A DNA stretch of 61,415 nucleotides, counting the filler, from Choristocarpus tenellus KU-1152 (taxonomy: Eukaryota; Protista; Phaeophyceae): the NCBI GenBank assembly GCA_964200185.2. It is 9 parts of 9 records of this genome, joined end to end, with 100 filler letters (N's around TTAATTAATTAA, not from the genome) between each part and the next. Parts side by side here need not be neighbours in the genome. Positions count along the whole stretch, not along the records: positions 32,996 to 50,771 come from CAXNAD020000628.1; 8 more parts are not named here. One strand, written 5' to 3'. Below are positions 1 through 61,415 of the stretch, in pieces (within the stretch, counting starts at the first letter, position 1; every line of letters begins with the position of its first letter). The notes under the pieces are model-generated. The model was not told where the DNA came from. It saw nothing but the letters and a program-made list of their open reading frames with translations, and searched no databases. The position numbers and the translations under genes are program-made.

Positions 1-1313
1 GATAAATCAACCCTTGAAGCTCCCTCCAATCTCCCGTTCAAAGCGTACTACTGTGGAATGACTTTTGTTAGCGATAGAGTTTCACCAAGAAAGAGAAATA
101 CACAACATGAGAGGCTGTTGCAGCGAGTGTATCCTTGGCATTGCAAATATTTCCCTTGGTGGCACACAACTAACATCTACAAGAGGGGCTAAGTGCCGCA
201 AAAGAGCAGCACACCAAGGCCATTGTTGCGTTGCTGATAGTCCTGGTCTCTGTTGTTCCCTTCTTCCTCCCCGGTATGCCAAATCCTCTGCCTCTTGGAA
301 TGTATTTGATTGATGTGACTGGATGGACCTGAAGGTAGCCGTTGAACCAAGAGAGTTGAACGCATGGCATGTCTGCACCTTGTGCACCATACCGGTGTAC
401 TATCATCCGCAGTACTTCCGGAAAAATCTCGTGCAACCAATGAGCTCCCCAACCAGGCCTACAACGCCGCCTTGGAAGAGGAAGCTGCAGCCATGGTTCT
501 CAGACGACCAATCATCAATAGGATCAGGGTTGAGATCGCTCATGTTGAAAACTCACCTGTTGACACTTTCCAGGATCTTCTTTGCCCCAATAGTTCCCAA
601 TTCTCCTCTAGAGAGGGAGAAATGAAGTAGGTGACGGTAAGGGGAGTCACCTGGGCAAGGGTGATACGGTAGGGTTTATGTTATATACAATGGGTGGGAA
701 AACGTTGGGATCGCCTTTGGATGTGTACGACTGGAATGGGATGGCAACTACATCTTGATGCAAGTATCCTCCGGGGACATCTGGGAAGGATTAGGAACTA
801 TCTCTCTTGTCGTGTCAGATATAAGAAGTACACACTATGCCATGTACTCCTGAGCATGATAACGATTTTGCAACAGTTCAGTAGTATACTCCATTCGGTA
901 GTTATTCTCACAAGGACACAACCACAGGCTGCGCTCTCGTGGTACTGAAGTTCGGGGTTGAGGGTATAATCAGGTGTGCAAGGACTACACGTCCAACAAA
1001 TCAAGATAGGGACCCCAGGACATGCAGACCACATGATACCTTCCTCCGGCCGAAGCATTGATTGCACAACGTCCTTCTTCTGTAGGGTATTGACAAAGTT
1101 TGGCAGTGAAGCCACGGCCTGAGGATTTGGGTCCAGGTCATGGGATGGTTGGTGAGCGGGATGGAGTTGGCCAGACCCTGGGACAGCCATGGAGAACACT
1201 GGTGAAATGCTGTCAAGCCTGCTATACAGAGATGAATCATAACCCGGGGCAATCACTTGGTCTTGTGCGATAGGAATCAGTTATACAGTCTGTCTCAATG
1301 AATGAATATTGTA

Positions 1314-1427
1314 TCCTTCCCTTCCCCTCCCTTCCCTTCCCTTCCCCTCCCTTCCCTTCCCTTCCCTTCCCTTCCCTTCCCTTCCCTTCCCTTCCCTTCC
1401 CTTCCCTTCCCTTCCCTTCCCTTCCCT
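1314..1427. repeat. (CCTTC)n pentanucleotide microsatellite
   Basis: About 22 near-perfect CCTTC units. It generates the spurious GREGK/FPSLP ORFs. Confidence 0.97.
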
Positions 1428-1559
1428 CCTGCACACACTACAATGTAACCCCTGACTCGCCTGGACGGTACTGCACGCATAGCAGTTAGTGTTCTTAGGG
1501 TTCCTGATTCCCAACTGAATCTCAGGGTCAATCCGCCTGTGGAGATAGAGCGGAGGGGT

Positions 1560-2970
1560 AGTTCAAAGTCCGTTGGGATGGTGGGGAAATGAAACCTCTG
1601 CAGTCAGTTTGTGAATTGGCTTTGAACTCAAAATAGCTGTGAATGTACTGATCTCTCTGGAAGGAGGTGGCATCCGGCGGAAAATTGTGTTGTTGTTGTA
1701 GTTGGTGCTGCTGCTCCTCTGATAAGCAGGCAACGACTCTCCTTGCTTTTTGGGAATCCCACAGGCGGGCGTCACTGGTGCTTCTTTGTTGTGCACAACT
1801 GGTTCCAACATTTTGATGCTGCTCTACGCACTTATAAAAATAGCCCCAGACAATACAAGCTCATCTTACCATAGATGACCACTCAAGCCCTGAGGGGTGG
1901 ACCGGCCACCATTCAGGCTAACACCAGGGAGAAGATCTGAGAGGGATACAAAGTTGAGGACATGAAACAATCATATCAGAGAGTGGGGTCAATGGCTGAG
2001 TGAAGGCGGTTGTCCTGCCTTGTACTGGTAAATGCCTGCCAAGTTTACTCTACTGTCAACATCCCAGCCTGTTCTTCCTCAAATTTCTCGTGGGTAATGA
2101 TAGCACAACTGTACTGAAAGTGGTCTGCCTTGAAGGGGTGGTTCACGGCTAGAACAAGGACGGCAATGGGGGCACCCTTTATCCCTTTCAATAGTGCTGC
2201 CTGCACCACTTGATACACTGGAACACGGAGGCATGGCAGGTGCGCGTCGGTATACTAGCCCCCTCTTCTTTGCAGGTGTCATACTCTACCGTGTTGATCC
2301 ACCTCTGTGTTATCTGACCTGATATACGCATGTGTTGTTCTGTGTGCATGCGTGCTGGTGAATCTTCTCATGGTTCAACCTTGTCCCACCCAAGCATGGT
2401 GTAAAATACATACATTGACCCTGCCCAAATATACACTCTCCAGTGTAAGAATGCTACATCCTCAATCAACGAGACCCTACCCTTTTCCTTCTGCTGGGGC
2501 AAAGTCCCAGCTGTTGGAATTGGTGCGCGGTTTTTGTTCTTTCCTTTTGTACAATCGACGGATTTTTCATTACCTTTCTTGGTTACGGTTGCTCTGGATA
2601 CCCCGGAAGAGCGCCCCTGCAGGGATTCCAACTCCTTCACCCTCTGGGCCAGTTCTCTTCTGTGGTCCTCCAGGGATTTTATCGTTGATTCGCAGCGCTG
2701 CTTGGCAGCCTCCTCCTGAGTCGTGATCGTCATCCCAGTGGGGTGTTTTTAGTTGAGGGTCAATTCTAGGGTCATTGAGGGCTTGGGGCAGAGGGGTTTA
2801 CTCAAATTGGGTGAGAATCGGGACGAAATTCAGGACTGAGGACTCCCAGGGACTTGCCTCATCGGCTTTCCTCAACGCTTTTTTCATCCCCTCCTGCACA
2901 GCTTGCAGTTTAGAATTGCAGTATGCTTCCCTCCTAATACTGCTCCGGAGCCTTACCCTTGTGAAATGAG
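1560..2970 (-). mobile_element. Degenerate TE-like ORF1/gag-type coding remnant, unclassified
   Basis: Broken minus-strand frames with a coiled-coil-like segment (EEAAKQRCESTIKSLEDHRRELAQRVKELESLQ) interrupted by stops and lacking convincing splice structure. Confidence 0.3.
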
Positions 2971-4015
2971 ATTAGCGTTGAGGTAGGGATGTACACATGG
3001 GAGGGGAATTGGGGCGAGGGGGGGTGTGAGGTGGGACAAATATTCAACCGACGCTCAATAGCACCTCAGCACTCCAGTGCTAGCGGATCCTTGTCAACAT
3101 TTGGGCACTATTGTATATGACCCAGGTGCCCTAGGTTGGGCAAGCATCTAAACTTTCAAACCCCAAACCGTGCCCAATCGATATATCACAGTATTCTAAG
3201 AAATCCAAATAGTTATGCTCTGTCCTGATAATGTGGGTTCCATACACTTTGGCTGTTGAGGCGTGAGATTCACACCACCAAAACAGTCCTACACCACTAT
3301 TCTCACCAACCAGTAGTACATTTCCTCCCCTAATTATTGACAAGCTCCATTTGAGATGTTACATGCTCAAGGCAAGGGAGGGGGCCCGCTCAATTCTCAC
3401 GCCAGTCCTATCACTCACTTGGTCATCCACACATGGGCACACAGTGTTGTGCTGGATCGACTCCTCCGTCTCACCCTGCCAAGCACCAGTTTCTCGATCG
3501 ACATTTTCTCGATTCTCTTCAAGAGGTTTGCACAAAATGTGCAGTGATTTACCATTGCAACACGAGATAAAAGGAGGAATAGAGATATGGCCAAGGTTCG
3601 TGTCGGGTTTGAGATTGAGAGTTGGCCCTCCTTATGGTGACTTTTGAGCAGTGGTGTCTGAGTCAATGTAGCCCAGAGAGGGGTGTCGCTGAGTCGTAAG
3701 GACCCTCGGAGCTTTCTTGGAGCTTTCTGGCGACACGTACCTTGGACCAATCAGTCCACGGGCGTGAAGTGCATTTTGACTGTTTTGGGGCTAACCTTGG
3801 TTATCCTTATCGGTGCCCTTTTGCAAGTGTCTTCATCTTCTTTACGCAAAGCTAAGGACCCCTCAAAACTCAAAATGGTCAAACCATGCACACCTACTCT
3901 CTCTTCTTTCTCACAGCGGTCGTGGGTGACAGCTTCACGGTCAGACTTACTGCCATGCTGTCTGCCTCGCAGTCAATGAGAAATATATTTGACTAGGGAT
4001 GGAGTCAAGGCTTGG

Positions 4016-4115
4016 NNNNNNNNNNNNNNNNNNNNNNNNNNNNNNNNNNNNNNNNNNNNTTAATTAATTAANNNNNNNNNNNNNNNNNNNNNNNNNNNNN
4101 NNNNNNNNNNNNNNN
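4016..4115. other. Artificial contig linker
   Basis: 44 N + TTAATTAATTAA (stops in all six frames) + 44 N. Confidence 0.99.
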
Positions 4116-4360
4116 GGGGGGTGGGAAGACCAACTACAGCATTAAAAACAAAATGTGCGAAATTTTTTTTTGAGAGCTCCTGTGTGTACCCCCCACTTGC
4201 CAATCTGGTATTTTGAGTAGCAGATGTGCCTGAAATACCCACCCTGCCTTCATCAACGCAATGGTCCTCTCAACAGAGTCACACCCTAGTACATACATAC
4301 ATACATACACATTACATATACTACAGGGCCTTACGAAGGATTGCGTACTCCCTCTCTAAC

Positions 4361-4958
4361 CTGTTCTGCCTCGAATGCGATGCACATCTTCCACAGCCCA
4401 GTCGATAGAGGATGGTGTCCAACTTTGTGGATTGCTCGTCTGTACACGCTATGTTTGAACAATGCGGGGTAGACGGACAGGGGGGGGGGGCAATCGCGAC
4501 GTGAGGGAGGGGGGCCGCTGGTTAGCTCTGCACAAATCACACATCCTCCATTTACTCTTGCAACCATGTATTGTCTTTGGTACTGACGGGATCCGAATTA
4601 TTCCATAAGTCCGTTTTACGGTAGGGACAACCAATGCCACTGAGGCATGTATAAAGCGTATTCGCTTGGAACACTGCAAGCAAACGCACGTATGTAGGAC
4701 AGCCGCCACTGTATGCTACGGGCTCACGCAGGTACAACGGCTATAAAAGGCCAAAGCACTGACAGGCCTGTCGAGTTGAAGAGTCAAACCAGAAACAATC
4801 AAACAAATGCAGCAAGGAGGGGAAAACCAAAACGAAGCACAATCTAATAGTGCAAGTGGCTTTTGTTGGGAAGTACTGTAGACAGAGCGCTGTGCTATCC
4901 TGCTCCTGCCAAGGCCACTGAAAATAGCTATGAAAGTATGGAGATTTATGCAGACCTC

Positions 4959-5001
<43 letters not shown>

Positions 5002-7231
5002 TGCTACAAAATTCCTACGATACTGTCATCATGCTAACGGTGTCTGGACACAGGCATCTCAAACCGCAGGAAGGCTCACAACTACCGCTGGGGGGAGGGG
5101 CACGGTGAGAGGAACGCCTGCCAAGGAGTATGCCAAGGTGTTTCTAAAGGGACTCTCAACATGTCATCAATCAGTTACTCCTTCATTGCCCCTGCACCCC
5201 AGCAAGGGCACACACGCCTCTCAGTCAGTCCATGCTACTGTGAGGTTGATAGTGAGCAGAACGAAGTGAGAACAGTTCAAATCTTTTACATTTTCCCCCC
5301 TCTCCGCCCGAGGCTCAGATAATTGAAGGCATATATTGATACATAGGCCGTGCACTGGAAAATACCTGAGTCCACTGTAGTAGTCACTGAGAGGAACCAG
5401 ATTATGATTGTCCTGAATCGTAATATCTTTCTGTGTGCTACTAATAACACATTGTATAATTGAGAGAGATCATGAACATTACTCCCAAACAGGTATCTGA
5501 TCAGGGGACAGATGGGAGACTCAGTGGAAGTGGCCTGCATCTGGGTAGTGCTTCAGTGACTGTTCTTAGCAGGGATTTAACGAAATTCTCTCTGTATTTG
5601 TCGTGCTCTGTTGTATTTGGCCTCCTACCAGTCCGTCCCCCACCTCCATGTTGCCTTGACAGTCACATCTTGGGCTGCAAACTTTCCAGTCCTTACTACA
5701 GGTTGAGCCTAGTCTTTTACATTATGTAGTATAATGCATTTCCGAAGGTTGGCATCTGAGGATGTTCATGTTCTACAGTAATATTTGTGCATACATATAT
5801 GACAAAAACTGTAGGTTGTACTCTGAGGTATGATTGGTCACGTCCGACATTAGAGGAGTTGTAGTACTTGTTATTGTGGAGACTAGTGGTCAATAGCAGA
5901 AAGCAATCAATCCCAAATATATACCATCAGAAAACAAAATCTCACCTGCGAAAAAAATCAGGAGCTCTCTCTGCCCCCTGACTATCCTTGCCTTTGCCCG
6001 CCCCTCCAATCAATGACAAGGAGTAAGGCTTCCCCCATCTGAGGTAGGCGAGGTATGCCTCCCAGATGTCTAGGCAATGGGGGGCCGCTGTCACAGCTTG
6101 CTCGAATATTGCCAAAGCCCTTGCATCCCCGGGATCATCTAAATGTTTTGTTCCTCCCGACCTCTTGGAGGCAGCCCCGATATCCCCTGAACCTCCACGC
6201 TGTTCTTTAGTCTCAGCTGGAGCTGGTTCGTCTGTCCCATTACAGCCTGTACTGTGGCTGCTTTGAGCGCCAGCGCTGATAAGCACTAGAGAAAGTTGGA
6301 CATACTGCAGTCGATTTCACATACATGGTTGAGATTTACTGTTCAGGTTGGAGTCCACATCAAGCTAAGATATTGACGGGTCGAGGACTTTGAAATGTGT
6401 GCTCACCACGCAAGGTTGGATGTGCCAAGGAGCACTACTTGGGACTATTAACATGCCAAGGAGTACGGAAGGATAGGAGGAGTTGGAGGATGAGTAACAT
6501 CGTACAGGGAAAATTATTCTCCAAATAATGGCAGCTGAAGTCTTCACATACGGGTTGCTGATGCTAAGGTCAGGGGGAACCTTTCTACAAATTGCCACGT
6601 TATTCAGCGGACGCCTTCGTCCAGTCGAAATGTACGTTGTTGGTGTGCAAATGATCCAAAATACATGGAGAGGAGTTGAATCTCATGGACAAACAGTTGG
6701 AAACAGCAAGCAAGACCTCGTGCTGTGTAGATAGGGGTCAAGGATACTGCATATGTAGCACCTTTACGTTGATTGCCCATGATAAGAACAAGCAACAGCA
6801 CTTGTGTTGAAAGGCGTTGGAGGTCAAGTAGACTCTTCTCTAATCCATCCCCGCTACCAACCTTTTGCCAGTATCCGAAGCACAGAGGGAATTGCCTCAA
6901 GAATCCATCAAACGCCTTTTCCAAGACATGCAAGTCCGAACCAGCTTCAACCTGCCAATTGTTTGCGCGGGGGTTAGCGGGTATTGCTTTGCACTGGCAA
7001 CGGCATGAACCTATCCTGAAAGATATAGAAATATCGCTATTTTAAGGCAAGGGTCACGTCCAGTGTTTGCAAAAGCTATGTGTTATGTCGAGGACATCCC
7101 CCTGAGGTCACCTGTGAGAGGAGGGCAACCCACGACTGAAAGTTCAGCGGATCGATTTCTACGGATTCCCACAGCAGACGCGTGGCATGATCGGAAGGAA
7201 CAGGAGCATCAGAATCTCCTATCGACTCCAT
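4361..7231 (-). CDS. PRP39: Pre-mRNA-processing factor 39-like HAT-repeat protein, 5' part. Exons 7231-7112, 6951-6862, 6304-5946, 4448-4361; continues past the contig end
   Basis: Spliced translation MESIGD..LWESVEIDPLNFQSWVALLSQ|VEAGSDLHVLEKAFDGFLRQFPLCFGYWQK|YVQL..IFEQAVTAAPHCLDIWEAYLAYL..FFRS|VYRRAIHKVGHHPLSTGLWKMCIAFEAEQ matches PRP39 motifs (FL.EFPLCYGYWKKY, FERAV..DLW..Y, VG...S..LW). All introns are GT-AG with matching phases (0, 0, 2). Confidence 0.9.
4959..4995. repeat. (CT)n microsatellite in a PRP39 intron
   Basis: Direct CT run. Confidence 0.95.
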
Positions 7232-9038
7232 AGCGATCCTTCGTTTCGTTCTCTACCTTGTCTTGGTGATATGTATCCACAACCAAATTGTATAACCACA
7301 ACCAAATACATCAACACGCCTCCTTTTGATGTTCTGGAAAACTGAAACTAATATTGATACTGCTAAAGAAACTACCCCACCTCAACCTGCGGTCTTGGGA
7401 CCTAGAGGGGGAAGTCATCAAGATATAGAGAAGCAAAGGGAACGGCCGGAGACTACCGGCTAGGGTCTGGAGATGGCAACCGTTGTTGATATCTCGCTCC
7501 AGCATCGCATTGCTGAGGTAGGTGAATAGCTTATTCGAAGACCTTCCTTCTATCTAGATGGTAGACCGTCAGGTGAATCAGCTTCTTGGTGTGTGACCCC
7601 TGCTTGCTGGAGCTATTTGAGAACGTCAGTTTCCGCCTAGCTTGTGAAGTCCAAGTCCTGTTCATGAATTGCATCTGCGCCCCCTGGGACAATTCCAGGC
7701 CCAAGAGTGAGATGGAAGTGGGAGTGGCAACAACACTGCATATCCGCCTCGATCTTCACGCTTCTCAAACCTTGCGAGATCGTTGACTATGGCATGAACT
7801 GTGCTACAGAAGATCTATTGGTTATCTGCTTCACTACTCCAACCTAAAAGCAGACGTAAAAGGTCACCCAGGTCACAGCCCTATCCTTCACCTCCCTTCC
7901 TTATGTCTCCCATCTCCCTCACCCCACCCTGAATTTCGACAAGCCCAGGGCATACCCTTGCTCACGTTACAATACCATATTATTTCACTCAGTTATAAAC
8001 TTGTGTGCATTCCCTGCGTTGTGCAGTGTTCCACCTTTGCACCAAATGTGATCTCCAACCAAAGTCACACCCCTACACTCCTGTTCACTGAATACCCGCA
8101 CATGTATACCGATAGCGCCTACGCCAATGTACGTTCATGTTCACAGCCTTTTCATGGACTCTGTTAGGTGTCGCTGGCACTGGATGCGGTCTATAATGGC
8201 AGTGGACATGACCACCGGGAGGCAGATAGGTGGTTGCAGGAATTTCAACAGTCGCCAGAAGCATGGAAGGTAGGTACCTGTGCAAATTTGTTTGGTTGCA
8301 TTGACGAGGATAGGAGGAGATTCACGTTGGTACAACATAAGTGAAGCAAGGGACGAATTGTGGTTCTGGTCTGGATAGTGACTCGGACGATAGATGCCTG
8401 GAAAAGACACCACTACATGTTTGCACTATGATGAAACCGTAGGTACTATGCATAGGCATGGTTTCATTTAGTGCCCTCCCTACATTGCATTGTGTGCTTC
8501 TTATGATGTACTTTCGTATTTTCTCTCAAAATTGCGCTGGCTAGGCCTCTGCATTACAGTACATCATATTGTCACATGCAAGTGTAAAACATCGCGTACA
8601 TTATGCAAGTCCACGAGAAGACGCACAATGGAAGGGGTCATTCCGTGAGATATGATCTCCACATGTGGTAGAAAAGCTCTGTACTGTTGTACACAGGACA
8701 ACCACTCTCACAGCTCTGAATACCAACACTCACACAGGCACATTAGCATACCTTGTCTGCATGAGTTATTTGCATCCCCCACTGCAGTCAACTCATGTTT
8801 GTGTGGAGCCACCACTGAACCTATTTCCTACGTCCCTTCTCAAGACCGATTGATGAAGTTGAGCAGCTAGTTATACCTCTGGTGAAGCGTGCCATCAAGC
8901 ATTTCTTGGGACAATCTTGAACTCCATTTCTAATACATTTGTGTCTTCCGCTGCCCATTTGAGCTCCAAGCATACCTTGTGATCTCCACTACCTGTCAAA
9001 TATCTTTTTATTCACCCTAGTTGCTCCCCCCCCCGCCC

Positions 9039-9074
<36 letters not shown>

Positions 9075-9104
9075 CCCTCCCGCCCCCACCCCAAGCACGC
9101 CCTC

Positions 9105-9204
9105 NNNNNNNNNNNNNNNNNNNNNNNNNNNNNNNNNNNNNNNNNNNNTTAATTAATTAANNNNNNNNNNNNNNNNNNNNNNNNNNNNNNNNNNNNNNNN
9201 NNNN
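9105..9204. other. Artificial contig linker
   Basis: 44 N + TTAATTAATTAA + 44 N, preceded by a poly-C tract. Confidence 0.99.
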
Positions 9205-9235
9205 GACCCCCTCCCCCCCCCAGATACTTTAGGTC
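9205..9235. mobile_element. Terminal fragment of the AAAGTATCT-TIR MITE-like family
   Basis: CCCCCCCAGATACTTT matches the termini at 55105-55124 and 12670-12687. Confidence 0.6.
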
Positions 9236-9659
9236 AAACGTTGTTGTTGAGGGGATGGTTGACCCAGAAAACATAGTTTAAGCGTTGTGTGGCAGGACCC
9301 TGGCCTGTGATGCCTTCATCAATACCATAGGAATTCTTTGTTGGTCGTAGTAATAGTCAATACTATTATCAGACGCCACAGGTATTACTCGTGTTCATCT
9401 ATCAATAGATCGATCATATGGGGACGTTGCCCTTGACAACAGTTTGTATGTAGGGTGTCAGGTGTCCTTCTCTTCTTGATATTCCACGCAGTGCTTAGCT
9501 CAAAGCTCGACTCAAAGTTTCGTTCAAGATAAAAAGTAAGGACTGAAGGTAAAAAGGGGTGATCGTTTGACCAAAAGCCCTCTTATTATTTTCGTCATCC
9601 ACCAATTTCTTTGGTCTTCTATGCAACTGCTCTACACGTACTCCAATCAAAAACCTTTA

Positions 9660-10480
9660 TTCTGCAACTTTTTATGGACTTTGACAAATGCTACGTATGC
9701 ATTCCGAATCTTATCACTCTGTATCTTCTATGAAATCATTATTTATTCTGTAAGGCTACCTATGTGTCACTAATACCGTACATTGTTCGCACTTGTTAGC
9801 AAACACCAACATTTGTGACAGACGTATAGTGTGAGTATTGTTTCTCGCGTTCTAAAACATGGGAAGAAATGCCCGCGCTATTCGCGTGTAACAAATGCTC
9901 GCACTTAGCTAGAACACAAGAAGAAATGCTCGCACTATTCGCCTGTAACATTCTCCCCTAGCACAGACCACACTACTCCCCCTTGCCCTCCTAGTGCTTG
10001 CCAAGAATTTGATCTTCTTGGTGGCAATACTTCTTGCCTAGGACCCCTTTTCCCCCTACCACAGTCCCCACATGCTCAAACAGGCACACACAACCGTTGT
10101 TCCTTTCCTCCCGAGGCTGCTGGAGTAGAGGGGTTACAACTTGGCGAAGCTTTCCCTTCTTTCTTTTCCCCACCACAGTTCTCCCATTTTCCCCATGCAC
10201 GGCATTGCGCTCCACAGTACCCCATCCTGGTTAACGTAAACGGTACACTGTAGCCCAATATAGTTGCTGGAAGTGACCCACAGGAGTACTTAACAGGATT
10301 ATCCTTTGACAGCACCGACAGGACATGTTCGTCTGAGTGAGTTTAACGTCGACGTTTTCCCCCAATAGGAACAGTAATCATGAATTAATTGCGTTTGTTC
10401 ACACGTAACAATCGTTAAGGGGCCTGAAAAAGACCGCACAGCAAAGGCATTTGTTACAGCTTGCAATGGGCAGCGTCGAG
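9660..10480 (-). mobile_element. LTR retrotransposon remnant (probably Gypsy-like): LTR end, PPT and degenerate internal sequence
   Basis: 9740-9950 is similar to 59030-59127 (..GCTAGAACAC.AGAAGAAAT.CTCGC.CTATTCGCCTGTAACA). On the minus strand a purine tract AGGGGAGAA directly precedes TGTTACAGG. Internal remnant includes QRLCVP. Confidence 0.5.
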
Positions 10481-11254
10481 TAGGTAGACTAAGTAAGATG
10501 GGTCGGATTTCGCTGAGATTTTAGGGCAACTCCAAAACGTTTTTTTGTAAGATCCCCCCCCAAAACAAATGATGAAAATTGATGCCATCTTGTCCATTTA
10601 TAGCCTGCTCTGCAGAGTGCTCAAACTCATCCTGAACAGAGAAAGTACTAGAGTGCATGGGGGGATAAGGGGAGAGCGTAGCATGCCTGGCTACAAAAGC
10701 ATCGTTCATTTTTTCAACGGTTCAACATCGGTTCTCTAATGCGCATTTTAAAACCCCTTTTACGTGCTTCTTGATGTATCTTTCGGTGACTGAGGTGTAC
10801 TCAAGAAGAGCACCTACCCATACGGCAATGCACGACATGCCCATCCTTGACTGCACGGGGTGTAAAATCTCATATATTAAGTTACATATACATCAGATGT
10901 ACAGTATGTGTTACCATCAACTTCGGCTAATAAAATTAATTCCGATATTCCAGTAACTCAACCTCAGATTCCGTCATACAAGACTATCGATGCTTTGAAA
11001 GTGTTGTATTCCATTAAAAGCGGTTTAGCGAGAGGTAGTCAAGAACTTGATGTAGGCAGTACAACAGGTATTGCCTATTTTTTCTTTAGTGACCAAACTT
11101 TAGATTTGTTTCTTACCAAGAAAGTTTTAGAAAAAAAGTATCTCAAAACCCTAATCCAAAAACTTCTGTGAAATCAAGAAAAAAATCGAATAAAACGTCA
11201 TGTTGCAGATACCAATCAGTTCTAAAATTGACGAAAAACTGGACATTCCAGGCA

Positions 11255-11500
11255 CAACTGAGCCAAACCAAATCGAGAGGTGATCAGGCTTGCACCCTTT
11301 TGCACTCTAACTCATCTTTCTTACCCTGTGCACCACACTCCATTTCATTGCTATATATATGTCCACAATAATGTATGCAAAATTGATGTTCCCCCTTTCC
11401 ACACGCAAAATTTTGTGACATTTCAATTAAGCAAAGCCTCTTTCCGCAATTATACAATATGGCATATTTCTTGCCCTTTTTCAGGATACCCAAAATCAAC
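11255..11500. repeat. Dispersed repeat, copy 1 (inverted copies at ~14690-14830 and ~58395-58650)
   Basis: Shared GAGCCAAA..ATCGAGAGG..CCCTTTTGCA(C/T)TCTAA..TTACCCT(G/A)TGCA core in three different contigs. Confidence 0.75.
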
Positions 11501-12399
11501 CCTGCCCACCTCTCCATTGTTTTGGGTCATTTCATATATTTCAAGCTTCGTTGTTATTCTTGTACAGAAAAATAAAATCTATTTCAAGAGAGGTACGTAC
11601 ATACTCACTTCCGCACAATTGTAGCGAAACTTCAAGCGAGCAAAGCAACTGAGCATTGTAGACGGCATTTTTATTTGAATATTACAAAAACAAAAAAAAT
11701 TGGAACAAAAAAAAAGTCCATACTTCTCCTTCCTGCCTGTACAGACATCACAATTTTGTTACGGATTTTCTCAAGTGACAGAGATGCAGACACCCTGCTG
11801 CAGTCGCCCATCAATTCTCGACCACCGTTTGTTGTCTCCAGCAAACGTGCCTAAAATGGTCTCACACAAAGCTCACTCCCAACCCAGAAAACCAACTACA
11901 TCCCTCACCCCTGTGAGGCCTCGCTGAAAACAGGCCATTCCAGCAACAGGAGGAATCAATTGGCCTTCTCCTGCAATCACCCTAAATGCTTCACAACCCA
12001 CAAACTCTTCCATCACGAAACATAATACCATAATGTGGATCTGTTGGTGAAAAGAATCAAAAGGGTGACCACTGCTCCTACCACCATCAGCCACTACATC
12101 CCTTCAATCCATCTCGACAACATCGGTAGAAACCTTCACGGCGAACCATCTCTCACTTTGATTCTCACACAAAAAGAGCCATCCTCGTATGAGCTCATAT
12201 GCATCAAGCTCATCATTGCAAAACATCAACAGCAGTTGGCTCTTCCGCAAACACAAGCTGCATGCAATGGACAAAATGTCAACTTCAAATAAAAATATAT
12301 GTACTCTGGAGTATATATATGGAGTATATATATGTTTGAAGCAAAAACACTGGGGGGGGGGGGGGGGGGGGGGGGGGGCTTCCACCCCAGGGGCCACCT

Positions 12400-12499
12400 N
12401 NNNNNNNNNNNNNNNNNNNNNNNNNNNNNNNNNNNNNNNNNNNTTAATTAATTAANNNNNNNNNNNNNNNNNNNNNNNNNNNNNNNNNNNNNNNNNNNN
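12400..12499. other. Artificial contig linker
   Basis: 44 N + TTAATTAATTAA + 44 N. Confidence 0.99.
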
Positions 12500-12536
12500 C
12501 AAAGAAAGCAGGAGGAGGGGGGGGGGGAAGGGAGGA

Positions 12537-12687
12537 GGTCTACACCCGGGTGTCCATTTGGGTTAAAATCAGGAAAAGTGGATTTACATTATCCATCCAA
12601 CGTATGCAACCAAATCACCCAAAAATCGCGACATGCAAAAAATGACCCCAAATGGACAGCCGCCACCCTCCACAGATACTTTGAGAC
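12537..12687 (+). mobile_element. MITE-like element, subfamily A
   Basis: Homologous to the reverse complement of 61262-61415. Internal inverted repeat GTCCATTTGGG..CCCAAATGGAC; ends CAGATACTTTGAGAC. Confidence 0.8.
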
Positions 12688-13659
12688 AAAACAAGAGGTA
12701 CCCAGAGCAGCATTTTAAGGATACCAGCAAATATGTTACAGGTGAGTAGCGCAAGTATTTATCCTTGCGCTCTAGCCAGTGCGAGCAGCAAGCGTGCGCG
12801 CGGACCTCCCCAGTGGGGATGTCCGATTTGCTATAGCTACAGTGCAAATCTGCAACCTAGATTAAGCAAGTGTTTTCAGATGTATCATGGCGTATTAAAA
12901 CTCAGTTAAGAAGACGAATTTAATTAACTGAGATGGCCCACAGCCTTCAGTTCTTAATTTTTGTTTGGCGTCCATTCACTTTGTGTAAGAAATACACCTT
13001 CATCTACTGACCTGATACCTACGATCCTCGCTGGTCATAGGCTATCAGGGGTCTTGTACATGTATCAGTGCAATCTGTAGCCTTTTGGACTCGGTTACAA
13101 ATTCGGTGGAGGTAAGCTTTGGAGCGCATTGTAACGAATATTTGTAAAGTCGGCTTTTTTGTTTCGAATGTGTGAAGGACATTTTCCGAATTTGGTCGAA
13201 TGGTCCCAAACAATAGAGAAACCAACCCTCTCGCGTCAATATTAGCTCTTTCATACTTACACATACATGTGAATCGCAAAAGATTGAAAAACTGTCTTAA
13301 AATGAAAATGCCCAAAAACTGGGTACCTGTCGTTTACTTTGACTCATCATTGTTGACAATATTTTACCCTCTTCTATTGACCCTCCTGTAATGTTCCCAT
13401 ATGCTGTCGTGTGAACAAGCAGGGGGATGCACCTCCTAGGTCTGTATTTCAGCTGTACCTCAACATCAACAAGCAGACCATCAGTGAGGAAGCAATCCCT
13501 GTCCCAGCCCAGTTTATTCGTGAAGGCCAGACCAGGTCAAGATGGCTGCTACATAAAGCAAAATCTTGCAGAACATGGAGTCTAGGACTCTCACCCCCCC
13601 GCAGCAAATGACTGCAGTACATGGAGACACCAGGGGACTTACGATAATACATTTAAGAA

Positions 13660-14150
13660 AGAATCGTGTTTTACAATAACTTCCTACTTGCTCCTTGTAG
13701 TGTACTAGTATTATGGAGTACTTCTTATGATATTTTCTATACATTGTTGGTGTTTGTGGTAGTGCAATTGTTCACAGTTGATTCCTTTGTTAAGAGTGCT
13801 GGTTCTTGGGATGTCATCCAGTACTTTGCTCCTGTTTATGGCAGGTGTTGGAAAATTGCCTATTTGAGTGTTTTTTTAAGCCGAGTGTTGGTCCCGTTTT
13901 GATGAAGTGTGGAATATCCGGATATGTTCTTAGTGCTTGCTTACATTTATACGGACTGCGTTACAATGTTGCTAAAGTTGATTGTTCATATTTTTTTAGA
14001 GTCGAGGGTTGGTGTTGCTTAAATGAGCTGTGGAGTAGGGGTTACTTTTCGTAGGTTTTTCGCTTTGAGTTTTAGACCGTGATATTAAGTACGGGAGAGT
14101 ATGTGAGCTGTAGCGGTTGTGCTATCTATCTATTAATGACCTTGGTGTTT
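13660..14150 (-). mobile_element. Degenerate Penelope-like retroelement fragment (RT thumb/linker region)
   Basis: A/C-rich minus strand with a broken frame (NTNPRL*KNMNNQL..KRDQHSA*KNTQIGNF) resembling the PLE C-terminal RT region. Confidence 0.35.
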
Positions 14151-14238
14151 CAGCAATCTAAAGGCGTGAAGGTGAAGACTTGTGCGTTGTACGCACTAGG
14201 ATATGCCCGTGGATGAGCCAAATTATCTTAGAGGGTAG

Positions 14239-14563
14239 TGTGCAAAGTAGGACAATAGTGAGGTGTACCTTATTTTGTGTATGAGAGATGTAACTAATGA
14301 GATAGTACATCTGGATTATGAATGGGAATATGTATGGGTTTTTTATTCTGCATTCAACTACTTTGACATAACCATGAACTTATGTATGTGAAGCACAAAT
14401 AAATAATAAACAAGCAATGAGAAGACACCACACACAAAGGTCACTCTTCTAAATTTCAACCATCCATTCTTTTTCACGTTCAGCAAAGGGGGTCGTGTGA
14501 GGCTTCACACTCTCTTATCTTCACTACTGAGAAATAGCATTACCTCCCAAGGTAATTTGCACA
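14239..14563 (+). mobile_element. Solo/partial LTR of the Copia-derived family at 56786-58297
   Basis: TGTGCAAA..TTTGCACA termini; reverse-complement homology to LTRs 56786-57125 and 57954-58297, with a small internal deletion. Confidence 0.88.
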
Positions 14564-15205
14564 TTATCCGCCGTAGAGAGTCAACCAACTGAGAGGTACG
14601 CAGGGTTGCATCTTGAGGATCCTGAGAAAGGGGAAATTTGTAATTTTGTATAATTCCAGAAAATAGCCGAATTGCAGTGTCGTTTAGTCTGTAGAAATAG
14701 AAAATATCAATTATGCGTACACTATTGTGTATATAAATGTAATGAAATAGAGTATTGCATAGGGTAAAAAAGATGACTTAGAATGCAAAAGGGTCCAAAC
14801 CTCCTTGCCTCTCAATTGATTTGGCTCAGACAGCATTGAAAATAAACAAGAAAAGACCACGGCTAGAACTCTTATTCAGTTGTATAATTTCCCTATTTGG
14901 TCCTCTTCAAATACTCCACCCTGACCAAGGGTATAAGAATTTGAGAATAAACTCGTGGCAGAGATGCTTAATGTGAATGATTATCACAAAACTCAAACTA
15001 AATTATACCGACCCCAAGGCAGTAGCACATCTGAAATAATTCGTCCCATGATGCATGGTATGCTGGGCACGTATTCGAATATGGACCAATCTGACTAGGC
15101 ATCATTATTGCCCCTTGTACAGCTAGGACATCACACAGCCTATAATAGCACTACGCAGGAAACCATATTTTTTCTCGTGTTTGGAAGGAGCCCAATCTAA
15201 CCAAT

Positions 15206-15289
15206 GGGTCAAAGTATCTCGGGGGGGGGGGGGGCCGGCATCCGTTTTGAACCCTTTCTTCAATTTTCCCATTTTGGTGTGTTTTGGTT
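15206..15289 (+). mobile_element. MITE-like element, subfamily B (truncated by contig end)
   Basis: GGGTCAAAGTATCT + G-run + ATCCGTTTT..CCCTTT..TTTTGGTGTG, like 54956-55124. Confidence 0.75.
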
Positions 15290-15389
15290 NNNNNNNNNNN
15301 NNNNNNNNNNNNNNNNNNNNNNNNNNNNNNNNNTTAATTAATTAANNNNNNNNNNNNNNNNNNNNNNNNNNNNNNNNNNNNNNNNNNNN
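15290..15389. other. Artificial contig linker
   Basis: 44 N + TTAATTAATTAA + 44 N. Confidence 0.99.
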
Positions 15390-15489
15390 CACCTCATGTA
15401 CACTATTAATACTGCTGTTTCTACTCATGTACACTATTAATACTGCTGTTTCACCTCATGTACACTATTAATACTGCTGTTTCTACTCA
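15390..15489. repeat. ~31-bp minisatellite (~3 copies, truncated by contig start)
   Basis: CTCATGTACACTATTAATACTGCTGTTTC(TA/AC) repeated in tandem. Confidence 0.92.
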
Positions 15490-16303
15490 GCTCAACTAAA
15501 TTCAACTCGAGGTGTGTTTGAGTGCCTGAAACAGCAAACACTGCACCCCTCCCAACTTCTTCCTTGAGCAAAATAGAAATTGTGTTCTGTACTAATCTGA
15601 CTGACTGAGGCCTTACTAAGCTCAGCAAGACAGTTTGCAGGTTAATTTCTACCCTTGTGTTAAGAGTGCTTAGGTTCGAAGAAGTGTTGGTGGTGCTTAG
15701 GTTCCTGTGAATCGTAGTATTTTTAGTAAGCTGACCTATCAGTTGGTACAGTTGACATCTTCTGGCATGGTCAAGAGCTTGATTTCCTTGACTTGCATTG
15801 TACTCCTTGTTTAAACGGAGAGTAAATCAGCATACCCAGCAGGATATGTCTGGTGTGGAGGATATGCCTGGTAAATCCCACCTTTTTGTAAGGGGTCCTG
15901 GAACCCTGAACCTATTAATCTTCCAATAGTTTCTTGGAGAGAATTCAAGATCAGTAGAGGAACGGTACAGGAATGGGGCTTCTCGAACTGGAAATTCTGT
16001 AGTTCGGAAATAATTGGAAGTCTCTTGTATTAAAAAAATATGCCAGATTATTTGGGTATTTTTTTTATTCTCCCAGAAATTTAAGAATATTTTTTAGTGA
16101 CAAGGATTGGGTAGAGGTAAGTGAGCATTATTTGACCAATCGAAGAAGTGTGATTTTTGAAAATATTATTATCGCAAGCATCTTCCTTCTCCACTCTGAG
16201 CAGCACAATGAATCGGGGATGACTCACAGGGTTGAGTGCGTTGCCTCTGGCACTGCTTTGGAAATTGTGTTTGAAAAGCATTGGAAATTTGTGTCTGCTC
16301 ATT

Positions 16304-16334
<31 letters not shown>

Positions 16335-16362
16335 GTGAGTATTAGGGTTAGGGTTAGGGTTA
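16304..16362. repeat. (GTT)n microsatellite followed by interstitial telomeric repeat (TTAGGG)3
   Basis: About 10 GTT units at 16304-16333; TTAGGG x3 at 16342-16359 plus TTA. Confidence 0.9.
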
Positions 16363-16379
16363 TTGATGCACAGTGAATA

Positions 16380-17165
16380 CATATTGCTGCTTGTTGATAC
16401 TGCTGCTGCTTTCTTTGTCTCTATGAGGTGGATAGTGTAGTGAAATTCAGTGATTGGCATGTTGAGTCGAGACCCCCTTTGCGACAAGCTTTTGCTTTTG
16501 TTCACTGCTGCGGCAAAATGTGTCCTCGTCTCTAGTGCAATTGCGTGCACCTGTGACGTTTTTGAGATCCTTGGATGTGCAGTCACTGTGGCCTAGTGCG
16601 CCGTACTGATGATGGTCGGTGCTTGTTGGTGAAACATGCGCTCCTGTTGTTGGTTGTTTTTATTGTTTACTTAGAACCATTTCACCCTGCTCCTGTGACG
16701 ATCAGGGGTGGCCGGGCGCAGGAGGAATGGGTGAATACTTCGGTAGTAGTCTTGTCAAGAGTGAGGACTGCGACGTGTGCGTGCAGTAGGGTATTGCTGG
16801 GCATAATCTCAGCCTCAAAGCACTTGGCTTGTCAGGTACTGTTGGGTACAAGGATTAGGGGGGGTATGGGTTAGTTGGCCACGAAAATCGTTTGGTGCAT
16901 TGATGCATTTTCAGATGTTGGCTGGGCATTGATTTGCATGTGTCTTTGTTTTTTGAAGATGGTTGTTCAGAGTTTTGTTTGTTGGGCAAGGAATGGAAGG
17001 AGGCTGATGGCCGTAGTGTTCTTCGTATGTGCTTCCAATGAAAGATGTTAGTGCTAAAGAGATTCTGAAGCTTTTTGTTTTGTTTTGTTTTGAGGATTGG
17101 TTGAAGTGTCAATGTACCAGGTCTGCTATGGTGTGCTGATTTTTGGTGCCAATATGGGAGGTGCA
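16380..17165 (-). mobile_element. Degenerate Penelope-like retroelement 3' region (RT thumb + GIY-YIG C-terminal remnant)
   Basis: Frameshifted minus-strand peptides IADLVH*HFN..HYGHQPPSIPCPTNKTLNNHLQKTK and GHSDCTSKDLKNVTGARNCTRDEDTFCRSSEQKQKLVAKGVSTQHAN resemble PLE motifs (..H..L...F.QPP.IAYRR..NL..L and H...DL.V.G.......R...E...I..L.T). Confidence 0.5.
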
Positions 17166-17964
17166 CCAGTCACACCCTTACAAGCCAAGTGAAGCACAGG
17201 CTGCTGTCTGAAGAGATGTTAATAGCCTTGCTCTGTCTCTAACTGCTCATTAGTCCTCAACTTGATCGCAACTATTATAGTGTACAGTTATTCACTTCTA
17301 ATCTTGTGTGCTGTAAACTATGGAGGATGTTTTCGTGTTGAACATGTGATAGTTTTGTAGACTTGTGGAGAGACAGAAGATGGATGGGTTTTGCTGTAGG
17401 CCAAGGGGCTGGTTGTAGGTACTACATTGAATGCCTCTTCTGATGCCCTACCAAATGATACGAGAAAACAGCTGACCTGAGCTGACTTTCTTGGGGTCCC
17501 AGTGGAGGAAAGAAGTGTTGTTAATGAGTGAACAGCTATGAGAAAGATTCTAGGGTGTTTTGATCCCTTTCAGTTTGTATAACCTAATGAAGGATTAGGG
17601 AGGATTGCAGGATGAGTGTGTCCTGTTGTTCCAGCGATACATGTGACATACAGGCGGTCCTTCTGCTGTTAGTTGGTGTGTTGCAATTCAAACCATGCCC
17701 CCCCTTCCCTGCAATTTTGTGATAATTGTTCTGAGTGCTGCACGGCCTTTGTGCACCAACGCCGACACCCTCAGAGACAAGGGTGCTCTTGCATGGCTGT
17801 GTGAAATGCACTATTTGAAGTCCTTGTTGAAGTCGCTGTGACTTACCTTACTTCACGTACCCCTGCCCTCCCTTTCCAAGATGGAAGTTCCACATTTCCG
17901 CCCCATGGGAATGCTCTCTGATCATGCCCAACTCTGTTCTTTTCATGGGATTGGATGACTGCAG

Positions 17965-20900
17965 GTATCTCAAAATTTTTTCATGGCGCTGTCAACGGTA
18001 CTGCTGTCTTGCCTAGCAAGAATTTTTGCATGTCATTTGCACCTTGTGGGGCGTCTAGTGGAGGTGCATGCTGTACTCCTTCAGGCCATGCTGGTGAGGT
18101 GGTGCCGAAGGGGAGAGGGGAGGAGGGAGGTCAAGACCAGGAAGGAAGCTGTTCCCCTTGACCTGATGTATGCCCTCTGTCTTTTCAGTGTGCCTGTTTT
18201 GATTGAAATGCAAGACCTCACGACTCTAGGTGTTTGGGATTGTAATTTCCCCTCCATTTTGTATGAGGGGAGTGAGGCCTAATTCCGAAAATCCGAACAT
18301 GTTCACGAATTGCGAGTCCTGGTTTCTTTGGTGTAATTGATCAGAAGCATATCGTCTTCCCTGCAGGAACTGCCTGCTGCCTCGGATTGCCGGCCTGCTG
18401 GACCTCTCAGCAAGTGTCGGATTCCAGAAGATGTGCTGTTGGTGGTATCTTCTTTAAGGTTGCTGCCCCTCTCTTTCCCATGTCAAAATGCTCTTTAACA
18501 CCTTCACATCTCCACCTTCATCCTCTATATATGCTGTCTCAAGCTTTAAACATCAACCATATACCAGCTCAAACGATGGCACAGTCTCTTTGCCGTAGAA
18601 GGTATGCAACACACCAAGGGGTATAGAGAGTCTGTCTCTTCTATAGATTGAGCTGGCAAACACCCCTCTTGAGCAAGCCGTTGTATCACTTTAAAATAAA
18701 GAACGAATGCCCACGAGGGATGCGTGGTGTGCCTGCTATGCTACTCTGGTGCACCAATAATGTTGGAAGTGCTGAGGATAGTCCTTCACAACCAAATTTT
18801 ACATATTGTAGGAGAAATTGAGGGTGCCCTTACATGTGTTTAGAACAGTGTTCAAATATGTTTTACCCCTGGTAGAAGATCCTTCTTCTTTGAAGACTGC
18901 CTCGTTCCCACCTTTTCTACCAGTCCATTGTGCCAGAACAGTGCTGCCATTTGTTGTACTTTTCATACCCGGAAGTAGCAGTGTTGCATATGCTCTGGGG
19001 TATCGCCCCATCTTGAATGAGCACTTCAATAACATGCCCATTCCATACACTCACTCACTTAGATGTCTAATATTTATACACTGGTGAACACTTTCTCAGG
19101 GGGGAAGGAAGGGATCATGCTGTTCTGCCAAGTGTGGGACGCCTGCTAGAATCGAAAGGGGCTGTACAAAAGGGTGAAGAGTTAGGTAATACTTCAGAGG
19201 ATACAAGTGCCCAGACAACAGGAGTAGAGACAGGGGTAGAAGGCCTGGATCAAATTTGCAACCAGGGAGGCGTGACTGCAGGTAGTGGATGCCAAGGGGA
19301 TGGTGTGAAGAGGGTGCCGCACAGCTTGCATGTCAGATCCCATATGCATGGAAGGAAGAAAAATAAGAATGGGAAGAGAAAGGTGTGTACCAATAATTAC
19401 TTTGCAAGGATGGGATGAGGGACTGAGGCTAGTGGTGGTGAGGTGAAAAGTGTGATGATTGTTTGACGTTTAAGGTCGGGGAGCTGACCATTTTTTTGGG
19501 ATAGGTGCATCTGTCACTGCTGTGTGCTCAACCTACCCCCCTTAATCTTGCCACTCTATTTAGAGATGGTGTACCCAAGGAGGCCTCAAGCAACCAGTGT
19601 CTGTACGTTTTTTGGTTCAAAGGTTTTTTTTCGGTGGTTGGAAGGCTGTGATGGTTCCCTCTCCCCTCTCCTGTACTCATGTACTAATATTATGTCTTCC
19701 CTTCCGTTTGATTTATTGACATGGTTCTCCTCAAATGTGAGCTGACGTGTTTTGTTCAAACACCTCTAACTTCTCCACTGTATCTCTCAATGTACCCTGA
19801 TTACAGCCCGTCTCTCTGCTCACGACATATTGTCGGCATTCCCCCGTAGGTTGTGCTGGCGAGCGAATTTAGCGACAGCTCTGAAGACGAGGTGGCGGAA
19901 AAGTCAAAGAAAATATGTGACAAAGACACTTCAACCACTTGCACAGATTCCGGTAAACAAGCGAGTTCAGAGGGAGAAACTCCTTTCGTAGGGGCAATTT
20001 CAGGAGAGATGAAGGATGAGCATCCCTCCTTCACTCCGGCCACTCTTGAGTGGGTCATTGAACGTGGGCCCAGAAGAGGGGTTGGGGTGGACAGAGCAGT
20101 GGACAAAACGGGGCTGCTAGAACAGGTGGTGGGAGTGCGACTTACAAAGGATCAGACTACAGGGATGAGGGGAAAGGGGGGTGTTCAAGACGCCTCACAC
20201 ACTGCCTGTACCCCTGTTTCCGCATCCGTTCCTACTGAGATGAGGGGGGTTCTCAAATTGGACTCTTTCCCGGCCTCAGGTTCCCCGGGACTGGTCACAG
20301 CACATGCAGAGGAAGAAAGGAATACCACGCTGATAGCGAACTCTGAAAATAGGAGGAAGAATCTTAACTCACCTCTACTGACCCAAGACTCCTTAAGCAA
20401 GGAGCAAACACTCCTGGTGATATCCCCGGACCAAAATGAGTCACAACCACCTAGGCTCCCACACTTGCCGTACACATTTGGAAGAACCAGTGTTTTGGGA
20501 GAGTCAGTCTGTAAGGCAGGAAGTGGTGGCAGTGGAATAAAAGTTGGTGAGAGTGGCAGCAGGCTGGACAGCAGGGTTGCTACAGCAGCAAGAGTGGTAG
20601 CATCAGGTGCAACTGAAACAATTGTGCCCTCAGCAAAGAGTGCTGGACACACAGAATCTATTTTTCAAGTGCTCACACATCCCTTAAGTCAAAGAGGCTC
20701 ATCTAAAGCAGTATCTTTGGAGCCCATGTTCTCAAGGAGAGGACAGGAAGATGATGTGAGTGGGCAATACCAGTCAGAAAAAGATCAAAGGGAGGATGTG
20801 GTTGAATGCGGGGGAGAGGGAGGTGGACCTACAATATTCAAAATAGTAACAGATGGCAAGGATATGCGACTGCTGCTCTCCCCATCACAGGAGGTGTCAA

Positions 20901-21157
20901 GATCGCTAGAGCGACACACTTCACGTAAAAAGAAACAAAAAAGCAGACCAATGGGAATATTGAGGGGTAGGGATGAGAAAGATACTGCTAATGATAGGAA
21001 GAAGATTTCCTCCATTCAACATGCAAGTCCCCCGATGTCAGGAGAACAATTTATGGAGGGCAATAAGAAACAAAAGACGAGGAAGAGGGCAAGGGAAAAG
21101 TCCAAAATCGCAAGTGGGTCAAAAGATGCTATTGATGATATTTTCAGTGGATTGTGA
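17965..21157 (+). CDS. NEPRO/RMP1-like (DUF4477) nucleolar protein, 3' part. Exons 17965-18093, 18367-18458, 19100-19382, 19850-21157
   Basis: Exon VSQNFFMALSTVLLSCLARIFACHL fits the DUF4477 FFM..S...L..LAR motif. C-terminus KDAIDDIFSGL* fits the NEPRO D.IDDIF tail. GT-AG introns with matching phases (0, 2, 0); basic NLS-like clusters near the C-terminus. Confidence 0.72.
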
Positions 21158-23477
21158 TCCTGTGGGGGGCATCATGCAACTTGACGTTAATGCTCAAGAA
21201 TAGAGGCTTTGCTCTGCTTTGTCGATGTTTGTAAGGAGAATCAACACAGTGCTTCCAGCAAAACCTTTGACAGCTAGTTTTGTTATCATGATATTGTAGG
21301 TTACACAATTCTTCTCATGTATAATGAGGTTACAAGAGATTCATACTTCTTCCACATTGCATAGTAATTTCTTGTGCCTGTTACAACAGGTTTGCTTGGT
21401 AACCCTTTGCTCTCATTTACTCTGTACTTTATTACATACATATATTATTGGTATAGAAGTAGTTCTTTTTAAAATTGTAGATCAGTCCGTGATACACATT
21501 GCCAAGAGGTGAATACAGAAAATGCAGTTCGTCATGTCTATATAGGTGCCAACAAATTCCTTCATAAGCATAGTCCGCTGTGATGCACATGGAAAGTTTT
21601 CTTCCTTTGGTGGTTATTTTTTTGTGATAATTTTTTATTACACATCGTACCAAATCCTCATCCTTCAGTTCATCCAGCATCATGAAGGCTGCCCCTGTGG
21701 TAGAACCTGCGGAGGTGATACTTCCCCTCTTCCTTTCCCCCTCCACGACAAACTTGAGAGAAATCAAACTGTGCATGTCCTCCCATCCTTCTTCAACAGA
21801 CACCCTTGTGTCTACAGTCTAAAAAATATGAAACGGCAGCCAATGCCAATCCCAGTCACTGTTAGAAGGTTGTTTTGAGGAGTACGTAAGAGTGCTCCTG
21901 TTCACACATGACTTTGCCACTTGACCAGTGAGAACCCCTCTGTAAAGTCAACCCTGATCTACCAGCCCCCTTAAAAAGGACCAGGCAAGTGAAACATAAC
22001 CAATGGCGGACACGAGGGGAGGTGAATAGCCCACAACAGCCATTATGTGACAGTGGTAGAGGGAGGGGAATGAGGGGGGGAAATGGAACCCATGGAGGAC
22101 AAAGCCCAACTCCTCTGACACATGCACACAAGATAGACACGCAACACAAGAAAATAGTAGTAGAACAGTCAAACACAGGCACACAGATGACTGAACCTTC
22201 TAATTCACTTCTGCACTTAAGCCAGACTTGTACCCAAGTGAATTCATCATGAACGTAACTGATTTTCACCAGACCTCTCAAAACGTGTACCAGAAGGTAT
22301 GTTGGTGAGAGGGGGGGATGGCATCCACCACCCTGTTAAAAGGTCATTAATAGTATGGTGTCCCTGTTTGATGGACAGAAAAACTGCACAAGAACAAAAA
22401 ATACAAAACTCTCTCGTACAGCACAATCGGTACGATCATTGCTCCAAGAGTACCCTGAATGTCATGCAAACTATCCTATGACACTGTATTACCAACACAA
22501 GGGTTTTAGGTATATGTGTGTCTGTGTATGTATGCTCATCTGGGACGACAGGTGTATCTGCAGATGGAACAAAAAGAGAAGAAATCAATCACCTGACAAT
22601 ATCTGATGACCATGTCTTCACTCTCTACACCACCAATAACCACCATGAACATGAAAAATCATGCTATCAACTACAAAGTCAACCACCCAACAGTACCCCT
22701 TTCAAGTAAAAAAAAATGGACAGTAGGAACTAATGGGATACCATACCAACCACCCCTGCTCTTATCTCCTCCTTACGCTCCCCACCCCCTGCCGTGTGTC
22801 TTACACCTTCCACCCTCTACCCCAACGACTTCAAGTAGCCCTCCTCCTCACTGTACACAATATACTTCCTGAACGCTTGCTTAGTTGTGTCCTTGGCACT
22901 AATGAGGGGGAAACCCTCGAACATGCACTTCGAACCTGCTCTGTTCTTCCATCCTCTCTCTCCCACACACTCACACAAAACACATCCACTGTCTCATATG
23001 CTACACCGCCCTCAATAGGCTTTTGCCATTCTGCTCTCCAGCATCCTTAGCATCACACAACCAATACAGACAGCAGATCACAACAGCCTATGCCATTGAC
23101 ATCCTAGAGAACCATCTTTCCCCATCAAGAAGCTTAATCCACATTCGCTTGTGCTCTAGTATGTGCAACTTAGCATCAACAGTGAGGATAACCACACCAC
23201 TCTGGATATCACTGCTTTGCCCAATGCAAACCCCATTTGCATGTTGTGTGCTGGTAAAGGAACATGAGAAGAAAAAACAAATAATTGCTTCCATTCTCTC
23301 GTCTCTCCTTGACCTACCCTCCTCCTACTTCACCCCCACCCCTTATCCAGCCTTCAGAACCACAGATCCTCAACCAAAAACGTGAAATGCCTGCTTCGCC
23401 AGCACTTGTGACCCGCAGAACCAATCTCAGAGTCACCCTGCCACCCTGCCTCCTCACTGAGCATGCTTTCCCAAGGT

Positions 23478-24378
23478 TCATGGACCAGCTCTAGCCAAAC
23501 GCTGTGTCCATTCCCGTGCTGCAGTGGAGGGAAGATCAACATGTATCGGGTTGGTGGTTACAAGAAAATAGGGGAAACACTATGCAGTATCAACAACTTG
23601 ATGGGTAAACTCTCCAATGACAGGACCTTTTCATCACATACTTCATTACACCCCCTTAAAAAGAGAGCACTATCCCTTCATTCTCAATGCAATCGTTTAA
23701 TCATAACATACATACACCTTGACGTAGGAGAAAGACTGAGCACAGTTGGGCATACACAATTTTCATGATTAGGAGGTTGGTACTAGGAGACATACAAAGA
23801 AAGATATCTGTCCAAATATGTTTACAAGAGTTCTGCATCACTAAAAACATCCGAAACAGGAGCTCAACTCACGTATCACTACAGATACAATCACAGTTGC
23901 TTTCCCTATTTGAACCCTTACCACAAGATACCCCAAGACTTGATGCAAACTCTGTAAGAGTTGATGTATTGAAACTTCCCCAGTATGTTTCTAACTCTAG
24001 GCAAAATTTTTGCTACTGATTTTAACATGCAATGCCTCCTGAATGGTTGAGAACTATACAATACCTGGCAGAGTGTAAAACAGGCCTGCATTGGGACCAG
24101 CTTGATGGTCTACTTGCATCTCTTTCTGGATGATAATTGGGCAAGGATAATCCCACCATAAAAGCAATCAACAAGCCAATCGAAGTTTTTCTCAAGAACA
24201 GCTCTCTCTGCATCAAAAATACCATACCATTACTGCTCTTCAACTTGTTTTCACACTCTACTCTCCTCATGCTCCAAACCTCCCCACCTGTATGCAGTGC
24301 CTGTGCCTCATTTGTTTTCCACATCTCAGCTACATCATTGGCCAGAGGGTCATGAGGATTAGGTGCAGAGAGAAGTGC
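23478..24378 (-). CDS. UBC13: Ubiquitin-conjugating enzyme E2 N (UBC13), last two exons 24378-24288 and 23518-23478
   Basis: [30 protein letters not shown]|[13 protein letters not shown] matches the UBE2N C-terminus. Phase-1 GT-AG intron. Upstream exons are not in this contig. Confidence 0.9.
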
Positions 24379-24897
24379 CTGATGCATGAGAAGTGATAAG
24401 ACAGGGGGTGTGGGGGGTTACCAGTAGTGGTTGCCTTTGGCAATTGACAATTTAGCCATGCAACATTACCTCGTAGCTAGACAATGGGAGAGTAGGTTGG
24501 TGCCACAAGGATGTAGCTTGCTGGAGTAGTGGTGTAACATTGGAGAGGCCGTGAGATGGAGTTCACACAGTGGAAACCTGTAGAAGGCTCTTGATGATGT
24601 TCATGCTAAAATTATATTCAGATTTGGACCCAAAAAAGTGGTAAGACCCTACCCTGCCTCTTCGTCCTATCTTATACCACACACAAATATATACACCCTC
24701 CCCCCTGTGAGCTCTTTATCCTTATCTCCAGCAATGTCTGCAACTCCCATTCCCCTCCCTGTTTCTTCCCTGTCTTTGCATGGTTGTTTCTTTAGCAATT
24801 GAGCCCTGCCCCATCACCTCAGTCAGGTTCGTACAACTGTCTGCCCTGGCGAAACAGTCATCTCTTGGTATTTGAAAGAGCTACATCCCTGCAAATA

Positions 24898-26121
24898 CTC
24901 CCTCTGTCCCGTAAGTCTGGGCTGTTACGTAGTACCTCTTTGGGATGACCTCCGATTACAAGGCAGACTTTTGCGTTGGATTCCTTGGAATTTTTGACAC
25001 AAAAAAAACTAAATTTCACAGAATTCTACAAAGAATTCTCTTCAGAAAAAATGGCTCCGAAAGAATTGAACACACAGAATGGGGGGCACATTCTTATTAT
25101 CATTTTTGGATGTTCCTGCTGCAGCTTGGGGGCCACACAACACTCTCACAACCTCCGTGGTGGAGCCCCCACAGCCTGTCGCCCCTGGCACGATGCCCAC
25201 CGTCTTGGGAAAAAAACAAAAGAACTGCAAGCTGACCGAGGAAGGTCAGAGTGTACTCCCTCTGCGGTATGCATTGGCTCTTCCTCCAGGTCATGAGAGG
25301 TCATGAGAGGCGCCCGAGGGGTGTGGTCTAAATTGGTGAGAAAGCCTTTTGGGGTGGGAGAGAGACATCCTAGACAGGTGTGGGTGCGTGTCAAAGAACA
25401 ATTCGATGGGGAATACCATCTCCCTGAAATCACAAGCACAATCTGGACGGCTGTTGGACTTTTACGCTAACAAAACAAGTGAAGATCCAGGAAATCAATG
25501 CCAGTAATTGCGCACTGACTATCAACCAACTTTCTGCCAAGCTTGCAGAAGCGCACCTCGCAGTCAGCAGCTTAAAGCTTTTACCACTGGATCGAAGTCA
25601 TGGACAAAACGAGGGTACAGCGGCACATCAACCCTAGCCGCTTTTCGATTTCTCACAAGAAGAACAGGGTGGACTTCATCCTTGACCGGATCTCCTACAA
25701 CTGCAAAACATACGGGACTGGCCTCAACACCATTCACATCGATGAGGCGTGGTTCTACCTCACCCACGAATGAGATATGGCGTGCATGATGTTCCTTGGG
25801 GAAGAAAAGGCGGGCTTGACAAAAGGTGTAGCACAAGCGCAACACTTCCAAAGTGTTGTTCATCTCTGCCGTTTTGGATCCTCTTCCCATGAATATCGAC
25901 GGCAAGATCGGGATCTGGTGGGTTTACATCATGAAGGACGCGCAAAGTACTACAGCGCAGCAAATGAAGGGCGAGGAGTATGAGGTTGATATCACCGTTG
26001 ACTCTGAGTGGTACTTGGAGTGGTACACGGAGCAACTGTTGCCAGCAATCAAGGAAAAAATGCAGTGGCGGGGGGGGGGGGGCTCCATACAGTAGGACGG
26101 GGCGACCCCTCATACAGGCAA
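24898..26121 (+). mobile_element. Mariner-like (DD39D/plant-type) DNA transposon with degenerate transposase, truncated by contig end
   Basis: TA + CTCCCTCTGTCCC Stowaway/mariner-type TIR at 24898. Motifs IHIDEAWFYLT, KVLFISAV, DGKIGIW, LLPAIKEK and Q*DGATPH occur across frameshifts. Confidence 0.9.
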
Positions 26122-26221
26122 NNNNNNNNNNNNNNNNNNNNNNNNNNNNNNNNNNNNNNNNNNNNTTAATTAATTAANNNNNNNNNNNNNNNNNNNNNNN
26201 NNNNNNNNNNNNNNNNNNNNN
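26122..26221. other. Artificial contig linker
   Basis: 44 N + TTAATTAATTAA + 44 N. Confidence 0.99.
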
Positions 26222-26305
26222 GTGTCGCCATCCGTTTTTCACCCTTTTTTCGATTTTCACTTTTTTGGTGTGATTTGGTCGCACGTGTCGGATTTGAAGT
26301 GTCAA
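26222..26305 (+). mobile_element. MITE-like subfamily B internal fragment
   Basis: CGATTTTCACTTTTTTGGTGTGATTTGGTCGCACGTGTCGGATTTGAA is identical to ~55001-55048. Confidence 0.85.
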
Positions 26306-27637
26306 GTCAACGTGCTATAATTTCAATTACTTCTTGTTGTATAATATGTCGTATGTCTCGAGTGATCTACCATTAGTATTGACGTGCGTAACTTGGACGT
26401 TAAAGTACTCAATGGGGATTAAGAATTCTGAACTAATGAAAGCATCGTAAGTCAGAGCCCTGCCAGACTACATAAAAGCAAGCAAATAACCTTCTGGGCA
26501 AACCATCGTCTACATAATGAGTGTCCAAATGGTTATACTCTAAGTAAATTGAAGCGAAGGGAACTATAAACATTCACCACCTTGCCCATCTAGTAAATAA
26601 CTAGCACTGTCTTCACACATCGAACTAAGGGGTGAGGAATGGAAGAATGGTCAACCCAAGGGAAGAGGCAATGATAAAAGCAACACTTTACTCAGACAGT
26701 GGTAAGTGTGCATGCGTCCATCATATACTCCTTCCTCAACTCCCAGCTTCAACATACACTCTTTCTTCAACACGCAGCTTGAGAGGGGCAAGAAGAAATA
26801 CCAAGAAAAGGGCCTATGTGAAACAGATGGGAAAAGGTCGAAAGGTTCCTCAAACAGAAGGGGAGTGGGAACACCCGCAGCAGGAGGTTAATGGAGAGAG
26901 ACAGGGCAGGAGATAGGGCAATCCCTCAGCAGGTCATTCAGGAAAGTGTGAACAAGCAAAAAGTGGACGGGAAAGGGGTGATCGTCCCCCGACATCAACT
27001 GTTGCACAACACACTGATCAATCACCCCAAAACCTGTCCGCAAAGATTCCAGATGATCGGTGAAGTAGAAGCTCCCTTCCATCTTCTAGAATGATCTTAT
27101 CAAAAGACAGAAGACCTTAGTCATGGAACGTTGGTAGCAGGTGTTCGCCTGGTTTGTTCTGTTCGAATTCTTCCGCCATCATAATCTGAAAAAGAATATC
27201 TGCTGTGTGGAACGTGTTGTGTCATCTCCTTCATTGAACTACGTGGCAGTCAGAGTGATGTGGCATACGCATGAAAGTGAAGTGTGGTGCTGCTCAAAGT
27301 ATGCGTAATGTACTCAGGGTTTCCCCCAAAGCATTGTTAAAGTACTCTCCAACTTCAGAATGATTGCCGTCGTCGCCACTGTGAAACAGACGGAAATAGA
27401 CCGACAGGTTATTCAGGATAAAATGTAGTGGGAAAACCCACAGGAGGAAGGTCTTGAGAGAGACAAGGCAGAAGGGATAGCAGTTCCTCAGAAGTTCACA
27501 AAGGAAAAAGTGAACAAGCAAAAAGTGAATGACGGGGGTTTGCAAGATCCGCTCGAATCACCCGCTATTTTCTTCAAGCAAATGTTAACTTCAACATGCA
27601 AAAGCAGATGTCATACGAGTAATAGACCTTGAAGTAC

Positions 27638-27916
27638 GAGCCAAAAGTATCTGAGAGAGTAGAGCCGCGTCCATTTGGGGGTTAAAATCCATCGTTGAGA
27701 TTTTGATATAATTGTGGCCATTGTGTTTGTTGGGAAGTATCAATATCCATGTTCTGGACATACCTTTTCATAATGTATACATTTTACCTACTCCGAAACA
27801 TTTTGGAGTAGGAAAATGTAATAAAAACCCCCATGGGAAGCCAAGNNNNNNNNNNGAAGCCAAGCCCCAAATGGACAAACAGGGCATAATTCGTACCCTC
27901 TAAGATACTTTCACTC
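27638..27916 (+). mobile_element. MITE-like element, subfamily C (contains a 10-N gap)
   Basis: TIRs AAAGTATCT(G/T)AGAG..TA / TACCCTCTAAGATACTTT, nested inverted repeat GTCCATTTGGGG/CCCCAAATGGAC, central hairpin CCTACTCC..GGAGTAGG. Homologous to 59661-59919, 54170-54372 and 55705-55812. Confidence 0.85.
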
Positions 27917-28188
27917 ACATATTCTCCCAAGGTAGGTTTCCTTAGAGGTATACCTTAGTTGGAAGGATGGCTATCACACCTGACAAATAATTAATGCTCA
28001 AGACAAATCATATAATAAATAATAAAACAGATCCAGGCAGCGAGACTTTCGACGGATGAAACTGCTCACTCACTGCTCTGTAGTTCCACTCTTTCATCCC
28101 CGATATAGCCATGCCTCCACATGTACATTTATAATGGTAGTACTCACAATTGCACTCACATACTACCCCCAAAACACATCAGATCTCG

Positions 28189-31100
28189 TTAGATAGAATA
28201 GAACATAAGTTTTTGTTCCACAAACCCTCCGTTGGTACTCCCCTCTGGTGTTACGTATACTTGGGTACTATCGCCTCCAATTCCTCTCCCATTACCCCGT
28301 CGATCTTCCTCTTTTGCGTTTTGCTTCTCGTTTCCTCCAATCAGGAGGAGGAGGAGTGCCACTGATGGCAGGACAGTAGAATAAGCGAAACATAGGGAAG
28401 CTCCCTATTCCTCATATAGAAATCCTCCAATTATCGCCCCACATCCAAAACCTAAGCCCCACGTAATGCTAAATGATAATCCCTGCATGGTGGCCTTGAG
28501 ATGAGCTTCCAAAACAGAATTGCAGCAGGGGGATCACGACCAAGTTAGAAGAAAATATTGCTTTTGGAAGCAAATGAGCATACCCACCTGCTCCAGAGTT
28601 GTCTTGCAAAAGAACAGAGCAGGGTGCACAAGTTCCCTCAAGTACTCCAAGTCGTATGTTAGAACTTACACATGCTGAACTAGCCTTGCCTAGATCTACC
28701 TTCCCCATTGCATATTGTTGCTTCCTATTGGTACAGTCCTTCATCAAGGATGGGTAGAACAATCAAATTGAAGGGAGGGTCGAGTCTATCTGCCATGAGG
28801 AGGGTTAACCTAGACAGATTCAGATTCAAGGAATATATACATGATCATACAACTTACATGGTGCAATATGGTCTGAATATTGGACAGTGACTGACCACAT
28901 GAGTGCAAAGGTCAGACCATGGAGTGGCTCAATGGGGAGCACCATCCAGGGGTCACGCAACTGGGAGTAGTAGGCGAAGCGTACAATGTAGGCCACTTCG
29001 GTCAGTGTCATAGTCCCCCTGAAACCAGCTCTGTTCATGACAGGAACGTGTAATAACGACAATATCATGCAAGTGATAACCACGCCAATGTGTAGACAAG
29101 TAGTCAGTTGCAAGCCTGGAAATGGAGGGGCAGATATATGTACCTGCTCAGTCCAAAGAGTAAATTGATAATTGCTCTCAGGGGTACTGCAACCAAGGAG
29201 ATGCCCTCAACAAAACTCACAGTAGCAACACAGGTCACACTAGGATGATTGGGAGTAAGATTGAAGAAGTGTGAATATAATACACTGTACAAATAGCACC
29301 ATCTGCAAAAACGATATGGCGTGTGTGCCCCATAAGCTAATAGGAAGCAATTGTCATCTAGCACAAGTAGTGGTACGCACACAACATCATCATACTCCAC
29401 ACACACCCTCCAATTTATGTCGTTTGGGAAGTCAGGGTTTCCAAAAAAATTGCAGCCCGACACAAACTCGAGCCATGATTTACGTCCTGTTACCTAGCAC
29501 ATAAGTGTCGCACTTGAATCAGGTAACATACAGAACCGTCAACCCTCCTCTTTTTGCACTCCTCAATTGAATCTTGTATATCTGTTCAATGAAAGGGGCT
29601 TTTCTTGCTTGTACGCTCCTAGGATTTCGGCAGCTTCAGTCAGTCTACTACAAGATGCAGAGTAGTGTGTACGATGCTGTATGAACGAAGGCACAAAGAG
29701 GTAAACACTCTTACATGTGTATACAAAGAAAAATATATAATTTATCAACTTCTGACATTTATGCTTCAGCAGTACCATCCCTTCTATGCAACGTATGTGA
29801 ATGTAAAGACTCTGAAACCGTTGTAGACAACACCCATTTCATACGAACCATGTTAATAATGTCTATCACGAATCAACCCAGTTTCACATGACTGCGAGTT
29901 CCTGTTCATCTCACTTTTCTATCAGAAGATCAGAGAAGTAGAAGCATGGAAGCTCGCCTGCATACATCAGCAACTTTGCAACCCCCAAGATTAGGCTGGA
30001 CCCTCCAAGCTCAGCAATCCTGTGCGGTTAAGAGGTCAGAAAAGGCCTGTCGAAAGCAGGAAGACCTTGACCTCTGTCCAGTAGTAGCCTGTGTTGATGA
30101 TTTCCTTCCCAGAGGTGCAAAATACATACACCAGTTATCACGCAATACAGACAAATACGACTTGTTACTTGGATCCTGGACTAGATATTTTGTTATAATT
30201 CCAACCCTTTGCTGAAATAAAGAATCGGGCTCAATCAAGTGGTGGGGTGAAGGTGTCAACAAAGCATTTAGCATTTCGAGATATTGGGTATACTTGATTT
30301 TCCTGTGCAGTCATGTCAACATCAATAGGTAAAAGTAAGTACAAATAAATTGAAAAACGCGTACGAAACTAGTAAACCCTCTTTATTATATATATGCCCT
30401 TTCACTTTCAGCACAACTTTGTACAAGAATTTCCACACCATAGCAGTTTGCTGGTCCAGTCATACGGCAAGCTAGCAGCACTCCTACACACCGCTCAGCA
30501 CCTGATGAAGAGAAAGGTATCAATGATGGCTTTTCCCATACCACTCAGAAATGATGAAGCGAGGAAGGATGCAATTTGTGGGGAGCCCATTATGATTCGA
30601 ATTGCTGACAGAACACTAGTGTCCCCAGGTGCTGCAGTGCCGTTCTTCTTTACCTTTGGAGGCAAAGGCGATGAGGTGAAAGGTACAGAACTTGACAGTG
30701 TGCCCATAGCATCCCTGGTAAAGAGGGCGAAATACAAAACAGGAGGGATGGGGCCGAGCCAAATCAAGGTCAAGTTGACCGTATGTACCTACGAACAAGA
30801 TTTAACAAGGTAAGACTTGGCAACAAAATAGAATGGCATAGACCATTGACTAATTATCTCCCGATATGATGAAGATCAGGAGAATCCCTAATAGTATATG
30901 TTAGTATATGAAACACGTTTGTAGCGCTCGACAGTTGTGGTTACATCTGCAAATATACAGTTTGAAGCGTGACTTGATAAATGTAGGTTACACTGGAGTA
31001 CCTAAGGCCTGGATTCGCTCCACCTTGCCAGGATTTCTTAGTCCCCAAGCATCAGCACAACAAACCAGTCTGATAGCAATACTAACATCCTCCAAGAACT

Positions 31101-31382
31101 CACAATACCAAATTGTGTAGTCCAGGGGGTGATAATACATCACAAAAATTACTCCCCGACCTAATCTCACATAAAATACCTCTCATCATTCCCAGTGTCG
31201 GGCTGGTGGTGGTAGTGCACATTATCCTCAGGCAGGAGGCTCGTACATAAAAATGACATGGCTGCTGCTCCCGCAAAGAGCATCATGACACCAGTATACC
31301 CTACCCTTGTACCAGCAATGACACCTGAAGCAAGTGCAAAAACCGCTCCCCTAGTGTCCCCCATAGGCGTTGGACCGGGTAC
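28189..31382 (-). pseudogene. MFSD6-like (MFS_1_like) transporter, disabled. Exons 31382-31180, 30714-30502, 30019-29915, 29030-28858, 28505-28189; 5' exons not found
   Basis: Motifs YPVQRLWGTLG, SFLSGMGKAIIDTFLFIR|IAELGGS..GELPCFYFS, AYIVRFAYYS..PWMVLPIEPLHGLTFALMW and ATMQGL..WGLGFGCGAIIGGFLYE. Splice phases match (2, 2, 2, 1). Frameshift in the G-run at 31348-31351 and in-frame TAG at 28407-28405. Confidence 0.85.
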
Positions 31383-31746
31383 CTATCAAAAGAGCGATGG
31401 CAAGAGGCATAGAGCGAGTGGTAGATTGTATGGGGAGGGAAAATATCTCAAAGCACTAGTAGCTGCAAGGCACATAACTTCAACTTACACAGCACCTAAT
31501 GTCAAAAGGATCCAACAACATAGAAATGATCCAGTCCCATCAAGTCAATCAACCCTGAACGGTAAATCAAGAAGGTTAGCATGCCCCTCTCCCAAGTTGT
31601 AAGATGGTGTGTACATGCAAGCACGGTGCAGCAAACAAGTCGGGCGTAATAAACTCTTCGTTCATTGGTGTTTTTCGCGGCTGTGTGGAATACAACAACG
31701 AACTTCGAGGTCAAGACACGCAAGGACTCTTATGATACGACCATTT

Positions 31747-32895
31747 TGTGCAAATTACCTTGGGAGGTAATGCTATTTCTCAGTAGTGAAGATAAGAAGG
31801 TGTGAAGCCTCACACAACCCCCTTTGCTGAACGTGATTACGTGGTTGAAGATTAGAAGAGTGACATTTGTGTGTTGTATGTCTTCTCATTGCTTGTTTAT
31901 TGTTTATTTGTGCTTCCTATCTGAGTCAACGATCATGTCAAAGATAGTTGAATGCAGATTAAATACGAATACATAATCCCATACATAATCTGGATGTACT
32001 ATTTTATTTGTTACATTACATGGACTCAATTCAACACAAGAATCTCATATACAAAAAATAAGGTACATCTCACTTTTGTCCTATTTTGCACACTCCCCCG
32101 TGAGAGTGTAGGCAATGAAGAGTTGCTGGAACTCTCAAACCTAAATCATCTTATTGTGTACACTCCCCATTCTGCACACTTGCCCATGAAAATGGAAGTA
32201 AAAGACGTCAGATTGGTTCAATTCTCACACACATCATATTTATCTTGTCAATGCAATAAAAGAACACTGATTGCTTGAACTCAAACATGCATCATTCATC
32301 TAGTCAACACAGTGTCTACGAAGTCTTGTACTTTCTTCTTTAGATGCACCAACACAGGGATGTACAATCGTGTCCCATGATGACCCCTCGCTTAGTTTAT
32401 GGTCAAAAATTTGAACCAGCCCCCTTTTGCTGTTTCTCTTGTTAGACGTAGCACTCACTCCCCCAGACTTGAAGCCTATCATAATTTTGAATGTGTTGTA
32501 CATCTTCTTGTTGAGTGAAGTCCTTTGCTAACAACCTTCCTTGCCAGGATGCCTCTGATATGGAAGATGGTTCTTGATGGTCTGGAGTTGATATTATTTA
32601 CTTCCCAGACTTACAAGTCTTGTACAGGTAGCCCTTTGCTGATAAGCTTCCTCTGGTTTTCTTTTCTGACTCCAACCCTGGTCCAGCTTATTCCTCCACC
32701 TGTTAAGACGGTGTCATTCTCCTCTGGCAACAAACGATCTGAAGGTTTCCTTTACCTCCACAGTTGTAGTATATTCCTTCGAAAGAACTAGGACCATTTG
32801 CTACAAGCACCCCTCAATGCTCACCTTTCCAGGACGTACAAGTCAAGTCCAATTCCCAGATTATCGAACGTCTGCTCAGCAGAACAGGGGTACTC
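31747..32895 (-). mobile_element. Copia-derived element: 3' LTR (31747-32092), PPT, shared 3' tail and degenerate gag zinc knuckle; truncated by contig end
   Basis: LTR and ~290-bp tail are homologous to 56786-57413. PPT GGGGGAG abuts the LTR. FEGIYYNCGGKGNLQIVC (decayed CCHC) lies at ~32780-32730. Confidence 0.85.
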
Positions 32896-32995
32896 NNNNN
32901 NNNNNNNNNNNNNNNNNNNNNNNNNNNNNNNNNNNNNNNTTAATTAATTAANNNNNNNNNNNNNNNNNNNNNNNNNNNNNNNNNNNNNNNNNNNN
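32896..32995. other. Artificial contig linker
   Basis: 44 N + TTAATTAATTAA + 44 N. Confidence 0.99.
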
Positions 32996-33859
32996 GGGGG
33001 GGGGGGGGGGGGGGGGAGGCCTTTTAGGATGCATGAGATTTGCTTTGACTTTTTTCTAACCCGAACCCTGATGGTAAGTTTTGCAGTGAATACTCTACTT
33101 CTGTCCCAGCTCGTCTTCGAAATTCTAACAACTCAAAGTTCACTTCATTAGAGTTCATATTAAAAAAAACATTACATTTCCTAATAACTTTTCCTATGCC
33201 CAGAGAAAAAGAATAAAATAATATAATTTCAAGTAATGGAAAAGACACTTTTGAAATTAACACTAGAACAAAGGCATGCAAGTTCCTACTATATACAGTT
33301 AGAGCATCTGTACTAAATAAAATAATAAAGCAATAAAATAAAACAATGAATTGGAAGAAGCGGTGCCATGGCATACATAACCTTCATCTCTCTCAGCCAC
33401 CCATGTTATGTACCACCACACCATGTCATGTGTATTTAAGGTTCCTACAGATCATGCACCATCACCAGCCTTTCCTCCCCCCATTACAACCTCTTCATAA
33501 AATACTCACAATAATTTTAACTATTAAAATATCAATAGAGACGCAGGTGTAGAAACAACATATCAAATCTTTGACAAAATCAGACAGATTATGCACCTCC
33601 AGGTATCCAGTATCCAGTACACGCAAGGACAGATCTCATCAATATTAGAACACAGTATTAGTTCAGCAAAACTAAGAGCAAACCTGAGAATAGCCTTAGC
33701 TCTAAAGCAACTTCGATCGAAATCAAAACAGACACCTACAGTGCCATACACAAACCACACTAACTCCTTTTCCAAGCACCTTCTTGGTGGGCCCATCCAA
33801 TCTCTTGTCCCCCCCTACAAGTGACTCCTGCAGTCGGTGAACACCAAATCTCAAGCTAC

Positions 33860-36800
33860 CTATCTCCTGTGTGCCTTCCTCGGGCTGTTCAATGGCTCTA
33901 GGGTCAATATCTGGGTTGCTAAGCTTGGCAACAGACCAGGTGAGAGTGGCAAGGCTTCTGGCATTGAAATGGCCACCATCAATAAGCTCCTCTGCCACCT
34001 ACATATATAAGAGCGTGCATTACCATGGGTATCATGTATTACTCTGGGTGTTATCAACCTTCAATAACAAATAGCAATTACAGCCTGGTCTCACTTGACC
34101 TAGGGCTGAAATGAACCGTATCATAGTTGACACATACAGACCATTCTGTTAGTTATTGACAGCTGATAAGTCTAGTATTACACTGTTTCACTTTTTTATG
34201 GGTTAAAAGGTGAACATCAGAGATAGGGTCAATGTTGTTGCCAAAACAGAGGGAAGACATCTATCACAGTAGAGGCAGGGTAAGCTGGGGCAGCAAAGTC
34301 CCCCTGGTCCACAGGACGATTTTCAGTCAGTTCAATCATCATATTGAGGTGAACGCTTGCATCAGTTTCAGGTTGTGCAAAGCAAAGTTGTAGTACAGTG
34401 AAACAAGTGCCTAACAATATTACAGGTAAGGGGGCAGGATGGCACTGTTGTTCCAATACAGCATGGGTGCTTGGACTCCACTAAAAGGACCAATGACCTC
34501 ACCAAACAACTCCTATCAACACTGCTACTAAATAGAGGTCAGCTTAGAAGACAAGATGTTACTAATATCTAATACCTGTTATATAATAACTATTATCTAG
34601 TACCTCTTACCTAATACCTGTTATCTAACAGGAGTCTGCGAGTTTGGCAAATCTGATGTACCATAGGAAAATGAGTGAATTTGAGGCAAATGCATTGAAA
34701 CATCAAATGGACCAATAAAGAGCACTTTGCAAAATACCACACCACAATGTGCCTCCAACCTCTCACATCCCATTTGAGTTCATATTGCAGGGACTACTCA
34801 ACCCAACTATGAATAGTAATAATAATAATAATAAAGCAACAAGAATCTTGGTGACACAACCTCAACTTGTCCCCAAAAAGAAGCACCAAAAACTTCCACA
34901 TCATCACAAAATCTAGGTTTGCAAATCAGGAAAAGATTACAATGAAGTGGTATCCAACTCATCATGGTCAAATATCAATAATCATCAACAATCAAATTTG
35001 GGAACCAAAGCATCCAATTATTTTGTATTTATCACAAAATGCAATGGTATCCCTTATCTCAAATAAGGGCTGTAGCACTTTCCAAATGAAGTGAGTGGCC
35101 TATGATGAAAATATTCTGCATTTGGAATCTTTGGAAAAGTGAGCAGAATGGGTGTCTGGCCTCAAATGCTTGCATTTCCTGGGGCTGTGAGCATGCAGTA
35201 CATTACAATTCTTCTTGTAACTAGGGGAAGGAGGGGTAGTAGTAGTAATACTGCAGGAATCAAGCAATGTATCAACAGCAAGCACCGAACTGACTGGAAT
35301 TGTACTATTAAAAACAACCTACCACCATGTATAAAATAAATTAGTACGATAAACTTCCTACAAATAAATATTAAATATTCCCCAAAACTTGCCTGAAGCA
35401 AAACTCCCAGGTATTTATCCTCCAGCTGTGTGACCTCCTTGTTGTGAATAGCAACACTAGTGTCCTTCCTTCGATTCCTCTCTGCTTGGAGCTTGGCCAC
35501 TTTATTTATGGCAGTTACAACCGTGACATAGTTACACCTCGAGGGACGGTCTAGAACTGTTCTCATTGCCTGCGAGAAGAGAGGTGCATGTTGTTAACAA
35601 TGACACAACATTAGTGCACACTCTAATAGTACCCTCTGTGTAACAGGCGGTTGGGACTCAGCATCAAATGCAATATCTTCCACTAGTAGTGTAGACAGAG
35701 ATTGGAGGTTTCATTTGTCTACTGTAATTGATGGAGCTGCAGCCCTGCAGAGTGGATAGGGTTCTTGCAGCAGATATCAAGCCTAGTTACAATGTCTAGA
35801 GAGAGAGAGTATATGCTACAGTTTGTGCACTGAGTTGTTGATTGTTAAAACAGAGAATGGGATGTAAAGATTGAGAGTGAGATGTAAAATTTACATGTAC
35901 AGAGGAACAAGGCACTTACCAATTATGTTCAATTTATGTTTAATGTATATTAAATTCATGTTCACAAGTGGTAGGTGTCAGTGACACGACTGCTGTGATA
36001 TTTTATGGATATGGACATAATGATACACTTCAAAAATAAGACATGGTTGTCAATTTAATCTCCTTATTAGTCCTTTGGCAATCGCTAATGCACTTGTTTA
36101 GATCAAAGTTATGCCTGAAATGTCTTGCACTTGGAACCAAGTACACCCCAGACTCTCAAGCGCAGCGCTTTCTGAATTTGTTTTGGCTCAACCCAATGCA
36201 CAAACCTGCACCATGGCCACTGAAGTTATATATACAAAGTACGTAAGTTAATCTAATAGCTAACCTCTCACCTGTAATGGTGTCACTGCCGACTGTACAA
36301 CCTGCTGCACATGCCATGATTTCTGTTTGCTGCAGTCAAATGGGCCACCTGGTGGTCCCTTCTCTAATGGATCGGCAGTCACAGCTCCATTCCTCCCCAC
36401 GAACATATTAGACTGTTCTTCACATATTTCTACATCAGTCACTCCCAAGCTTTTCTCCAGTGCCACACCTCTCCCCCAATTCCTCTTGTCCTTCCCATCC
36501 AGTTTGTTCTCTTTCATCTCTGTCACCTCACGGATGACACTTGATGTCAGAGTGTCCTGTTTAGTATTTGCCCTTTGTCCAACCTTCTTTTTCAATTGCT
36601 CATTGAGCACAGACCTGTACCCTTGATTGTTTCCGATGGAGCTCTGTGGGAAGCACTTGTCGTTACCAATTGCTCCTTGATAGGCTGCCGCTGCCATAGC
36701 CACCTCCCAGAAGCTCTCTGGGTATGTCTCCATGATTTCCCTTGGAATGTTACTTGGGCCTGTCTGTGCAGTCGCTTCCTTATCCTCTCCTACACCTGGG

Positions 36801-37675
36801 AGTTTGAGCGACTCCTGTCCCTAAAAGAAAGTCCATGAAAGAGAGGAAAAGATGATCTGCATGGTGACGGAGTAGGTGTTGTATCAATGAAAAAATATGA
36901 ACGGGCATGACACAAAATGACCTCAAGAACTTGCCACCCTACTAGTCCAACAGCTCTATGAAGCACTGACTGATTGTTAAGATACGGGATCTGGAGCTGG
37001 CCTTGAAAAGATGGGTGTGTAGAACACCACATATGAGGTAGTGGTTCAATCTGTCTGCATGCAAATGAAAATAGTGAGTAGTGAAATTAATCATAGGAAT
37101 AGCATCACTATGGTAACTTGTGTGAAGGTTATCTTCATGAATACCAAAATCTCAAATGAGGTTGAACAGGACCCTATCCTTCAGGAATGTAACGTGATAA
37201 TATATCATGACAGATACTTGAAGTTTGTCCCATACTTGTAGGTAGACCTGACTTGAAAGAGAGAAGATACCAAAGCCAAGGTCAACTCCTGGGTGTATTT
37301 CTTGAATACACGTAGTTCATGTATGATAGTACTGGATTTTAATCTGGCTTCTTTCTTACTTGAATGAAGACATGTCGACCAAAGGCAACAAACAGGAAAC
37401 GAGGAGTTGTGATATCGACCATCTTGCAAGGTCCCTGGATACAAATCAAGAGGGGCAGTGGTCCGTACCTTGCTGACAGGATGTTCTCCACCTCGGCGGT
37501 TTTGCGCAAGCTGTGTTGCTGTGGGTTCCGCACGTTTCCTGTCACCTGCTTCCATGAACGCGAACGATGACGCCCCTCTCCATCTCAAACTGCCGACATT
37601 CCAATCGACTCCTCGGAAACTATGTGATGAAATGAGAAATGCGACTCCATTCCTCACTTCCCCGGTTTTCATCAT
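33860..37675 (-). CDS. RAP/OPR/FASTK-like helical-repeat RNA-binding protein, 5' part. Exons 37675-37469, 36820-36272, 35569-35393, 33998-~33860
   Basis: CNYVTVVTAINKVAKL (compare N.VNV.TALHRLAK) and HFNARSLATLTWSVAKL (compare F.PQ.LAN.AWA.AKL). Three phase-0 introns, the third with a CAG|GCAAGT donor. The 3' end of the last visible exon is uncertain. Confidence 0.75.
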
Positions 37676-38029
37676 CGAGTTTCTACTTGTGAATCCTTTA
37701 GCACAATAAAAGTATGCATGTTCAGCGTTGGAGAGGCAAGGAGTGATGAAAGGATTCGTCAAGTCACAACTACGTCATCCTTTGCTTCATGTGAGCCCAA
37801 TCACGAGATGAAATTGGTGCCGGATACTCATCTACAGTGGACCTACACACTATCCAGAATACTAGGCTATCTACGAAGATCTGCCCTCGACACCTTCCTC
37901 TTCTCTGTCCTTAACCCTGAGTTTGACTTTCTCCTCGACTATCCTCGACAGGCTAATGTCGTGCGGTTTGCCCCCCCCCTCCTCTCTCACTGCAACAGCG
38001 ATGGTTATTATAGAACATCGTCACGTTGC

Positions 38030-38080
38030 TAGAGAAGGAAGGAGGGAAGGAGGGAAGGAGGGAAGGGTGGAAGGATGAAG

Positions 38081-38119
<39 letters not shown>
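38030..38119. repeat. Purine-rich GGA/GA microsatellite upstream of the RAP-like gene
   Basis: GGAA/GGAG units followed by (GA)n. Confidence 0.9.
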
Positions 38120-38120
<1 letters not shown>

Positions 38121-38666
38121 ACTAGAATCGGCGAAAAGGGAATGAACACCTTCACATGCTGCAGAGACTTGCATACATGATGGACAAAGGAGATACAACC
38201 AGGCCGTAAGGACTAGGTAGGGAGCTCTCGGTCGGTTTCCATCACCGACCCAGCCTTGGGTTGTACACATTGCTCAAGATGCATGAGAGGAGTTGCTCCT
38301 GATTGAACTAGGGGTGTTGGAGGCAATGTGAAAGTATCAATACGTGTTCTTGTATAGAGCCGTGGGCGTCGGCTCTTGTCTTGAAGTACTTCAAATATCT
38401 ACAAGTATTCTACAATAAAATGTATGAGGGTTGTTGACATACACCCATCTTGTACATGGAGTTAATTAGTAGTACAAAAAACACTCTCACTAACTACCCA
38501 AATGTGTATTGTGTTCTAACAGGTTTTTAATTTCAAACTCGACTCTTTATTAGTAAACAGTTTAAGAGTAGGTTGACCGATTCGTGGGATTCTTCCCTTC
38601 CTTGTTTGTCATCCGGGAAAATATGTGTCAATATTGGAATTGGTTTTGTCGTTTTGTTGTCTGTTC

Positions 38667-38996
38667 CTCAATGTACACAACACACTACCTAACGTTCATG
38701 ATGCACTCTCAACATACACAACACACTGCCTAACGTTCATGATACACTCTCAACATACACAATACACTCCCTAAAGTTCATGATACACTCTCAACATACA
38801 CAACACACTACCTAACGTTCATGATACACTCTCAACATACAAAACACACTACCTAACGTTCATGATACACTCTCAACATACAAAACACACTACCTAACAT
38901 TCATGATACACTCTCAACATACACAACACACTACCTAACATTCATGATACACTCTCAACATACACAACACACTGCCTAATGTTCATGATACACTCT
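38667..38996. repeat. 41-bp minisatellite, ~8 copies
   Basis: Unit ACACAACACACTACCTAACGTTCATGATACACTCTCAACAT with few substitutions. Confidence 0.95.
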
Positions 38997-38999
38997 TAA

Positions 39000-39292
39000 G
39001 TTATAACCTCAACACCTTCGCAGTGGAAAGTTTTGGGGGCCTCAGCAAGCAAGCGGAACGTTTCCTGGATGAGCTGGCTATACACGCGGTAGGGGGGAGA
39101 GGAACTGGAAGCCATGCCAGGAAAGGGACGATAAAATCTTGCCTACATCAAATAGTATCGGTAACAACGCTGGTGGCACTGCCTAGACGTGTCATGCGTT
39201 TCAAGCTGGAGTCACCAGAGAGATGGGCAAGGAGGGGCTTGTTAGATTCTTGGGATGCTTCCCTAGCTCCTCACCCTGGGGTACAGGAATAG
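39000..39292 (+). mobile_element. 3' end of an RLE-type (CRE/NeSL-like) non-LTR retrotransposon ORF
   Basis: YNLNTFAVESFGGLSKQAERFLDELAIHAVGGRGTGSHARKGTIKSCLHQIVSVTTLVALPRRVMRFKL has the AVE.FG.L C-terminal RLE motif. Confidence 0.8.
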
Positions 39293-39870
39293 GTAGATTG
39301 GAGGCACAGGAAGGCAGTGGTAAAACATAGTGGTGAAATGACAAATACCTTAATGTTTTTCACATTTGTGACAAGTTTTAATTCCTTAGGGATTTTTCTG
39401 ACTTGTGAGAAGCTTTTTTTTTTCCTTGGTTTTCCCTCGACACATCTCAGAAATGTCAAAGGGCATAATAATATATTCAAGACTTCTAATACCATGTTTG
39501 TTGTGTTTGTTGGATTCTTATCATACTATGCAATTACTACTATACTAGTATATTATTTATTATGCCCTCTGACTTTTTCCAGATGTGCCAGGGAAAAACT
39601 AATGAAAACTATTCACATATCTGAAAAATCCCTATTGTATTTCCTTCTCTTTCGACTAATATGCTCCTCACCCTAGGGTGCAGGAATAGGTAGATTAGAG
39701 GCAAGGAAGGCAGTGGTACAACATAGATAGTAGTGAAATAACAAATAGATTAGTGTTTCTCACATTTGTGACATATTTTACTTGTTTAGGGTTTATACTG
39801 ACATGTGAATAGTTTTCATTGGTTTTCCCCCTGATACATCTGCAATATGTTAGAGGGCATAATAATATAA
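39266..39870 (+). repeat. Duplicated LINE 3'-tail-like repeat (two direct copies plus an inverted partial copy)
   Basis: GCTCCTCACCCT.GGGT.CAGGAATAGGTAGATT..ACATCT..AATGT..AGGGCATAATAAT at 39267 and 39663; inverted arm at 39549-39632; further copy at 50070-50215. Confidence 0.8.
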
Positions 39871-41299
39871 TATGTGGAAAGCATGTTTGTCTGTTGTTAT
39901 ACCATTATTATTGCCGTATGACATACACCTTTATACCGATGTAGGTTTCCTTGCTAGGAATCCCCGATTCCAGCGGAGGATCTTATGAGTAATTGAGGTG
40001 TGGAATCTTTCAAGAGATCAATCCCACAAGTAATGGACATCTCTTCAACCAGAGATGTCACACATCAAAGATTCTCTTTGTTGTCACGTCTTGACTTTTG
40101 AAATCCCCCTCTTGTAAGATTCTCATCACTAGTCACTCCACAGTTTTTCTACAAGTCCTTGCAGTCTTGCACTTGTCCAACCTTAACCTCATCCTCTTGG
40201 TTATGGTTTGTCTTTGTTCGTCTGGTCCGTCTAGCCTGGTGATTCTCTTCGCCACCCTTACCTGACTGAACCATGCCGCCATAGAATCACACGACTTGAA
40301 AAAATTTCTCGTTGTATTACATATTTGTATTATTTTATGTTTAATAGTTTTACTTCCTTCATACTTATTGATTTATGTACATACCTGTTTAGGACATATC
40401 ATTAAGAATAGTAATATGTAATATATAATATGTGACATTATGGTTAGAGCATTATAATTAAAAGAACAATCCAAGTACATAAGGGTAGTAGTAGTACTAA
40501 CAGTAGTGTGTTGGTATACTCCTACAATATAGTATGTAGTAGTTGATTGAGATACACTATATACTATAAATACTATTATGGAAGGAAGTAGCACTAAATG
40601 CTTTACATATCTTTATAATATTTCGAGTTAGACAACAAACAAAATTGGTTGGAATTGTTGGGCAAGTTTGATCTAATGCAGTTGATTTGTGATCCTAAAT
40701 CCTCCTGAAACCAAAGATATATGTCAGTTTTGGACCAAAATTGGAGAATATACATCAGCCCCACCAAGCATTCCAACCACTGTAAAATCTGCTACGGGTC
40801 GATTTATTCCGTGAAATATATATGAAACGAAAACTGACGCCCTAACATATTGATCAAGCAATTGCAGCACCTTCAGTTCACAATACAGTGTGTGATAGGG
40901 TGCACTGTCTCAAGAAGGGGATTAAATCTGTCTTGGGGGGTATTTTTGTTGTTTTCATGTTTTCATTATTTTTTTATCTGTTCATGACGTGAAACCTGTG
41001 CCATTGGAATACTGATATAAACAGGACTCATTTGATAAGTTTTTGCTGGCTCAAATCCTTTTGGTTGGCAGTGCAAGAACATTTGAAGATGAAAAATGCT
41101 TGAAGTACTCTAGATGCACTTTGAGTACTCCAAGCGTTGCTGGGTCATCTTTTGATATTCATTATTGGATTACAGGCTCACATTCATCAGCTTCGACACT
41201 GTCATTGTTCCCATCTTCCACCATGGGTTCCACCTTGTAATCCTGCAAAATCTCCTCATCTGCTCCCACCTTGACAGCATCCGTTGGTCTGCTAACTTT

Positions 41300-41940
41300 T
41301 TTTGTATATTTCAGCTTGTGTGGAATATTTGTCAGATTGAATACGTTCCTCCAGTATCTTGTCCTCTGTCTTGATCTATCTTGTCATCTCCCTCAGGGCA
41401 TGGGCTACCAGCTTGCCATAGTATAGTGGTTTCCATCCCTCAATCCGATCATAGTTAGGGTTACCCTATCACCCCAGCCTTATCTGATCTTCGACTTGGG
41501 TAATCATCTCTCCCCTTAGCATACCAAAAGCTGACATAGTGCTTCTATTCTGCCAAAACAACTCTATGGGCTGAAACACGGCCATATAAGGTGGTGTACA
41601 GATCATATTTCAGCCCTTCTTATCAACACCTCTGCCAGCTCAAGGAGATTGCTTGGGTAGTGACTCTTGTGATTTCATGTCATGGCATGCATTTCAGGCT
41701 AGAGACAACAGGGTCGGTGGGTAAGGCAGGGCTTGATTGCCTCATAGGATCCTTCTCTTGTTTCTAGACCGCCTTCATAGTGCCAGTTTAGGAGCAATTT
41801 CACCTTTATGTGTGTTGATAGGTTTATTGGTTGTGTTCAGAAAAAAAGTAGTACCTGTTTGTGCAGAGACTCCAGGTCGAGGTGAATGGAGTTGGTTTCT
41901 TGTTCGAAATATACAAGGATGGTTTGGTGTATCATTCAAA
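41300..41940 (-). mobile_element. Degenerate Tc1/IS630-like DDE transposase remnant
   Basis: ICTPPYMAVFQPIELFW (compare LPPY.PELNPIE..W) at ~41605-41550; possible decayed second-D motif LNDTPNH at ~41940-41918. Confidence 0.65.
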
Positions 41941-42189
41941 AGGCCTTCACTGTAAGCAATGCAAACTCTGTTGTTATCATGTTTGTTGTCTCCTTTGCCT
42001 TACATGTTGATTTTTACTCCCTCCACACAATATGCAAAATTTCAGTGGGCAAAACAACTATCTGGTACATACTGCATACTACATACTGCATACTACGTAC
42101 TACATACTACGCAAAATGCAACATTCATTATTTATTGCAGAAGGCGTTGGTTTCTTGTTTCCAAATATACTACAAAACTGCCATTAGTT

Positions 42190-42480
42190 TATAGCCCTTT
42201 ATTGCAAGATTTCTTATTCACTGAAGTGAGTGTAGCAGTTGAAGAATTCACATCTGATCCGATTGTCTCCAAGGATCTTGTTGCCATTGAGAAATCGTCC
42301 ACAAACAGCCAGATCAGACGACGAGGAGGAACACTATTATAGGGAGTGGGACAACACTTGAGTGGCTCCTGTGAGGTATATGCTTTCTGTTGATGATACG
42401 GGCATTGTCTCCAGGACTCAAGGAGGTTTGGCCAAGATAATGTCGGAGATAGTTAAAGGTGTGTGCAAATCATGTCCTGT
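42190..42480 (+). mobile_element. RTE-clade LINE reverse-transcriptase fragment
   Basis: SPLLQDFLFTEV..FTSDPIVSKDLV and YMLSVDDTGIVSRTQGGLAKIMSEIV correspond to PLLFNIFF..DLV and MLYADDAGIVSRS..GL..MM. Confidence 0.82.
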
Positions 42481-43769
42481 CATACAAAATGCTCTTGTGC
42501 AGACTGGATGTGAGAGTATTGACAATGTGCGCCATGCTAAAGCAGCAGCTAAGGTCGCATAAAACACCTCCATCACCATCATCACTGTCTGCTGACTGAT
42601 ATTTTCTCCCTTTGTTCTCATTGTGGATGTTTTTCCTGCATCTATCATTTCTTCTTTTTCTTTTTTTCTTTCTTCTCTTTCCTTTAGCGTTTCTTGGGTG
42701 GTAATGTTTTTTCCACCTGCAGGCCATCTTAGAATCTCCCTTTGTTCTCTTTCAACTGCTTTTATTTTATTTTATTTTATTTTATTTTACTGACCTTGAT
42801 GCCTTCACAACCAGTGCGTATTGCCTTCTTTGAACTTCCTTTTCAACCAATGGTGTAGGATTCCACAGAATAGTATGATGATGATTAACTAACCCATTCA
42901 TTGCAAGCGATACAGTGTTGTTGTGTCTGTTATATTTATTCTTTGTGTTTATGTTGCTTCTTCTACCCTATCACAATATCTGCAAAATGTCAAAATCATT
43001 TAATAAACATAAAACAATTGAATCTACACATCGGAAAAAGCATGTATTATATATGTGGCATTGGGTTTCAAAAATAGAACAGTATTGTAGTTCGGATATA
43101 TTCTTCTTGTTTTCAAAGCAATATACAATTAGTGAATAGTGATGCATACAAAGAGTCTACACTGTAAGCAATAAACTCTGTAATCATGGTTGTTGATGCT
43201 TCAACCATCTATGTTGCTCCTCTTCCACATCACAACATCTCCAAAATGTCAAGTGGGCTCTAAGTAGAGTACATATATGCACACCCCAGAGTAATACAGC
43301 AATGTATTTCAAATCTTAATTTTTCCACCATTTATACCTCTTCTATCCTTCATCCAACTTTGATATCTCAAGAGTCAAGGCGTTCACTGTCTTGTGGGAA
43401 AATTTCATATATATTTCATCCAATGGGATGTGAAGTGATCCTGCCAATGTAGCCCTATTCAGGGACTCGACCAGATTCAGTGCTACTCCAGCCTCAATAT
43501 ACGCCTGACAAAGCCTTGCTGCTGCCTCACATTCTTATCCTTTGACCTGGAGTCATCAACGAACTATGTCCATTGCACTAAACTCATACACCAACTTTGT
43601 TGCCCCAACCCTACCAGGTCTATGTCCCATCCGACTGCCCTGAGAATCCTCAGCACTCATCCTGGCATGCATCTCATTCAACTTCTTGTTCTCATACACC
43701 AACTTCGATTCATTCCCCAAATCCTATCTGGTCCACGCCCAAGCACCCTAAGAATCCTCACCACTCATC

Positions 43770-43826
43770 CTGGTTAGGATATCTGACTTACACTCAGGAG
43801 ACCAGGGTTCGTTTACCAGCGAGGGA
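43770..43826 (+). pseudogene. tRNA-derived fragment (Glu-like body, anticodon loop reads CTTACAC), 5' acceptor strand missing
   Basis: TGGTTAGGATA-TCTGA-CTTACAC-TCAGG-AGAC-CAGGG-TTCGTTT-ACCAG-CGAGGGA: D-loop GG, paired anticodon stem, GGTTCG B-box, mismatched T-stem. Confidence 0.6.
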
Positions 43827-46800
43827 CATAATTTATTTACACTGTCCTATCTTTTTAAAAATTGATCGTATGTAGACATCAAGTTCGAGAGACTTATCCT
43901 GTCAAACATCTCAGCATGCCCTATCCGAATGCCCTGAGAACCCTCAGCACTCATCCTGGCACGCATCTCATTCAACTTTTTTAAGATAAGCTTCTCCTTG
44001 CAAATCAGGGGAAGAGTCATTAAAAACTGTGCAAGCTTAGTGAATCACATGAGCAATTTTGGAATCTGTTGGCCAAATGATCGAGTACAGTGTTGGGTCT
44101 GGTTGCACAGCCACCTTGATATACCATGAGAAGCCGCGTTCCTCTCCTTGATCCTCCTCTTCCTGGCCTCCTGCAAGAGCTTTGTCTTCATTTCGGTGAG
44201 GTTTCTGCTATCTTCCAAATGACTTCTAGCTTCTTCACCTTTCTTCCAAACAACTCCAGTTCCTTAGGTGTTGTGGAATCTCTGTTGAAAGTCTATTGTG
44301 GTTAAACAAAGTTTCCATCAAAAGGCACTAGCTCCTTCCAGAGATTGCCAATCTTGATCTTCAAACGTTGCAAAATCTTCTTTTGGCAATCCTGATGCTT
44401 TACAGAGTTGTTTTTCGGGGGGATTCAGTGTGGACCTCAGCCTTGCGGTTCTTGGCAGGTAACATCTTTCATCTCTCATCTTCCTCACAAAGCATTGTAG
44501 TCACACTAGCCTTTTGTGTATTTCCTTCCGCCCTAGTCACACTGACCTTCATCTTGGGGAAGGCTTGCTTGAATTAGTCCTCCACCACTGATCTCGCTTC
44601 CCTCAATTCAGTCTCCACCTCCACTCGTTTCAACACGATGGTCTCAGCATCGGCAGTCACCTGCTTTGCTTCAATGACGGCAGATGTAATAGCAGCAGAA
44701 CCTTGCTCCGCCATCTGTCTACCTTCTCGAACCAGGTGTGTTCTGCCTGTGCTAGTGATGCCATGCTTGTCCCTGTAGGCTTCGTTTTGCCTTTTACCAG
44801 CGTGGGATCTCTTCCACACACTGCCTCCTAGTTAGTTACCTACACACCATCATGGGGTTGCCCATTTTTTTCGGTACAACTTACCACAGCAACCACGTGG
44901 ATGATTGGGGTATGGATTGTTGCTAAGAAGCGTTGGAAGTCCTTCTACTCAATGATCCCAAACCCTCTGTGACAGGTTTCCTAATTCATGAAGGGTAAGG
45001 GAGAAAAAAGAAGGAAATCAAAAGCCCTACTTACAAATCCCAAGAATAACATTTCGTTCTTCAAATAACCCTGTGCATGTATGTGATGGACTATCTCTGA
45101 AAAGCTCATCATCATCAACAGTTATTGTCTCATCCCAAGTGACCTGTTAAGAAATAAGTGCATCATGTTGTAGAGAGAAGTGTTGGGTCTGTAGACGGAC
45201 ACCAATATCAAAATTACAAAGTGTTACCATGAAAAAAAAAAAAAAAATGCCTCTCATTCTGATGCATGACTTGTCATTTGTGTGACTTGATTTTTTCTGG
45301 AGGGTTGGGTCAGGCGTCCCACCACCCCTTGCTCCGCCTCCTCCCACAAATCTAATGGCGAAGATAGTAAGGTACATGTGTACTCCCCAATGGACTTGCC
45401 ACATCATCCATCGAAAGCCAAATTTCCTGAATAATATAAAATAGTAGTACCAATAATTCTAAGTACATGTTCTTATACCTACCTGCTCTACACACAAATT
45501 TGTGAATGGTGGAGACTTTCATGAACACCCACCCTTTCTTTCTACCTGTAGTCCAGCCAATTAACATAGTAGTACTACGGTAGTGTATATACTTCAAAGT
45601 ACTAACTAGAACCTTAGAAGTTCACACTCAGTCAGTACTTTGAAGTACATACTTCAAATGCGTAAGACTTGCAAAAAACCGTATACTACACAGTACATAA
45701 TGCCTAACTATGCTTTGAGTATTACATAGATATCCATAGTCATTATTGCTTAGGGTCACAAGTCAGGTTAGGGTAGGGGTTTTATGGTTTCGGTCTGACC
45801 TCTCCTCATGAATATGCACACTACCCAATAAAGAGATTGTGAACCATTCTTTTGTACTCCCACCATCAGAAACTTAGTGCCCATCTTCCCTAACTGCTAA
45901 GTCATACACCTTCCATGTGCTTTCTTTGCATTTATGGGCAAACCTGTCATTGTATATTTGTATTCCCGCAGGTTTATATCACATTATCCACACTTCAACT
46001 TCAAATTACAAATACCTTGGCATACCATCCCAATCACATTACTTCTTTGGCAATTGAGAGATACCCCACCAAATCTGCCGATGGTTTGACTCACTCAGGT
46101 GCACTACTCCTTGAGCAAGTCATGGGAATAGACAAGTTTTCTGTCAATACCTTCATCTTGTCATCTGATAATAATGAAAACGCCCATCAGATTTGTATTC
46201 TTACCAAATTTTTCTATATTCAAGGGAAATTTTCCCATTATATGTAATGTATGCATATTGATACTCATAAGAATAATGCTTCATGATGGGTCCAAAGTGA
46301 TTGCCACATAGCAATAAACCATACTTACATAGTTTAAACTATTGCGTCAATAAGTTCAGGGCTATGAGCATTCTTCGATGCTACTGGTGGTTTGACACCA
46401 AAGCAGTGAGTGGTCTTTAGATCAAATTGTGTGCAGTGGTGAGAAAAGACAATAAACTTCGTAGGTTATTGGTCTTTCATGCTCACCCTGCAAATCATCC
46501 AAATTTTCGAATTTCTGTTACTTGGTAATATTCTCCAGTCACATGCGTCTGTGGTTGCTTTTCCACATATTATTAGGATGAGTAAAAATATATAGCATGG
46601 GACGGAATCAATGCAGGTGACAATGTATCCACCGAAGTATCTCAAGATTATGTGCTGTGCTTCAAAGTATGATACAGAAGTGGAAAATGAAGTATAATGC
46701 AGCAGTCCCCTCTTATCCAGTCCAGGCTCAAGTATTTCCTTTCAGAGAACATGACATCAGACTTTCACAAAAATAGACTTCCAATATAAATTATGGCACC

Positions 46801-48472
46801 CTACTTCACACAAGCACATTATTGAAAACACCAAATGAGTCCATGGTGGGGAAGAGGGGTGCAAGTGCTGTATGTGAATCCATGAGCCTAACAGTTATAT
46901 TGTAGGTTTCAGGATCCATTATAGTCAGATTCTGCAAAAAGGGATCCCTTCTGCAGTTCACACCTCATGTGGGAAACTCTGAGTTGTGAGACAGTACCTC
47001 TTCGTGGGTCGTTCACAATTCTAAACAAGATGGTCAGGGTCAAGTTCAAATATTTATCATACACACATTAGAGATAGTTCCACTGTCCATTGGACTGAAT
47101 CTTGGCCATGGTGACTTCATCCTAATTTAGATGTCTCCATCTGTAGTTGATGCAAAACCAGGCTTTTCTGCCAGGTTGTGCTAGCATACTGAATTGGGAA
47201 ATAGCGAAATACACCTCAGGTTTGCTACAGGAGTAAAGTTGCTGACATCATTCCAAACTGTCTATTTGCAAATCATGGGTCTCCAATTTGACAATCTGAG
47301 ACAGGTGAATGAAAAGATAAGCAGCAAACACTACCAGACTTTATTACCTTGGTTTAGTTGCCACCAATCTACAAACACCAAAGCATCAACAAGTACCATG
47401 AAAACCCATACTTCATCTGACCCCAACAATCCACTCATTGTGAGTCAGGTTTCTGGAAGTACTGTCTACAAGCTCCAGTGCTGCGCTTTTGCAAATACAA
47501 CTAGCCATGTCAAAGTTCCCAGAGCACCTGTAGCATCTATGGCTTATGCAGACATTTCTGGTATACCAGCATTATGGAATCTGTCATCAACTCTCCTTCA
47601 CAAAGGGAAACGACAAAGTGTAATCTAGTGTGAACAGGTTAGAAGGGGAAGAACAGGTGTTGACCAATTTCAAAGACCAGGTCCGACAAGAATACTGAAA
47701 TAGTTAACACTTCAAAATGCTTCAGAGCTATGTTTCAGTGATAGTCTCAGCACTGAAGAGTACATTGGCACCCGTAGGCTTCATGGGATGTATGTCTATA
47801 ATCTTTCAAAGAATCACACAATAACAGCAAAGTATGTACTGCACACTTGAATACATAATGAAAACATTGAACTTGGTCCAAAACACAGGACAGATAGAGT
47901 TCCACGCCCTGGATACACAGTCCTCTTACTTCACACCAGTACAGTGCAAAAGACAAAATGAATAAGAAGTTTCCCCATCCAGGCTACTGAATCCCCCATT
48001 GCACACAGATATGGACAGCGCTAAGATAGAAAATGGTCACACTCCTGACTGCACCATACTATTGTATATACTGCAAGCACTGCTCAGTGATCACCCCTCT
48101 CCAGATACCGTCATAACTCCAAATCACACCTTTGCAAATCATCCCTGTACATCCCTTCCATACAAACCGCAAAAAGTAGACTATCCCTCTAACACAATCA
48201 ATCAATCAATCAAGAATTCCTTCCCAGAAATTGACTCTGAATTTCTCAACACATGTAACATCGTCATCGAAAATAGCACTGAGTTGTAGTTAGAGTCATG
48301 GCATAACTATGCAAGAATCCAATAGTGGCATATGTGGAACCACTTCACCATGTGTCCACAGGATCATGCCATGACCATGACTCCAAGTTTGGCAGACAAC
48401 CTTGGCTCATCTACTTCAAAGATTGACTCATCCCCTCTCACACCAGAGAACTATTCATAAGAACTGGCATCT

Positions 48473-49942
48473 CTAGGTCCATTTGTACTTGCTGATCTTG
48501 GCCTTTTCCAGGACGAATTTTCCCACCTTAGGGAAGGGTAGGGGTAGTTCAAAACTGAGTGGGGTTTTAGGGTTATGCCATGTACCATGGCAGGTTCCTG
48601 CAGGGTATTAGCTGATTTCCCCACCTTGTATTTCTCCCGCTCCTCAAATGCCTCCACGTATCTCCAACCTAAGAGTCCTTGGCAGGACACGCAATATATG
48701 TCTGCCACAGTATGCATCCCTACTTTTCCAAATGGAGAGGCCAACGAGTTGAAAGATAATGTTCATGTCAAATAGCAGGGGTACAAGCAATAGGTGTGAA
48801 CAACAGCTAAGTTGAGACCATGAAAACTGTCAATAAGACACAGTTAAAACTGAAGCTACCAACCACTCACTGTTCATCATACATCAACTTCCTCGCAATT
48901 TGGCAAATTGACTGTTGCACATTGTAAGTCATTTCATAGTCGAGTAAATGCAACGTCTCACTCCGCATCGTCTTCCCGATAGACCAGGTATGGCCCTGAT
49001 GTGATTTTGTCCGCATACCCGCCATTCAAGTCAAATGGTGGTTCAAGAGTGACAAGACGTTCTGCCAGGTCTTCAAGGATTCGCACCTGTACGAAGAGTA
49101 CGCTTTGTGCAAGGGCCAGATGTCACGTTCACAGCACTATCGAACAGATATGCCCTGGGAAAAGAACCGATTACAATAGGGAAGGCGCTTCAGTTGGATG
49201 GTATGGATGAGTCACCCCCAAGGCACATGCGACTGATAAGCTAAAAAAACCCCATACACTTGACCCTTTCAAGTAGTGAATATCCACCAGGTTTATCCTA
49301 CGCCACCTTTGCTATGGAAGATCAGAATGCGATGAAATTTTAGTTGGAATTTTCTTCTGCATTGAATGGCAATAATCCTCTCCCATTCGGAACAAAGGGG
49401 GTCTTGGGATGACGAGAACTTTCCATTGATCAACTGGATGCTAAATGACTTACTGTCCGCTTTGGCCATGGAATTCCTTCGACACGATTTGACTTGCACT
49501 TGACAGGTGAGTGTCGCATTCTTCGCAGGAATACACCTGTTGGAATGATTTTCATTTAACGTGGCGGATTACATGGAATAGTCAGAGAGGAGAGGTAGGG
49601 GCGAGAGGTCACAGTTAGAGTAGTCACTTCAGTTCGCTGGCGACACATGATCACGACATTTTCGTTGTTAGTATCAGCGACACTTTAGGGAGATAATAAC
49701 ACTTCCTTCACACCATGAGCGATTGGGAAAAACAGGGATCACAGCAGCATTGCATGTGAAGGCGATCATTTTCGACCTCTTCCACCAAAATGTGAAGCCG
49801 AACTTGAAGTTATCAAGATCATGTCGACTCCGATACTAGGGCATCTAAAAACCACAGGTAACGGACTCTAGAACATCGTGGATTAACCTAGCTAGTCACT
49901 TTCCTGGTGATCCTCCAGGTACTGTTTCGATATCCGTCCCAT
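48473..49942 (-). CDS. YPEL: Yippee-like zinc-binding protein, complete, 112 aa. Exons 49942-49904, 49536-49454, 49154-49087, 48719-48625, 48526-48473
   Basis: [13 protein letters not shown]|[28 protein letters not shown]|[23 protein letters not shown]|[31 protein letters not shown]|[17 protein letters not shown]. Both CxxC pairs are intact; 339-nt CDS. Intron 1 needs a GA donor. Confidence 0.92.
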
Positions 49943-50069
49943 CTCCACTTTCTGTTGTGTATATTTTTGGGGATTTATCACTCAATGGCGAGCACCGCGC
50001 GTTGTGTTGACGGTATAACCCTATAAAAACTCAAATCTGTTTTACATACAGTTCGAAATAATATAGAGA

Positions 50070-50215
50070 GGCCCAGGGGCACAGGAATAGGTAGATGGGA
50101 AGATAAGGACGACAGTAGTACAGTATTTGATAGTGAANNNNNNNNNNGTATGTATATAGTTTTCATTGTTTTCCCCCTGACACATCTGCAAAATGTCAGA
50201 GGGCATAATAATAAA
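50070..50215 (+). repeat. Copy of the LINE 3'-tail-like repeat just upstream of the Yippee gene
   Basis: CAGGAATAGGTAGAT..TTTTCCCCCTGACACATCTGCAAAATGTCAGAGGGCATAATAAT, as at 39663-39870. Confidence 0.75.
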
Positions 50216-50771
50216 ATATAGAGAGGTTAATATATTCGTATCGTATTATTAGCACAGGTTCACCCATCGTCTCCACATCACGCCGAAGGCTGCATCACCC
50301 AAGACAAACGGATGGAGATTGCACATCACTTCTCGATGAGCAGAATCTTCCAAGTCAAGACTTCTATAGAGTGAACTGCTGAACTCTCATATTACTTCAT
50401 GATGAGAGGAGATTGATCAAAATCTGTACGGCATATTTTCATTCCATAACTATACCATATAGTAGAGTAAAGAGCATCAAAGCTCTTTCGTACATCAGGG
50501 TCCTAGTAAATCGAAGGCAGAGGGTGAGAAATGATGGTGTTTACGAGAGGCTGGCGACTATGCAGGGAAAATGGTGAATGCGGTTGAAGGCAGAGACAGG
50601 AGGGACAAGTCAGGTGGTCCTCAAAACGTTCCTTTCACAGCAGGTGTATGCCGACCTTACTAATGCCTTCCTAGCATCAATATGCTTGTGCGAGGCTGCT
50701 TACTCCAATAAGTTTCAGTGTTAAGAATATGCTTTTTATTCATGTGTAAAATATGATTCTGTGGGAGAAAC

Positions 50772-50871
50772 NNNNNNNNNNNNNNNNNNNNNNNNNNNNN
50801 NNNNNNNNNNNNNNNTTAATTAATTAANNNNNNNNNNNNNNNNNNNNNNNNNNNNNNNNNNNNNNNNNNNN
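50772..50871. other. Artificial contig linker
   Basis: 44 N + TTAATTAATTAA + 44 N. Confidence 0.99.
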
Positions 50872-51846
50872 TTTTACGGCCCCCCCCCCCCGCGGACCCT
50901 CCCCTCCCCCCCTGCCGCCCCCTCTCTGTTGTTGTTGGGGGCGGGAGGGGGGGGGGGGGGGGGGGGGAATGAATAGCCGGTTTGGTTAATTGAATAGACC
51001 GAAATCTATGCACAGGAATATACATCTCCGGATAGGAGTGGGGCTCTAAGGAAAAGAAAAAGAAAAAACTGTCCAGATTCAAAATTGGTTAGGGAGGAAA
51101 ATGTCACAATGAAAATGTTATGCTTCTTGGACAGTATCAATGGAAGCAGAATGGACTCAAGTTCTTACTCAATGAAGACTCACATCATTTAAAATATAAT
51201 ACCAATGTGAGATGCACATGCGCTTGTGAAGGAATCTTATTTGGAGAACATTAGAAGCTCTAGGGCATGAAGAGAGACGTGCTGCATGAAAAGTGTTGAC
51301 CCCAAGCGATTTTTCTGTTAGTCAGATACCACCCTATGCCTAACACAGCCTAAATTTTTCGAGCACTTCACACCACACTGTGAAATACAGTAGTCCTTTG
51401 ACGTGATGAATAGTAAAAAGGATGACGAGTCAATTCTTTAGAAACTTCTCAGACTTTGAACGACCTTGCACAAAAACTCGTGTGCTATTGGAGTAGATTT
51501 GTTATGCTGCTAAAAAAGTCGAGGTTTGTGTTAGGGTCCAAGCAAGAATCCGGATACTTTCAAGCGTCTCATCTGGCTCCTGACTGGGGTTCATGGCGTT
51601 GATTGATACTTCCACTAAAACATGTACACATCAAGCTCAGTATTGCACTGTAATAGGAAGATGAATTATATGCCAGTGAGCTATGGTGTGTGGGTGATCA
51701 CATGTGCTAGCTTCTAAGACAATACACCGTTGACTATCCCACTTCAAGTCTGTTTCTTCCATCCTACATAACCCCAGCCCTACGCTGCCCTCCCCCTTCA
51801 CACTGCCCTCCCCCTTCCCCCGCCCATCTGGAACCTGGCGCTTCAG

Positions 51847-54067
51847 GTTCACCGCATCTTTTTTCGCATGCGTCGCCAGCATGACAAAGAACTGCAGGCC
51901 AGCATGAGAAGGATCATTGAAACAAGTGTTGCAGAGAACCCTGAGACAGATGTGATGGATTTTTCCAACTCTGAGGATAAAGAGGAGGTAGGTGCCTCTG
52001 ATAGTGAAATTGGAGACATATCTGGAGACCGACTCTTCAAAAATGAATGGAGCGAGTTCAGTAGTAAGTCCTTAAAACTCTAGATTATTGTAGAAATTTT
52101 TGGAGGGGCTTTGACAGTGACCCACTGGGCAATAAGTCAATTTCCGCAATTGCCACTGTTTGCTTGAAAGAAGACACTTCCCTCTATAGCAGATCTGCCC
52201 GAACTAACCAACTACGGGGTCTTCATGTTTCACTCCCCCACGCATTTGAACAATTTTAGGTTGTGTTGTGCACACTTGGAGATTGTCAAACTAGAGTCCT
52301 TCAATGGGGATATATTTGCTTTTAAAAAAAAGGGCGGAACCGCGGACAGTACGAGGGACGTTGAATGACACATTCAACGGACTTTTCCGTCGTTATTTTC
52401 ATCCCTGTCAACCAAACCGTCATTGCATTTCCAACGCTGTCACGGATTTAGAACCAGAATAATTCAGAATACACCATAGTGTATTCTGGACATGATTTGG
52501 GCCCATGCTCATCTCTTGAATTATGCCTCTACAACAGCCACATCCCTTCTTGCCACACTTTGGCCCCTTTGTGTTGGACAAAATGAAACATAACCACAAA
52601 ATGGAGATTTCAAAAGTTGTGTTATCATGGGATGTGTTTGTCAAGGCTTGTGCAGCAGAGCGAGAAAAAACACACATTAGTATTTTCTCGCTAATCCCTC
52701 CCAGAGTGGTATGGATCCTTTTGCGAGCGTCAAGATGTCCAGGACAATAAGCTCATGAATACCTTCCCTCTTCCTTTGCTACACCCACAGCATAAGGAAG
52801 GCATGCCAAAAGAAGAAAAAATGGTAGCTTGCAGATATAACTTACATCATGAGATTTGAGGACACTGAAGGCTCAGGTTCCTCTCCCTTCCGACATAGCA
52901 CACCATATAATTTTGTGGTATCTACCAGCAACAAGCCTTCCAAGTATTGCAACAAGAATAGCATCAACTTGTTGATTCTAGATGTCTGCAGATCCGCCTA
53001 GTACTGAGCCAAAGGCTATGTACCAGGTTGGGCAAAACAAGAGAGTTAAAGCAAGCAAGAGGTATCCACGGTTTCATTTTAAGGATGTTGACCGATATGT
53101 GCAAGTTAGGTATTTTGTACAAAAGCATGTAGTGAAATTTCTTAATTGTGTTGGAGTTCTTCTTGCAATAGACAAATCAACACACTCAAATCAATCTTAG
53201 TACTTCATCCAAAGAAATGCTAAGATATTAAAAAAATATATGGGTGAATCACAGAGGATATTTTAAAAAATGACATAAAATGCAAAAAGTCCAAAACCTG
53301 GGTACCTCTCGTTTACTTTGACGCACAGCCAACTCAAGAATACACACAGGAAAATGTGCAGATATGCATACAAGAAAATCTCTATACCTCTAGTACCTGT
53401 TTTCCTTGCATGCTTCTCCTTCACCTTCTCCTTCAAATCTTTATCATACCGCCATACTTCCTCTTTTTCACACCCTCACATACTTGCTACCCTTCTAAGG
53501 TCTACAACTCAGGACGGGCCATCCTTTATCGTGAGTTTGTCGAAGGCATGGTGCGCTTAGCCATAGCCATTCACACTCAGATAGGGGGGAGAGCAGCCTC
53601 CTCCCACCCACCCTCCTCCACCGCTTGTGACAACATATCAATTGTGAACACTGGCCGAGCCAACCCCACCCTCTCACCCCGACATCCTGGCACTGGCTCC
53701 AGCATTGGACCTGGTGCAAGTTCGCCAACCACCCCCACCCACAATATTAGACACAGTAGCAAATGCAATGGCAACGTTTACAGCCCCAGTCCATCTGCGA
53801 TCATGGGTTCAGCACCTGAGAATGGCAGCTACATGGCTGGTGGGGTCACACCGTCTTTGAGTGAGATCGTCAAGATGTTTGTATCCCAAAACCTTACAAG
53901 GGCGCTTGCCCTGGTAGGTGGGGCAGGTGCTGTGGCAGGGGGTAGGAGTGTGACCAAGGGTGGTATTGGTGACATGGGCTTGGGAAGAGGAAGGGGTGGC
54001 AAAGGGGGGGGTGGGGGGAAGCGAGAGGGTGAATCAGAGTTGTGCTCATCCAAGAAAGCCCTCAAAG
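51847..54067 (+). CDS. Internal exons of a protein-coding gene, tentatively RSPH10B-like (radial spoke). Exons 51847-52063, 52992-53026, 53500-~54067
   Basis: VHRIFFRMRRQHDKEL..FS N|PPSTEPKAMYQ|VYNSGRAILYREFVEGMVRLA.. with matching phases (1, 0). ILYREFVEG.VRLA recalls the RSPH10B-type C-terminal region, but the family call is weaker than the exon structure. Confidence 0.6.
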
Positions 54068-54069
54068 GT

Positions 54070-54169
54070 NNNNNNNNNNNNNNNNNNNNNNNNNNNNNNN
54101 NNNNNNNNNNNNNTTAATTAATTAANNNNNNNNNNNNNNNNNNNNNNNNNNNNNNNNNNNNNNNNNNNN
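54070..54169. other. Artificial contig linker
   Basis: 44 N + TTAATTAATTAA + 44 N. Confidence 0.99.
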
Positions 54170-54372
54170 TGTTGCGATTTTGATGTAATTTTGGCTATCG
54201 TGTTTGTTAGGAAGTGTCAATATCCTTGTTCCGAACACACCTTTCATAGCGTACACATTTTACCTACTCTGAAACATTTCGGAGTAGGTAAAATGTCGTA
54301 AATACCCTGTGGGAAGCCAAGCCCCAAACGGATAACAGGGCAAAACTCGTACCCTCTAGGTTCCTTTCACTC
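54170..54372 (+). mobile_element. MITE-like subfamily C, 5'-truncated copy
   Basis: Colinear with 27695-27916, including the CCTACTC..GAGTAGG hairpin and CAGGGCAAAACTCGTACCCTCTA. Confidence 0.82.
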
Positions 54373-54955
54373 GATCCTCCACCACAGTCATAACAGCTCA
54401 CCATCTCAAACTTGTACGCCTCCAAATTTATATGAGAACTAGGCCTCATTCAGATGGAGTTTTATCACGTGGGTTGTTCCTGGGCGAGAATTGACCTTGC
54501 AAAAGATGTATTAAATTTTGTTCGGAACGGAGAAGCAGATATTAGAGAAGAAGGAAAGCAATGGATTGGATGACACCCTCCCCTAGATAGGGTGGCTGGC
54601 GGCAACTTTCAGGAGAGGACCACTTTACCACCATGTACCACCACCAATATCTGTACCTGTCACATTCAGCATAGTCTTTCTTATGAAGAGTTTTGACGAC
54701 CACTTGTTTCCACCATTTTTAGAGGTATAATCTCACAGACCACCACACATCTGCTGCTTGGTGACTACCTAAGTTAGCTACTATTGATCATTGCCACGCC
54801 TGCGTCACATGACAGGAAGATGGGCGATCTCTTCATTTTTCCATAATTCCACCTATTGGGTAGAAGAATAATTGCATTTATCAATAGTAATAATGGGTCT
54901 TTACAAATCGGAGTGATTTGATATTTGATACGATATTTGTGAAAAATATTTATTG

Positions 54956-55124
54956 GGGTCAAAGTATCTGGGGGGGGGCGTCCATTTTTCACTCTTTTTT
55001 CGATTTTCACTTTTTTGGTGTGATTTGGTCGCACGTGTCGGATTTGAAATGTCAGCAAAAAAAAGTTTGACCGAAACGGACGCCCCATCACAAACCACCC
55101 CCCCCACCCCAGATACTTTGAGTC
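54956..55124 (+). mobile_element. MITE-like element, subfamily B, complete
   Basis: TIRs GGGTCAAAGTATCTGGGG / CCCCAGATACTTTGAGTC; inner inverted repeat GGGGCGTCC/GGACGCCCC; ATTG flanks both sides (possible 4-bp TSD). Confidence 0.82.
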
Positions 55125-55704
55125 ATTGATATGATATTATGTGATACTCTCAGCGAAATGAGAGGATTTTTTGGCACTTCTTGAACCTTTTGACATTGTG
55201 ATATTATTTTCTACTGCAGGGGAACTATGGGGGCTAAGAATCTAACAACTTGTTGATGGAATGAATGAGTAACTTCAAGGTTCTTTCGCTTAGTTGTTGT
55301 TGAAACCTTGGGTTGAATGAATCGTGCTCTTTTGTACAGTGATAGGTCATTTGGAGTGAAGGGGTGTCATAGTGCAGTAAAGCGCTGATGAATTCATGTT
55401 GATGAACCTTATGTCGTGCTCTACACAGTCCCAGGCTGAATGGTACAGTGTAATAAGGTATTCCTTGGTGCATTCAAAGGAAGACATACATTCTCTGTGT
55501 GGATGTTTTAACTCTGAACATATATCATCTAGTTGTGCATCTGGTACAATTTGTGCAGAGTGAGTTCGGTGTCTGTGTGGGGTAAAGCCAACCAAAGAAA
55601 AAGAAGAAATATTGTATGAGATACTATTGGTGGTTCTTGCTGTGAAGAAAAAAAGAAACGAACTTGAATCAATATCTAAGACAACTCGTGTGGCAATACT
55701 CTAC

Positions 55705-55812
55705 TTGTACTCCTAAACATTTTGGAGTAGGAAATTGTAAAAAAAAAACATGGGATCCAAGTCTCAAATGGACAAACAGGGCAAAACTCGCACCCTCTAA
55801 GTTATTTCATTC
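55705..55812 (+). mobile_element. MITE-like subfamily C, partial copy
   Basis: TACTCC..GGAGTAGG hairpin and CAAATGGACAAACAGGGCAAAACTCG.ACCCTCTAAG. Confidence 0.75.
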
Positions 55813-56644
55813 TATATGAGAATCATCAGGCACTATGAATTGGTAATACTGTCTAGTATCAACAACATAAAATATAAGTAGCCTATGTTTCAACAAGTGT
55901 AACTAGCAAAAATTCGCAGTCAGTACAATGTAAGTATAAGTCTGCCAGCCATATATCAGGTGAACGAAAAAGTTGCTGCAACCACTGTTTGACTCAGTGA
56001 TGCTGTGGTGTGGATATATAGACAGGCTTGCCTTTGAGAGGGTTGAAAAACATAGACACTTCTTCTGTGGGTCAATATTTCTGCTATTCATAATAGTTCT
56101 GCCTAAAATCATTGCGGATGAGGGTCAAGACAGCACGCCAGACAATGTGAATGAGTACAAAAGCAAAGGCAACAACAACAAAGAGAGAATGATCTAGAAG
56201 AAGGTGACGCGGGTAACAACAAGGAAGTCGATGGTATAGTTGAGGCATTTGGTTCTGAAATTTGCCGCCAACACCAAAGGAAGGTCACGACTATATAACT
56301 TCCCTCACACGGATCTCAGCAGGCATTGCTGAGGGCTAAGTACCTTGTAGAGAAATTCGACCTCCAAATGGGAAAAATACCTCCCCTAATGATACTAGCG
56401 ATCAGCAGTTCAGTATGACAAAGCTGCTCAACAAGGTAACCAAGACGTCATGGCAGCAGGGTGATGGCGTGCCCTACTGCAGAGGTGAAGGCAGGGAAAG
56501 TGCCTACAAGAGGGCACGGTTAGAGACGAATAAAACTACAGGGACAACCGCAATAATACACTAACTGGAAATATACTTACTGTGGTGGGCGACCAGTGGA
56601 TGCGGACATGGTGGAAGAGCATGGCAGTTGCTGCACAAATCTCA

Positions 56645-56780
56645 CCATTAGTATCTTATGGGTTTGGGGAAGATGAAATGGTCAAACAAGATTTTTGAAT
56701 CCATCCGAGTGATGCGTAACTAATAGTTACGCAAAATACTTCAAAATATTGCCGCTCAAGTCACCATTGATATCTTATCC
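56645..56780 (-). repeat. Inverted monomer of the ~120-bp satellite
   Basis: Reverse complement reads GGTGACTTGAGCGGCAATATTTTGAAGTATTTTGCGTAACTATTAGTTAC..TTGACC.TTTCA. Confidence 0.85.
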
Positions 56781-56785
56781 GAAAC

Positions 56786-58297
56786 TGTGCAAATTACCTT
56801 GGGAGGTAATGTTATTTGTTAGTAGTGAAGATAAGAAGGTGTGAAGCCTCACACGAACCCCTTTGCTGAACGTGATTACATGGTTGAAATTAGAAGAGTG
56901 ACCTTTGTAGGGTGTCTTCTCATTGCTTGTTTTGTTATTATTTGTGTCTCATACATAAGTCCATGGTTATGTCAAAGTAGTTGAATGCAGAATAAAAACC
57001 CATACATATTACCATATATAATGCGGATGTACTATCTCATTAGTTACATCACATGGTCTCAATTCAACACAATAATCTCATATACACGAAATAAGGTACA
57101 CCTCACTATTGTCCTATTTTGCACACTCCCCCATGAGAGTGAGGGCAATGAAAAAGTTGCTGGAACTCTCAAACCTAGAACATCTTATTGTGTACACTCC
57201 CCATTCTGCACACTTGCCCTGAAAATGGAAGTAAAAGACGTCAGATTGGTTCAATTCTCACACACATCACATTTATCTTGTCGACGCAATAAAAGAACAT
57301 TAATTTCTTGAACTCAAACATACGTCATTCATCTAGTCAACACAATGTCTACGAAGTCTTGTACTTGCTTCTTTAGATGCACCAACACAGTGATGTACAA
57401 TCGTGTCCCATGATATAGGCTCAGGCTCAGGCTCAGGCTCAGGATTGCAGCTCCGGCTGCATTGCCTCGATTAACTCCGTCATCTTGTTCCAGGGTCCCA
57501 CTGCTATCGATCGTACCATATCTCATGTCTCCTTAGCCTCCAACTTCCATTTGTGATGGTGATTTACGATGGTGATGCTATTGCCCGTTTCAGCTTCCTG
57601 TAGCTTATATCGGGTCTTGTGATGAGCTGCACAGGGATCTCGTCCTCCACACGTCCTCTGTTGAACTGCACGGGGATCTAGTCCTCCGCGCATCCTTCGT
57701 TGATTCCTCTCTTTCGTAGTTTCCGTGCGATATTCGTTCCTGTTCCGTTAGTGTCTCCGTGAGCTCAGGACGAAGTATTTTCGCCGCACAATGTCTTATA
57801 GACCCTTCCGCTGGCATAAACCATCAGATATAATCTCCATGTTGTCCAAGTCTTCACTGATCATGCTGGTGCTCCAGTCCAGTTGGGCAAATTCTTCATG
57901 TCGTTCGGGCCCATCACCTGCTCCTTTTCTCCATACTACTTAGGCTCATAACCTGTGCAAATTACCTTGGGAGGTAATGTTATTTGTTAGTAGTGAAGAT
58001 AAGAAGGTGTGAAGCCTCACACGAACGAACCCCTTTGCTGAACGTGATTACATGGTTGAAATTAGAAGAGTGACATTTGTAGGGTATCTTCTCATTGCTT
58101 GTTTTGTTATTATTTGTGTCTCATACATAAGTCCATGGTTATGTCAAAGTAGTTGAATGCAGAATAAAAACCCATACATATTGCCATATATAATCCGGAC
58201 GTACTATCTCATTAGTTACATCACATGGTCTCAATTCAACACAATAATCTCATATACACAAAATAAGGTACACCTCACTATTGTCCTATTTTGCACA
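56786..58297 (-). mobile_element. Complete non-autonomous Copia-derived LTR element (~1.5 kb)
   Basis: LTRs 57954-58297 (5') and 56786-57125 (3') with TGTGCAAA..TTTGCACA ends; 5-bp TSD GAAAC (56781-56785, 58298-58302); PBS GGTTATGAGCC (57953-57943); PPT GGGGGAG (57132-57126); decayed gag start MKNLPNWTG..KTWTTWRLYLMVYA; no intact pol. Confidence 0.95.
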
Positions 58298-58694
58298 GAA
58301 ACCTCTAACTTCTTCGTCTTGGATGGATCCATAACTGTTGTTACATTGTTTTACACCAAATTAGGTGCCCCATATCTGTAAGATATACTGGGCCAAATCA
58401 ATTGAGAGGTAGGCATCGTTACATTTTAAGGATCTCCAGAAAGGGCAAAAATATGTCTTTTTATATAAGTGCAGAAAGAGTGTTTGCTTGAGTGTGATGT
58501 TACTTGGTGTGTGAAAGGAGGAATATCAATTTTGCATACACTATTATGCACACAAATCAATGAAATAGAATGTATTGCACAGGGTAGAAAATGTTGCTTA
58601 GAATGCAAAAGGGTCCAAACCTGCCTTCCTCTCGATTGGTTTAGCTCACTAAGGAAGTCTTGAGCAACAACATTTTGAAGTATTTGCACAAATG

Positions 58695-59127
58695 TGTTAC
58701 AGCACGCTCCAGAACTTACCTCCACAGGATGTGTAGCTCTAATCCAACGACCTTTAAACGACGCTACTGGGGTATCTCCACAGTTGATAGCCACTTGCGG
58801 GTGTCAGTCACTCTTCTCTCGATGTTTCACTCAGTACTTAGGTTGATGCTTGACTTCATGTTTTATTCGAGAAATAAATAGTGAGCAAGAAATACGATGA
58901 CTGGCTCTCAAAGTAATCTTATTTTAGCGTCATCCACCCGATTTCTACAGAATACAGGTCGAAAGGTATATGCCAGCTGTTGTATACGTACTCAAATTAC
59001 AATATTTCCTTCAACTTCTAAGAAATCGGCATTTATTCTGTAAGGTCACCTATGTGCTACGAATCTCATATACTGCTGGCGCTTGCTAGAACACGAGAAG
59101 AAATACTCGCGCTATTCGCCTGTAACA
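58695..59127. mobile_element. Solo LTR of a second family inserted within a satellite monomer
   Basis: TGTTACAG..CTGTAACA terminal inverted repeat; right part homologous to 9740-9950; the satellite monomer resumes on both sides. The TSD is only imperfect (AAATG/AGGTG). Confidence 0.7.
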
Positions 59128-59660
59128 AGGTGTCTCAAACATCGCTTGGATGAATCCGAAACTGTTCTTTGACCGTTTTACCTTTTCCATATGCATATGA
59201 TATCAACGGTGACTTAAGCGGCAGCATCTAGAAGTATTTTACATAACAATCAGTTGTACATCACTTGGATGGATTCCACACTGTTTGACCGTTTCACCTT
59301 CCCCAATCTATGAGATACAAATGATGACTTGAGCAGCGACATATTATGATGTTTTATATAAGTATCAGTTACACTTAGCTTGAGGGATCGAAAACTGGTG
59401 TTCGACAGATTTACCCGCTCACTAACTGCCCAATCCATTAGATCACGTTAGAGACTTGAGCAGCAACATTTTGAATTAGTTTGCGTAACTATCAGTTACA
59501 CATCGTTTGGATGGATTCCAAATGACATTAGACTGTTTCACCTTCCACATTTCCCTAAGATGCCAATGGTGACTCGCTTAGCAATATATTATATGGTGTG
59601 TTGCTTAAGTATGAGTTACGTATCGGTTGGATGGATCCAAAAACTGTTTTCAAACATTTT

Positions 59661-59919
59661 GAGTGAAATTATCTTAGAGGGTACGAGTTTTGCCCTGTTT
59701 GTCAGTTTGGGGCTTGGCTTCCCATGTGTTTTTTTTATGACATTTCCCTACTCCAAAATATTTCGGAGTAGGTAAAATGTATACGTTATGGAAAGGTGTG
59801 TCCAGAAGAAGGATATTGACAGTTCCTAACAAACGTCATGCCCAAAAATACATCGAAATCACACCATTGGATTTTGGCCCCCAAATGGACGTGGCTCTAC
59901 CCTCTAAGATACTTTGGCT
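59661..59919 (-). mobile_element. MITE-like subfamily C, complete copy inside the satellite
   Basis: Reverse complement of 27638-27916; TIRs ATCTTAGAGGGTA / TACCCTCTAAGAT. Confidence 0.88.
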
Positions 59920-61261
59920 TTTTTTACCAGGCCAACAGCTGCCCCAAATCCGTAAGACACGAAAGGTGACTTGAGCGGCAGCAGTTTAAAGTATTTTTTA
60001 GCAAGTATCAGGTACACATCGCTTAGATGCATCCAAAATTATTATTGGGCCTTTTCACCTGTGAGCGTCAACATAAGCATCATTTTAACATAACTTGGAT
60101 GGACGCTAAACTGTTGTTTGACCGTCTTAACTTTCATATATCCATAAGATACTAATGGTTACTCAAGCAGCAACAGTAAAATATTTTGCACGAGTATCAG
60201 TTAGACATCACTTGGATAGATCCAAAACTGTTGTTTGAAGTTTGATCGTTTCACCTTCCCACTACCCGTAAGATATCATTGGCGACTTGGGCAGCAACAT
60301 TTTGAAGCATTTTGCTGAAGTATCAGTTACACATCGCCTGTATGGAACAGAAACTGTAGTTTCACCATTTCGTCTCCACTGTTTCAACCTTCCCCTTAAC
60401 AACAGGATCTCACTATTGACTTGAGCGACAACATAACTATCAGTTCCACATTGCTTACATGTATCCCAAAATGGTGCTTGACCGTTCCACCTTTACTGTA
60501 TCAATACAATACTAATGTTGACTCGAATGGCATCTTTTCGAAGCATTTTGCGTAAGTTTCGGTTACATATCGCCTGGATGCGTCAAAAACTGTGTTTTGA
60601 TCTTTACATCTGCTCCATATATCCATAAGATTATAATGGTGACTTGAGCACCAACAGAAGTATCAGTTGTGCATCTGTTGGACTGGTTTAAAAACCGTTG
60701 TTTGACCGTTTCACCTTTTCCATATCGACGAGATACAATGGCGACCTGAGTGGAAACATTTAAAGGTATTTTGCATATCTATCGGTAACGTATTGCTTGG
60801 ATGGATCCAAAACCGTTGATTGACCGTTTTGCCCACCCAATAACTGCCCCATTCCACAAAATATGAATACTACTGGTGACTTAGCGGCAATATTTGAAAG
60901 AATTTCCCATAACTATCAGTCACACGCTTTGATGAATCCAAACTTTGTTTGAAAATTACTTATATCCACAAAATACGAATGGTGACTTGAGCGGCAACAT
61001 TTTGAAGTATTTTGCAAAAGTATCAGTTACACATTGGTTACATGGATCCAAAACTGTCATTTGACCGTTTTACTCACCCAATAACTGCCCTACATCGAAA
61101 AATACTAATGGTCACTTGAGCAGCAACATTATAAAGTACTTTGCGCAACTATCAGTTACACATCGATTGGATGATTCATAAACTGCTGTTTGACCGTTTC
61201 ACCTTCCACATGCCCATAAGATGATATAGGTGACTCCAGACACAACATCTAGGAGTGTTTT

Positions 61262-61415
61262 GGCTCAAAATATCTGGGGGGGTGGCGGCTGTCCATTTGG
61301 GGGCAACTTTTTCATGTCGCGAGTTTTGGGTAATTTGGTTACATAAGTCGGATGGATAATGAAAGTGCACTTTTCCTGGTTTTGGCCCAAATGGACACCC
61401 CGGTGTAGACCCCCC
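61262..61415 (-). mobile_element. MITE-like element, subfamily A
   Basis: Reverse complement of 12537-12687; GGCTCAAAATATCTGGGGGGG terminus. Confidence 0.82.

Follow-up and report, generated by a model that had tools for sequence, protein, structure and literature searches.

The first intron of a Yippee gene in the alga Choristocarpus tenellus KU-1152 starts with GA, ends with a normal AG and is very probably a genuine U2-type GA-AG intron, produced by a T-to-A change at its position +2 and spliced by the major spliceosome. The gene lies in the window, that is, the whole stretch of 61,415 nucleotides that was analysed and whose positions are used throughout. Its features, with what each is based on, are the following.

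48473-49942, minus strand: Yippee gene with five exons, from the ATG (49942) to the stop (48473), on the piece taken from CAXNAD020000628.1 (about 17.8 kb, 32996-50771).
49943-50101, minus strand: 5′ untranslated or upstream transcribed stretch; X2 contig over 49903-50101, depth 186.
49904-49942, minus strand: exon 1, 39 nt, 13 residues, ATG at 49942-49940; orthologous exon in Discosporangium and junction in an RNA-like X2 contig.
49537-49903, minus strand: intron 1, 367 nt, GA...AG, phase 0, running GAAAGTGACTAG...TTCCAACAG; X2 joint, the only one of five placements that ends in AG.
49902-49903, minus strand: noncanonical donor dinucleotide GA (G at 49903, A at 49902); contigs of X1 and X3 and unspliced contig of X2.
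49898-49899, minus strand: neighbouring GT (GAAA/GTGACT), phase 1 and frameshifting, with no use seen; phase, U1 match and X2 joints.
49537-49538, minus strand: acceptor AG of intron 1, followed by G at 49536; sequence and placement of the junction.
49454-49536, minus strand: exon 2, 83 nt, with the first CxxC; 70% identical to 4969-5049 of the Discosporangium contig L001.
49155-49453, minus strand: intron 2, GT-AG, 299 nt, GTAAGT..CCCAG; X2 joint, depth 4979.
49087-49154, minus strand: exon 3; match to the L001 exon.
48720-49086, minus strand: intron 3, GT-AG, 367 nt, GTGCGA..AGTAG; X2 joint, depth 1841.
48625-48719, minus strand: exon 4, 95 nt, with the second CxxC, absent from a minor RNA form; Pfam PF03226 match on its ORF.
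48527-48624, minus strand: intron 4, GT-AG, 98 nt, GTGGGG..CTAAG; X2 joint, depth 2530.
48473-48526, minus strand: coding part of exon 5, stop TAG at 48475-48473; 88% identical to L001 7122-7172.
48000-48472, minus strand: 3′ untranslated region, the transcript extending below 48000; X2 contig (1683 nt, depth 1059) over 48000-48528 and beyond.

The coding sequence comprises 339 nt, that is, 112 codons and a stop, and exons 2-5 are intact. The donors of introns 1 to 4 read cag/GAAAGT, aca/GTAAGT, cag/GTGCGA and aag/GTGGGG, and each of the four acceptors is an AG followed by G. A preliminary description of the locus, made from the sequence alone, had arrived at the same structure, and its reading is borne out in each of these respects: exon 1 encodes 13 residues and ends at CAG/GAAAGT, which agrees with the consensus except for the A at +2; exon 2 starts in phase 0 at 49536, where ...ttccaacag/GTGTAT is found with an in-frame TGA (49554-49552) just upstream; and the other four exons are intact. 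Its statements on the alternatives to the GA donor also stand, as using the GT at 49899-49898 would produce a 43-nt exon 1 that ends in phase 1 and loses the frame, while reading through intron 1 leads to a TAG after three further codons.

Other peculiarities of intron 1 were considered and set aside. Although introns 1 and 3 have the same length (367 nt), their alignment revealed no relationship, and the agreement is a coincidence. A 9-nt repeat, AAGTGACTA, present at the donor and again within intron 1, does not exceed the level expected by chance. No inverted repeats joining both ends of the intron were found, the pairs detected being internal only; consequently, it does not belong to the nonconventional introns with paired ends that are found in euglenids or as introners in Amoebophrya.

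The identity of the protein was established by comparing the exons one by one. The exon 4 ORF matches Pfam PF03226 (Yippee-Mis18) with an E value of 0.0034, which, for this fragment query, is below the whole-protein cut-off, and phmmer with the same ORF returned 845 Yippee protein matches (a first word search with it had returned one irrelevant fragment). The five exon peptides all align collinearly along full-length PF03226 proteins. Considered exon by exon, the product thus shows the conserved motifs of the Yippee/YPEL family together with its two CxxC pairs, which are separated by about 50 residues. Like other members, it has an MGR N-terminus, CEEC (exon 2) and CVSC (exon 4), the motifs AYLF, TG.H.V.DI.C and KYK.GKF.LE, and a length of 112 residues. 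Nothing in it is unusual for the family, and it is closest to the Discosporangium copy, with which it has in common a distinctive C-terminus ending in (Y/F).WT. Separately, X1 and X3 contain additional contigs whose match is confined to 48705-48737, a core of 33 nt within exon 4, with divergent sequence on either side, which suggests that the genome also carries one or more Yippee paralogues.

The GA donor and its use were examined in contigs assembled from three public runs of one study on the same organism (X1, X2 and X3), compared with the window over 48000-50137. Two of these runs are DNA-like. X1 has a flat depth of 21.6 and no joints, and a 7340-nt contig crosses the donor with no differing letters; X3 has a flat depth of about 7, also lacks joints and contains an 875-nt contig that crosses the donor, again with no differing letters. 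X2 is RNA-like, with depths of 2000-6000 in exon bins vs. 67-365 in intron bins; its RNA nature is inferred from this pattern and from its joints, as no run is recorded as RNA. An A is present at 49902 in the contigs of all three runs, at depths of 7 to 365 (X1, X3 and the unspliced X2 contig). As the contigs show no differences from the assembly, they possibly derive from the same strain or even the same reads and are not independent of it; thus, the GA...AG intron is found in the genome according to contigs that may come from the assembly’s own strain. In any case, checking position 49902 in genomic data, as the preliminary description had proposed, gave A in the contigs of both DNA-like runs.

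Joints were present in X2 for all four introns. At introns 2, 3 and 4 the skipped stretch has the plus-strand ends CT..AC, that is, GT..AG on the minus strand. For intron 1, a 113-nt contig with a depth of 4418 (the intron-2 joint has 4979) consists of 30 nt of exon 1 and 83 nt of exon 2, with zero nt between them. The joint (49535->49903) omits 367 nt, and four letters (CAGG) are common to both of its sides, so that it can be placed in five ways: AA..GG, GA..AG, GG..CA, AG..AC and CA..AA. None of the five corresponds to a GT-AG, GC-AG or AT-AC intron, and an AG end is obtained only with GA..AG. Consequently, the intron is exactly removed and there is no canonical way of placing its boundaries. 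The junction predicted beforehand, 49904->49536, was therefore found among the X2 contigs, whereas the one from 49900 to 49536 was not. The unspliced form of intron 1 is represented in X2 by a 416-nt contig that carries the GA and has a depth of 365; the spliced form is about 12 times deeper, although abundance is only poorly reflected by contig depth.

These data leave little room for an artefactual origin of the GA intron, which could have consisted of an assembly or base-call error producing the A, of a template switch across the CAGG repeat or of a processed DNA copy as the source of the joined form. Such an origin might be suspected because direct repeats like the CAGG at both sides of the junction favour template switching by reverse transcriptase, and because the assembly, a draft built from short reads, includes an N gap and a contig end made of poly-G. 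However, the A is found in contigs from the three runs at depths of 7 to 365, the joined form is some 12-fold deeper than the unspliced one, when template-switch products are normally rare, and the junction falls at a conserved intron position and phase, restoring a conserved frame. Additionally, CAG/G at both ends is nothing else than the ordinary splice-site consensus. A processed DNA copy is ruled out by the absence of the joined form from the DNA-like X1 and X3, and a base-call error at 49902 by the presence of the A in the contigs of X1, X3 and unspliced X2. Neither is there a hidden micro-exon in intron 1, as 30 and 83 nt account for the whole 113-nt contig and nothing is inserted between them. 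These two alternatives, both raised in the preliminary description, are consequently discarded, and we consider the probability of an artefact of any kind to be minimal. A nonproductive gene is likewise contradicted by the abundant in-frame junction between exons 1 and 2.

The preliminary description had also suggested that the GA donor might compete with the GT located 4 nt downstream as a regulatory switch. According to this idea, use of the GT would lead to a frameshifted mRNA that would be degraded, tuning the output of Yippee. The GT at 49899 does exist and is out of frame, contigs readily lose small bubbles between sites 4 nt apart, and a frameshifted product may undergo degradation; rare isoforms can therefore hide in this type of data. 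Nevertheless, no joint from 49899/49900 to 49536 was observed among the X2 contigs, even though forms with depths of 67-1118 were recovered, and the GT is a weak donor, matching U1 at 5/9 positions with a predicted duplex of -2.4 kcal/mol. In fact, this GT merely corresponds to positions +5/+6 of the consensus of the GA site itself. The proposed switch is, thus, unsupported by the available contigs, and we regard a regulated pair of donors as improbable.

A more serious competitor to the GA-AG intron is the existence of a hidden heterozygous allele, the only form in which the previously proposed “fresh splice mutation” survives. In that case, all the spliced mRNA would come from an allele with GT, and the recently mutated GA allele, the only one kept by the assemblers, would remain unspliced. 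Contigs show presence and not absence, minor variants being lost from them, and heterozygous bubbles in particular get popped. Moreover, the unspliced contig of intron 1 is the deepest, at 365 (intron 2, 67; intron 3, 164), and the joint between exons 2 and 3 exceeds that between exons 1 and 2 (4979 - 4418) by an amount comparable to the depth of the retained intron. The difference among unspliced contigs fits an unspliced allele, but it fits a moderately slower intron as well. Against a second allele, the A was kept in the assembly and in the X1, X3 and X2 contigs, with no alternative contig among the matches, and many brown-algal culture strains are haploid. Furthermore, the mutation would by chance have struck the one of eight donors that otherwise has 8/9 matches to U1 with an A at +3, which is precisely the setting in which GA donors are known to be functional. 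Taken together, these observations make a hidden allele unlikely, and the removal of a GA-AG intron continues to be the preferred interpretation.

A further junction observed in X2, 49087->48526, skips exon 4 and has a depth of 1118, compared with 1841 for the joint between exons 3 and 4. Loss of this 95-nt exon shifts the frame, leading to 29 residues followed by a stop and to the loss of the second CxxC pair; the exon 4-skipped form may be a sizeable nonfunctional isoform.

Of the relatives found, the closest is a gene at 4240-7178 of contig L001 (CAXNAE020001888.1) from Discosporangium mesarthrocarpum, a brown alga of an early-branching lineage; its protein (P0005) is the best multi-exon match among the phmmer matches. 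When each exon was compared with this contig by tblastn, all five were found in collinear order at 4240-4278, 4969-5049, 6058-6123, 6436-6528 and 7122-7172, with identities of 70-88%; exon 1 (4240-4278) reads MGRIAKQLLEDPQ. The positions and phases of the four introns are common to both genes. The four introns of the orthologue all have GT donors, including intron 1, which is canonical (CCCCAG/GTGAGT...TTGCCCAG/GTATAC). No DNA similarity was detected between the 17.8-kb piece and L001. The public Discosporangium model (91 residues) begins at L001 6001, inside intron 2, and lacks exons 1 and 2 even though both of their introns are GT-AG, which looks like an annotation truncation.

Inspection of the donor in a relative had also been suggested beforehand, and the CAG/GTGAGT of Discosporangium provides the comparison. 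As there is a GT at the same intron position in this species, the GA of Choristocarpus would be the derived state, resulting from a T-to-A change at +2 of intron 1, with the direction of the change inferred from the orthologue. The RNA joint at 49904/49536, the A at 49902 and the GT donor of Discosporangium together support the earlier proposal of real GA-AG splicing in an alga that is not a dinoflagellate.

The next-best full-length relatives also belong to ochrophytes, namely Heterosigma, Phaeothamnion and Pinguiococcus. The Phaeothamnion orthologue (L002 1501-2062) contains a single intron, at the position of intron 3, and in Heterosigma an intronless copy is present on each of two contigs, with identical sequence (L003 and L004 1501-1842). 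Within the orthologues sampled, introns 1, 2 and 4 thus appear to be specific to the brown-algal side. A burst of intron gain has been reported just before the split of brown algae and Schizocladia, and a Phaeothamnion gene with intron 3 only and an intronless Heterosigma gene fit such a burst. A dinoflagellate origin of the gene, prompted by the GA donor, the G after each acceptor, the short exons and a GC content of about 41%, was rejected, as the nearest proteins are from ochrophytes and all four introns are common to Discosporangium; the best matches instead suggest a position within or beside the brown algae. Similarly, splicing in the GA/GC style of dinoflagellates is not observed here: the relatives are ochrophytes and 7/8 of the donors compared are GT.

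Some characteristics of the surrounding DNA should also be mentioned. A short element of very high copy number (50072-50214, plus strand; flanks 50060-50071 and 50215-50226) is located some 130 nt upstream of the Yippee ATG, and its summed contig depth in X1 is 19,000-216,000, vs. 21.6 for the flank. Its other copies all start exactly at 50072, a perfect 12-nt direct repeat (AATATAGAGAGG) is present on both flanks and one end is A-rich (ATAATAATAA). It resembles a SINE- or MITE-like element that duplicated its target site on insertion. The element contains an assembly gap (50138-50147) and is partly transcribed with the 5′ untranslated region of Yippee. The 17.8-kb piece opens with 21 consecutive G (32996-33016), probably a poly-G sequencing artefact at the contig end, and includes a tandem repeat (38667-38996) with eight copies of a 41-nt unit and 94% matches. 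Two minus-strand ORFs (33726-33998 and 35165-35593) contain motifs (...FNARSLATLTWSVAKL...) similar to the helical repeats found in organellar RNA-binding proteins of RAP/FASTK-like type, and Pfam returned no significant match for either of them. In Discosporangium, a RAP-domain gene (L001 9552-11572) adjoins the Yippee gene, in the opposite relative strand. Pfam gave nothing usable for the other ORFs of the piece that were scanned, and a second gene could not be established. Scans of the piece for Rfam families and tRNAs produced no matches, and its transposon-like ORF had no informative match in the ESM Atlas.

The strength of the GA donor may explain why it is still used. It matches CAG/GUAAGU at 8/9 positions, the sole mismatch being at +2, and its predicted duplex with U1 has an energy of -8.2 kcal/mol (calculated with the textbook U1 5′ end), which is within the range of the GT donors of the same gene (-5.6 to -9.3 kcal/mol). 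When the eight donors of both orthologues are compared, 8/9 is otherwise reached only by the intron-1 donor of Discosporangium, and outside +2 the best fit is that of the GA donor. The GA donor thus shows the complementarity to the textbook U1 expected of U2-type introns, and the U12-type motif RTATCCTT is absent from it. It has been reported that brown algae have lost the minor spliceosome and that their introns are almost all GT-AG (bioRxiv 10.1101/2024.02.19.579948); if this is so, intron 1 must be processed by the major spliceosome.

We therefore propose that the T-to-A change at +2 arose in intron 1 of a conserved five-exon Yippee/YPEL gene and that splicing would have persisted because the remaining positions of the 5′ splice site all fit the consensus. 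In this model, a single A-A mismatch would not prevent the U1 snRNA from docking in its proper register, and U5/U6 would then set the cleavage after the last G of exon 1. A normal AG would close the intron, and the in-frame product, joined ahead of VYSC, would encode the full 112-residue Yippee protein. In general, an A at +2 usually allows the first catalytic step and hampers the second one. Splicing of intron 1 may be somewhat less efficient or slower, with which the unspliced contig depths, as a rough guide, agree.

U2-type GA-AG introns are already known in plants, animals and fungi, where they represent approximately 0.01-0.03% of introns (about 0.01% in plants; PMC7072748, PMC10668435), and Yippee intron 1 is a single further example of this rare class. 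For instance, intron 12 of SYMRK in Trema orientalis owes its GA-AG ends to one base change and retains full function (PMC10668435), and a functional GA donor, also due to a single base change, is attributed to human FGFR1-3 in a work cited by PMC7072748. With these rare introns, Yippee intron 1 has in common the location in a lone gene of a GT-AG genome, a base change at +2, a donor that otherwise fits U1, and a gene that is functional and in frame. There are also differences, as the ancestral donor was GC in Trema SYMRK and, judging from Discosporangium, GT in Choristocarpus, while in human FGFR a canonical GT lies 6 nt upstream of the GA, instead of at +5/+6 as in Yippee. No report of GA-AG introns in brown algae or other ochrophytes was found in a non-exhaustive literature search.

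[quoted passage not shown] By contrast, non-GT donors are found genome-wide in those organisms, with GC/GA-AG reaching 25-74% in Symbiodiniaceae and GA-AG 3.2% of the splice sites with RNA-Seq support in one of the two species E. affinis and O. dioica (PMC7072748), whereas three of the four introns of the Choristocarpus gene and the four of its orthologue have GT.

It is conceivable, though we give it only a small chance, that the GA donor is old, fixed and possibly regulated, either as part of a lineage-wide tolerance of A at +2 in donors whose U1 pairing is otherwise perfect or as a switch between GA and the GT at +5 that is coupled to mRNA decay. If either were true, a brown-alga-like lineage with no minor spliceosome would offer a new natural system in which to study how a “dead-end” GA donor is overcome by the major spliceosome, and, if tolerance extended to many donors, gene predictors would miss such GA sites. 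On the scale of the present finding, one intron of a known rare class, gene predictors that admit only GT and GC donors will truncate or miss the Yippee gene of Choristocarpus, and a brown-alga-like organism proves able to excise a GA-AG intron with its major spliceosome when the donor otherwise matches U1 perfectly.
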